Shown one piece after another: positions 1 to 64,000 of a stretch of DNA of 64,000 bases; the stretch's first letter is position 1, and the number at the start of each line of letters is the position of its first letter. A model generated the notes under the pieces. It was not told the origin of the DNA, searched no databases, and saw nothing but the letters and a program-made list of their open reading frames with translations. Source of the stretch: Zygnema circumcarinatum SAG 698-1b (Eukaryota > Plantae > Zygnematophyceae); the NCBI GenBank assembly GCA_037447605.1, contig CM074814.1:620001-684000 (forward strand). Reading direction: 5' to 3'. The position numbers were made by a program, and so were the translations under genes.

Positions 1-306
1 TTCTTCTGGTTTCATCAGCTATACCCTTCTTGTCCAGGTGAGCGGCATGCTAAAACGAATTGCCAGAACTTCGTTTGCTTAAACACAATGCACATCCCAA
101 AGCCGAACTCTCTGAACTGAGCAAAACAAAACTCGCTGCACATGTTACATGCATTAGCATGTTGTAGGATATTTCTCACTCCTCTGCCACTGTAAAAGCT
201 CCCATTTTCACAAATTAGAGTAACTCCACATAGCTCTACAGGCTTCCGAATCTTCCAGTGGAGTGTCTTTCGCCGTTACAACTCATCAACGCTGACTACA
301 CCCTCT

Positions 307-370
<64 letters not shown>

Positions 371-3244
371 CCTCCCTCCCTCCCTCTCTCTCACGGATGC
401 CCCTATCGCAGGTTTCTTTCGAAGCTGCTGACGGTCGACCTTCCTCGCCTGCTTGTGCTCCCTCGCCACATAACCTTCGACTTTCTTCCAAGCGGAGAAG
501 ACCCGAAGCAGCTAAGTCCTGGAAACGCAGTGTTGGACCTTCTTACAACGGAAACACTGAGCGGACTCGCCACACAAAGTGAACCAAGCGAACACTTTGT
601 GGGAGAGCTCACTGTCACTTTATGTGAGGCACGAAATCTGCCGACGTGGAATCTGACAGGTGTGTGGAAAACGAGAACATCTTGGAAAAGTCGTAGAGTT
701 CTGAAAACTCACTTACATTTACAAACCCTAAACCTACCCTAGTTTCCAAGCCTAACTGCAAATGAAAAATCCTGGTGGTTCTATGGACTGATTTCTGGGA
801 TGTGTTCATGTGTTTTCTATCCATCCATTGTAATGTTCTTCTTAATTGGCTTTTATTGGCAGGTTGGAGCAACCCGTACTGTGCATTGTCACTTGGAGAG
901 CTCACGCAGGAGAGTAAACGCAACAGAGAGACTTCTCACCCAGCAGGTTCGAGGGATCCTGTATGGAATCAGGTAAACTGCATAGCAACTAAAAACTGAG
1001 TGCTATATGTTTAAAGCAGGAATTTGTCGTGCGGCCCCTTAAATGCATGTATTCCTTCAGACTTAAATGCATGTATTCCTTTAGACTAAGTTTGATGTTT
1101 TCACTGCTTTCAGGAGTTTATGATGTCAATTAACCATTGTTATTGGAAATCATAGGAGGTTTGTGTTCTAATGACTTGTATTGAAATGCAACCTATCATT
1201 TGATGCTCGTGGTTTCTTTCTCAAAAAACGGCAAAGTAAACTTTGGGCATGTCGCCTCTTCTTTGCTGCAGGATTTTCATTTCTGGGTGGAAGATCCTGT
1301 CCGGCAAAAGCTGACTGTGCACGTGCGCGATTCCAGCATCACTCTGAACCCTAATATTGGGTTCATTCAGGTGAGAACTTCTATTAAAAATTTGAAGTGA
1401 ACTCCTAGGGAAGGGCTTCTTGATAGGACAGAAGTGTACTTTTTCACCAAAGTTTTTCCCTCTAAAGTCAGTATTTGTTCCTTTCATCGACGTTCGATCA
1501 ACTGAACCTGACTCAATGATCTCTGTAGCTGTTGTGGCAAAAGTTTCAATGTTCAATTATCTGAAAGATTGTTTGTTTTGTTTCTTTGTCCGGTTGAACT
1601 CTGCAGATCCCTGTTTGGCAATTACAGGACTGCGTTCCGCTCAGTATATGGTGTCCCCTTATGCAGAATGGGCCCTTTGGAGTGAAACAAGTACAGGGAG
1701 AGCTGCGTCTGCTGCTCACATACAAGTCCTATGTCGATAGAGAGAATGATCTTGATCAGGCTATAACCCCCCCTGTGTCGTACATCAAAGTGTTCTCAGA
1801 TGATGGGGAAAGCGATTCGGAGAAGGATAAGGTCGATGTAGACTCTGACAGTGACAGCGAGAAGATGAGGCGATTGAGGATGGAAGATGACAGTGAACTC
1901 AGTAGCTCAGATGGAGAAAGTCATGAGCAAAAATGGCAGGAAAAGATGAAGCGGTATATGGAGGGAGTTGGTAGTGAGGGAGAATCAACAGTTGTTGGGG
2001 GCCCTGCAGAGTGGGAAAATGCAGTTGCAGGTGCAGAAGTTGGAGTGCAGACGACTTCTGCAGGTGATGTGAGTGTGCATTTTGAAAAGGAAGTAGGAGA
2101 GAAGTTGCAACAGGGTGGGGACACTACTGAAGGAGAGAAGGGAGATTGGAAGGCGAAGGTGGTAGGGAAAACGGTAGAGGTGACGGTAGTGACTGGGAAA
2201 TGGATAGCAGGCACAGCTGTGGACCTGTGGGGAAAGTTGAGAAAACCACGTGACTCGGAAGAAGCTAAAGATACATCAGGTAATGGAGCTGCATTGGAGA
2301 GAGAGAGTGGAGCTGCGAGAGCAATGGAGCCTAGAGAAGGTGGAGGAGCTGCTATCTTAGAGGGAGACGAACATGAAGAGTCTTCCGGACCTCTTGCTAA
2401 AATAGGGTCCCTTCTTTCCAGGGCCATTGATGCCATCCCAAGACTCCGTAAAGAGAAGGGGGATGAAAGTAAGGGTGAGGAATCTGAGGAGGAGAAAGAG
2501 GGAATTGACGATGTTAAGCTGTCATTGAAAGGAAGTGAGCCTTCGTTACCAGACCAGTTGAATGGGCAAGCGGGAAATCGTTTGCAGAGTCACGAGTATA
2601 GGATAGGAAACCGTGAGTGGTGGGAGTATACCTCTGCGGAGGAGAAGGAGAGGATGTTGGAGGAAGCTGGTGGTTGGCTGAGGTCTGCAGCGGGAGAGCC
2701 TATTCGAATCGAACTTGTGCCTGCTGATGATCGTGATGAGGTTCACGATATAAATGGTGTGAGAAACGAGAATTTAGAAAAGGGGAGGGAGGGCATAGTT
2801 GATGAACCCATTCATCATGGACAGGACTTGCCTTGGGAGAAGGTTGAAGTGAAGGATGAATCTTCGCCGCCTTCTAAGCAGAGTTTGGAATATCTCAGGC
2901 TTCAAGATCTCCCATTGTATGGACCTGCTGCTACTGGACGGCCGGGAGTCACCGGGTCAAAGTCTCGGAATCCTGACCACGAGCGGGTCAACGGAGTCAA
3001 CGTGGTCAATGGGGTCAATGGGGTCAATGGGGTCAACGGGGTGAATGGGGGAAACGGACATGCTGGACCGGATAGCAATGGGCATGTGAAAGGAAGGGGG
3101 TGGGGCGGAGGGGGGCGAAGGGGAGGTGTAGATGAAGAGGGAGAGAGCGGGGAGGATAATGTATGGACCATAGAAGTTGCCCGAGATGGGGCCCTAAACA
3201 GCGCTATCTCCGAACTGGTGGAGCTGTTTGATAGACGGCGGTAG
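1..3244 (+). CDS. NTMC2T5-like SMP + C2 domain protein (synaptotagmin/tricalbin-like), 5'-partial, spliced
   Basis: GT-AG exons 1-38, 412-659, 863-972, 1272-1370, 1607-3244 join in frame: ..SAIPFLSRFLSKLLTVDLPRLLVLP..FVGELTVTLCEARNL..NPYCALSLGE..PVWNQDFHFWVEDP..GELRLLLTYKSYV. This matches the end of the SMP domain and the C2 domain of plant NTMC2T5. A long acidic tail follows. Confidence 0.85.
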
Positions 3245-4349
3245 GTCTGCAGAGGCTTAAGGAATCCATTGAGATTGGAGGTGTGAGTTTTCCTTTTTTG
3301 TGCTGCTTGAAGCAGTGTGTGAATTTGTTGATTTGTTTCGGGAGTTGTGAATAAGGGGGCGAGGCTGTGTCAGAGCAAGATGAGGGAGCAGGTTTGTAAG
3401 ATGAGAGGGCCGGTTTGTAAAGGATTTGTGTGCAGCCAACAGTGTGGAGGACAGGCTTGTAGTTAGAAGTGGCTCTCATTATGTTTCTTGTGACAACTTA
3501 CGTGGAATTCGTCAATGGAAGTTGGAAATTCCTGAGCATTTGTGGTTCATGTCTTGTATTTTTTCTCCAATAAAGTAAACGAGCTATTTTGCCTCCGCCT
3601 GTGGGGAGTCTGGGTCTGCTTGGGTTTGATATGCCTCGCTTTTCCTTGAACGAAAATCGGTCTCTTCTTCTGTAACTTCAACGAGTTCCGAGCTTGGTTT
3701 GCCGTTTTTTTAGAAGCACGCCTAAGGCTTGACATTTACTAGCTGCGAACTTGCACTTTTTGCGAATTGGGTTGTGTATAATGCCCACCGTTTCAAAACG
3801 TTGCTAACCCAGCACCAGCGTGAGATGTGACAAAACAGATCGTCCACGTCACAACGTGGAAACCAGTTTGCTAAAAATTCGCAAGACAAAAAAATTGCCG
3901 CAGTTTCTGGTTTGCAGTTTACGGCCCGGTGCAGGTCGCGCTTGACCGTTTTTCTCGTGCGCGTTTCGTTTTCCAAGGTCTCCGGTTCAATCCCTGACAA
4001 CGCTAAGCTTTTGGCATTAGCCAAAAGCCAAACAAACAAACAAACTCATCATGATGGAAAACCACGAGGAACTGGGCGCAAAGGACCTACGCACTAAAGA
4101 GAAAAGCTAGGAGCGGAAAACTACGCCTAGGCGTAACAGCGCGAGGATGTGAGGATGTGTTTCTGGTGAAAGGCCGTTAAAAAGCCGTTAAAAAGCCGTT
4201 ACGGCAGTTGGGATCTTGAGAGAGGCGGATGTGGCACCGATCTCGTGATCCCCAACATGATCGCTTCCCCAAGAGAATGTTCATTTGATGGCCTTGCCAT
4301 CGTGAGATCAATGCCACATCTTTTTTTTTTCCTTTGAAATTGGAGATTT

Positions 4350-4610
4350 GTATGACGTCAGCTAACATCAGGTTGATGGACATGAAATGCACTTGGCGAT
4401 TTTCCACTAACAAACTGCAAACCGGACATGTGTCACGTCATCTAACATCAAGCCTAAGGACTTCTGGCGATTCGCCACCAAAAACTGGACGTTGCATTTT
4501 ATGACGTTATTGAACCATCGAGTTCAAGGACTTGTGGCGATTCTCTACCACCAAGCCCGTAGACGTTCCATTTATATGACGTCATCTAACATCGGGCCTA
4601 AGAACTTCAA
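4350..4610. repeat. Degenerate tandem repeat (3-4 units of about 65-75 bp) containing TGACGTCA-like cores, upstream of CASP
   Basis: Recurring (t)gacgtcatctaacatc...aaggactt.tggcgatt...cca at about 4354, 4433, 4500 and 4577. Confidence 0.55.
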
Positions 4611-4780
4611 TTTCTGACGCGCTCCTCGCCCTGAGCCTGGCGTTCCTCAAGCTTAGAAAGACAAGCTGTCGCCTTTTCTCCTCTCCTATACCTTCCAGCT
4701 CTCCCTCTACTCTCCTACCCTTCTTTTTCCTCTACCTCTTCCTTTCCTGCCTCTCCCTCTCTCCCTCACTGCCCCTATCC

Positions 4781-7700
4781 ATGGATGGCCTCTTCAGCAA
4801 GGCCCTGGACGTGCTGGAGCCCCTCCAGTCCAAGGTCTCCAGCGCCCTCGACTCGACCCTGAACGAGTATCCTAAGCCCACCGATGAATCCCTCCCACAC
4901 TCCCACTCCCACTCCCACTCCCTCCCTTCTCCCTCCGCTCCCTCCCGCATGAACCCTAGCGACGATTATGGGCTGTCTCCCGCTGCATTGGAGGGCGCCC
5001 GCCGCGTGCTTGGGTACTGGGAGGAGCTTGAGCTGGAAGGGAAGAAGGAGGGGTGGGATCAGCAGAGCTTAGGAATCTCGCAGTTGCAGGATGTGAGCAT
5101 GAAGAACAGGAAAACTTTAGCAGATCTCACAAAGGCGTTCAAGTCGGGAGATAAGAAGGACGTGTCGTCTCTGCTCAAAGCGTATCAGGTGAGGATTTTA
5201 GGGTGAGGGATGAGACTAAGAGTTACGGCTAGAGTGAGGGTTAAGTTTAAGCCTCTCCATCTCTCTCTCTCTCTCTCTTTCCCCCTCTGCTTTTTTCCTC
5301 TAGTCCTGTGGTGCTTTTCAATAAAGCACACTCTTAACGCCACTTTGACCCTTCTTCTCATTGCTTTACATGGATTGATTGACACCGTTTTCGTTTACTT
5401 TCCTTGCAGGGGGAAATAGACTCGCTGACTAAGAGAGCTAAACATGCTGAAGGCGCCTACTTGAGCATGTATCAACTGATGTACGATGCTCCAGATGTGG
5501 TCCCTTCTCTCCGTGCACTCGTAAATGTGGCGGAACGTGTTTCTGCTGTAGAGCAGGAGTCGCGACGCTGTCGCCAGGAGCTTGAGGTATGTTTGGGCTA
5601 TACGCTTAATTTTTCGAACCTTAACTCTCGAAACCTAATACTATTGAACTCAGTCTCAACCCTTAAGTTCGGACACTACGTTTGAGCCCTATTGGAACGT
5701 TCCTGTCAAAGACATGACCATCCCACTGACCAGCCAAAAGACGACTACCCACGTAGGTATTTGCGTATTCATTATACCTGTGTCATTTGTATCAATGGCA
5801 TGATATTATTACACGATTCCGTCAGATTAGTGCATTTTATCACACGCCATGTTGTTAAGATGCCTTCAAGTTCTCTCACTTATGCAGCCGATCAGGGAGA
5901 CTATGTGGGCCCCAGGTCCTGGAACACGTCGTTATTTTCGCTATATTGAGAGAGAAAATTTATTTTTGGATGTGAGCAGATGCTCAAGAGGGAGGCAACT
6001 GCAGCAAAGTCTATGGTATCCACATTAAGGCGGTTAGAGGAGCGGAATGCGGAACTGGTGAGTGTATGGAAACTTGATACTGGGATGCAAGTCTCCTCTG
6101 TGGTTACTATCACCTTCCTGTTAAGTTTTGTCCATAACTATTACCTTGGATTTACCTCATCCGACCTTTTCCTAGAGTGGGATTTAGTTCTTGGCTGTTT
6201 TTCCACTTTCACACTTACAGGACGTCGAGGAGAGAATAAAGCGTTGCTCTTGTGACTGACGAAGAGTACTCTTACGGTTAAGCCTTTTATAGAAGTAGAA
6301 GGCAAGGGAAGAAGAGATACGGGGGACGAGAGGGGGACAAGAGATGTGGGTACAGTGGGGAGGAGAGAGAGAGAGAGGGGTGTTGAGAGGAAGGGGGGAT
6401 GGGGAGGAGCAACCTAGGTGACGAGCCAACTTGCACTAATTTGGTTTGCTTTGGCAGGAAGAAGCCATGGATGCCAAAGTGGCGGCCATTGTGGAGCAAA
6501 AGCAGAAGGAGGTGGAGGTGGACCTGCAGGTTGCACAGGAGAGGGAGACAGCACTCCTAGAAACTTTGGAGGAAACTCGTGAAACGTTGGCTGCTTTACA
6601 GGTAGAATTGTGTGTTTTATACCCAAACAAACCACGGAAAACCACTCAAGACATCCAATTAAAGGGAAAAAAACTGAATCAGCGCATCCGTTTCATTTCA
6701 CCTTTTCCTCGCTATTTTCTGTGCTTGTGTTTCTTTTCCTTTTTCTTGACGATCTCTCCTCTCTAACATCTTTTCTGTTCATCTAATTCTCTCTCTGCTC
6801 ACGTCGGCTCTACCCTCTCTTCTCCTGTTTCCTATTCCCTTACTCCTGTTTCCGTCGTCTTTTTTTCTCTCGTCCTTCTCTCTCTGCCCACTCTGCTTCC
6901 CTTCCCCAGCTTTTTCTCTCCTCCCCTCTCACCACCCAACCTCCTCCAGGACCTGCATGTGCTAAACGAGCTCTGTACGACTTCAATTTTGTTATTTCTG
7001 TATTTCCTCTTTATGTATTGACTTTATCGAATGGAGGGGCTGAGGGCAGAGGCAGCATGACAAGGCTCAAACATCTCTATTTGAAATGCGTACAAAAATG
7101 GAAGAGGAGAGGGCTTCAAAGCAGCACGAGCTTGAAGCTGCTAGTGAGGAAATTGAGCGGGCACAGGTGTAATTTCCTCACCATTTCTTGCAAAATTCAA
7201 GTCTTACAAATTTGTTCGGTTTTTTCGTTCTTTATTCTCCTTGAACTGGGGTACTTCTCTGACTAAAAAGGTAGAATGTTTCCTGCGAAGTTGAATAACA
7301 TTATGCATTGACTTAGTTAGAAAAAGAGGAGGAAACACGAGAGAGGGGTATAGAGGTGGAGAGGAAGACCTATGGGAATTGGCTATCATGGCAATAAATC
7401 AGCATAATAAGTTACGAAGCTGGATAATTCCGTGGTTAAATAAGTCTTCGAGAACATCGGATTCCCGGGTCTTAAACTCACGTTGTTGCAGATCTTATAG
7501 ATCAGATCAGATCAGATCTTATCTTATCTTATCTTATCTTATCTGATCTTTCTTATTGAGAAGCACTGAAATCCTAAGCCTTGGAAACTTGGAATCCGGA
7601 AAAAAGTGGTTTTATTGAAAGCCATGGCTGCTTGAACTGCTGCAGGACCGAGTACGGAGCTTGGAACTGGTTCACATGGAAATGACAGCTGAGCTGGAAA

Positions 7701-10547
7701 GGCTGAGAGTGGGGGTCTTTGAAGAAGGAGAGGCAGCCCAGCAGCAGTCATTCCATGAGTTGGAGAACAGCTTGCAGTTAAAGGAGAAGCTGATCAGCAC
7801 GTTACATGATCAGATTCAGCAGTTGGAGGCTTCATTTACGGTATGGCTTCATCTAATGTAAGGTGTTAGTGGGTTTAGTGGATCGAATTTTGTCAAGTTT
7901 TAATTGCCTTTCATGAAGTTGATTGGATTCCAGTCGACCTCAACTGATTGTCAGGAAGTTCTCCACCTGCCCCTCCCTCCTCCCTCCTCCCTCCTCCCTC
8001 CTCCCTCCTCCCTCCTCCCTCCTCCCTCCCCCTCCTTACCCCATTCTTTGCCGAAAGGATGGCGAGAGCGAAGAAGAGAGTGTAACACGGGCTGTGTTGG
8101 ATGCAGACGGAGAGAGAGAAGCAGCAGAGAGTGGTAGGGGAGTTGGAGGAGAGGCTGCAAGAGCAGGAAGAGAAGGTGGAGGCCTTTAAGATGGAGCTTG
8201 CAGTGAGACCAACTGTGGAGCAAATGGAGGAGCTTCGGAAACAAAGTCGAGTTCTGCAGGTGTGAACACCAAACTTTTGTCTTGTTCCTTCGTCGTTGAG
8301 TTTTCGGACCTTCAGAACTTCCAGATTACTGAACTGTTTATTGAAACTTCGCACCTACGACGTCATGTATGACTAAGGAAAACTGAGATACTTTCGCATT
8401 AAGAAAGAAAGGGGGATACAAAACGGAGAAGAAAGGAAAGGAGAGTGTTTGAGTAGGTAAGATTGATGCAATAATAATAGATGGTTGAAGTGGGGGTTAT
8501 TGCAGGAGCTGATCGGTTCAGAGGTGGACGAGTGGGACAAGGTAGAGGGGTTCAGCGAACTTGAGGATGATAGTGAGACTGCCAAAGTACAGAGAGCGCT
8601 GAGGGAGACAAACCGGAAGCTGACGACGGAGCTGACGTCAGCAAAAATAGCGCTTGCTGAAAAGCAGAATGAAGCAGAGGGAGCGATGCAGCGAATCGCA
8701 ATTTTGGAGGAACACGCGGCGCAGTTACAGGCACTGGTGGCGAGGTTGGAGGAGGATATTATGAAGGTGAGAGAGAGAGAGAGAGAGGGGTGGAGGGGGA
8801 GAGGGAGAGGGTGTGGAAGGAAGAAGGGAGTGGAAACAGCAGTGGGAGGGAGAGCAAAGCGTGAATGTGAAGGGTGGAGAAAGTGGATGGAGGAGGGAGA
8901 GGGAGGAGGAGCAGAAGTAGGAGAAGGAAGTCAAAGACACAGTGGGAAGATGAGAGAGAGAGAATTGGGGAAAGGATGTGCCGGTAGGCAAGGGAGTTTA
9001 GAGAAGTAGGGAGTGGAAAATATGTATATTTGTAGCAGCAGCGAAATCATAAAGTTGATGCTGAATGTCAAAGTTTTGTGTGTTTACTCATATTCAGGGA
9101 AGTGAGATGCAATCGAAAAGAGATGGGTGGAACGATGGGAGTGCTGCCGCCATGACTGGGCTGCTCAGTGATTCGACAGAAGAAGCCCCCCCTCCTTCAG
9201 GCAGCAAAGCGGTCGTTCCCGCAGAGGGAACAATGCTCGAAATTGTGTGCGGGCAGAGAGAGAGGTTTCGGCGCAGAGTGAAGGAGCTGGAGGGAGAGAA
9301 CGGAGCGTTGCAGGACACTCTCGGTACAATCTCAAACCCTAAACTTCTGGACTGGTTAAACCCCATGCTTTCATGTTGTAAACCTCTGCAAAGAAGGTTC
9401 AGAAATGTCTCCAATGAACCCACAAACTGAGAGACTTGCCTTTGCTTTTCCTTGCACTTCATGGTTCAGGTAGAAGTGCAGCGGAAATCCAACGGCTAAA
9501 GAACGACAATGTGAGTCTCTATGAGAAGATAAAGTACTTGGAACAATACAACCGGCAGGGAGTGATGCGGAGAGTGGGAGGCAGTCAGAACAGTGGAGAT
9601 GTGGTTGTGTTTGGAGGAGGGGGAGGGGGGAGAGGGGCGAGATATGCTTGCTTTGGGGTGGGAGAGCCGGGGAGTGGACTGGAGGTGGTGATGGGGCAGG
9701 AGAGCAGCCACCTCTCCTCATTAGGAGGAGGAGGAGGAGGAAATGCAGAAATGCGGTACAGAAAATTGTATGAGGATCGCATAAATCCGTTCAACGAGTT
9801 CCATGAGAGGGAGCGGGAGAGGAGCTACCGCGACCTGCGGCTGCATGACAAGGTGGGAGGGAGGGAGGGGGAAGGAGGGAGGGAGGGGGAAGGAGGGAGG
9901 GAGGGGGAAAACGGGGGGAGAGGGGAAACGGAGGAGGGAGGGAAGGGAGGGAGGGAGGGAGGGAGGAGGTCCATTTGTCGGATAGAAGGGACTCGTTAAG
10001 AAGGTGCTTGGGGAGGGAGGGTGGGAGGGAGAGTGAGAAAGTAGAGGAACGGAGAGAAGGGATGAATGAGGTCTATTCGTCGTTAAAAACAAGCTTGTTA
10101 TGCTATTGCGACGGACTTCCCTTTCTGCTCACGTCTCCCTTCATCCTCGCCAGTGAATGTTTCTCTCTCCCTTTTGTATCCCGAACTATTCAATCCATTC
10201 ATGGATTGTGATTTCCTTTATCTCTGCAGATTACATTGACAGGGGGGAGATTCCTGCTCTCCAACAAGTACGGCCGAGTCTTTGTGTTCGTGTACACAAT
10301 CATCCTCCACCTGTTCATCTTCTTCATGTTGTACCGGCTCTCTCACCCGCGGACAGTTGTCATCCAGCCCGTGGGAGTGGGAGGGAGAGGAGTGCCGGCC
10401 GTCAGCCTGAATGAGACTGCGAATGTTGCCGCCCTCGCCAACATGAACAGCACAAGGACCCTCTCCGACACAATAGCGGAGAAGGTGGGAACGCTCATGG
10501 AGGCGACAAGAGGGATGACCAATCAGCGGAGGAGGAGGAGGAGGTAG
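4781..10547 (+). CDS. CASP: Golgin CASP (CUX1 alternative product / Coy1 homolog), about 11 exons
   Basis: Exons about 4781-5188, 5410-5586, 5980-6057, 6458-6601, 7049-7166, 7646-7840, 8107-8259, 8507-8766, 9097-9325, 9470-9852, 10230-10547. Motifs: LLKAYQGEIDSLTKRAKHAEGAYLSMYQ; coiled coil; DNVSLYEKIKYL; YEDRINPFNEF; C-terminal TM helix FVFVYTIILHLFIFFMLY with the conserved Tyr/His of golgin TM domains. Confidence 0.9.
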
Positions 10548-11675
10548 TAGTGGTTGGGGGGGGGGGTTCAGCGCAGAGGGGGACAGGGGGGAGGGAGGGA
10601 GGGAGGGAGGGAGGGAGGGAGGGAGTGAGGGTGTGGGAGGGAGAGGAGAGGGGAAGGAGAAGAGGGTGTGAAAAGGAGGGGGAGAGAGGAGAAGAGAGAG
10701 TAGGGTGTGAGAGAGAGGTGCGGGAGGAAGGAGTGGGAGAGGGGAGGAAAGGGAGGGTGTAAGCGGGAGGAGGGTGGAAAGAGGCGAGGTAGAGGGAGAG
10801 AGGGAAACGAGGGGTCTATGACGACGATGGATAGGCTATGGGGGTAGGAGATGGGGGTGAACAAATTAGGTGTGAATAAGGGCGGTAGGATTTTGGGGGA
10901 CAGGTCAGGGCTTGGGTTTGGGATTTTTGTGAATGGTACGGAGGAGGAGACGGGCACTGAGTTGTTGTTTGTACTTTTATGAAAAGGGAGAGGGGGAGAG
11001 GGAGCGAAGAGCGGAGGCTCTCACAATGCGCTTCGAATTGTAATGTTTCTTGTGCAAGCGATGATGATGGGATGGATGATGGCGATGATAGGTTTTGGGA
11101 AACAGTGGGGGAAGGGCATGCATGAAGGCGGTAACGACAAATGAGTGGTCTCAGGAGCGAGGGAGGGCGCGAGACTACTTGACTACTTTCTGAAGACCTT
11201 CCTGGCGGACTGTTGGCTGACTTACTTTGGGCAACTGACTTGTTGTGGACTCGCATGACGTCGTCTATTTCGTCGTTTCATACACGCATCGCCTTGTTGT
11301 TCCGGAAAATGCCGAGACCGACAAATGTTGACACATGGAGCTGTCTGGTCATGCCATGTGGCAAATCTTACCGGCTGCCACGTGGCCCTTGTATCGGGCC
11401 TCCATGTGACAATTGCACAGCCAAACTTACGGAACGACCACGGAACTGTCAGAGATCACAATAGTAATGCACAACATAGAATACAGGGTAGTCGCGCTAT
11501 AGTGTCCATGTCGGTCCCCACTCCCCACATATTTGTGTCACTATATCGGTAATGACCCGTTTGTCATTTCACATTTATAGTGACTATGTTATTACAGATG
11601 TTTTTCCGGTATATCCGTACACCTTTGATACCGTATATTGTACCTTTTGGGCAGTCGTCACGTTGGGTAGGTGTG

Positions 11676-12442
11676 CAGTAGGACCCCGTCATATTTTCGC
11701 CGTAGATTTGGCAAATATCGGGCGAAAATATTGTATTTGACAAATATAAGGTCCGTGTTACCAATAGGCGAGCGGAATTATGTTAGAGTTCATGTATGTC
11801 CGTACGTATCGTATCGTAGTGTTTTTATAGCATATCGTACCTCATCGCATCGTATCGTTTAAATTTGAGCCCGTAACGGCTACTACAGCTCGTACGACTA
11901 GTACGGATAGTACCGTATCGGGACTTGTCATATCGTATCGACGTCAAGAAGAAGTGGAGAAGAGCGAGCGCCTCTTACGGCGGCACGTGCGGGGAGTACA
12001 GGTGAGTTTTGCGTAAGCCCGTGACGGCTAGTACAGCTAGTACGGGTAGTACGGTTAGTACGGATCGCACGGATAGTACGAATAGTACTAGCTGTACTAG
12101 CCGTCACGGGCTTAACGCAAAACTTCACCTAATCTCCCCGCACGTGCCGCCGCAAGAGGCGCTCACTCTTCTCCCCTTGTTCTTGGCTTCGATACGATAC
12201 GATACGATACGATACGATACGACACGTCCCGATACGATACTATCCGTACTAGCCGTACGAGCTGTAGTAGCCGATGCTAAACGATACAGTACGACACGGT
12301 ACGATACGATATGTACGGACATACATGAACTCTAACATAATTCCGCTCGCCTATTGGTAACACGGACCTTATATTTGCCAAAAACAATATTTTCGCCCGA
12401 TTTTTGCCAAATGTAGGTGGAAAATATGATGGGGTCCTACTG
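11676..12442. mobile_element. Non-autonomous pogo/Tc1-like foldback MITE (767 bp, nearly whole element palindromic)
   Basis: Termini CAGTAGGACCCC / GGGGTCCTACTG. Right flank is TA, left flank is TG (possibly a mutated TA TSD). About 11676-12043 is the imperfect reverse complement of about 12085-12442, with a loop of about 40 nt. Confidence 0.75.
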
Positions 12443-13304
12443 TATGTGTACGGTCAAGTTGATGTGTACGGTCAAGTCGATATCTGACGGTATTTGTCGA
12501 TAATATGTACGGTCGTAATATATTTGTAACGCATATTCCAATACGTGGGTGGATAATATCGAGAATTTGAATATGTAGTAACAATTAGGGCTTTTCAAAT
12601 GTGATTATATCTGTTTTGTCGTCACTACTGGCGCAGGATCTGCAGTGGTACAATTCCGTTCCCGCAAAAAACGTCGGTATATCCATTTTGTCATTAGGGG
12701 GAGTCAGACCTTGACCATCGCCCGCGGAATTGCAAGATTTCGACCGCGGAAAGGTATTGATTTCGATTTCCGAATTCGGATCGGAAACCACGGCTCCCCC
12801 CGAACCTGTCTGTCACGTCCGTACGGCGGAATAGGTTACAAAAATGCCCCCAAATTTCAGAATTCCGCGCTCCGAAACGGGGGGCCTCCCGAGGCCCCCC
12901 GTTTCGAAATTCCAGCTTTCCGCCGATGAGGAATCGTGCCCCGCCTTGTCGCCATGCGCGTCACGCACGTGCGAGCGTCTCTCTGCCGCCGCCCGGACGC
13001 CGCGACCCGCCGCCGCGCAGTGCTGGCAGTGCTGGCACAGGTTTAGGGTTTCGCTTCCTCCAGCACCAGCGTCCGCTTTCCGGCAACTGTGAGCACCACG
13101 GGAGAGCGGTGAGCGAAGACGCCAAGGCGACGAGGTACTCCCTCTCTATTCCCCTCTGTTGCTGTCTCCCTCGTCTCTCCCTCTCTGTTCCCCCTTTCTC
13201 TCTCTCTTGCTATCTCCCTCTATCACTCTCGCCCTGTTATCTCTCCCACATTCTCCCCGCCTGTGCCACTCTGCCCTGCCTCCCTCGGCCTGGCCCATGC
13301 CTCC

Positions 13305-14110
13305 CTCGTCTCCCTTGCTGCTGCTTTTCTCGCTGCTTCATTGTCTGCTGCTGCTGATGCTTTTTCTGCTGCTGCCCCTGCTGCTGCACCAGCTGCTTTT
13401 AGTGCTCCTTCTTTCTCTGCTTCTGCTGCTGCTGCTGCTGTTTCTTTTTCAGCTGGTTTTGCTATTGTTGTGCTGTTGCTGCTGCTGCTGTTGTTGCTCC
13501 TGCCGTCTTTTCTGCTGCTGCTGCTGCTTTATTTGCTGCTGCTGCTGCCACTGCTGGTGCTCCTGCTTTTTTTGCTGCTTCTTCTCTGCTACTGCTGCTG
13601 CTTTTGCTTCTTTTTCTGCTACTGCTCTTTTTACTGCTTCTTTTTCTGTTGCATTTTTTGCTGTTTCTTTTCCTGTTGCTGTTGCTATTGTTGTTCTGCT
13701 GCTGCTGCTGCTGCTGATTTTTTTACTGCTTCTTTTTCTGTTGCTTTTGTTGTTGCTTCATTCTCTGCTGCTGTTGCTATTGTTGTTCTGCTGCTGCTGC
13801 TGCTGCTGATTTTTTTACTGCTTTTTCTGTTGCTTTTGTTGTTGCTTCATTCTCTGCTGCTGCTGCTATTGTTGTTCTGTTGCTGCTAGTGCTGCTGGTG
13901 CTTTTTTTACTGCTTTTTTTTTCTGAAGTTTTTTTTGCTGCTTCTTTTTCTGCTGTTGTTGTGTTGTTGTGTTGTTGTTGCTGTGTTGCTGTTGCTGCTG
14001 CTGCTGCTATTGCTGTGCTGCTGGTGCTGGTGCTGCTGTTGTCCTTTCTGCTGCTGCTTTTTCTGCTACTGTTGCAGCATTCATTTTCTTTTTTGCTACT
14101 GCATTCTTCT
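13305..14110 (+). repeat. Degenerate (CTG/TTG)n trinucleotide tract, left arm of the TIR element
   Basis: Visible gctgctgct/gttgtt runs. The mirror (CAG)n tract lies at about 15640-15980. Confidence 0.9.
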
Positions 14111-14265
14111 TCCGCATTCCGCATTGCCCTGTCCTTGTGCTTCCCGTTCCTTATGCTTGTGTTGTGTGTATGATTGCATATAATTCCTCCCCTTCCTTGT
14201 GCTTCCCGTTCCTTGTGCTTGTGTTGTGTGTATGATTGCATATAATTCCTCCCCCTCCCCATTAA

Positions 14266-14336
14266 GTCGAAGTGGCGGATTGGTTACGCAACTGTTGCAA
14301 AACAGGAATAAAGGGGTTCAAATCCCCTCTTCGACC
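14266..14336 (+). tRNA. tRNA-Cys(GCA)-like sequence, probably a pseudo-tRNA (6-nt anticodon loop)
   Basis: Acceptor stem GTCGAAG/CTTCGAC 7/7 paired; D arm GCG/CGC; anticodon arm ACTGT-TGCAAA-ACAGG; T arm AGGGG-TTCAAAT-CCCCT; A-box TGGCGGATTGG and B-box GGTTCAAATCC present. Confidence 0.65.
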
Positions 14337-15496
14337 TGCACTGTTCATTCATTCTTCCATTTGTATTCATTTATAGTTTTTGTGTTTGTGCTTCATGTCT
14401 TATATTTGTTGTTATTTTTCCTAGTTGTTTTTATTGCTTTTTGCCTTTTCCTTCAAAACTTTGAATACGTTTTACATCATATTTTCTTTTGAGCATATAT
14501 AGGTAGTTTGCTAACAAAATTATGCCGGCACACTCAGGAAAAACTGTCTTCTTTGGTTTTTGGAAACCTTGGTGGTATAAGCAACCATATCAAGTGCGGC
14601 AATGGGCTGTATTTGATGCCATCAGTACAGTTATAGAATCCCTTGTAACTGCGTGTGCTCAAAATCCAAAACGTCCGGACTTAGGAGAAACAAGCTGATA
14701 AAGGTGCAATTGATTCAACAACAATACAAAAAATATCATTAGAATGATCGACGTGTGGGCAAAGGAGGGACAAAGTGGGCGGGGGTGGGAAGACGAGGAT
14801 CAACAAGAGAGACTGGAGAGGGTTGAGATCCACTAAAGAGGAGAGCGAGAGTGAGTCGGGGATAAGGCATAAGAGGGAGACAACAACAAGAAGACTGTAA
14901 GGGGCAAAGAACACAAGATGCTAAGATGTCACATACTAAGATGGGGAAGGAGACACACGGGGTGGAACAGGAAGGGAAGTGACAGAAAAAAGAGAGGGCA
15001 AGACACAGCAAGGTAAGCGAAAGAGAGATAAGAAGGGAGGGGACAGGAAAGGGGGGGGAAGATGGAAGAACAAGGCAGGGAAAAACAGAGAATGGAGCGT
15101 GAGAGGGAGAGAGAGTGGGAGGGGGAGGGAGCAAGTGAGCACACGGAGACAAACATGAGGAGAGATGGGCAAAAGAAAGGGTCGCAGGTGGCAAACTAGA
15201 CGGACGTCTATATGAATAATCTTAACAGACAGGAAGACAGTCTGTCAGCAGACCAGCCGTTCAAATGGAGTTTCCAAACACCAAGCTGCGAAGAGAGTGA
15301 AAAACAAAAAACAAACGCACCAAGGCCAGCATAAAGAGAGAGGAGGAAGCGGGTGAGGGATGGGGGGAATGCACAAACAACAGAAGTGAGAATGGGAGAG
15401 AGAGGGCACAAAGAGGGGGGAGGGGCAGAGAAAAAGCAAAAGCACAAACACAAAAATTATAAATGAATAAAAATAAAAGAATGAATAAATCGTACA

Positions 15497-15567
15497 AGTC
15501 GAAGAGGGGATTTGAACCCCTTTATTACTGTTTTGCAACAGTTGCGTAACCAATCCGCCACTTCGAC
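15497..15567 (-). tRNA. tRNA-Cys(GCA)-like sequence, second inverted copy (6-nt anticodon loop, U73)
   Basis: Same cloverleaf on the minus strand; anticodon stem ACTGT/ACAGT fully paired; discriminator U; T-rich tract downstream. Confidence 0.65.
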
Positions 15568-16779
15568 ATAATGGGGAGGGGGAGGAATAACATGCAATCA
15601 TACACAACACAAGCATAGGCAAAGGAACAGGCAGCAGAAGAAGAAGAAGAAGAGGCAGCAGCAACAGCAGAAAAAGCAAGAGCAAAAAAAAGCAGCAGCA
15701 TAGAAAGCAGCAGCANNNNNNNNNNCAGCAGCAGCAGGAGCTGTAGCAGCAGCAGCAGGATAAGAAGCGGTTGGAGCTGCAGCAGTAGCAGCAGAAACAG
15801 CAGCAACAGCAGTAGCAGCGGCAGCAGCACAACACAAAAACAATAGCAGAAACAGCAGATGAAGAAGAAGAAGAGGCAGCAGCAGCAGCAAAAAAACCAA
15901 AAGAAAAAAAGCGCCAGCTTAAAAAGCAGGAGCAACATCAACAACAGCAGCATAAAAAGCAGCAGCAGCAGCAGTAGCAAAAAGAGCACCAATGGAGACA
16001 AGGGGGGCATGAGCAAAGGCGAGGGAGGCAGGGGCAGGTGCAAGAGCACAGGAGGCAGGGGCAAGGGAAAGGGAGGCAGGGGGAAGGGCAGAGAAGGCAG
16101 GTGCAGAGGCAAGGGCAAGGGAGGCAGGTGCAAGGGCACGGGAGGCAGGGGCAAGGGTAAGGGAGGCAGGGGCAAGGGCAAGGACTCACCGCTGCTCAAG
16201 TCCGCCGTCGTCCCTAAAAACCGATCGCGCTTTTGCCGTGGTCGACGGCACACCGCTCACCGTTCACCGTTCACTGGGGTGAGGCGAGAGGACGCTCTGC
16301 TCACTCCGCTGCAAGGATGGCTCGGGCGATGGCGAGGGAGGAGCCCTATACCCTAAACCCGAGCTGATCTGAGCTCGCAGCGAGCGAGCAGGTGGGCAGG
16401 CGGCGGGCGCGAGGCGCCGCGGCGGGACGCCGCTCGCGCGGTGGTGACGCGCATGGCGACAAAACGGAGGGCGGCGGGCGGCGGGCGGCGGAGGGAGCGC
16501 GTGGGGCCGAAAAGGGGGGAGTCAAACCTGGGCCGGAGATACGGAGGCAAAATAATTGCTCTCTGGAATTCGTGACGCCCGAGCCTGTCGAACGTCCACT
16601 TTTCGCGGAATTGGGCTGCCGTACAACGCGGAATTAGGGTCGGGGGTTTTCTGAATTGATTTGGCGCTGGTCTAAGTCTGACTCCCCCTATTATAAACAT
16701 TGTCGCTTTTACGCGACTACACTGTACATAAAAATCTGCAGTTCAACACTGAACTGTAAAACTTGCACAGTTCGGACCA

Positions 16780-17092
16780 TTGGATCGGCAACCATTGGAC
16801 AACCATTGGATGGCAATGGTTGGACGCTACTGGTTGGCAACCAGTCGACTGGTTGCCAACAAGTGGCATCCACTGGTTCCAAACCAGGCAACCAGTCGAA
16901 TGGTTGTTTCGGTCGGCAACCACTGGTTGGCAACCAGTCGAATGGTTGTTTCGATCCGGCGGCACTGGTTGGCAACCAGTCGAATGGTTGCCAACCAGTG
17001 GATCCACAGGTTGGCAACCAATCGAATGGTTATATCCATTAAATCAAAAGGTTGGCAACCATTAAATCACTAGTTGTCAACGGTTGGCAACC
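16780..17092. repeat. Short satellite built on the palindromic core CTGGTTGGCAACCAG
   Basis: About 8-10 copies of (ct)ggttg(g/c)caacc(ag), often followed by tcgaatggttg, with variable spacing. Confidence 0.8.
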
Positions 17093-18749
17093 CACCAAAA
17101 AACACATACGACCCATTTTTGAGCCCCTACATCTCCCTACACGTTTGACTTACAGTAAACTATTAGTTTCCTCTTTTTGAAGTACTCACGGAACCCTAAG
17201 CCTAGCCTGAACCCTAAGCCTCGCCTGAACCCTAAATCTGGACTCCTGCTCCTCCTCGCGATTCTGACTGCTCTCACAAAGCGCGCACTCATGCGCTCTA
17301 CGGCGACGGAACAAAACAAAACAAAATAAATTCAGCAGAGCATGTCCATCCACCCAAGAGAAGAAAATGAGCACAGAAAACACACACATCGCAGTATTCG
17401 CATTTTCAGATGATCACATACAGTTGAAAGAAATTCATATCAGAAATTTCAGAGTGTGCAGTTTTGCTGAAAATAAAAAGACTGCCAAAAGTAGTGGAAG
17501 TTTCAAAAATAAAATAACGAAGCACTTCAAAATTATGAAGGAACGAATTTACGATTTTTTATATGAAATGAAGTTACAGCTTCAAGACTGAGCCTTCAAC
17601 TCCAGCCCTTAGACTCTACCACACTTTTAAACTCCTAAATGAATACCCCCAACCTTCCTTACCCACCTTCCCTCTCTCTCTCTCTATCTTCTTTTTCTCA
17701 CTCCATCCTTCTCTCTCTCATTCCCTCCCTCCTTCCCTATCTCCCTCCCTCCCTCCTCCAATATTTGCTTGCTTGTTTGCTTGCTTGTTTGCCCGCCTTC
17801 TTGCTTGCGTGTCTCCCTCCCTCTTTCCTTTCCTCCTACCTCCCTGCCTCCGTCCATCACATTTTTCAATTGTCATCATTCACATAATCCGGATAGTTTC
17901 CTCCTACCTCCTTGCCTCCTTCATGAAGACATGTTGTACGCATATGGATTTTCGATTCATTGAAGGGAATTTGGGAGGAATTGAATGGAATTTGGGAGAA
18001 GAGTTTGTCCAACTATTTTCAATCTCTTTTAGATGACAAGGTGGTTGCAAGGATCTTGGACGACCACCTCTACGTTGGTTGCAGGTATTGACTTTTATTA
18101 TGCAGCATGTTCCTTTTGTTTCTATTGTTTTTTTTTTATGTTGTTTTTCTATCGCTTTTTTTCTTTGTGACAAAAATTCCCAACTCTAATTTGAACACAT
18201 AATTTTAGCTTACTCTAACATTACCTTTGCCATTATCTCAACTTTGAACCCTATTCTCAACTTTTTGTATGACAAACCTTAGACTCATCACAAAAGTGAC
18301 CTTAGATTGTAAATGTTGTTGTTGTAAATCTTATATTTATATTAGTACCTTTTTTTACAACTTCAAATGTCGTCACTTAATTGAGTAAGAATTCAAATCT
18401 TTCATTCTTTGAGTTCTTAAATGCTTACAATTTTGCTACGTCGTTTTAGCTAACACTTCGTATTATAGGGATACACTATGCAATTATCATAGATTCGTAT
18501 TTTGATCTCATCATTGGATTGGGGATGCAGACAACTCTTCTCGTATGAAAGCATTGAATTTGATTGGCGATGTTGAAATGGACCAATGGGTTCTCATAAA
18601 GGAAACTGACGTGGGCTTTTACTACAAAGGCTCTTTAGTGAAGAATAGACAACTTTGTTTTATAAAACTGAAGACAAATGACAACGTGTAGACTTTCAAC
18701 CATAATTGAACTTTTATAATCCCGTGAAAGTTGCCTAAGTGATATTAAA

Positions 18750-19035
18750 CTCTACCTTCAAATTTGGAGAAGGCGAATATACTCTAAAATTTCCTAGTTC
18801 TTTTGCCAATGTTGGAGATTATGTTTATGGAGTTTTTAGTCATGATTTTTAAGTGGGTGATTATAGAACAGTGTTGAGACTATATACGGAACATACTATT
18901 TGACGTTTAGATGAGTCGATGGGAAAATGGAGAGTCGTTAGAGTCATTGAAGGGCATCTAAATATTAGGAATAGTTTTTATTTTCAGCTTGTAGCCGTTG
19001 AAAATATGTTCATTGTGGTACATTGTCGTCGTCCC
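18750..19035 (+). pseudogene. Degenerate coding relic, possibly kelch/F-box-kelch-like, in an AT-rich island
   Basis: One frame reads ..FANVGDYVYGVFSHDF*VGDYRTVLRLYTEHTI*RLDESMGKWRVVRVIEG..FQLVAVENMFIVV with two stops. Family resemblance is weak. Confidence 0.25.
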
Positions 19036-19868
19036 TATTTTGTGAGTGCACTTAAAATTCAGGACGGAAGGGAAGACTTAATTTAGGAGTTTCAACACGT
19101 AGTTAATATAACAGATTTTATTCCAAAACTGAATAGTGTATTATCTATTGTCGTTACAAAATTCGCAGTTTAAGAAATACTTTTAAAATGCTATGACGAA
19201 TGGTCATATGGTCAAATGTCGAAAAAGAAAACATTGTCTTCTTTTTAAGCGTTCAAATATTCAAAATTGTATCGTAATCCAGGTACCTTCAGTATTGTGA
19301 ATGAGTGCCTACTTTAAGTGCAACATGTTTGAATTTTTTTTTCCCGATTCTAGCAAGTTTAGCTAATAATGCTTCAGTGTTATCTGTGCTTGCAATAATC
19401 GATTGCATGAAGGCTGTAAATGCAACCCCTTCAATGTCGATTCAATGTCGACTCATTTCTAACAGAGATTCCCCCACGGAAAATGAAATCTCAATCTGCT
19501 CAAGTCATTTCCACAGAGTTGAGAGCTCTTTTCAGCCCTCCACTTGACCATGCCTCCTTCCCCGTCCTTATTAGCCTCACAAAACAGGTAAAGCGGTCCT
19601 ACATGGCGGATGCTACACTCTAAATTTTAATAACATCTCATTTTAATATCGTGTTATGAGACACTCTCAACAAAGAGGATACATTTGCATTGGCCATGAT
19701 GGCGATGCCATCAGATCTGCATGGACAAAACCCGCATGGGCACCACGAGGACCTCCCACAAGGCCCCGTCGCCTCCTCTCTCTCTCTCCTTGGGACCCGC
19801 GAACGCTAACACCAAACCTGTGGCTGATATTCATGTTTATGTTTATGACGCAAGCAATGGCCTTGAAG

Positions 19869-22538
19869 TAGGGTTGGGGGCACGGGGCACGGGCATGCCC
19901 GGGGGGGGGGCATGCCCCCCATTTTTGACCGTCCGTGCCCGGGGCACGCCTCCAAAAAATTTCCCCATATATTTCGTGCCCCCCCGTGCCCCCTGTCACG
20001 TGACGCTTACCTCGTACGACCGGGCCCGGGCCGGTGACGATTGAAGACAGCGTTCAGTTCCGCATCGCAACTATCTCTTTCTAACAAAAAAGAAAAGAGA
20101 GAAAAAGCACTCAGTAAAATGATTTGGCATTGATCTCACTCAGTAACTATGTGTACAGTAATAGTAACACGCAAAAATCTGTTCGATTTTGTTGTCTTCA
20201 CGACCTGCTTAACACACCCTTGTAGATGTGGTACCTCCTTGTTCTTCGATCTGTTCTTTCATTCTTTTGCTTGGGGCTGTTTATGCTGTCAGTGAGATCT
20301 TGTGCTTCCGCAATTGTGGCGTCTCCGAGCCCAAGGCGTGGAGGGATGTCCGAGGCATCCTCTTCTCGGGCAGGAGGTACCACATCTACAACCCTCCTGC
20401 CTCTTCCTCCCTCATCCCTCCCTCGTGTCTCCTTGCCTCCTTGCCTCCAGCCTCCTCCCTCCCTCTCTTACCTCTCGCATGCCTCCTGCCTCCTGCACTT
20501 TGCTCCTTGCCTCCTCCCTCCTCCCTTTTGCCATGGCTGCTACAACAAAGGATGGAGATTAGCTGCCACGTCTGGAAGCAAAAGGAAGGTAGGAAGGGCA
20601 CAGACTCTTCTTCCTCTTCTTCCTCCTCCTCCCGTGATGTCTACTACTCGCCCGTTACCAGAAGAAAGTCGACCAACCTTTATGCAGTCTTTGCGTAGTG
20701 AACCTCTCGAATGGGTGCAACCGGAGTCTGCTTTGTCAAATGCGTGGGATGGGTTCCTCCGCTCTCAAAAGAAGAAAGAGGGGTCAACTAATCGTTACGC
20801 AGCTAAGTGCAGTCGATGTGATGTGTCTATGGACGGGAAACCAGACCGCCTTGAAGCTCATGTACGAAAGTGTGAAAGCATGACTGCAGAAGACTGTGAA
20901 GCTTACAGATTGATGAGAAAAGCCAATCCAAATGGCCAAATGAAGGACGTTAGGGCACTTAGGTTAGCCCGTTCACGTGTACTTGGGAATCAAAGTCAAC
21001 TCAAAATCCTACCAAAACGCAGCCGCTCTGAAGTCACGGATGTAAATTCAGGTGGATCACATCATTTGACTGACTACTACCCACGACCGATGAGTAAAGA
21101 CACATTGGATGGTCTCCATATGCGGCTTCTCAATAGCTGCATCAGCTCTGGTTTACCCTTTCGAGTGGTATAAAACTCGCATTTCAGAGATTTTCTTGAA
21201 CAGTTAAACCCTGCATACACATTACCTTCTCGGAGCACACTGACAAACACCATTCTTCCTAGGGCCTATGGTGATACTTGGTCAAAGACAATAGAGACGA
21301 TATCCCAGATTACAAATGTTACTTTAGCATTGGATGGTTGGACCGATGTCTCTGGCAATCAATTTTTTGGATTTATGGCTTTAACAGGGGAAGGTAGGGG
21401 TCTTATCCTAAGTATCGAGCACCTGACAAATAGGCCAACATCGGACAATCTTTTGACCCTTTTATCAAAAGTCATAGCTAAAGTCGGACTATCAGTTTCA
21501 AAGTCAGTTCGTGCTATTGTCACAGATAATCCTACTGTTATGACATGTCTGAGGGGGAGATTTTTGGAAGAGAATCCTGGTGTAGTCTCTATCAATTGCA
21601 TTCTTCACACTTTTAATAGCTTGACCAGGGATATAGCAAGTTTGTCTTCAGTCAAGGAAGTGTTCAAGGCCAACCAGACGATAGTTAATTTCTTCAGCAG
21701 GTCTCACTTTTGGAGTTCAACTCTGAAGAAATGGATGAAATTGGCAAACATCAAGAGGTGGCTTTCAACCTTTTGTGAGGCACGTTGGTATTCTATGGTA
21801 CTCGTATGTGAGAGTGTCCAAGAGTTCTCGGAAGGATTCAAATATTGCTTGGAGGTGGCAGGCAAAGACAACAATCCTAGTGTGGATATGCGAATCAAGA
21901 ACATTATTGGAGATACAGTGCACTTCGCAAGGAACGAGCAGTTGCTCCAAGTTTTACGACCAATAGGTGATGCAATTGCCCGTCTAGAGAGATATGACGC
22001 AACAGTGGACNNNNNNNNNNCTGACTAGATACATCACTTTAGAGGAGGTACAAGTGGGGGATTTGACGGCTGAAGGGGAGTTACCTGCAGAATCGTTTAC
22101 CGATGATCTGGATGAAACCATTATGGAGGAGGACGTTAGCACTCTACAAGAGCAACATCTCCAACCATTCATTGATTTATCTGTTTATTTTGATTTTGAT
22201 GCTTACTATGCAGATGAAAGTGTTCCAGCATCGGCGGTAGCTATTAGTCCTAGTCGAGAGCAGTGGGATATGGAAGCATTTTTAGAGCATTAGATTACTT
22301 GTGAAGACCGATTTCTCTTGGTTTTTTATGTTGTTTTGCTTTCAGTATTTCAAAGACCTTAAAGATTTTGGGTTTACAGCAATAACAATAACATCAGTAG
22401 CAGCAACAATAACAACTAAGAGGTGCCACATATCATAGTATTGGTGGTGCTTTTGTTAGTAATGGGAGACTCTTGGGAGGGTGTTGAAAATAGAAGACCG
22501 ATTTCCACATTCCACATTTCCGATTTCCATTTTCAATT

Positions 22539-22588
<50 letters not shown>

Positions 22589-22974
22589 GGGTGAGGAGTG
22601 GGAGGCAGACAAGAGATAAGAGGGGTAATACAAGTGAGAAGAGGCATAAGGAGAGTTGAGAGGTGAGAACTAAAAGCTAAAAAACTGTGTTGTGCTGGAT
22701 CCTCAGTTTTGAGAGTTGTGTTGAGTACTATCCGTACTTTTCATAATTTTCCGTACATTTGTACCTTGATCCGTACGTTTAGTACATTCATCTGTACTTT
22801 CCGTACCTTCATTCGTACCGTTTTTTAAATATTATATTCTTTTTGGGGCCGATTTGAATTGCTCAATGCAGTCACGTCACGGGGCGCGTGCCCAGGGGCA
22901 TGCCCCCCCCCCAAGGGGGGGGGGGGCACGTGCCCCTGGGCACGGGTCGGAGGGGGACCGTGCCCCCAACCCTA
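19869..22974 (+). mobile_element. hAT DNA transposon
   Basis: Perfect 17-bp TIR TAGGGTTGGGGGCACGG / CCGTGCCCCCAACCCTA; perfect 8-bp TSD CCTTGAAG (19861-68, 22975-82); GGGCAC subterminal repeats at both ends; internal transposase. Confidence 0.95.
20637..22293 (+). pseudogene. hAT transposase (BED-type zinc finger + DUF659-like core) with one in-frame stop and an assembly gap
   Basis: CSRC..HVRKC zinc finger; GLPFRVV*NSHF (TAA at 21171-73, same frame continues); LALDGWTD, IVTDN, CILHTFN, FCEARWYS, LRPIGDAIARLE. N gap at 22011-20 precedes an acidic C-terminus. Confidence 0.85.
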
Positions 22975-23169
22975 CCTTGAAGCCAAAGATATAGATATTT
23001 CCTTCAGATGACGTCAGTTTCTACGTCAGAAACCCGGGTTTAGTGTTTGGTGACGTATGCAACAGCACTGCTCACGTCATCAAATGAACGGCTAGCTTGA
23101 GAGGCACACTTCCGCGCTTCATCTTTTCGACTCACTCCACTCTCTGCCTGACGAAGCTGCGCTGCTGCC

Positions 23170-23187
23170 ATGGCTGATAAGGTGCGG

Positions 23188-23251
<64 letters not shown>

Positions 23252-25010
23252 TCTCACTCTCGCTCTCTTTTTCTCTCTCTCTCTCTTTCTCTCTCTGTGC
23301 CCTTTTGTCTCCTTTCATCTTCTCCCTCTCTCTCTCCAGCTCTGTCTCTGTCCCTCCCTGACTTGCTGTCAGTCTTTGCAATGCAATTACTTTTTACCTT
23401 TTCCTCATCATTCTCCCTCTCCCCGCTTTGTCTCCCTCCGTTATTTCATTCTTGCTAAGCGCAGTACACCGCGGTCCCTGCATTCCTAATGCCAAACTTT
23501 CTTTCTCAAACTAATCTCCACCTTTAGATCTTGAAGGCAAAGTCCGTTTATTAACGCTTTCTTAACCGAAAAGTTACCCTTATTTTAAATTCTCATCGTT
23601 TACACGAAACCCTTGATTTGAACTTTGACTCTAACGTAAACTCTAACCCTGCGGCTGAGTCTACATATTAACGTTGCACTCGTGCCCTTACACTCATTAG
23701 TACCTCTAATTAAGCAACCTTAATCCTGAGTGTTTACTCTGAGCCCTGAGCCCCACCGTTAAACACCATTTTCCACCCTTGCTTATTCCAAGGCCTTCCC
23801 TCTGTCCTTAACCATAATCCCTAGTGCTCACTCCAAACTCATATTCCAATCCCGACCCCAGTATCAATTCCTAATTTTAATCCAAATTCCTATTACTTTT
23901 TCAAGCCCTAATCTGGAAGCTAACCCTAATCCTCACTACCCTAATCCAAGCCCCTAATCCTGACTACATTTTCAAGCCCTAATCTGGAAGCTAACCCTAA
24001 TCCTCACTACCCTAATCCAAGCCCTAATCCTGACTACATTTTCAAACCCTAATCTGGAAGCTAACCCTAATCCTCACTACCCTAATCCAAGCCCCTAATC
24101 CTGAATACATTTTCAAACCCTAATCTGGAAGCTAACCCTAATCCTCACTACCCTAATCCAAGCCCCTAATCCTGACTACATTTTCAAACCCTAATCTGGA
24201 AGCTAACCCTAATCCTCACTACCCTAATCCAAGCCCTAATCCTGACTACATCTTCACGCCCTGATCTGGAAGCTAACCCTAATCTTACTCTCTCTCCCCC
24301 CTCCCCTGCAGGTGTGTGTTGTCATTGGAGGCGGCGGCTTTGTCGGCCGCTGTTTGGTGAGGCGGTTGCTGCAGGAGGGGAAGTGGACCGTTCGTATTGT
24401 GGACTTGGCCCCGGAGCTCCGCTTCAATGGGGCGGCCAATGACGACGAAATTCTGCTCGCCTTGGAAGGCGGGCGAGCTCATTACATGAGTGCTGATGTT
24501 CGGGACAGTGCAGCCGTGCGAGAAGGTAAAGAAGAGGGAAGAGTAAGTGTTGGTAGTGTTGAGAGTGGTAGGATGATTGGGATTCTCGGGATGGTTGGGA
24601 TTGTTGGGAACAATGGGATTATTATGAAGTCATATGGATTTGTTCGGAGATTGTATGAATAATGCGTTGCAGGATCTGTTTGGTTTGTGTTATTTGATGT
24701 GTTGTTTCTGTGTACGGTTTGTTTCCGTTACTTTGCAGCATGTAAAGGTGCCTCCGTTGTGTTCCACATGGCTTCTCCGGATCCGAATCTTGATAACTAC
24801 GATCTGCACTATGCAGTAAATGTGACAGGTATTTATCTTCTGAATCTTGATAAACTATCTCTTGTTGAGTTGCTTGCGGATTTCAAAGCAGTCTTTGCTC
24901 ATCGTGAAGCGAGAAAGATTGTCTTCATGAGCCTTGAACGAGTGAGACTCTAATGAATTGCTCAGCGGTGAGACGGAGGTCAGAGAGAAGGGAGAGAGAG
25001 AGGAAGGGAG

Positions 25011-25051
<41 letters not shown>

Positions 25052-28000
25052 GTAGGGAAAACACATATTTTGTGCTTACAATACCTTTTGCTTCTTTGCC
25101 TTTTTTGCACTTGGATTACGCCAGGGACTCGCAATGTAGTTTCAGCTTGCTTAATGGAGGGGGTAAAAAAGCTAATCTATACGAGCAGTGCGAGCGTGGT
25201 GTTTGACGGAGTGCACCCAATCGTCAATGGAGACGAGTCCCTTCCATACCCCACCAAGGTATCTAAGACTTTAACGTTCCGTTCCATTCTCTTTCGTTCC
25301 ATTTAGGTCCAACGGTTTGCTGAACCCTAAGTCAAAACGCTACATTTCCAAGAGCTGTCCGCATGATTTAGTATTCTTTACCCGTGTTCGGCCCCACTGC
25401 TCTTCCCTTTCTTCTTTCTTTCCTTTGTCTTTCGAGTTTGGGATCCCCCCCACTTGTTCAGATTCTATTTCCTCCTTTGGGTGGCCCTTCTCTTAGTATA
25501 CATCTCTCATTTCCTGTTTTTTTTTGGTGGGTTTTTTCAGGCCATGAACGCGTACGGGTCCACGAAGGCGGAGGCCGAGTCGGTGGTCCTCCGCGGCGGG
25601 TCGAAGGGCGGTCTGCGCGCGGTCGCTCTGCGGCCGAGCGGAGTGTTCGGGCCCGGGGACGGGGTCTTCCTGCCGCTGCTCGCAAAGAACGCCAAGGCGG
25701 GGAAGCTCAAGGTGGGTTGGAGGGAGGGAGGGAGGGAGGGAGGGAGGGAGGAGGGAGGGAGGGAGGGAGGGAGGGAGGGAGGGAGGGAGGGAGGGAGGGA
25801 GGGAGGGAGGGAGGGAGGGAGGGAGGGAGGGGGAGGAGGGAGGGAGGAGGAGGGAGGGAGGAGGGAGGAGGGAGGGAGGGAGGGAGGGGAGGGAGGGGAG
25901 GGGAGGGAGGGAGGGAGGGGAGGGAGGGAGGAGGAGGGAGGGAGGGAGGGAGGCAGGAAAGGGGAGAGGGAGAGGAGGATTAAGGGAGAGGAGGGAGGGA
26001 GGGAGGGAGGGGGAGGCAGGAAAGGGGAGAGGGAGAGGAGGATTAAGGGAGAGGAGGGAGGGAGAGGAGGGAGGGAGGGGAGGGAGGGAGGGAGGGAGGG
26101 AGGGAGGGAGGGAGGGAGGGAGGGAGGGAGGGAGGCAGGAAAGGGGAGAGGGAGAGGAGGATTAAGGGAGAGGGAGGGTTGAGGGGGAAGGGGGAGGAGA
26201 AACAAGGAGAGGAGGGCGAGGGGAGAGGGTTGGGGAGGGTGGAGAGTAAGGGCGAAGCGGGGGGAGGAAAGCAAATGAAGGAGGAGAGTGTCAGTGAAGG
26301 AGGAGTTGAAGAGTAAGCGGGACAGACGGAAAAGGAGAGGAGAAGTAGAGTTTTGGACAAGAAAGAACTTTAAGTCAAGTATAGGGAGAGGGGCGGACGG
26401 AGCGAAGTATGAAGAAGAGATGCAAAGTGAGTGGGAGACCCTTCAGAAATAGTAAAGAGGGAAACAGAGAGAGGCTCTATGCCTCCCTTCCATTTGGATG
26501 TGAACCCTCACCTGCTCCACTTCTCTCCTTCCATTGCTTCACAGTTCGTCATTGGCGACGGATCGAACAAAGCCGATTTCACATATGTGGAAAATGTGAT
26601 CCATGCTCACATTCTCGCGGAGGAGGCCTTAGAGCAGAATCGGACCAATCCGGAGGACGATCCGGCAGGCAAGGTAGGGGGCCTAGGACTCAACTTGGGG
26701 CTATGATGGGAGAGTCCAAATGTGCCACAAATCTATCTATTCATATCGTGTTCCCACACCTCCTTCATACGAATTGTAGAGTTTTTAGGGTTTCTAGTTG
26801 AGGTTTACTCATCTTTTTTCTGCTTTTTTGGTTGAAGTGTTGGTAGGAAGGTCGGGACATAATTCTTGGACTTTGAGGAGGAAGTTTGTCGTATAGTGTG
26901 CACATCTACGGATCGTCTCCTTTTTGGTCCCTCTCTCACACACTCTCTCTCTCTCACTCTCTCTCACACTCTCTCACACACTCTCTCTCACACACTCTCT
27001 CACACACTCTCACACGCACTCTCTCACACACTCTCTCACACACTCTCTCACACACGCAGGCCTTTTTCATAACTAATGGAGAGCCGCGTCTATTTTGGGG
27101 CTTCGTGGGAGACATGATTGAGCCTCTCGGATACAGCCGGTACGATCTTCAGTTTTCAGTTCAGCTCTCAATTTTCAGTTTTCAGTTAGGCTTTGTCATT
27201 CCCCATTTTATTTCGCCTCATGTTTCTTTTCATACATTTGTGATGGGTTTAGCTGACTAAGTCCCAGGCTTTGATGGCTCTTACGTTTCTGAAAATTATC
27301 GGGGTTTTTAACCCCATTTCTTGTCCCTTTTTTTTTTTTCCTCTTTCGCTCTTCTTCCACGCTCTTCCACTCTCTCCCTCTGCATCTCTCTCTCGTCCCT
27401 CTCCCTCTACTTCCTCTTAATCTTCCCCATTCGCTCCTCTTCGTCTCTACCTTCCCCTTTTCCCTCCCCCTCCCCTTCCCCCTCCCTCTCCCCTTCCCCT
27501 TCCCCTCTCCCCCTGTCCTCCCGCCCTCGTCCTCACTCTCCCTCCCTTCTCCCTGTTCGTCCCTCTCCTCCTCTCCTTCTCCATCTTCCACTCTCGCTTT
27601 CTGTCCCCATCCCACTTCCCCTCCCTCCCTTCCCCTCCCCCGCTTCTCCCACCTGCCTATATCTCGCCTTCCGGCCTCCCCCTTCCTCTCCCTCTCCCCT
27701 CTCCCTCTCCCTCTCCCTCCTCCCCCTCCTCCCTCCCACCTCCCCCAGTCCGTCCGGAAACCTCCCCGTACAGGTCCTTCTCCCTCTCTCCCACGTGGTT
27801 GCGAGGGCCTCTCAGCTTCTCTCCCTCGTGGGAGTGCCTCCCTCCGACTTCTCTCCCTCCCGTCTCCGTCTTGTCACGGTCACGCGCACCTTCAGCTGCG
27901 CGAGGGCTGCGCGCCTACTCGGCTACAAGCCGCCCGTGCCTCTCGAGGTGGTGCTCCTAACCCTAAAACAAACAACAACAAAACAGCAAACATGAAGGGT

Positions 28001-28871
28001 CATTCTAGTTCGAAAAGATTCCTGACGAGGGAGAGAGAACTTAAGGAAGGAGAAACAGAGCCCAAAAAATGAAAAATAGAGGCCATAGGCTGTTCTAAGT
28101 AGTAGAGTTAAGGCCCTAACCCTAAAACTGTAGCCATAAGACTTTGTGACACTTAACTCCTTCGGTACTTTAGGTCCAATATCAGTATAAGAAAAGAGAG
28201 AAAGGTAGCAAATATGTGCAGAAAGGTGCTTCGTTTGAAATCTGGTCATAGAAACCTGAAAACCGTGAAGGCCATAGGAACTGGAAACTGTAACTGAAAA
28301 GCATTCTCTGCGACCAGACATTGGAATATGCGAAATTTTGTTCTAAGTAGTGTCTTATGTCTAGGGCTGCTTTTGTAATTATTTACTTTGTCTGTCTTTG
28401 TCTATATCGTACGGAAGCATGAGCAATCAGTTTTACTCTCTGCTTCTGTTAAAATTGTTTTTTTTTTCCTCCTCCGTTTAGGAGGGAATTCGGAGAACTG
28501 TTGCGTCAGCCCAACATCTAAGGATGGAGGAAACAATAGTAAAGAAGGAGAGGGGAGTTTCAAAAGCACATGCAGTCTTGGGTGGTGGAAAAGGTGTGGC
28601 TCTCCTCCCCCCGCCTCTCTCTCCCTCTTTCTCTCTCTCTCTCTGTCTCTCTCGCTCTCTTTCCTCCCTTCTTTTCTCACTCGCGCCTCTCCTTCTGATT
28701 ACAACCTCCCCCCCTCCCCCCCCAGTTCGCTTGTCCTCAATTTTAGGGTTTCGGGTCTTTAGGTCATTTGTTAAAGTCGTTTCAAACTTTGCAAGCCCCA
28801 AAGGGTTTGACCTTTGAGATGCTGTTTAGACGAAGGAGGAGAGACGGCGAAAAGACTGCGTGCCAGAGTGA

Positions 28872-28909
<38 letters not shown>

Positions 28910-31131
28910 GCGAGTGAGAGAAAGTGAGAGAGAGAGAAAGAGAGAGGGGGAGAGAAAGGAAAGGAATGGGAGAGATTCTGGCTTCCCTGACCGCTAATCC
29001 TCGCACGTGCGTGGGGGGGAGGGGGGGGGCAATTCAGCTGCGGATGTCCTTCTGTGGCGGAATGTGAAGCAGTCCACGTGGCTATTTCTTGTGCTCCTTC
29101 TCTCCTATTACGTCCTGTTCTCCTCCGGGCTTACCTTCATTCAGCTTTTTGCCAATTCACTGCTCACAGTGGCGGCAATTCTGTTCGCATACGCTCACCT
29201 TGAGCCTCTCATCAGCAGGTGAGACGCTCTCTCTCTCCCTCTCCCTCTGCCTCTCCCATCGCACACAAAGAAAATCGAGGGGAAGAGAGGGAGAGAGGGG
29301 GGGGAGGGGCAGAGAGAAGGGAAGCGGGAGTTTGGAATCTTTTACTATCCATAGCACACACGAGAGGCAGAGAGTGAGCGAGAGAGAGAGAGACAGTGAC
29401 TGAGAGGGGAGAGAATCGTTTCTTTTGTATTGTTTCCGTTCGTCTATTGGATGAAGTTTGCGTCCTGTTTTGCCCTTCGCAGCGACGTGTGTTCACACTA
29501 TGTCCGTTACTGTCATTCAGTTTTGGTTACCATCTTCCGGACATTTCGGCACCGTGGGAGATTCCGGAAGAGTATGAGAGCGTGGTGTCACGTCACGTCA
29601 CGGAAATTTGGAACGGAAGTGTGCTGGCAAAACTTCAACGGTTGGCTGACAATCGCAATATCGGATTGTTCTTAAAGGTAGGAGGGGGAGAGGAAGAGGG
29701 AAGGGAGAGGGAGGAAGGGAGAGGAGGGAAAGGGAGGAAGAAAGAGGAGGGAAAGGGAGGAGAGAGGGGCAGGAGAGGAGGGAGAGGATAGAGGGGTAGA
29801 GGGCGGAGGGTTAGGAGAGAGGAGTAGGTAAAGGGAGGAGAGGGAGGCAGGGAGAGGAGGGAGAGGGGCGCGTGGAGGGAGAGGGAGGAAATGGAGAGAA
29901 GGGAGAGGGTCAGGGGAGAGGAGGCAGAGGAAGAAAGGGAGAGGAGGGGAAAATGGTGAGCAGGGGCAAAAGAAATCGAAGGCTATAAAGTCTTCCAAAC
30001 TGAACCTATTGCTGCTTTATTGGCCTTCTTCTCAGGGTTGTATCCGGACCCCTCAACACCGCATAACTTCTCCATAATTCGTCTATTTTTTTTTTCTTTT
30101 ATTCCTCTTTTTTTGAATTGCAGGTGGAGTTTGGGCTCTATTTGTTGAGCTGTATCTTCTCCTACTTCAGCATCTCTTCATTGGTCGGAATCTGTAAGTC
30201 AGAGCTCTAGGGAGGTCCCTTTTACTATCATTCTGATGAATTCGCGTTGACATCTGAATGTGGGTTTCAATGAACTGTGAAGACTCAATGAACCCGCATG
30301 CAGCAGTGTGTGGATCCACAAAGTGGTGGATCCGGGTTTAACTTCGTACACCCGGGTTGAGTGCGCGCATTTGACTGAAGAAAGAAAATATTGAGGATGT
30401 ATGATGTTGGTGAACTTTTGGTAATCTGCACACAGACAAACACACTCATACTCACTCTCTCTCCCCTCCTCCTCCCTCCCCTCCCCTCCCCTCCCCTCCC
30501 CTCCCCTCCTCCCCCTCCCCTCCCCTCCCCTCCCCTCCCCTCCCCTCCCCTCCCCTCCCCTCCCCCTCCCCTCCCCCTCCCCTCCCCTCCCCTCCCCTCC
30601 CCTCCCCCTCCCCCTCCCCTCCCCCCTCCCCCTCCCCTCCCCTCCCCCTCCCCCTCCCCTCCCCTCCCCTCCCCCTCCCCTCCCCCTCCCCTCCCCTCCC
30701 CTCCCCTCCCCCTCCCCCTCCCTCCCTCCCCTCCCTCCCTCCCTCCCTCCCCTCCCTCCCTCCCTCCCCTCCCCCTCCCCCTCCCCTCCCCTCCCCCTCC
30801 CCTCCCCCTCCCCTCCCCCTCCCCTCCCCCTCCCCTCCCCTCCCCTCCCCCTCCCCTCCCCCTCCCCTCCCCCTCCCCTCCCCTCCCCTCCCCTCCCCTC
30901 CCCTCCCCTCCCCCCTCCCCTCCGGTTCCGTTAACTGTGATTGCAGTGCTGTTTGGCTCCTTCCTCCTCCCCCTCCTGTACGCGCGGAACGAGGAGGAGG
31001 TGGACGCCATGGCTGCCCTCGCGGGGGAGCGGCTCAAGGAGACGCAGAGCCTCCTCAAGGAGAGGGCCCTCGGGCTGCAGCGCCACGTCAGCAGCAGGCT
31101 CCCAAAGAGCCTTCAGAGGAAGCAGGACTGA
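23170..31131 (+). CDS. 3-beta-hydroxysteroid dehydrogenase/C4-decarboxylase fused to a C-terminal reticulon domain (Arabidopsis 3BETAHSD/D2 / RTNLB19-like), about 13 exons
   Basis: Micro-exon MADK (23170-23181) spliced to [12 protein letters not shown] (24312); VFHMASP; [13 protein letters not shown]; catalytic YGSTK; [11 protein letters not shown]; [12 protein letters not shown]; AFFITNGEP; then reticulon [13 protein letters not shown]..; last exon ends ..LQRKQD* at 31131. Confidence 0.9.
23898..24285 (+). repeat. 70-71 bp minisatellite (5 copies + partial) rich in CCCTAA, in intron 1
   Basis: Unit ttttcaagccctaatctggaagctaaccctaatcctcactaccctaatccaagcccctaatcctgactaca starting at about 23898, 23969, 24039, 24110 and 24181. 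Confidence 0.9.
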
Positions 31132-31864
31132 GCCTCGTCCATGGCCGTACACTCACTCTCTTAGGGCTTCTTGAGTGGGGTTCAAAGTTGAAAGCCTCGT
31201 TTGGGATGTGATGAAACAGTAGGGAGAGAGGAGGGAGAGAGGGGGGAGCGAGGGAGGCATAGTGGAGAGAGGGGGGGAGAGGGGGGGAGAGGGAGGCAGG
31301 GAGAGTGGGAGGGAGAGAGGGGGGGAGGGGAGGGGAGGGATTGGCATGTGATGTGGGAGATGGGCGGCTGCACAACGTACAGGAATAAGGGGCCGTGTAT
31401 AGTGTAGCCCTGACTGTGCCCCCCCGCTCTTATTCCCTTTTTTTTTGGTTTTCCACCCATGAGGGTGATCGAGGCGGATCTTTCTAATTCCTCTACCAAA
31501 CCGCTTTAAAAAAGAGATGGATTCCTTTTCGGCACAGGAAGGTTGTACGTTGGAAAGTTGCCGTGGTTCGTTTGGTTTGAAATTCACCGTTTCCATAAAG
31601 CACACTCTCTCCTTGTCCCCTTTCTTGGGGAAGTATTTCTTGTGTGGCAACAAGCGAAATTTCCTTCACATGGGTGCCATGCATATCTGTCCACTCATAA
31701 TGGCATTACCAGCCGCATGGAAACAGCGATTTCCCACTACACGAGCATTCTGTGTAGGTTCCGTGGAATCCATCCATCCTACTGCCCACCCGAGAAATCT
31801 CGGGCAATTTTTCACCATTTTTCTTGGAGAACTATGTACTCCCCCCCCCCCCCCNNNNNNNNNN

Positions 31865-32812
31865 CCTCCCCCTCCCCCTCCGGTTCCGTTAACTGTGATT
31901 GCAGTGCTGTTTGGCTCCTTCCTCCTCCCCCTCCTGTACGCGCGGAACGAGGAGGAGGTGGACGCCATGGCTGCCCTCGCGGGGGAGCGGCTCAAGGAGA
32001 CGCAGAGCCTCCTCAAGGAGAGGGCCCTCGGGCTGCAGCGCCACGTCAGCAGCAGGCTCCCAAAGAGCCTTCAGAGGAAGCAGGACTGAGCCTCGTCCAT
32101 GGCCGTACACTCACTCTCTTAGGGCTTCTTGAGTGGGGTTCAAAGTTGAAAGCCTCGTTTGGGATGTGATGAAACAGTAGGGAGAGAGGAGGGAGAGAGG
32201 GGGGAGCGAGGGAGGCATAGTGGAGAGAGGGGGGGAGAGGGGGGGAGAGGGAGGCAGGGAGAGTGGGAGGGAGAGAGGGGGGGAGGGGAGGGGAGGGATT
32301 GGCATGTGATGTGGGAGATGGGCGGCTGCACAACGTACAGGAATAAGGGGCCGTGTATAGTGTAGCCCTGACTGTGCCCCCCCGCTCTTATTCCCTTTTT
32401 TTTTGGTTTTCCACCCATGAGGGTGATCGAGGCGGATCTTTCTAATTCCTCTACCAAACCGCTTTAAAAAAGAGATGGATTCCTTTTCGGCACAGGAAGG
32501 TTGTACGTTGGAAAGTTGCCGTGGTTCGTTTGGTTTGAAATTCACCGTTTCCATAAAGCACACTCTCTCCTTGTCCCCTTTCTTGGGGAAGTATTTCTTG
32601 TGTGGCAACAAGCGAAATTTCCTTCACATGGGTGCCATGCATATCTGTCCACTCATAATGGCATTACCAGCCGCATGGAAACAGCGATTTCCCACTACAC
32701 GAGCATTCTGTGTAGGTTCCGTGGAATCCATCCATCCTACTGCCCACCCGAGAAATCTCGGGCAATTTTTCACCATTTTTCTTGGAGAACTATGTACTCC
32801 CCCCCCCCCCCC
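31865..32812 (+). repeat. Apparently identical copy of 30907-31854 across an N gap (likely assembly duplication)
   Basis: Offset 958 bp. The copies abut the 10-N gap at 31855-64, begin and end in poly-C tracts, and include the last 3-beta-HSD exon. Confidence 0.85.
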
Positions 32813-33119
32813 TTCCTTTTGGTTATCCCGCCCCTTTTCTTTTGAAATCACACCCTCCCATTTTGGCTATTACGCCCCCTGTTTTGTAATTACAACATGC
32901 AATTGTAATTGTGTAGACGAGTAAGGACTTTGAGCATGTGCTGTTCCTTTCGTCCTTTGTTCGGATCGCTACGTAGCTCCTCCCTCCACTCCGCCACCTG
33001 CCGCCACGTGGACCAATTATGCTCAGCAGACCTGCTGAACCCTAGAAGCCATGGAACCTCTCAAAGCCATGGAAACACGAAATAAACCTTAAATTCGGGA
33101 AAGAAAACACTAACGCCGC

Positions 33120-36100
33120 AACAATACGAATCTCGAGTGCAATACCAACCGTACCGAGAGGAACAGCGCTAAGTCCCAACACTCTGAAACTCGTCAACCT
33201 GCAAACAAACTAGAATACAAACCTACAGCCCTACAACCTTTTACGACCTTATTCAGACAACCCCACAACAAGAAAAACTGAACTTAAGAAAATAAAAAAA
33301 TGTAGGATTCTAGAACCATAAGCTTCTGAATGCCTCTGAAATCTTCCAAAGCAGGGGTTCAGACTTCACCTCTTCAAGCGTCATTTTCTGCTCCTTCACA
33401 AACTGTTCAATGTCCTTCTCCACTTCCTCGTCCTCCTGTAGCAGCCGCACATGGACCGCCGTTTGTCAGCAAATTTGCTTCCTTTGAACCCTTTCAACTC
33501 TACACGCTTCCAAGGCTTTAACTCACACTTCAAACGCTAAGAAATTCCTCAAATCCTATAAATTATCTAAACCGATTTTTTTTCTTCAAAATAATTGAAA
33601 CGCCAGAAACCCTGGACGACCTCAAATTAATGGAACCGGAAAACCATAGAGAGCACAGAAACCTTTAGATTCTAGAATTCATCAATCAGGACTTGATCTT
33701 GGAAACCTTAAAAGTAACAACCCTTACGACAACCCTAGATGTGATCACTCCAGAAAGTAGCAACCACAAAAACATTGGATAGCGCCACAACCCTAAGAAC
33801 GCAGGCAGTCCAGGATCCATGAACGCTTCAAACCAAGAATCGGTACATCCGCTGCAAACGTAACCAGCCTCCAAAGCGCCAGAAACTTACGAAAATTGAA
33901 AGTTCTGAAAACTAGGTGAATAAAATATCCGAGAAACTCCCAAATCCACCCCAAGAGCAAAAAGGTCGCAAGCCCTAAATCCCTCCATCGTGCTCACCCC
34001 GTCGACACTGCCATAGACGCTACACGCCAAAACCAAACCACACGCATTCAACCACGTCTGAGACCCAAAATATCTCGGCGAACCCCAAAGCCAAAAATAA
34101 GCCAAAAAAGTCGACCACTGCACGCGAGCAGGTTTGCACACGTCACCTCCGTAACGAACGCGACTGCACCGAGTCGGGCGAGTGGTCGGGCGGCGCTGCT
34201 TTCGTCTGGTCGTCGGACGTAACTAACATCGGCGAAACTATCAAAGTAACGGAATCTCCCGGCAGACGGTGGAAATATAAGAATGCTAGGGTTGCTGCTG
34301 CTTCCAGTGGCTGGCAATGGTTGATAGTTATTGACAGGTGGCCAAAATAAATGTCTTAAGTTCTCCAAGCAGCCATTCGGCTGAAAGATGGCGAGGAACG
34401 GATTCCAACAGTTGGTGAGGGCGACCAAACATGAAGTGCAGGCGAGCACGAAGGCCGTCACAGCCTCAAGTGATACGCAACATCTTGCCTCTTTCCGTAA
34501 ATTTATAAGAGCAGTGTGGTAACCAGTCATAGCGGAAAGGATGTTATTGAGTCTAAAGGACACATCACGCTTATTGTTGAAGAGCCAGGTCCAGAAGTTT
34601 TCTCTCGTCCTGCATTCACCTGCGATAATAATGGCACGATCGAGCGTTGCAATGTATGGGTCGAAGAGCTCCCTATTGCGAGCAACAGTCTTAACTCGGA
34701 GATCCCTTGCAAGCAGCCAAAAGTTCATGGCTTGTGTGCAGATTAATTCTCCCTCTTCCCGGAATACGCGTGCGTCTACCCAGGCAGGCCGAACGTTTCC
34801 CGTACGCTCCTTAATGGAAGCAAGCAGACCTCGCCCCACCGCCGCCTCCTCCGCGGCAGCCATGGCCTCAAGGGACAGAGGTGGAGGGCTGGGCCGGCAG
34901 ACGACCCCTCCGCGGCTTTCCCGTCACACGACGATATGTCCGTACTATGCACGGCGCGCCAAGTTCATGTCGGCGCAGGTGAATCATCAAAATGTCGGCA
35001 CGCGAATGCGGTGGCGCCACGTGCCCCATTAGTGTCGGCGGGCCTGACGAGGGTCAACCGGGTCAACCGCGTCAGGACTTGCCAGGTGGCGGAACATGCA
35101 CAGCCGGGCGGCATACTGTACGGCCGGCGGAGGCTAGGTCGCGTAGGTCACGTACGGTCAACATGACAATGTCACATCACAGACTCAATACTCGTATTAA
35201 GGGGAGTTCCTCGTGGTTCCCCGTGCTGCTTTTGTCCGTGAAGATTGGATGGCCTCGCCATCGTGAAATCAATGCCATTTTCTCCCCTTTCTCCTATATA
35301 AGGGGAGCGGTTCTGGAGAAGATTGACCTTCTCGTGAATCGCAGTGCAGTGAGGATATCTTACGTTGGGCCCAGAAGATAAAGGGAAGTGTTGGGCTTGT
35401 GATGGGGTGGTATTTTCACGCAGCTTGGGATAAAGGTGGTTGAAGCTTAGTTCTAGTGTTGTAAAGTTGTATTCATTTTTTATCTTACTGAGTTTTAGGC
35501 TAGAGGATTTCTCCGTACATTTTCTAATTTCCACTGAGTTGTTCTCATACACTGAGTGTGCTCCTTGTGCACATCTTATGAGTGTGAGTGGGCAAGTCCG
35601 AGAAGATGTTAAGTCCCACCGAATGTGGGGGACAAGTGGTAACGCCACCCAAAGAGAGTGCTGCTTCAGCGGCACCAACGGAGGGCGTTGCATCAACAAT
35701 TAGTAGCAAAAATATTAAGCTTGTCAATACGGTAATCTAAAAATGAATGCAATGGCCGCGACCTTTACATTCCTGAAGAACTTTTTTTCACTACCGCCTG
35801 GCACACAACCGAATACATCGTGACCTGTCCTCTCTCTGTCGTCCTCTCTCTCTCTCTCTCTCTCTGCCATGGGCGGCAGACGGAGGCTCTGGGAGAGGCT
35901 TTGGGAGCGGGAGAGGGAGTGGGAGAGGGAGAGGGAGTCCTGCGATTGGCGCTGGGCGGAAGAAAGGACGAAAGGGATCCCGGCGGAATCGGGGCAGGGC
36001 AGGCCCGTCATACTGTAATCGTCAGTCACTACGGGACAAAAGTATTTGTACGACTACATGCTACAGTAACTTGCGCACAAAACAAAAGCGCAATGATTGC

Positions 36101-36640
36101 GACGGCGGCCGTCCGAACTCAACCGGCCGGCCGGCCGGCCGGCGAGGGCGGCCGGTCCGCCGGCCGGCAACTTCCGCCTCTTTGTACTGCGGCGATCCGG
36201 CTCCCTTCCACATGCGACAAGCGTGACCGCCAGTCGAGCACTGCCACGTGACGGTACGTGACTGCACGAGCTTAGATTTTGTCATGTGCAATCAGGCAAC
36301 AGCAGTGTGCTCATAGAGTTCTTATGGGATTTTGTTGACACGTGTCGTTCTCCGACAGCTTCTACGTGTCACGTCGTGCCACGTGGCATTCTGTCGATTG
36401 AGAACCAGTGCGCCTTAGGGGCGCCCTTCCGCCCCCTCCCATCCTTCCGCCATGGTGGCAGGCGGAGGGAAAGAGAGAGGGAGAGGGAGAGGGAGAGATA
36501 GAGACGTTTCCGCGGTCTTCCTGCTTGGATCCAGCTCGCGTCTCTCTCTCCAAGCAGCCTTTCCGCCCTCAGTACTTTGTTGAATGGCATCAAGCAGATA
36601 ATAAACGACATGAACAACAATAACAACAACAACAATACAG
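33120..36640 (-). repeat. Copy A of a multi-kb duplicated cassette (orphan gene plus upstream region); inverted paralog at about 60640-64000
   Basis: Collinear reverse-complement similarity, e.g. 33135-33400 vs 63740-64000, 34430-35760 vs 62210-63650, and 36330-36640 vs 60640-60950. Confidence 0.85.
34048..34863 (-). CDS. Orphan helical protein, copy A (family unknown)
   Basis: ORF of 271 aa with strong start context GCCATGG. The first about 153 aa align with the 63187 ORF. The shared C-terminal peptide MTLEEVKSEPLLWKISEAFRSLWF* lies separately near 33310-33385. Confidence 0.6.
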   Translation of the reverse strand: MAAAEEAAVGRGLLASIKERTGNVRPAWVDARVFREEGELICTQAMNFWLLARDLRVKTVARNRELFDPYIATLDRAIIIAGECRTRENFWTWLFNNKRDVSFRLNNILSAMTGYHTALINLRKEARCCVSLEAVTAFVLACTSCLVALTNCWNPFLAIFQPNGCLENLRHLFWPPVNNYQPLPATGSSSNPSILIFPPSAGRFRYFDSFADVSYVRRPDESSAARPLARLGAVAFVTEVTCANLLACSGRLFWLIFGFGVRRDILGLRRG

Positions 36641-37508
36641 ACTCAATACACAACACACGTATCCCCAAAAGATCTTCATTCCAAAACAGACCTGGAGCAT
36701 AAGCATCCTATGCTTTTTCTTTAAGGCTCCGGTTATCAAAATCTCAGAATGCTGTAATCTGATACAGTTCCTTCCTAAAACCCAACGGCCAACAAACAAC
36801 ACGATCAAACAACATGATCCATACGATCAACGGTCTAGGGATTCACAACTCACACCTCGGTGACCTTCGCGGTTGCTTCTAGGGAGGGCTTGAAGCGTTG
36901 TTGAGCCTAGGCGTAGTTTTCCGCTCCTCGCTTTTTTTCCTTTATGCTTAGGTCCTTTGCGACCACTAGCTCTTCGTGGTTCCCCATGCTGATTTTTGCC
37001 ATGTTCATTTGATGGCCTCGCCATCGTGAGATCAATGCCACACCTTTTACGCTTACTTGACGTGTGACTCCGTCCGTGCAGTTCTGTATATAGTACAGTA
37101 CAGTACTGTAGTACAGTACGGTACTCGATTCTTGCTCGCTGGAAGGAATATTTGCAGGATCTGACTCTTGAAGGTCAGCTGGCCTTCCTGCAAAGCTAGA
37201 GAAACTTGAAGACATGAAGCTTTCACGGAGAATTTGCAACATTTGATAGATCTTTAGTGCATCATCTCCTGGAATTTCTTGGATCTGATCAGTATTCTGT
37301 GCAAGAGCTGCCCGATGCAGTGAGAAACCCTAAAGTTGACTTTTTGCCCTGAAGCCCTCGCCCTCTGAAACCCTAAATGCGTTAAAATTTCCTCCAAACT
37401 CTTAGCTGTTACGTCGGCATTGGATATGTCAATGTAATAGCATTCTGATGACTTGAGTTACCCTAAAAGTTGTGCAGAAGGTGCGCTGATGGGCGTGCCT
37501 TTGCCATC

Positions 37509-39857
37509 ATGGGTCGCTCGGCGGCTCTGCAAGTGAAGGAGCTGCAGCTGCAGCGCGGATACTTGAGCGATGCGCTGCAGAAATCGCGGGATAAGAGAGC
37601 GGATGCCACATGTTTGTTCCGCACTTCACTTCATTTAACTTCAGATCCATTTACTTTATTTTGTTTTCTTTCCATTTTTTAGATTTTTCAACTGCGCTTC
37701 CTGCAGCAATCTTCAGGGTCTGAGCGTCTGTGTATTTCTGTTGAAGTATTTAATACATCTGCTTAAGAATAACTCGTGCTCGAATTTGCTTCAGAATTCA
37801 ATCTGGAGGAGTATAAAGGAAAAATAAAGGAAAGGAAAAGGAGAAAATAAAGGGGGAGGAGGTCAGATAGGAGACGAAATGGTTAAGGACAATGCAGATG
37901 GATAGGACGAGAGGGACCGAGAGTTAAGGCGAGGGATGATGGTGGATGGGGTGAGGGAGGTGAGAGAAACTTGAAAAATGAACGTGATTACGAGCTGGAG
38001 GATTCTCAATGGGCTTCTGGACTACGCGTACTTGTAACACAGACTATAATTGAACATTTGTTCTTTACTCATTCTGGCCTCATATTGCCGGTGCAGTGTC
38101 CACATCTTTTCAGAAGCACAAGGAGGTGAAGAAAAGTGTGAACCCCGATTTGGAGTGCGTCCGGACCCTCACAGGCCATACAGGACGAGTAAGGCAACCG
38201 ACTTTTGACGAGATAATGTATGCAGTTGGGATGTGTGTTTTATAGTCTACTGAAGGAACATACAATCATGCCAGGCTATACTCGATTAGAGTCCTTGAGA
38301 TTGCATTATTTGTACAATGCATTGAGTTTTACTTCTTCTATGTGCAAGGACCAGCAGCCCCATTGAAATAGCAAGTTCATGTTTTGCTGTAAGTCAAGCG
38401 ATTTTCATGTCTTTATGGTCTTCCCAGTTTGCTATCCATTCAAGTCACAAATTCTTAAAGTCGGTCCATTCTAGATTCCGATTCTGTGCTGCCCTTCAAG
38501 ACGTCTTACCTCATGTTTCATTGCTTCACTTGCAGGTCTACGCTATAAATTGGTCTCAGCGGCAGGTTGATTCGATTGTCAGCGTCTCACAGGTGCTCCC
38601 ACAGACCCTCACTTCAGGGCTTACGTTTAGGGTTCTGTACCCTTGTCACGACTTATACTTTTTTTGAAATTTTCTCCGCATACAGAGTCTGCGGTTATGA
38701 CGTTCCTTTGCAGTGGTGTTTTTTCAAGCTGATAACCCACCCTTGACTGACTCTCCTCCTTCGTAGAATCTTCAGACTTCCTTAGGTCTCGATCCTGCTT
38801 GTTCAGAATCTTTGATTATTTTGTGTTCCAATTGCTCATATCATGTGTATTGAGATGTGCAGGATGGGAGGCTCCTTGTATGGGATGCTCTGACCGGCTT
38901 CAAAACAAATGTCATTCGACCCTCCTCCCAATGGCTCATGACCTGCGCTTTCTCCCCCGGAGGGGAATCCGTTGCTTGCGGAGGTCTTGACAATGCGTGC
39001 TCTATCTATCGATTAAGTCCGGACTTTGATCCCGAAGAGAATGTTCCGTGCTATCAGATGCTGGTAAGCTACTCACGTAATGCTCCCTCCCTTCCACCCC
39101 TCTTCCCCCCTCTCTCTCTCTCTCACACACACTTTCTCGCTCGCTCTCGCTCTCTGTCTCTACTCTCCTCGCACTCTCTCTCTCTCGCTCTGCTCCTTCG
39201 CTGTCTCTGTCGTTTCAGGGTTCAATTAAGCTTTATTTTGTTGAAGACGTTACATACCATATCAAAGTCATAATTTTGGAGGGAGCAAGAGACGTTACAG
39301 TAGACCATTCTGGATGGTTAGGGCTTTGGGATTTGTTAACGTCGTCAAGATTTGAGCAGAAGAATTGTTTCAACTCCCAGAAACATAGTCCCTCACTGCA
39401 GAAAGGCTTCAAAACCCTAAAATGTGTCTTCACTCGCGAGGCAGTAACATATGGGGGGGGTCAGGGATGCTGTGATGTGATGTGATTGAGGGAACAGACG
39501 GGGCACAATGGCTACATTTCATGTTGCCGTTATATACCGGAGAGAGAAAATTTAATCATCACAGCATCTGGAGATCAAACATGCATTCTTTGGAACTATG
39601 AGGTCAACGCACGACTTCAGACTTTTGCATCACATACAAGTGATGTCATGTGGTATGTACGGCATGGCAAACATCCTCCTTTTGTTTCTGGAAATCGTTG
39701 ACTTTTACAATGCTTCTTTTCCAGAAATAGCCTCAAAGGAAGTTTGAAACATGGCATTACTTTCATTTTCCGAATGTCCTGCAAACCCTTGAAGCCCATA
39801 AAAGTCCTGAAAGCTTCAAATCGCCCTAAAGATCCACGAAACTCTTTAATGCTTGAG

Positions 39858-39909
<52 letters not shown>

Positions 39910-41435
39910 TCTCTCTCTCTCTCTCGCACTCTCTCTCTCTCTCTAATTTCCAAAGCTTGAATCAACTTCAAAATGTTAAATCTCTTCCTCACCTTTCTTT
40001 GTGCAGCATCTCCCCCAGTCCTGTTGATCCTCACCAGTTTCTATCCGGCTCATGTGACGCGACATGTAAGTTGTGGGACACTCGCTCTGCAGACAATTCA
40101 GTCGCAACTTTTTACAGCGATGCCACGAATTCAGCAGATGTGAATTCAGTTCAGTTTGTGGGACATGGAAACTGTTTCGTGGCGGGATATGAGGATGGCC
40201 GATGTGCCGCATACGACACAAGAACAAGGCATCGGTTAGAGACTTATTCTCCTCAAAAGGTGAGAATCTGATGCGTTTTATGAGAGCTGAATTTGAAGTT
40301 TCTGCAATGTTTCCTCGCTCTGTTTGCTGCGGCTGTGAAGATATTAGGGCTGTGCCTTTATGAGGGCTTATGAGAACAGGAGTCTTTAGGGTTTCCAGAG
40401 TTATTGAAAGAGAAATAGAGCCAAGGCATTAGGGATTTGATTACTTTAATTTTCGGAGTTTTTCTGTTCATATAAGTCCCTGCCATCAAGGCTTCAAGTG
40501 TATTGTTTCCTCGGGCAGGCAATCTGAATTTTTTGTTGCAGAAAAATAGGTCGTTGAGAGGGAGGTCAAGGGAGTGACATCTGTCGAGACCTCTCTTTCT
40601 GGACGTCTTCTATTTGTCGCTTATGCATCTTCGGATCTTCTTATTTGGGATACTCTCACAGCCCAGGTTTGTTCCTTATAGTTCTGTATACTTTGTACTT
40701 TCCAACAGCTTGAAAACTCGTCCACACTGTAGCTCTTACTTTCGTTGATTGACCAATAAAATCATGGCAAAAAAATCAAGACCTGGAAGGGAAACAGAAC
40801 CGTTTCATCAGTGTTCCCGAAGGTAGTGGTTCTGCTGTGTAGCAGACTGACAGGTGGCAGAATGGCATTGGTCCCCGCAGGTTGTGGGCTGCCTCGATGA
40901 GCATCTGAAAAGAGTCACTTCTGTCGGTCTCTGCGCTGACGGCTCCGCTCTCTGCACAGCGAGCTGGGATGCAACTCTCAAGGTGAGCAAACAATTAGCT
41001 TTTCTTTCACTATCGCTACCTCCTCTCCCTCTGTCCTGTCCCCTGGGTTCCCCCACCTCCCACTGCCCCTCCTTTATCTTCCTGCTACTCTTCCCCCTTC
41101 TCTCTTACCCACTTCCCCTTTCTCGCTGACTACCCCCTTGCCCTCGTCCTTTTTTGTCTTCCCCCCCACTTCTCCCTCGTCTCGCTTCTCTTCTTCCTCC
41201 TCTCCCCCGCTCCCCCGTCCTCTAACGCCCCCCCCTTCTGCCTGCTTGTCTCTTCTTTCGACTTCTCCTCCCAATTCCCCCTCCCCTACCCCTTCTCTAT
41301 CTCACTCTCCCTCTGTCTCCTTCCCCCTCCAGTCTTTCCCAATTTTTACTCTTCCTAGTCATTCTATAAAAGTCAGTGTGCTCAAACCAACTCGCCTTGG
41401 TGGGTGTGAAGGTGTGGAGTACCGCCCCAACATAA
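37509..41435 (+). CDS. Heterotrimeric G-protein beta subunit (WD40), divergent
   Basis: About 9 exons: MGRSAALQVKEL..DKRADAT; RTLTGHTGR|VYAINWS; DGRLLVWDALT..WLMTCAFSP..VACGGLDNACSIY; GHNGYISCCRY..TASGDQTCILW; SGSCDATCKLWDTR; SGRLLFVAY; ALCTASWDATLK|VWSTAPT*. The last exon (41412-41435) is tentative. Confidence 0.85.
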
Positions 41436-41691
41436 CCTACCTTTACTTTATCAAAAAGGACACTGCGATTCTCGAGCAGCAGCAGCAAGTTCAACCTCAA
41501 CAAAGCTCTTTGTAATGTCGCCTTCACATTGGCCACTCCGCTGCAGTTACCTTTCCAGAAATTGAAGGAATTGGTGGAAATCGTTGCTTCAAATCGCGTC
41601 CTTATTTACCAGCCTTGCATGACCTAAAGCTCGCCTCTTATCAAGCCCTAGAACAGGCTAAAAGTCGGGCTAAAAGTGTGTTGTTATCAGG

Positions 41692-42315
41692 GTGTGAAGC
41701 AATAGGAGCACACAGTTGCAGTTTAGTTATTGGCTGCCCCTATCGCCTTCTGCCCACTTTAGAGTGGGGGGGTTCTGTGCCGCCCTGTCGTAGGGGCAGC
41801 TGAGGGACCACCCTCCCATGGTCCCTGCTTCCAATAGAACGAAAGTGACTGGGTGACCACGAACTCGTGTTTCTATTGTGGTCTACTAACAGAAGAGTGT
41901 GCAGAAAAAATGTGCAAAAAGAAAATGTAAAAAACCAGTGTAAAGGGTCACAAATGACCTATGAACAAGAGAAAGGCCAAGAGGGGAACTATGCTCCTCT
42001 GCTGTGTGAAGCAATAGGAGCACACAGTTGCAGTTTAGTTATTGGCTGCCCCTATCGCCTTCTGCCCACTTTAGAGTGGGGGGGTTCTGTGCCGCCCTGT
42101 CGTAGGGGCAGCTGAGGGACCACCCTCCCATGGTCCCTGCTTCCAATAGAACGAAAGTGACTGGGTGACCACGAACTCGTGTTTCTATTGTGGTCTACTA
42201 ACAGAAGAGTATGCAGAAAAAATGTGCAAAAAGAAAATGTAAAAAACCAGTGTAAAGGGTCACAAATGACCTATGAACAAGAGAAAGGCCAAGAGGGGAA
42301 CTATGCTCCTCTGCT
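41692..42315 (+). repeat. 312-bp direct tandem duplication
   Basis: 41692-42003 is nearly identical to 42004-42315; one visible G/A difference (agagtgtgcag vs agagtatgcag). Confidence 0.9.
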
Positions 42316-43280
42316 GCTTCGTTTCATACCAGGTTGAGCCCCTTCCTATGGAAGACGTGAACATCGCAAGCACAGCCAAGGCAGGAAGGACAAAGGCACT
42401 CAAGTAAAGTGTTGTTGTTTACATTAGATGATTGAACAATGTCCTACGTCTATTTGTAAACATTTTGGTACCATAGACCTCTTGTATTCTAGGACTTGGA
42501 ACCCCAAAACTTGGTATTAATTGCTATATAAGGAACGGAAACGGAAGCTTTTAACATAGCTGAAAGTTCGTTCTTCACATATTTGACAGCTTCTCCAAGT
42601 CTTTGTTGCGACATTCGTCATTCGTGAAGTCAGCTGAATTCGAGTTGACTGAATAACCAAGACCTAGTCTGAACCTGGCCACCAAGAGTCCATCTCAAAG
42701 CCTCTAAAGTCAATAGGATCGCCGTAAAGCAAAAATAGAAAAATAACAAGACTACGCGGAGACAGTACGGTCCCTTGGTAACGCCCCGCTCTTCGCCCGC
42801 CCCCGCCCAGCTCCCTCCCTCCCTCCGTACGGTCGCCCCAATAATGTGCCCGCCCCGCCCCGCCCCGCCGCCAGTCGCCGCCGTCCGCCTCGTTCGTTCG
42901 TCAGTTTTTGTTTGGGGGCCCGTTCCTTCCCTTCCCTTTCCTTCCCTCCGGTCGGTCGGTCCGGTCCGGTCCGCGCCCGTCCGCGGCCGCCGCGCCGCCC
43001 CGGAGGCAAGCGCTGCGCACCGCGTACGCACCGACATTCGCCCGTGCCACCGTGCCACCGCGTGCGCCGACGGCCCCTCCCTCGCACGTGTGCGTTGACT
43101 TCCGTCGGGGGGGGGGGGGGGGGTGGCGCCGTGGCGCGGCGAATAAAAGGGAGAGAAAGAGAGAGATGAGCAGCACCGCCTCGCTCTCGACCTCTGTCTC
43201 GCTCTCCGGCGCAGCGCCCTCCCTCCCTCCCTCCCTCCCTCCCTCTCTCCCTCCTGCTCTCAGAGCGCGCACCGCCCGCC

Positions 43281-44891
43281 ATGGCGGCCAAGCTTCAGGC
43301 GCGCTTCTTCACCCTCGCGATGCTTCTACTCGCAGCGCGCCACGTGGCAGCTGGGCGGCCGTTAAGGACGCTCAAGGCGAGCAGCGATGGCGGTGCAGCG
43401 TTGGCGGGAGAGTTCACGGAGTGTCCGAGCAGCCCCGCGCAGTACTGCGACTTCTACTTTGAGGGCTACGAGGCATCGCTGCCCGTCATCAGGTAGGCGC
43501 GCAGCCCGGCATCGCTGCGATGTGGCATTACGCGTTCGTGGCGCTTTTGATGCATCGCCGCCGCTTTTGATGGCCGGGGGGGTCTGGCTGACGGAGGAGG
43601 GGGGCGGGGCTGCCTGCCTGCATTCCTGTGCAGCCTGGAGGGGTCGCCCGACACTTCTGTGGGCCCTGTCGTGGTGGACTCCGCGAGCGGGCAGAGCGTG
43701 GAGGTGGACAGTACGGCCAACGCAGCGTTTCTGTGCGCGGGCGCGGCGCGGGTCAGCGCGGGCAACCAGTTCTATGCCAACGGAGAGGAGGCCACGCTCA
43801 AATTCCGCACGTTCAACACTGTAAGCGTCGGGCGGCACGGGGAATGCGGCATGCGAAAGAGTCTCGTGCTTGTACTTCCGCTGGTCAGATCTTGCATGCT
43901 AGATAGTTTTAATTTAGCACGAATTAACATCCGATTATTTGAAGTAAAGGAATACTTTAAAAGGAAAAGTTTGATACGTTTTATCTGACACACGATGGTG
44001 GCGCGCATGCAGCCTTCGAAGGCCTACTTCGAAAATTCGTGCTTCGTTCTTCCCCTCCAGTCCCTGCGCATCACCGCCGACGACGTCCCCCTCAACCTCA
44101 ACCGCGGTGACGGCAACCAACAGCGCTACCCCGATGCTCGCCGCTGCCTCGTCTTCACAACCGGCCCCCAAGGCATCTCTGCCGGCACGTGCAACGCTAC
44201 TTCCATCCCATCCCCTCCCCCTCCCACTCCTTCGCCTCCCCCTCCCTCTCCTCCCAATCCTTCCCCTCCCCCTCCCTCTCCTCCCCCTCCATCCCCTCCC
44301 CCTCCCACTCCTTCGCCTCCCCCTCCCTCTCCTCCACCCCCATCCCCTCCCCCTCCATCCCCTCCCCCATCCCCTCCCCCGCCCTCTCCTCCTCCATCCC
44401 CTCCCCCTCCCTCCCCTCCTCCCCCTTCTCCCCCTCCTTCCCCCCCTCCATGCAACACCTCCTGCCCTTTGACTCCCCTAGATCTGTGCGACTTCTACTT
44501 CGACGGCTACTCCACGGAGATCCCCACCTTCTCTCTGACGGGCGAGGCGAGGCGGCTGAGTCCCGGCCTCCGCACGGCGGTGACGGGCCGCGCGCTCGCC
44601 GTGGAGGTGGACAGCTCCGGCTCGGGCGCGGTCCTCTCCTGCCCGCCGCCGCCCGCCGTGGCCGCCACGACGGGCGACCAGTTCTTCCTCGCCGGCGAGG
44701 ACGCGGTCCTGCAGGCGCGCACCTTCCAGGCGGCGCCCGGCGTGGCGTTCTATGCAGGCCGCTGCGTGCTGTTGCCCGTGACGGCGTTCCGTGTGCCGTA
44801 CGGCCCCGCGTTGGCGTACAACGTCCCGCCCGACGACGAGCGCTTGTTCGCCGCCGCGCGCCGCTGCGTCGTCTTCAAGACCAAAGCGTGA
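43281..44891 (+). CDS. Secreted chimeric hydroxyproline-rich glycoprotein: signal peptide, two homologous Cys-containing domains, (SPPPP)n linker
   Basis: Exons 43281-43492, 43634-43820, 44013-44891 join in frame. Hydrophobic N-terminus FFTLAMLLLAA. Repeated motifs CDFYF(E/D)GY, VEVDS, G(N/D)QF, RTF, C(F/V)(V/L)LP and ARRC(L/V)VF(T/K)T flank a Ser-Pro3-4 tract. Confidence 0.8.
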
Positions 44892-46030
44892 CGGATGTCA
44901 CGATCCTTGTTGTTGGGCTTCATGACTCATGAGGTCGTCATGTTGTTGTTGGCGATGATGCGATAACCATTCGTTGTCGGGTCGGCGAGAACAGCGCACT
45001 GCGGCGGTGGACGCATCTGAGAGAGGCAGACTAGGAAGGATTTACTTGCTGTAAATCGCGTGAATTCGAGGAAGAGAGCAGGAAGGGGGAGGTAAATAGT
45101 GTAAATAGCATCTTAGGAAGTTTTGGTGTCGATAACTGGTTCGATTGCTGCTTCAAGAAGAGGGCGAGTGGCTCTGAGCGGGAGACTCGGAAGCAGCGAG
45201 GGAGCGGGCGGGCGCATATTGTTCCCTTAGTAATACTACGTACTGATTTTGTCCATGTACAGTTGATGGCCTCGCCATCGTGAAATCAATGCCATTTTTT
45301 TTTCCCTGCTTGTGTACATTTGTGTGTCATTAATTGTGTAACCAATGCAATGCTCGTAGCGCACGAGCGGAAGCACCTCCCCGAGAGCAGATTTTATGTT
45401 CAGTTAAACAGACTGTCTCTATGTCGCGAGGACAGGAAATCGGTAAATGCTGTTTTGCCAGAGCTTGCAAATCACAGAACCCTACCACTACCAATTAGAT
45501 TGAGAAAAGGAACAATTTTTTTTTTCTTAATTGTTCAATGTTCAATTGAAGAAACAGAGGAAGTTTCAGTTGAACTTTTGAACAAACAGATCGGATGTTT
45601 TGGAACTTGAGAAATTGAGCAATATGAGAAAAAGGTCAAAAGTTCAATATGTTCGCTTACACGTGCGCTTACTCGTGAAACTCTCTATCTCTCTCTCTAT
45701 CTTCTTCTTCTCTCTTTCTTCTTCTTCTTTCTTCTTTCTTCTTCTTCTTCTTTCTATCTTTCGCTGTGCCGAAACAGTGGTGTACCGTGAATCCTTCTCT
45801 CAGTCTCTCTTTAGGTCAATGGGTTTTCTCTAATTCTTTCACTGCACAAAAGAAGCCGACACTTGACATCAACACAGTTTATTGATGACCCAGCCAAAAC
45901 CCTTCCATAGAAAGAAGCCTTGATTTCTTTGTACAACATTTCCTACAAGCTAAAACTCCACAAGAGACCTTTCAAGCTTACACAAGCCTTCACTAGTGAG
46001 CAGGCACTACTTAAGCAGTCTGACTGCTCC

Positions 46031-47420
46031 CTACAACTTTGTGACCGGTCGTAAAGGCGCAGCGCCTGACCCACTCCCGAGATGCTTGAAGGCCGTCGCC
46101 ACAACTTTGTCCCCATGGCCGGCAAACCCCGTCCCTCCCTTCTCCAAATGAACCAAGTCTTTAGACTTACAAGGCGTAGAACATGATACACACGCATTGT
46201 CTACAACCACAAATTTCTCCGCACATTTCTTGCATACAACGTGCCCGCATGTCCTCAAAGCCGTGAGAGCCATGACATTAGTGAGAGTGGCCGAGCAGGA
46301 GCCACACATGAAGCGATCTCCACCTGCTGTGTCTACTTCGTCCGTCTCTCTTCCTGGCAGCTCTGTGAAGTGAATTTCAAAGAGGTCTTTCATCCTCAGC
46401 TTCTCCTTCCCTTCAGGACACACTGTGTGTGTATCTGGAGAATCCAACTTTTCCACTGCTTCGGGCGTCGCGGATGGAAGCCAGTAGGCTCTCATTGTTC
46501 GCAGAGCTTCTTCTTCGTATGCTGTTGTCTTCACGGAATTGGCTCCATGAAAACCTGAACCTGAGCTATTGCTTCTGCCCAACTGCCGCATATGGTCGTT
46601 TGCCATAGGGACTGCGCTGCTGTTTTGTCTGTCAAAGGCTTCTAACTCTCGCTCTCTTTCTGCAGCCTGCTGCTCCTGCTGGTCCTCCAGGGTTTGCTTT
46701 TCCTGTTGATGGTAGAGGGCTACCTTCCTGAACGAAGCGAGAAGGCACAATTTCAGATAAACGCTTTATGCTTTAAATTGCATGCATTTACAACTATAAC
46801 CATTGTATTTCTGGATATGTCTACTGCAGTTTTCCCAGAGTAATCCAGGCCCGATCCTATGCAAATTAGGATAAGCTATATTTGGCTCAACTTGAACTCA
46901 ATCAATAGCAATGAAAAGCTGAACAAGAGAAGAGTCTGCAAATAAATATTGAAAGACCAAGTGCACAATTGTCTACTTGGTCCTGGTGAGACAGAACAGA
47001 AACAGACTGCTTCCCTGCATCTCTTTCCCGTCGAAATTCAGCAACTGAGTTTGCAAAAATTGGGGAACAAAACGATTACAAAGTAGCAAAGCAAAGCGAA
47101 CGAGGGAGGGAGAGAGATGGAAGGGAGGAGTGAGAGACCTAAGCCTAGTAATATTGGTGAAAAGAGAAAAGCACATTGCACCTCTGAATGTCTTTCTTCT
47201 GAGCGAGAAGGCATGAGTAGATGCAGTCGCGGCAGAAAAGGTGGCCCTTCTTGCAGGAAAGCGGCTCCAGCACAGACTTAAGGCAGAGCCCGCACGCATC
47301 AAAAGGCTTCAAAGAGTCCTTGCCGAGCCGCTCCCGCTGCGTGCCAAACCCTAACTTGCGCTTCTCCTCATACGTGAAGTGCGCGAGATCGTTGTTGTTC
47401 TTCGAATGGCGCTGCGGCAT
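46031..47420 (-). CDS. NOSIP: NOSIP / CSU1-like RING/U-box E3 ligase
   Basis: Exons 47420-47182 and 46727-46031: MPQRHSKNNNDLAHFTYEEKRKLGFGTQRERLGKDSLKPFDACGLCL..GHLFCRDCI; YWLPSATP; CGHVVCKKC; GGTGF. Confidence 0.92.
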
Positions 47421-48174
47421 ATTGAAGGCGAGAGGGAAGGCAGGGAGAGGGAACAGCAATGGGCAGGAGAGGGATGCGGCAGAGGAGAGAGGGAGAGAGG
47501 GAGAGGGTAGGAGAGAGGCTTACACAACAGAGGAGAGCAAGAAGCGTAATTTTAGGGTTACGGAGCGTCCCACAGGTTACGGTATCTACAATTTGGACGT
47601 TAGTACATACCGTCCGCGACGCTAATATCTGCTTCCAGGACGCTGGTCTCGGCCTTCAGGGACGCCTTGAGGGACGGTCGGAGCCGTACAGTTAGGGTTG
47701 GGATGGACTTGTTCATAGGGGCACAGCCTTGGAGAACAAGCGCACAAAGACGTGGGCCGAGGGCCGGTCCCCTCACGTACTTCAGCCCCGGTGTGCGCCT
47801 TCCACTGTCAGCTTCACCTTAATCCGCCATGTTCCAAACATGAAAGTCGATTTGTTGGATTTTCCCATTGAAACGTGATCGCGGTTTAACCACGTGGCAT
47901 CGTACGGCCCTCTGTCTATATTTCCACGTATCCCACGACCCCCGGGGCACGATTAACGACACTACTCTATGCCCGGAATGGGATAAGCACACAGAGCTTT
48001 GTCCGGGTACGTGTTTGGGTCACAGGGCTGGGGCGGTGCTCTCTTCGCTGTGCCCCCACCCCTCCTTACAGTTCACGAGGCCCACAAAAGGCTGAACGGT
48101 TGAGCCTCAACCTGAACATTCCGCCGGAATCTGTGACCGGCCGTCCCGCCCGCCAATGGTGACGTCATAATGGA

Positions 48175-48315
48175 GTACTGTACCGTTGTACGCGCGGTGT
48201 AAGATGCTGTACAGTACTGTACAATATATGACGCCATTCTTGTACGAGTTTGCACGCTATTGTACAAACTAGCATAAAATAGTACAAACTACGTCAAACT
48301 CGTACGAATTGGTAC
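48175..48315. promoter_or_regulatory. Cluster of 11 GTAC motifs (candidate copper-response elements, SBP/SPL sites) in the NOSIP-CCS bidirectional promoter
   Basis: GTAC at 48175, 48180, 48188, 48209, 48214, 48219, 48242, 48262, 48282, 48302 and 48312, i.e. 72-212 bp upstream of the CCS ATG. Confidence 0.55.
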
Positions 48316-48386
48316 GAAATCTGCGACGCTGTGCAGCTCTGCTAGAAGGTATCCGGCAGGGCCGGCTCTGGTTCGAGAGGAAGGCC

Positions 48387-50740
48387 ATGGCGGCTGCAGG
48401 CGCGTCCTGCTTGCGGGAGGCTCTCTCTCGGCCCAAAGCTCAGGCACTCGCTGGCGAAGAGAAATCCTGCAAGCTGTTCTCTGTTTTTTTGGGGAAGGTG
48501 AAGGCGTGCAAGTCTGTCCGAAACGTTTCGTTTACAGAGAGTGTGGAACTGAGAAGTAGAACGAGAGCAGGATCCATGGGAGCGGCGAAGGCAGTGCTTG
48601 AAATTCCGTTGGAAACAACGGTAGGTTGGGAATCTCGGGGAAACAGTGTTTTGTGCAGTGCTGTGGGGTTTGGACATGTAGGAGGCCCATTGCAGGTTTG
48701 GTCAAATGGCAATGGTTTCTTGAAGACGATGTGAAGTATCGGGAGATAAAAAAACTTATTGTCGAATTATCTGATTTTCATTCATCGGAGTGCGGTTAGC
48801 ATTATTGATAGGTCTTTTGCAAGCCGAGCTCACAGCTGATGCTGTGCAATGTTCATGTAATGAAAGAAAGACAAGGTCGTTTCTCGTGAGCTATCAAAAC
48901 ATTCTGACTGGTAAAACATGAAGTTGACACGAAGATTTGGACCTTCAGGAAAGCGATGGCACTTGCTTATCATCGATGTTCTTAGTATAGCGAGACTAGA
49001 ACGGCTATCATTTAGTGTATTCTTCCAGTCTGTGCAAGCTCCTCGTCCTCTCAACCTTGGCATTTTTGCTATCCAGTTAATGAAGAATAATTGCATTTGT
49101 TAAAGTCGTGACTCCCTCGGATCATTTTTCAATGACTTGTGCATGCTTTTGCAGGTTGCGGTTGAGCAGCTGCCCGAGCTTATGGTGAGAACTTTATTGA
49201 TTTATGCTTATCACTTAAGCTTAAAAAATACTTTTGACTACAGCACGGGGGATATAGTTCTCTTTACTTTCTTCGTGCCTATTGTCCAAAGACTTGGCTC
49301 ATGTAATTCTTTTCTATTTTCGTGATGTGCAGACTGAGTTCATGGTGGATATGAAGTGCGACGGCTGTGTGAAGAACGTCCGCGGCAAAGTGGAGCCACT
49401 TGAAGGTGCGCTCTCCAACTTGTCTTTGCTGAAGTGGCAGGTTCAATCCTTAAATTCTGGGCGAATCTTTGCTTGCAAATGGAGCACAATCAGGCCAGTC
49501 AGAATTGAAGACTTGCTGGCCTTCTCATGCTTAGCGAAGTCCAACCTGATTGCATATTGAGCTTGGCTGGCATCACGGAAGTCCTTCTATTTGTGTTTAT
49601 GGTGACTTCTAAGTCTTTCTCCTGCTTTAAAGTCACGCAAGAAGCTTATTATGCTTGGCAGGTGTTCAGAAGGTCGACGTAGACCTCACAAATCAAGTGG
49701 TCCGTATTTTGGCAAGCACACCTCTGAAGAATTTGACAGCAGCATTGGATAAGTCGGGTAGAAAATATCGCCTCATTGGACAGGGCTCTCCTGAAGGTGA
49801 GGTGCCAGGACACCACTTCTGAGAATGGCGTAAACTTAAGATATTGGCATGATTGTCATTCGCACACATTCCAACTTGTGTCAACCTTGGCAGGTTCAAA
49901 AATGATGCAAGTATGTACCACTCTTATTTGCAGTAAACAATGCATCTCTTCTTGAGATTTACTTGCATTTAGCGGGAGTCGTGTATACGTGCATGCTTCC
50001 GTGTACAGTACGCTGTTTCTGTATGCATGCTCATTTCTTCTAACGCTCAATGATGTCCTTTTTTTTTTGGTCCCTTCCTGCAGAGCTGGCTCTCACAGCT
50101 GCTGTGGCCGAATTCAAGGGGCCGATCATCCATGGAGTGGTGCGGTTTGCGATGGTTAGTCAGGAGCTTGCACGAGTGGAGGCCCAATTTGATGGTCTTT
50201 CTCCGGGACCCCACGGCTGGTCGGTTAACACATATGGCGACCTTACACGGGGAGCCGCCAGTACAGGAGATCACTACAACCCCACAGGCGCAGCCCATGG
50301 CTCTCCAGACGATGAGGTCAGCTTCCTGTCCAGTGGCAACCAAATTACCCATCTGCCTTGAAATTTGAATGAGACATTTTGAACGTAGAACAGAGTGTGC
50401 TTACAAAGTGTACTTCTTTGTGAGACTCTTGCAGGACTGCCATGTGGGCGATCTTGGAAACATCATTGCGGATGAGAATGGCCATGCGGAATATTCGGCT
50501 GCCAACAAGAAGCTGAAGGTCTGGGACCTGATAGGCCGAGCTGTTGTGGTATATGAGGGGGAGGATGACTTAGGAATGGGCGGGAAGCCCTGCTCTAAGG
50601 AAAACGGAGAAGCGGGAGTCGGCATTGCTGCAGCTGTGATTGCTCGGAGTGCGGGAGTGGGAGAGAATTACAAGAACCTCTGCACATGTGATGGAACGGT
50701 CATATGGGAGGCCACTCCTAACGACTTTGTTAAGCAGTAA
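48387..50740 (+). CDS. CCS: Copper chaperone for superoxide dismutase
   Basis: Exons about 48387-48620, 49333-49406, 49663-49797, 50083-50314, 50434-50740. HMA motif TEFMVDMKCDGCV; SOD-like domain (HGWSVNTYGDLT, GDLGN, LIGRAVVV); C-terminal CXC (LCTCDG); N-terminal transit-peptide-like extension. Confidence 0.95.
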
Positions 50741-51699
50741 CTCGCGGCAGTGAGAGAGTATGGGAGGGAAGCTGTGAGTTAGGGTTTGTGAGTAAGAATG
50801 GTCTTATCTAGAAGGACGGAGAGAGATAGAAGCAGGTACAGTATACCGTACATGGTGACTTAGGGCTCTGAAAACCGAGACCTTGGGAGGGGGCAAGGTC
50901 TCTAGCTTAGCATTGGGAGAGTTGTGCATATGTTGTGCTATGGCGTGTTTTATGATAATGAAGTACATACAGTATTCCTGCACTCTAAAAGCAGAATGTA
51001 ATGTAAGAGTAGGAAGAGAGCCACGTCCTTTGGTCGCTGTAACATGTGATGGTGATAGTGGCGCCTCATACTCATCTTCTGTCAATGTGGATTTCATGCA
51101 TGTTATGTTATGTCAGCATAAGGTCAGGACTAATCTTCTTTCTCGTTAGCACTCCCCCAGGTTATTATGGTTTGGTACCCACAACATGCTTAGTCCTTCG
51201 CTTCAGGCAGTAAGTTTCCTCAAGAGGTCTTGAGCTGTGTCACTTCGTTTTCTTTGATCACTTCGCTATCCCGACTTTCACAACAAAGACATACGCAGTG
51301 AGTCAACAAAGACGAAGGCATGGGAGGGAACAGAACCTCTGGCGCACTCGAACATCACCAGCCTTCCTCTGACATCACGGACACCTTTGAGATCAAAATT
51401 ACAAAAGAAAACTATAAACAAGAGCGTTCCTAACAACTATCCTTGACAAAAATAAAAAGATGGCTATGCGGCAAAGAAGCTGGTTCCATTCCAGCTGCTA
51501 AGAACCCAAAGAAACGGAATTGTAAGAGAATTCAGCTACTACCCCTTCTCCCTCCATCTGCAAGGACCCTTACAGGTAGAGTCTAAAGGAGCAGAATGAT
51601 GGCTGGACGATTTAAAGATCATATCTACAATGGGAGCAGCTATTGCGTTCTCTCTCAAAGCTAAGGGTTAGAATGCTATCCTTATTGGTGCCCTCACAT

Positions 51700-52121
51700 C
51701 TAGGTTGGCTTCTCATATGTGTTTTCATCCATCCACTGCTGGCATCGTTTCAGAACCATTTCTGCAACATCTGGCTGTATGAAAAGATGAGTGTCATCCA
51801 GTTTGTAAAGAATGAACTTTTCAGCTGGTTTTCGCTGATTGTCCAAGCTGATAATGTACTGCGCCATGGGAATATCGCTGTAGCCACGTGAAGCACAAAA
51901 ACCACAAGAAGGAATCAGTAGTCAAGCTTGAAAACGTTGCTTGCAGCTTTTCCAAACGATAGCCACAAGCCACTCCCGTCTGCTTGTTCGAAGACACTCA
52001 AAAGGGTTCAAAAAAGTGTGAAGCTCTTCTTCTCACGAGACATGCCCAGGCATATGCAACGGCGGAGGGGTCACTTTCAAGCTCACCACTCAACAAGGAC
52101 GCCCTTCTGTGCATTCACCAT
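51700..52121 (-). CDS. TFB5: TFIIH subunit p8 (Tfb5/TTDA), 70 aa, two exons
   Basis: Exons 52121-52087 and 51877-51700 give MVNAQKGVLVECDIPMAQYIISLDNQRKPAEKFILYKLDDTHLFIQPDVAEMVLKRCQQWMDENTYEKPT*, with the Tfb5 signatures GVLVECD and LDDTHLF. Confidence 0.9.
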
Positions 52122-52937
52122 GGCTGATACTCCGTGCTTATAGCCGTCAATCAATTCTCTGCATACGCAGTGCACGATTACAGAGGTGTCAGATGTACGG
52201 TATGATAAGCAGCTCAACGTCGAATACACCCAATAAGGGAAAAACGCGAGCAAAGGAATCATTCTGTATTTGAAAATCACATCAAAACTCTGATCCAGGA
52301 ACGCTTAAATTAGCAAAGCAGCCTCCAAAGTCGTCTTGAGAGCAATCAGCAATGTTTCCTCCACGCTTCAAATTCAGACCTGCTTGAACAAGCAAACGAA
52401 TTAGGTCCCAAGAAAATAAAGGGATAGTTTCAATTCTACAGACCCTGCATTCAGACTCATGTGCACCTTACCTTGCTAGTTACACCGCACTGAACTTCTG
52501 AATAATAAAAATCCTATTGACCCCTCCGCATCCCTATCCGAGAGGCATCCTGTGAAATAGAGCTCAAAAAATAATCGATGAAACGATAAAAAAAAGGCGA
52601 AAATATGCAAGCAGGAACCTTTCGCAAATTTGTATCTCCAGTTTGTGTCAATCTGCGCTATCCAGTAACCGCCCTCTACAAGGGCTCACTTTCCTTATTA
52701 TGAGAAGCTCCCCTCAGCAGCTGTAAGCAGAACACCTGCCAATGAGCATCCGCCACGTATGCAATATTATACACGTGGCGTATCACCATTGGAGCATTCG
52801 CGTTTAGGTGGTTCTAGTGCGCAAATGCAAGAAATGGCCTTCTTTCCCTTTTCCTTCATATGCCAAAGCTCTCTTTCCTTCACCCCTTAGCTCTTGGGCG
52901 CAGGAGACTGGAGAGTTTGTAAGCAGAGCGTGCGTCC

Positions 52938-56226
<3,289 letters not shown>

Positions 56227-57296
56227 TGTGGCAAATGATTTGGAAGTTTGGCTGTACATAGTTTAGCCTTCGAATTAAACATACCATGTTTGGAAAGAAG
56301 TGAATGTCGGCTTCATAGTGTAATGACCCATAGGTCGTATGAGGCAGAAGTACGGGGGGGGGGGCACCTTCTGCTTCTAATTACCATTCGTTGTACCGTT
56401 AGATAGCTCAAACATCGTGACATTTTAACCTAAATGGTCGAAGTGGAGGGTTTGTCTCTAGAGCCATGCGTGTATTCGCGTATGGGAATGAGACAGCATG
56501 TCTTGGAATGCGAACTTGTAAAGGGTGTCTGTCTATCGTAACGGTCTTTGGGCGCATTCGTGATGGAGCCAACATGACATGGAGATTTCATGACCTGCAG
56601 TTTCATGCCCAACACATTGTGCAGTGTCCCAAGAAGGCTATCTCCATGAATCGCTGTTACACCATGCAAGAAAAAAAAAAACGATGAGCTTCTCCATGCA
56701 GTGCTCACGTGTACAGTTCCGTAATTGGTAGAACAGTCCATGGAACCGCTCCCAGGCACGCGCAAGATCGGGAGGCTGCAGCCAATCAGAGGTGCGGCTG
56801 GCGTCAGTTTTGACACGTGGTACTCCCTTATTGTTCTATTTGTTGCCCGCGACAATGCTGACCTCATACCGACGTGGCACGCTGAGAATCTCCGGAAGAG
56901 TTTCGCGAACTTTCTGGCGACAATATTGAAATTTGTTTTCATGGTTCGAAACGATTTTGGAAAGCTACCCAAAAATGAGCCGAAACTGGTGCTCTGGCCA
57001 ATCGCAGACGTAGGATCTTCCTCAATGTCTTTCTTTAAGTATTTGTTTCTGCCCGTAAGTCTTCTCATATTTGAAAATAAATCTTTTTATTTTTTAAGGA
57101 CGAGCCAAATTTCTCTGCGACTCGGCAAGCATAGAAACTGCGACTGGTCGAAATTGGACGGCTTTTGGAACGTGTACATGTAACCTTGAAAGCAGCGATT
57201 ACTTTCTGCTGCCTTCACTGCTGCTCCCCTGCAGTGAGAAAGAGAAGAAGTCTATTTCTACAGAAAGGAGAAGGGAAAACTTAGCTTTTTTCCGCC

Positions 57297-60241
57297 ATGG
57301 TAATGTTATGCAGGATGATGTAATAATTTTTTTGCTTGTTTTTCATGCATGTTTTCCATTCTTGCTGTCAGTGGTATGATGTGGAAAGAAAGCCTCCGTC
57401 GGAGCACTGTGTGTGCTCTGACTGCTATTAGGAAGGAGGAGAGAGGCTTCTGAGATATATGAATCTGAATGAGCCCTGAAGCGCTTGCAGCACTTCTAAT
57501 CTCGCTTTTGATGCGGCTCTGTGCTTATTTGCAAATTCTGACTCCCAGGTCATAAAGGTTTAATCAAAGAAATGCGACCGGTTATGTTTGAACATTTTTT
57601 TCTCGAGGATTTTCTTACTGTATTTCTTCATGTCCCTTTGGAAACGAGCAGCAGCTCTCAGAAAACTCATTAAGGCCAGTGATCTTGTGCAGGTGAACAA
57701 GGCTGTCGCCGTCTTGAAAGGCTCTGCTTCAGTGGAGGGATCGGTTACCTTGACTCAGGAAAATGATGGTTCGGCTCCTACCACTTTTCTTAATGCAGCT
57801 ATTACTCGCTGCTCGTTTTGAACTTTACTGTCACTTTATTGTCAAGATTTTATGGTCTTTAATTTTTTTTCATCTTAAAGCTCGATGTCTGAAAGCCTTG
57901 CTCTGTAGAAATAGCAATTCACATCTTCTTTAAAAACTAGAGGGTTATTGCTCCTTGGGGGGCATATCAGTAGAAGTTTATTTGTTAATAAAAGTGTCGA
58001 ATCTATCGTAATTGGGTGGCAGTATTTGGCTCCATCTAAATCGTTTTACCACAATTTTGCTAATTTTGGAGATGTATATTGAATCTTGCAGGACCCACGT
58101 CCATAAACGTGAAGCTCAGTGGCTTGGCCCCTGGCAAGCACGGCTTCCACATCGTAAGTTGGGGCTATAGTCTATGTTGTAGTTTATGCCATCCGTACAG
58201 TCCTGCATTCAAGTGGGTTAACTGATGTGATAGGAATGTGGAGATGAAGATGCTATTTTCCTTGTACTGCTTCTGCTGTTCAACTTCTCTCCTCTCTCCT
58301 TTTGAATGGATTGGCTTACATTTTGTGCTGGCCGTTTCATTCTCTTTCTTTCAGCATCAGTTTGGAGACACGACCAATGGCTGCATGTCTACCGGTACGC
58401 ATTTTCTTCACTTTCTGTCGACTGTTCCTCTTTTGTCGATTTGAACGTGTTCTTTAGATTATGGTCAACGCTTCCTCAAATCTCCTCGTTTGTTTACTAA
58501 ACAATCTGTTCATGGTGCATTGTAAGCATTGGCTGTAAGCAGACACGTGACTGTCTACATATGCAGAAAATGATTGAATTTCCTTTTGTTCCGTTCGTGA
58601 TTTGTGCAGGTCCTCATTTCAACCCGGAGGGGAAGACCCATGGAGCCCCGGACGATGAAGTCCGCCATACTGGTGACTTGGGCAATGTAATCGCAGGCTC
58701 AGACGGTACGATGTTCTGCGGTGTTTCATATTCAGCTGTATTCAGGCAGAACGGAAAATTTAAACTTTGAAAGTAACGTGTCAAGTTGGAGTTGCGATGA
58801 TGGCAGTCAAGGTCAAGATGTCAATTCGATCCGTTGAACCTGAGTTCAGATGCGGCAAGATGAACGAATTGCAGCTGAGGTTATTAAGGAGAATTAACCT
58901 GCTGGTTCAAGCTCCAGTTCTGTTCAAATTCTTCCTTATGGAAATCCATGGCTCCGGCTTTGGGGGGTTTCAGGAACTGTTGACATCACTATTGTAGACA
59001 AGAAGGTGAGAATGATCTACTTGCATCTTTCCATGTTTCTAACTTCAACGTGAAACGCTGAAAATCCACTGGTGTGCCCTGGCCAATCTGATTTCTGCAA
59101 GTATCCTGGGGATGGTTAATCTTGAAACTTGTCACCATTAAACTCCGACGTTGTTCCGTATTATAATGAGTTTTCCTTCAAACCTTGGGCGCTTGATTGC
59201 AGGTTACATTGACTGGCCCGAACTCGGTTGTGGGAAGAGCGTTTGTTGTGCACGAGGCTGAGGATGACCTTGGCAAAGGTAAGCGTCTTGGCCGACAACG
59301 GTGGTTCTGTATGCTGAATTCGTGTAAATCGAGTGAAGCCAATCGTTCACAAATGTGATCATACTCGTCTTCCTCCTCCCAAAATTGTAGACATCACCGC
59401 TTCAGGGAGCCATTTGGAGCAAGTCCAATATGTGCAACTCAGACTTTTGTGGAGGTTCTGAGCTTAGCCGTCTTAGCTAGACTTACAAGAGTACGCGAAT
59501 ACGCAGAAATGCCTTGAAAGCTATGATGACCTTTTCATGAAGACTGGATCGATTTCGTTAAGCAGATACTTTGAATCGGTTAGAAGAACTAGGACTAGAA
59601 GTTGCATTTTGCTGGCCCAGATATGTGTATATCAGTCAGATGCCCTTTTGAGCTGTTCTAATTGCTGTACACTTCATATCACTGAAAGGAGGGAGGAGCG
59701 AGAAGGACGGGATGTATCCCATTTTACCTTGCCTAGAAAATGCCTTACTGTGCATGGTGTATTCTCCACAGGTGGTCACGAGCTGAGCCTTACAACTGGA
59801 AACGCCGGAGGCCGTCTTGCCTGCGGTGAGTACCCCACCGATGTATTCTTGGAGGTGTTTTGTATGAGGGCACGGGACAGTTCCTTTCGAGTGAACGGGC
59901 ATCATGTTGTTACTGCGTCTTTTGCATTCACCCAGATTAGCACGTGATGGGTCTTCTCTGTGCAAACATGGTCACATACTGAGCCAACAAATATGAGATC
60001 TCTCAATCTCTGAACTGACTCCTGATGTATATGTTTGTGTTAGTGTAAGTGTCAGTGTATAGTTCCTCACAAATTCCCCCTGACATTGTTACCACAGTGA
60101 AAGTCCCTTTCGGTAAGGAATAAAGTAATGAACAATGTCATCTGTTCGCTCAAACATCTGGATGTAGGTATGTGCCCGTTACCGTGGTTCTGAGTGATGA
60201 TGTTTGGGGGAATCGCAGGAGTGATTGGGTTCACCCCTTGA
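57297..60241 (+). CDS. Cu/Zn superoxide dismutase (CSD2/plastid-type sequence features)
   Basis: Exons: ATG (57297-99) | [10 protein letters not shown].. | GPTSINV..HGFHI | [13 protein letters not shown] | [19 protein letters not shown] | [11 protein letters not shown] | [25 protein letters not shown] | [18 protein letters not shown] | GVIGFTP*. All Cu/Zn ligands, both Cys and the catalytic Arg are present. Confidence 0.93.
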
Positions 60242-60639
60242 ACGGCGCATTAAGAGAAAAGTGAGGTGGTTGTACCATACCTATGTAGCCGGGTCATCTG
60301 CAATGGGACTGGTGGAAATCCCGCTGTAGCACGGGCTGGTTCACCAGATTAGGGTTATGTGAGGCGGGGGTGTACCTAAGCATTGGTTTTGGTGCCATGT
60401 GAAGTTTTTGAAGAGGCAATAAAGCTTTCTGGTTCCTGTTTTCTGGTTTGTTGGAGACTTCGACGTTTGTGCATGTCGCAAGATATGGGGGTTTTGTGCT
60501 TTCCGCCGTTTTTAAAGTTTGAGGGTGCTGTTTGGAAGACGCTTTCACTTTGTGTTGAGAAGCCACGAATTTGCAAATCGACAGTACACGAAACATGTAT
60601 TATTGTGTCTGTTACTTCCCACAAGTCGAAAAAACCCAA

Positions 60640-63600
60640 AATTGTTCTTGTTGTTCATGTCGTTCACTATTTGTTTGACGCCATTCAACAAAGTACAGAG
60701 GGTGGAAAGGCTGCTTGGAGAGAGAAATGCGCGCTAGCTCAAGGAGGAAGACCGCGGAAACGTCTTTCCCTCTCCCCTTCCATTTCCCTCCGCCTGCCGA
60801 TTTGGCGGAAGGAGGGAAGGGAGGGCGCGGAGGGGGGGCGCACCCCCCTAGAAGGTGCCTAGAAGGTGTCAGCGAACAACACGTGTCAACAAATGCCCAG
60901 ACGGATGCTATGGGCACAGTGCTGTTGTTTGATTGTTAATGCAAAATCTAAGCTCGTGCAATCACGTAGACTAGAGACTATAAGAGACGAGGGGGGAACC
61001 CCGAGCATCCTCAGCCCCATCGAATTCCCCGTAAGAGAAGGGGTCACCCTCCTCATCCGGGTTCTCCTCCATCGGATGGTTCTCTTGGACCCCAAGGATG
61101 GGAGGTGGAGGTTCCGAGTCGGCGTCTCCCGCCGTGCGGCGTGTGGTCGCCATTGAAGCACAGGACCAATAAACCGCTGGCTCTGATACCAAATGTAACA
61201 AGCCGTGAGCCGAGGGCTCTCAGCTTGCTTGCGGAAATCACTCCTAAGAAGATAATGCTGGTTTCCAGGTCGAATGCAAGTGCATCGTTCAATGCCCTTG
61301 CATTCGTCCCACGGCCCTTTAATACGCTCCCGCCGTCGAACCCTCTACCAGCGTGAGGAACCGTGAGGAACCGGGAGTAAGGCTAGCCAATGGCGTAACG
61401 TCACGTGGCCAATCTTTTACCCACGCCAATGATTTTTTTGTATTAGTCAGCGGGCCGGTCGCATTCCGACATGCGAAAGCGGTCGTGGTCGCGTTCCGAT
61501 GCGCGAACGCGACGCGCGACGCCGCAAAGTCGCCGTCAGTTCGTACCATTCATACGGCTCCGTACTACTGTACAGTGGATTCGTACAGTGTCCAACCCGT
61601 ATGGAGATCTCCAGGATGCGCAGGGCACCGTGGTGGCTGTAGCATTCGCTACAAAAGCAGTGCTCATATGACGATGGGCACACTGCTGTTGCCTGACTGC
61701 ACATTTAAAATCGAAGCTCGTACAATCTTGTACCACCACGTGGCATTGCTTGACTGGGTGGTCGCGCTTGTCGCATGCGAAAGGGAGCTGGACTGCCACC
61801 CGTACAAAGAGGCGGAAGCTGCCGGCCGGCGGAACGGCCCGCCTCGCCGGCCAGCCGGCCGGTTGAGTTCGGACGGCCGCCCTCGCAATCATTGCGCTTT
61901 AGTTTTATGGGCAAGTTAGCATGCAGTCGTACCGACAATTTTGTCCCGTAGTGACTGACGATTCTGACGGGCCTGCCCTGGCCCGGATCCCGCCGGGATC
62001 ACTTTCGTCCTTTCCTCCGCCCAGCGCCAATCGCAGGTCTCCCTCTCCCTCTCCCTCCCTCTCCCAGAGCCTCCGTCTGCCGCCCATGGCAGAGAGAGAG
62101 AGAGAGAGGATAGAGAGTGCGGGGTGTTCGAGGTCTATATGTAGGTGGATAGTTCCTTGACAGCTGCCTTTCTTATTTTATGGTGAGGAGAGGAGAGGCT
62201 GCACGTAGGCGGTAGTGAAAAAATGTGTTTCTGGAATGTAAAGGTCGCGGCTAGTGCATTCATTTTTATATTAACGGAGTGAGAAGCTTAATATTTTTTA
62301 CACTAATTGTTTTGCTACTAATTGTTGATGCAACGCCCTCCGTTGGTGCCGCTGAAGCAGCACTCTCTCTGGGTGGCGTTACCACTTGTCCCACACCCTC
62401 GGTGGGACTTAACATCTGCTATGATTCGCTCACTCACATTCACAAGATGTGGACACAAGGAACACACTCAGTGTAAGAGAACAACTCAGTGGAAATTAGA
62501 AAATGTACGGAGAAAGCCTCTAGCCCTAAAAATCCTTAAGATAAAAAATGAATACAACTTGACAACCCTAGAACCAAGCTTCAACCACCTCTATCCCAAG
62601 CTGCGTGAATACACCACCCCACTACAAGCCCAACACTTCCCACTATCTTCTGGGCCCAAAGTAAGATATCCTCACTGCACTGCGAGTCACGAGAAGGTCA
62701 ACCTTCTCCAGAACCGCTCCCCTTATATAGGAGAAAGGGGAGATTGATGGAGAAATGGCATTGAACTCACGATGGCGAGGCCATCAAAATGTTCACGGAC
62801 AAAAGCAGCATGGGGAACCACGAGGAACTCACCTTACACAGGTACGAGTCTGTGACGTGACACTGTCATGTTGACCGTACGCAACCTACGCGACCTATCC
62901 TCTGCCCGGCCGTACAGTCTGCCGCCCGGCTGTGCATGTTCCGCCCCCTGGGCCCTGGCAAGTCCTGACGCGGTTGACCCAGTTGACCGCGTGACCGCGT
63001 CAGACCCGCTGAACCACTAAAGGTGCACGTGGCGCCACCGCATTCGCATGTCGACATTCTGAAAAATTCACCTGCGCCGACATCAAACTTGGCGCGCCGT
63101 GCATAGTACGGACGCACGGTCGTGTGACGGCAAAGCCGCGGAGGGGTCGTCGGCCGCCCAGCCCTCCACCTCTGTTCCTTGAGGCCATGGCTGCCGCGGA
63201 CGAGGCGGAGGTGGGGCGAGCTCTTCGTGGTGACATTCAGGAGCGTACGCGAAACGTTCGGCCTGCATGGGAAGGCGTACGCGTGTTCCGGGAAAAGGGA
63301 GAATCAATCTGCACACAAGCCATGAACTTTTGGCTTCTGGCAAGGGATCTCCGAGTTAAGACTCTTGCTCGCAATAGGATGGAGCTCTTCGACCCATACA
63401 TTGAAAAGCTCGATCGTGCCATTAATATCGCAGGTGAATGCAGGATGAGAGAAAACTTCTGGACCTGGCTCTTCAACAATAAGCGTGAGGTGTCCAATAT
63501 ACTCGATGACATCCTTGCGAAGATGACTGGTTACCACACTGCTCTTATACAATTACAGAGGGAGGCAAGATGTTGCGTATCACTTGAGTATGTGACGGAC

Positions 63601-64000
63601 TTCCTGAAAGCCTGCACTTCATGTTTGGTCGCCCTCACCAACTGTTTGAGGCCGTTTACGCCTCAACAGTCTGCCCTTATTGCCCTTGCCGGTGCTTCCC
63701 TAGCTTCGGAGACTGAACGGTTTGTGGAGGATCAGGCAATGACGCTTGAAGAGGTGAAGTCTGAACCCCTGCTCTGGAAGATTCCAGAGGCATTCAGAAG
63801 CTTATGGTTCTAGAATCCTACATTTTTTTATATCCTTAAAGTTCAGAGTTTCTTGCTGTGGGGTTGTTTGAATAATGTCCTAAGAGGCTGTAGGGCTGTA
63901 GGTTTGTATTCTAGTTAGTTTGCAGGTTGATGAGTTTCAGAGTGTTGGGACTTAGCGCTGTTCCTCTCGGTACGGTTGGTATTGCACTCGAGATTCGTAT
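60640..64000 (+). repeat. Copy B of the duplicated orphan cassette (runs off the window end)
   Basis: Reverse-complement homology to 33120-36640; carries an extra segment at about 60970-61670. Confidence 0.85.
63187..63813 (+). CDS. Orphan helical protein, copy B (208 aa, single exon)
   Basis: GCCATGG start at 63187; intact ORF; about 78% identical to copy A over the first about 153 aa (manual count); TATA-like CTTATATAG at about 62722. Confidence 0.65.
   Translation: MAAADEAEVGRALRGDIQERTRNVRPAWEGVRVFREKGESICTQAMNFWLLARDLRVKTLARNRMELFDPYIEKLDRAINIAGECRMRENFWTWLFNNKREVSNILDDILAKMTGYHTALIQLQREARCCVSLEYVTDFLKACTSCLVALTNCLRPFTPQQSALIALAGASLASETERFVEDQAMTLEEVKSEPLLWKIPEAFRSLWF

Follow-up and report, generated by a model that had tools for sequence, protein, structure and literature searches.

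A probable non-autonomous foldback-type nuclear transposon of a streptophyte alga with tRNA-Cys-like modules in its arms

Two tRNA-Cys-like sequences point towards each other from the arms of an approximately 4-kb element in Zygnema circumcarinatum SAG 698-1b (positions 12697-16688 of the 64-kb stretch of DNA analysed here, the window), which raises the question of whether they are genes, working parts of the element or passengers. The element is non-coding, with a TIR at each end and TA on both flanks. With a probability of roughly 0.6, it is a non-autonomous class II (TIR) transposon of the foldback type that resides in the nuclear genome of this streptophyte alga and carries a tRNA relic as cargo. 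The tRNA-Cys-like copies would most likely be inherited cargo rather than a pair of functional genes or a novel RNA system, because one base of the anticodon arm has been lost.

The left TIR (12697..12722, + strand), consisting of GGGGGAGTCAGAC and an extension, and the right TIR (16663..16688, - strand) match at 13 of 13 bp and, over 26 bp, at 23 positions. In the 64-kb window, two exact copies of GGGGGAGTCAGAC are found, namely at 12697 (+) and at 16676-16688 (-). Comparison of the flanking DNA outside both ends revealed no homology, which gives the inverted repeat a sharp edge. The flanks read CATTA up to the left end and TATTA from the right end, yielding TA on either side (12695..12696, a candidate TSD, and 16689..16690). 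In this one copy, ATT with a 14-bp TIR fits the flanks as well as TA does; the TIR would then start from A12696, preceded by ATT at 12693-12695, and would include T16689, followed by ATT at 16690-16692 as the duplication. A sequence-only reading had described the locus as a bounded, TA-flanked TIR element. Its bounds are corroborated by the sharp inverted-repeat edge, the candidate 2-bp duplication and a subterminal motif; TA is indeed present on both sides, but as the target it is not certain, the ATT reading being equally compatible.

The subterminal motif is the 9-mer CGCGGAATT, of which the window contains four exact copies, none of them more than 175 bp away from an element end, while about 0.5 copies would be expected for a random 9-mer in the whole 64-kb window. 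Two of them are located in the left subterminal region (12723..12906), at 12723 (+) and 12861 (-), which also contains a 16-bp perfect palindrome at 12873-12906, and two in the right terminal 174-bp unit (16515..16688), at 16604 and 16627. This right unit is bracketed by a 20-nt inverted repeat (80%), in which the right TIR pairs with a TIR-like copy, GGGGGAGTCAAAC, located farther inside. The CGCGGAATT repeats are candidate transposase-binding sites. Other copies of the element within the 64-kb window were found neither by a TIR search, nor by a search with the tRNA T-arm, nor by blastn of six segments against the masked window.

Between the ends, the order of landmarks, which is TIR, motif, GC block, telomere-like box, CT tract, CTG tract and tRNA module, is mirrored in the two arms and colinear across an assembly gap. 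The left arm is about 1.7 kb long and the right arm, as assembled across the gap, about 1.25 kb; the asymmetric core between them (14394..15439) comprises 1046 bp and is first AT-rich, then GA-rich. The left GC-rich block (12931..12989) is homologous to 16399..16465 (-) in the right arm, which also matches an extension of the left block (78.6% over 70 nt), and a 19-nt stretch of the left block, TTGTCGCCATGCGCGTCAC, is identical in the right arm. The telomere-like box GGTTTAGGGTTT (13040..13051, +), read from the sequence and aligned, is mirrored by ACCCTAAACCC at 16350-16360, and the left CT-rich tract (13150..13310, +) by a GA-rich tract (16000..16183, -) built of tandem units of 21/48/69 bp. 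Degenerate CTG/TTG repeats follow in the left arm (13311..14070, +), where 13564-13991 comprises 4.7 repeats of a 92-bp higher-order unit, and degenerate CAG/GAA repeats in the right arm (15619..15995, -). A tandem duplication of leader sequence (14127..14258, +; 62 bp x 2.1, 95%) precedes the left tRNA-like unit. The claim that the arms mirror each other thus holds for the landmark order, but not for the outer arms as a continuous homology, much of 12757-12930 being only 33-44% identical, which is taken as near chance. Clear homology between the arms is restricted to the inverted repeat, the GC block, the low-complexity tracts and a 172-nt tRNA module (91%).

In the right arm, the degenerate CAG tract is interrupted by the gap (N10, 15716-15725), which CAG-type repeats adjoin on either side. 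Sequence may be missing there, because the left repeat tract measures about 760 bp and the right one, at about 370 bp plus the gap, half of that, and the two halves could be joined from different copies. The reading frame is immaterial at this point, since only low-complexity artefact ORFs cross the N10. The ORFs of the arms are CTG/CAG-repeat artefacts, and neither a Pfam search of the tested core ORFs nor an RNA-family scan of the core gave a match. The sole transposase-like ORF in the 64-kb window, of the hAT type (DUF659), lies outside the element. Among further ORFs compared with protein records, one of 527 amino acids had no entry, and a CSU1/NOSIP-like one matched Spirogloea (62%) and Mesotaenium (58%) best among named organisms.

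Each arm carries a module of about 180 nt in which a 71-nt sequence of tRNA-Cys(GCA) shape stands between a leader and a T-rich trailer. The left unit (14266..14336, +) scores 46.4 bits and the right unit (15497..15567, -) 52.0 bits against the Rfam tRNA model RF00005, whose threshold is 29 bits, and both are aligned over the full model. They are convergent, 1.16 kb apart, and both are recovered by ARAGORN, a check that had been proposed before, under the label "tRNA-???" with anticodon gcaa. A permissive Rfam scan of 12400-17000 detected only these two units and no third cloverleaf. As had been stated from the sequence, the units point inward and contain Pol III A and B boxes, each box agreeing with its consensus at 10 of 11 positions in either unit and being correctly spaced; the first T-run downstream is T5 at +41 on the left and T4 at +19 on the right. 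The count of only two differences in spite of the divergence of the arms is equally correct: 69 of the 71 positions are identical, the exceptions being G/T at position 41 and C/T at the last base.

The designation of the units as genes could not be upheld. Both anticodon loops read UUGCAAA with the anticodon GCA (Cys), yet in the Rfam alignment both units show a deletion at model position 31, that is, nucleotide 31 of the anticodon stem is missing, and neither copy possesses a full cloverleaf with a 5-bp anticodon stem and a 7-nt loop. Only the right copy carries the U73 discriminator; in the left copy, C73 takes its place, and there is an A27/G43 mismatch in addition. Since base 31 is absent from both, the units are not canonical decoders. 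In thermodynamic folding, the minimum-energy structure of the 71-mers is not a cloverleaf, a result to which no weight is given; such an outcome is common among tRNAs. The suggestion of Pol III-driven convergent dsRNA is likewise disfavoured, because transcription from either unit would be terminated by the T-runs 19-41 nt downstream, far short of the 1.16 kb between the units.

The homology of the two modules covers leader, tRNA and trailer. The left leader (14215..14265, +) is identical to the right leader (15568..15618, -) at 45 of 51 positions, and the left trailer (14337..14393, +) to the right trailer (15440..15496, -) at 49 of 57. Together with the cloverleaves, they span the inverted repeat 14222-14393/15440-15611 of 172 nt, beyond which identity drops to 33% at 14394. 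The tRNA body, with 97% identity, is more conserved than its own trailer (86%); if the body had changed at the rate of the trailer, 69 identities in 71 positions would have a binomial P of about 1e-4, and at that of the leader one of 0.02. This hints at constraint on the tRNA body, which might then not be a pure relic.

It may be asked whether the module is a working part of the element, which would recruit TFIIIC/Pol III, either as a boundary against silencing or for the production of short tRNA-like RNAs, or would serve as an RNase P/Z processing signal in arm transcripts. The properly spaced boxes with T-run terminators nearby downstream, the telomere-like box and CT-rich tract located upstream in each arm and oriented inward, and the likeness of the cloverleaves beside chance-level identity in much of the arms are consistent with such a role. 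However, there are only two sequences to compare, these show no compensatory changes and, in one of their two differences, the loss of a pair (A27/G43), and recent duplication or gene conversion would account for the identity equally well, so that a working module is considered unlikely, if worth keeping in mind. The bolder version, namely that the module is a selected, non-decoding tRNA mimic within a DNA-transposon family, recruiting TFIIIC/Pol III or tRNA-processing enzymes and kept by selection rather than by recent copying, is regarded as improbable; such a mimic could shield the element from silencing or direct the processing of its transcripts.

A different objection is that the locus is not one transposon at all but a local inverted duplication or an assembly artefact in which two different repeat copies were joined at the N gap, with only the 174-bp unit at 16515-16688 being mobile and the left "TIR" representing a solo end. 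The position of the gap within a repeat tract, the inverted ends that the terminal 174 bp possess on their own, the lack of homology in most of the outer arms and the fact that a 2-bp flank match arises by chance in 1 of 16 cases would all agree with this. On the other hand, TA is lacking at the inner boundary of the 174-bp unit, the mirrored landmarks run colinearly across the gap, and the subterminal motif is present at both ends, which makes this explanation rather improbable, too.

SINEs begin at the 5' end of the tRNA, move by retroposition, produce duplications of variable length and end in a 3' tail. Like tRNA-derived SINEs, the present units are tRNA-shaped sequences with Pol III boxes inside a mobile element; unlike them, they lie 1.1-1.6 kb inside a TIR element and have a conserved upstream leader. 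That a tRNA-derived SINE was inserted twice by chance, in opposite orientation, into an older element is highly improbable in spite of the Pol III boxes and T-rich tails of the units, for a SINE would be expected to begin with tRNA position 1 and the homology of the units sets in some 50 nt or more before it, there is neither a flanking direct repeat nor an A-rich or simple-repeat tail, the units occupy mirrored positions relative to all other landmarks, and no further copy of the unit occurs elsewhere in the 64 kb. The comparison of the arms rather supports the view that the tRNA-Cys(GCA)-like module is integral to each of them, because the cloverleaf is preceded by about 50 nt or more, and followed by 57 nt, of homologous sequence and flanking duplications are missing.

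As to its affiliation, the element displays the foldback architecture of long inverted arms with tandem sub-repeats around a short unique centre, with arm homology being patchy. The target duplication of the Drosophila foldback elements FB and Galileo is 7-9 bp, whereas the flank duplication here would be 2 or 3 bp. For FB and Galileo, the latter of the P superfamily, long arms of tandem sub-repeats, short conserved tips and a small or non-coding centre are described, as found here, together with structural variability between copies (PMC3573991, PMC3688188). The present element differs in having no transposase by which it could be assigned to P or any other superfamily, and FB and Galileo are not known to carry tRNA-like modules in their arms.

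The TA that is possible at the flanks, the short TIRs and the absence of coding capacity are reminiscent of non-autonomous elements derived from Tc1/mariner, such as Stowaway-like MITEs and Pack-type mariner elements. However, there is no transposase inside the element, its 4 kb with long repetitive arms are far larger than a MITE, and the TA reading is insecure. Stowaway elements start with CTCCCTCC, which the tip GGGGGAGTC does not match. With PIF/Harbinger-Tourist elements, e.g., mPing, which starts with GGCCAGTCAC, the element shares a G/C-rich tip followed by AGTCA, a left flank of TTA and a possible 3-bp duplication if ATT is assumed. Yet the right flank beside CCCCC is TAT and not TTA or TAA, the only 3-mer matching on both sides is ATT, which is not the usual TWA target, and neither a partner transposase nor a Myb-like gene was seen.

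A physical link between a DNA transposon and tRNA-type sequence is also found in Dada, which inserts into tRNA or snRNA genes with duplications of 6-7 bp, has no TIRs and encodes its own transposase (PMC3706591). Here, in contrast, TIRs are present and the cloverleaves are intact internal cargo instead of flanking gene halves, ARAGORN reporting two internal units only. Pack-MULEs are likewise non-autonomous TIR elements with host-derived non-transposase DNA (PMC8277862); instead of protein-coding gene fragments, the present element carries two copies of a tRNA-type unit in inverted orientation. A limited literature search yielded no described DNA-transposon family with tRNA-like cassettes in its arms.

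Searches for a donor or relatives of the module were largely empty. Exact-pattern scans of metagenome contigs with the 24-mer of the anticodon arm and the 25-mer of the T-arm/acceptor, a word-based protein search with the ORF that passes through the tRNA module, and a search of bacterial and archaeal genomes for the D-arm plus TTGCAAA as a donor signature gave 0 matches each; blastn against phages and plasmids for a donor tRNA returned marginal partial matches only. The sole match of a full HMMER search, a 3130-amino acid bacterial repeat surface protein (P0121), is spurious, its 16 identical repeats each scoring 26 bits and its locus containing no tRNA. TTGCAAA plus T-arm matched twice in bacterial and archaeal genomes, and neither match is a tRNA-Cys, one being the end of a tmRNA gene and the other a locus without a tRNA gene according to ARAGORN. 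No donor tRNA emerged, and at the sensitivity of these searches a bacterial-type origin of the module finds no support.

If the element is a foldback-type transposon with tRNA-relic cargo, its history may be envisaged as follows. A tRNA-Cys-type gene would have lost nucleotide 31 of the anticodon stem before being copied, and the module would descend from that gene and now move as cargo of the element. The likeness of the two copies would be due to duplication or homogenisation between the arms at a later time than the rest of the arms, to which some constraint on the module may add. The TIR and the subterminal motifs would serve as recognition sites for a transposase encoded at another locus, which would excise the element and insert it at TA (or ATT). 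The tRNA-like units could still bind TFIIIC and yield short Pol III transcripts, but should not decode.

The general picture of transposons or tRNAs would remain unaltered unless selection turns out to act on the tRNA-like unit. Provided that the above reading is right, the element would be a clear case in which a tRNA-derived sequence is multiplied by a DNA transposon rather than by a retroposon. It would inflate the counts of tRNA-like sequences in an alga closely related to land plants, so that it should then be masked in tRNA annotation, and it would spread potential TFIIIC/Pol III sites over the genome, which could matter for chromatin boundaries.

The element at 12697-16688 is best read, with a probability of about 0.6, as a non-autonomous, foldback-type transposon bounded by terminal inverted repeats (TIRs), each arm of which would carry a tRNA-Cys-derived, non-decoding module as cargo. 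The TIRs, as claimed in the sequence-only reading, are borne out: GGGGGAGTCAGAC has only two exact copies in the 64-kb window, at 12697 (+) and at 16676-16688 (-), and the terminal inverted match comprises 23 of 26 bases. Comparison of the 2 kb beyond each end revealed no shared homology; thus, the inverted structure breaks off sharply at the TIR. The flanks read ...CATTA/GGGGG on the left and CCCCC/TATTA... on the right. While the TA described earlier is indeed present on both sides, the target-site duplication is ambiguous: the flanks are equally compatible with TA and a 13-bp TIR or with ATT and a TIR of 14 bp (A-GGGGG...CCCCC-T). A 20-nt inverted repeat (80%) encloses the 174 bp at the right end, its partners being the right TIR and an internal TIR-like copy at 16515; the left end contains a perfect palindrome of 16 bp (12873-12906). 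The subterminal motif CGCGGAATT occurs four times in the window, at 12723 (+), 12861 (-), 16604 (+), and 16627 (+), always within 175 bp of an element end, against a chance expectation for a random 9-mer of about 0.5 copies in the whole window. This distribution matches the pattern of subterminal transposase-binding motifs and constitutes the strongest within-window evidence for a genuine TIR transposon.

The predicted pair of convergent tRNA-Cys-like units was detected by both ARAGORN and the Rfam tRNA model (threshold, 29 bits), which matched both units end to end. The left unit, 14266-14336 (+), scored 46.4 bits and the right unit, 15497-15567 (-), 52.0 bits; a permissive Rfam scan yielded no third cloverleaf. 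The units point inward and differ, as previously counted, at two of 71 positions. In the Rfam alignment, the base at position 31 is deleted in both, which is why ARAGORN leaves the isotype undetermined and gives the anticodon as "gcaa". The anticodon loop is UUGCAAA and the anticodon, therefore, GCA (Cys). The Cys discriminator U73 is present in the right unit; the left unit carries C73 and an A27/G43 mismatch. With nucleotide 31 lost, the anticodon stem either keeps 4 bp, leaving A39 unpaired, or has 5 bp and closes a loop of 6 nt. Normal decoding is not expected from an anticodon arm shortened in this way. Being common to both copies, the deletion would have arisen before the module was duplicated between the arms. 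The Pol III promoter elements noted before are retained, the A box TGGCGGATTGG and the B box GGTTCAAATCC each matching the consensus at 10 of 11 positions. The suggested Pol III-driven convergent dsRNA is disfavoured, since 1.16 kb separates the two units and the first T4-5 run follows 41 nt after the left one and 19 nt after the right one, so that transcripts would stop well short of overlap.

The arms mirror each other in the order of their landmarks, including a telomere-like box (13040-13051 and 16350-16360), and the spacing between them is 1046 nt, in agreement with the core of about 1 kb proposed initially. Their homology, however, is patchy. Besides the TIR (23/26), arm-versus-arm alignment gives 33-44%, taken as near chance, for 12757-12930; about 69% for a GC block at 12931-12989, which includes an identical 19-nt stretch and reaches 78.6% in its best local alignment; and 45/51 for the leader, 69/71 for the cloverleaf, 49/57 for the trailer, and 33% past 14394. 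The CT/GA and CTG/CAG tracts are alike merely as low-complexity sequence, and the units are enclosed by an inverted repeat of 172 nt (91%; 14222-14393 and 15440-15611). That the cloverleaf is better conserved than its own trailer (binomial P of about 1e-4 if the trailer's rate is assumed, 0.02 with that of the leader) might mean that the module has a function, either recruiting TFIIIC/Pol III or taking part in RNA processing. We consider this, the main alternative reading, unlikely, as the comparison involves two sequences with zero compensatory changes, and recent copying would look alike.

An assembly join of two copies, or a plain inverted duplication, is improbable, although an N10 gap (15716-15725) interrupts the right arm within a tract of degenerate CAG/GAA repeats. 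This tract measures about 370 bp plus the gap versus about 760 bp in the left arm, so some sequence may be missing there. CAG-type repeats of unchanged polarity flank the gap, arm-to-arm repeat pairings stay colinear over it, and it lies clear of both units and both termini. Only low-complexity poly-Cys/Leu/Ala artefact ORFs span it; hence, the reading frame is of no concern.

The homology between the units extends from at least about 50 nt upstream of tRNA position 1 to 57 nt downstream, both occupy mirrored positions relative to all other landmarks, and no direct repeats were found flanking them; a SINE inserted twice, the case named as refuting at the outset, is accordingly very improbable. 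These observations, together with a tandem duplication in the left arm that involves only the leader (62 bp x 2.1, 95%), fit a tRNA-like module that is an integral part of the arms.

Core ORFs gave no match in a Pfam search and arm ORFs are repeat artefacts, by which the element would be non-autonomous. The sole transposase-like ORF in the window, a hAT-type DUF659 segment (21174-22025), is unconnected to a 2-3-bp duplication. DUF659 is typical of hAT-family transposases. The segment belongs to 20226-22025 (+), where a 315-aa ATG ORF without Pfam match immediately precedes a 284-aa open frame bearing DUF659 (E 3.8e-19), probably a hAT-like transposon or domesticated copy that is unconnected to the tRNA-bearing element. 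The element lies in repeat-rich intergenic DNA. Minisatellites are found just upstream (9/18/27-bp units, 12024-12097; (CGATA)10, 12190-12240). Directly downstream, at 16760-17100, short palindromic sequences GGCAACCAGTCGAATGGTTG... form an array (3.5 repeats of a 42-bp period at 16887-17031) whose proneness to hairpins yields weak chance matches to miRNA models. An 18-bp tandem repeat GAACCCTAAGCCTAGCCT x 2.5 (17191-17235) shares the telomere-like AACCCTAA box with both element arms. Farther away, at 46034-46765 (-), an Rtf2/RING domain is encoded in a long, exon-like ORF, the relatives of which are named CSU1 or nitric-oxide-synthase-interacting protein (NOSIP). Its best named matches come from Spirogloea (62%) and Mesotaenium (58%), with Chara and land plants ranking lower, which puts the host among the streptophyte algae close to the Zygnematophyceae.

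The element works like foldback or long-TIR elements, among them FB and Galileo (PMC3573991, PMC3688188), and like Pack-type elements, the cargo of which is host DNA. Tc1/mariner membership is possible via TA, the TWA of PIF/Harbinger is lacking, and the features of SINEs and of Dada elements (PMC3706591) exclude it from both; these comparisons do not assign it to any superfamily. In a limited literature search, no family whose arms bear tRNA-like cassettes was found; the 64-kb window contains no further copies, and metagenome pattern scans gave no relatives (0 matches). Exact-match scans of bacterial and archaeal genomes found no tRNA-Cys with the D-arm or T-arm of the units, which at this sensitivity lends a bacterial donor no support, and blastn against phages and plasmids gave marginal partial matches only. 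A protein-space word search with the ORF through the tRNA module found no match. The sole full-HMMER match of this ORF is spurious: a bacterial 3130-aa surface-type protein (L003 10001-19393, ENA contig_5206) with 16 identical 115-aa repeats (SpaA_2/CLIPPER-like), where the E of 1e-23 is misleading because weak matches were summed over the repeats. This repeat-protein match calls for caution whenever translated non-coding DNA is used as a query.
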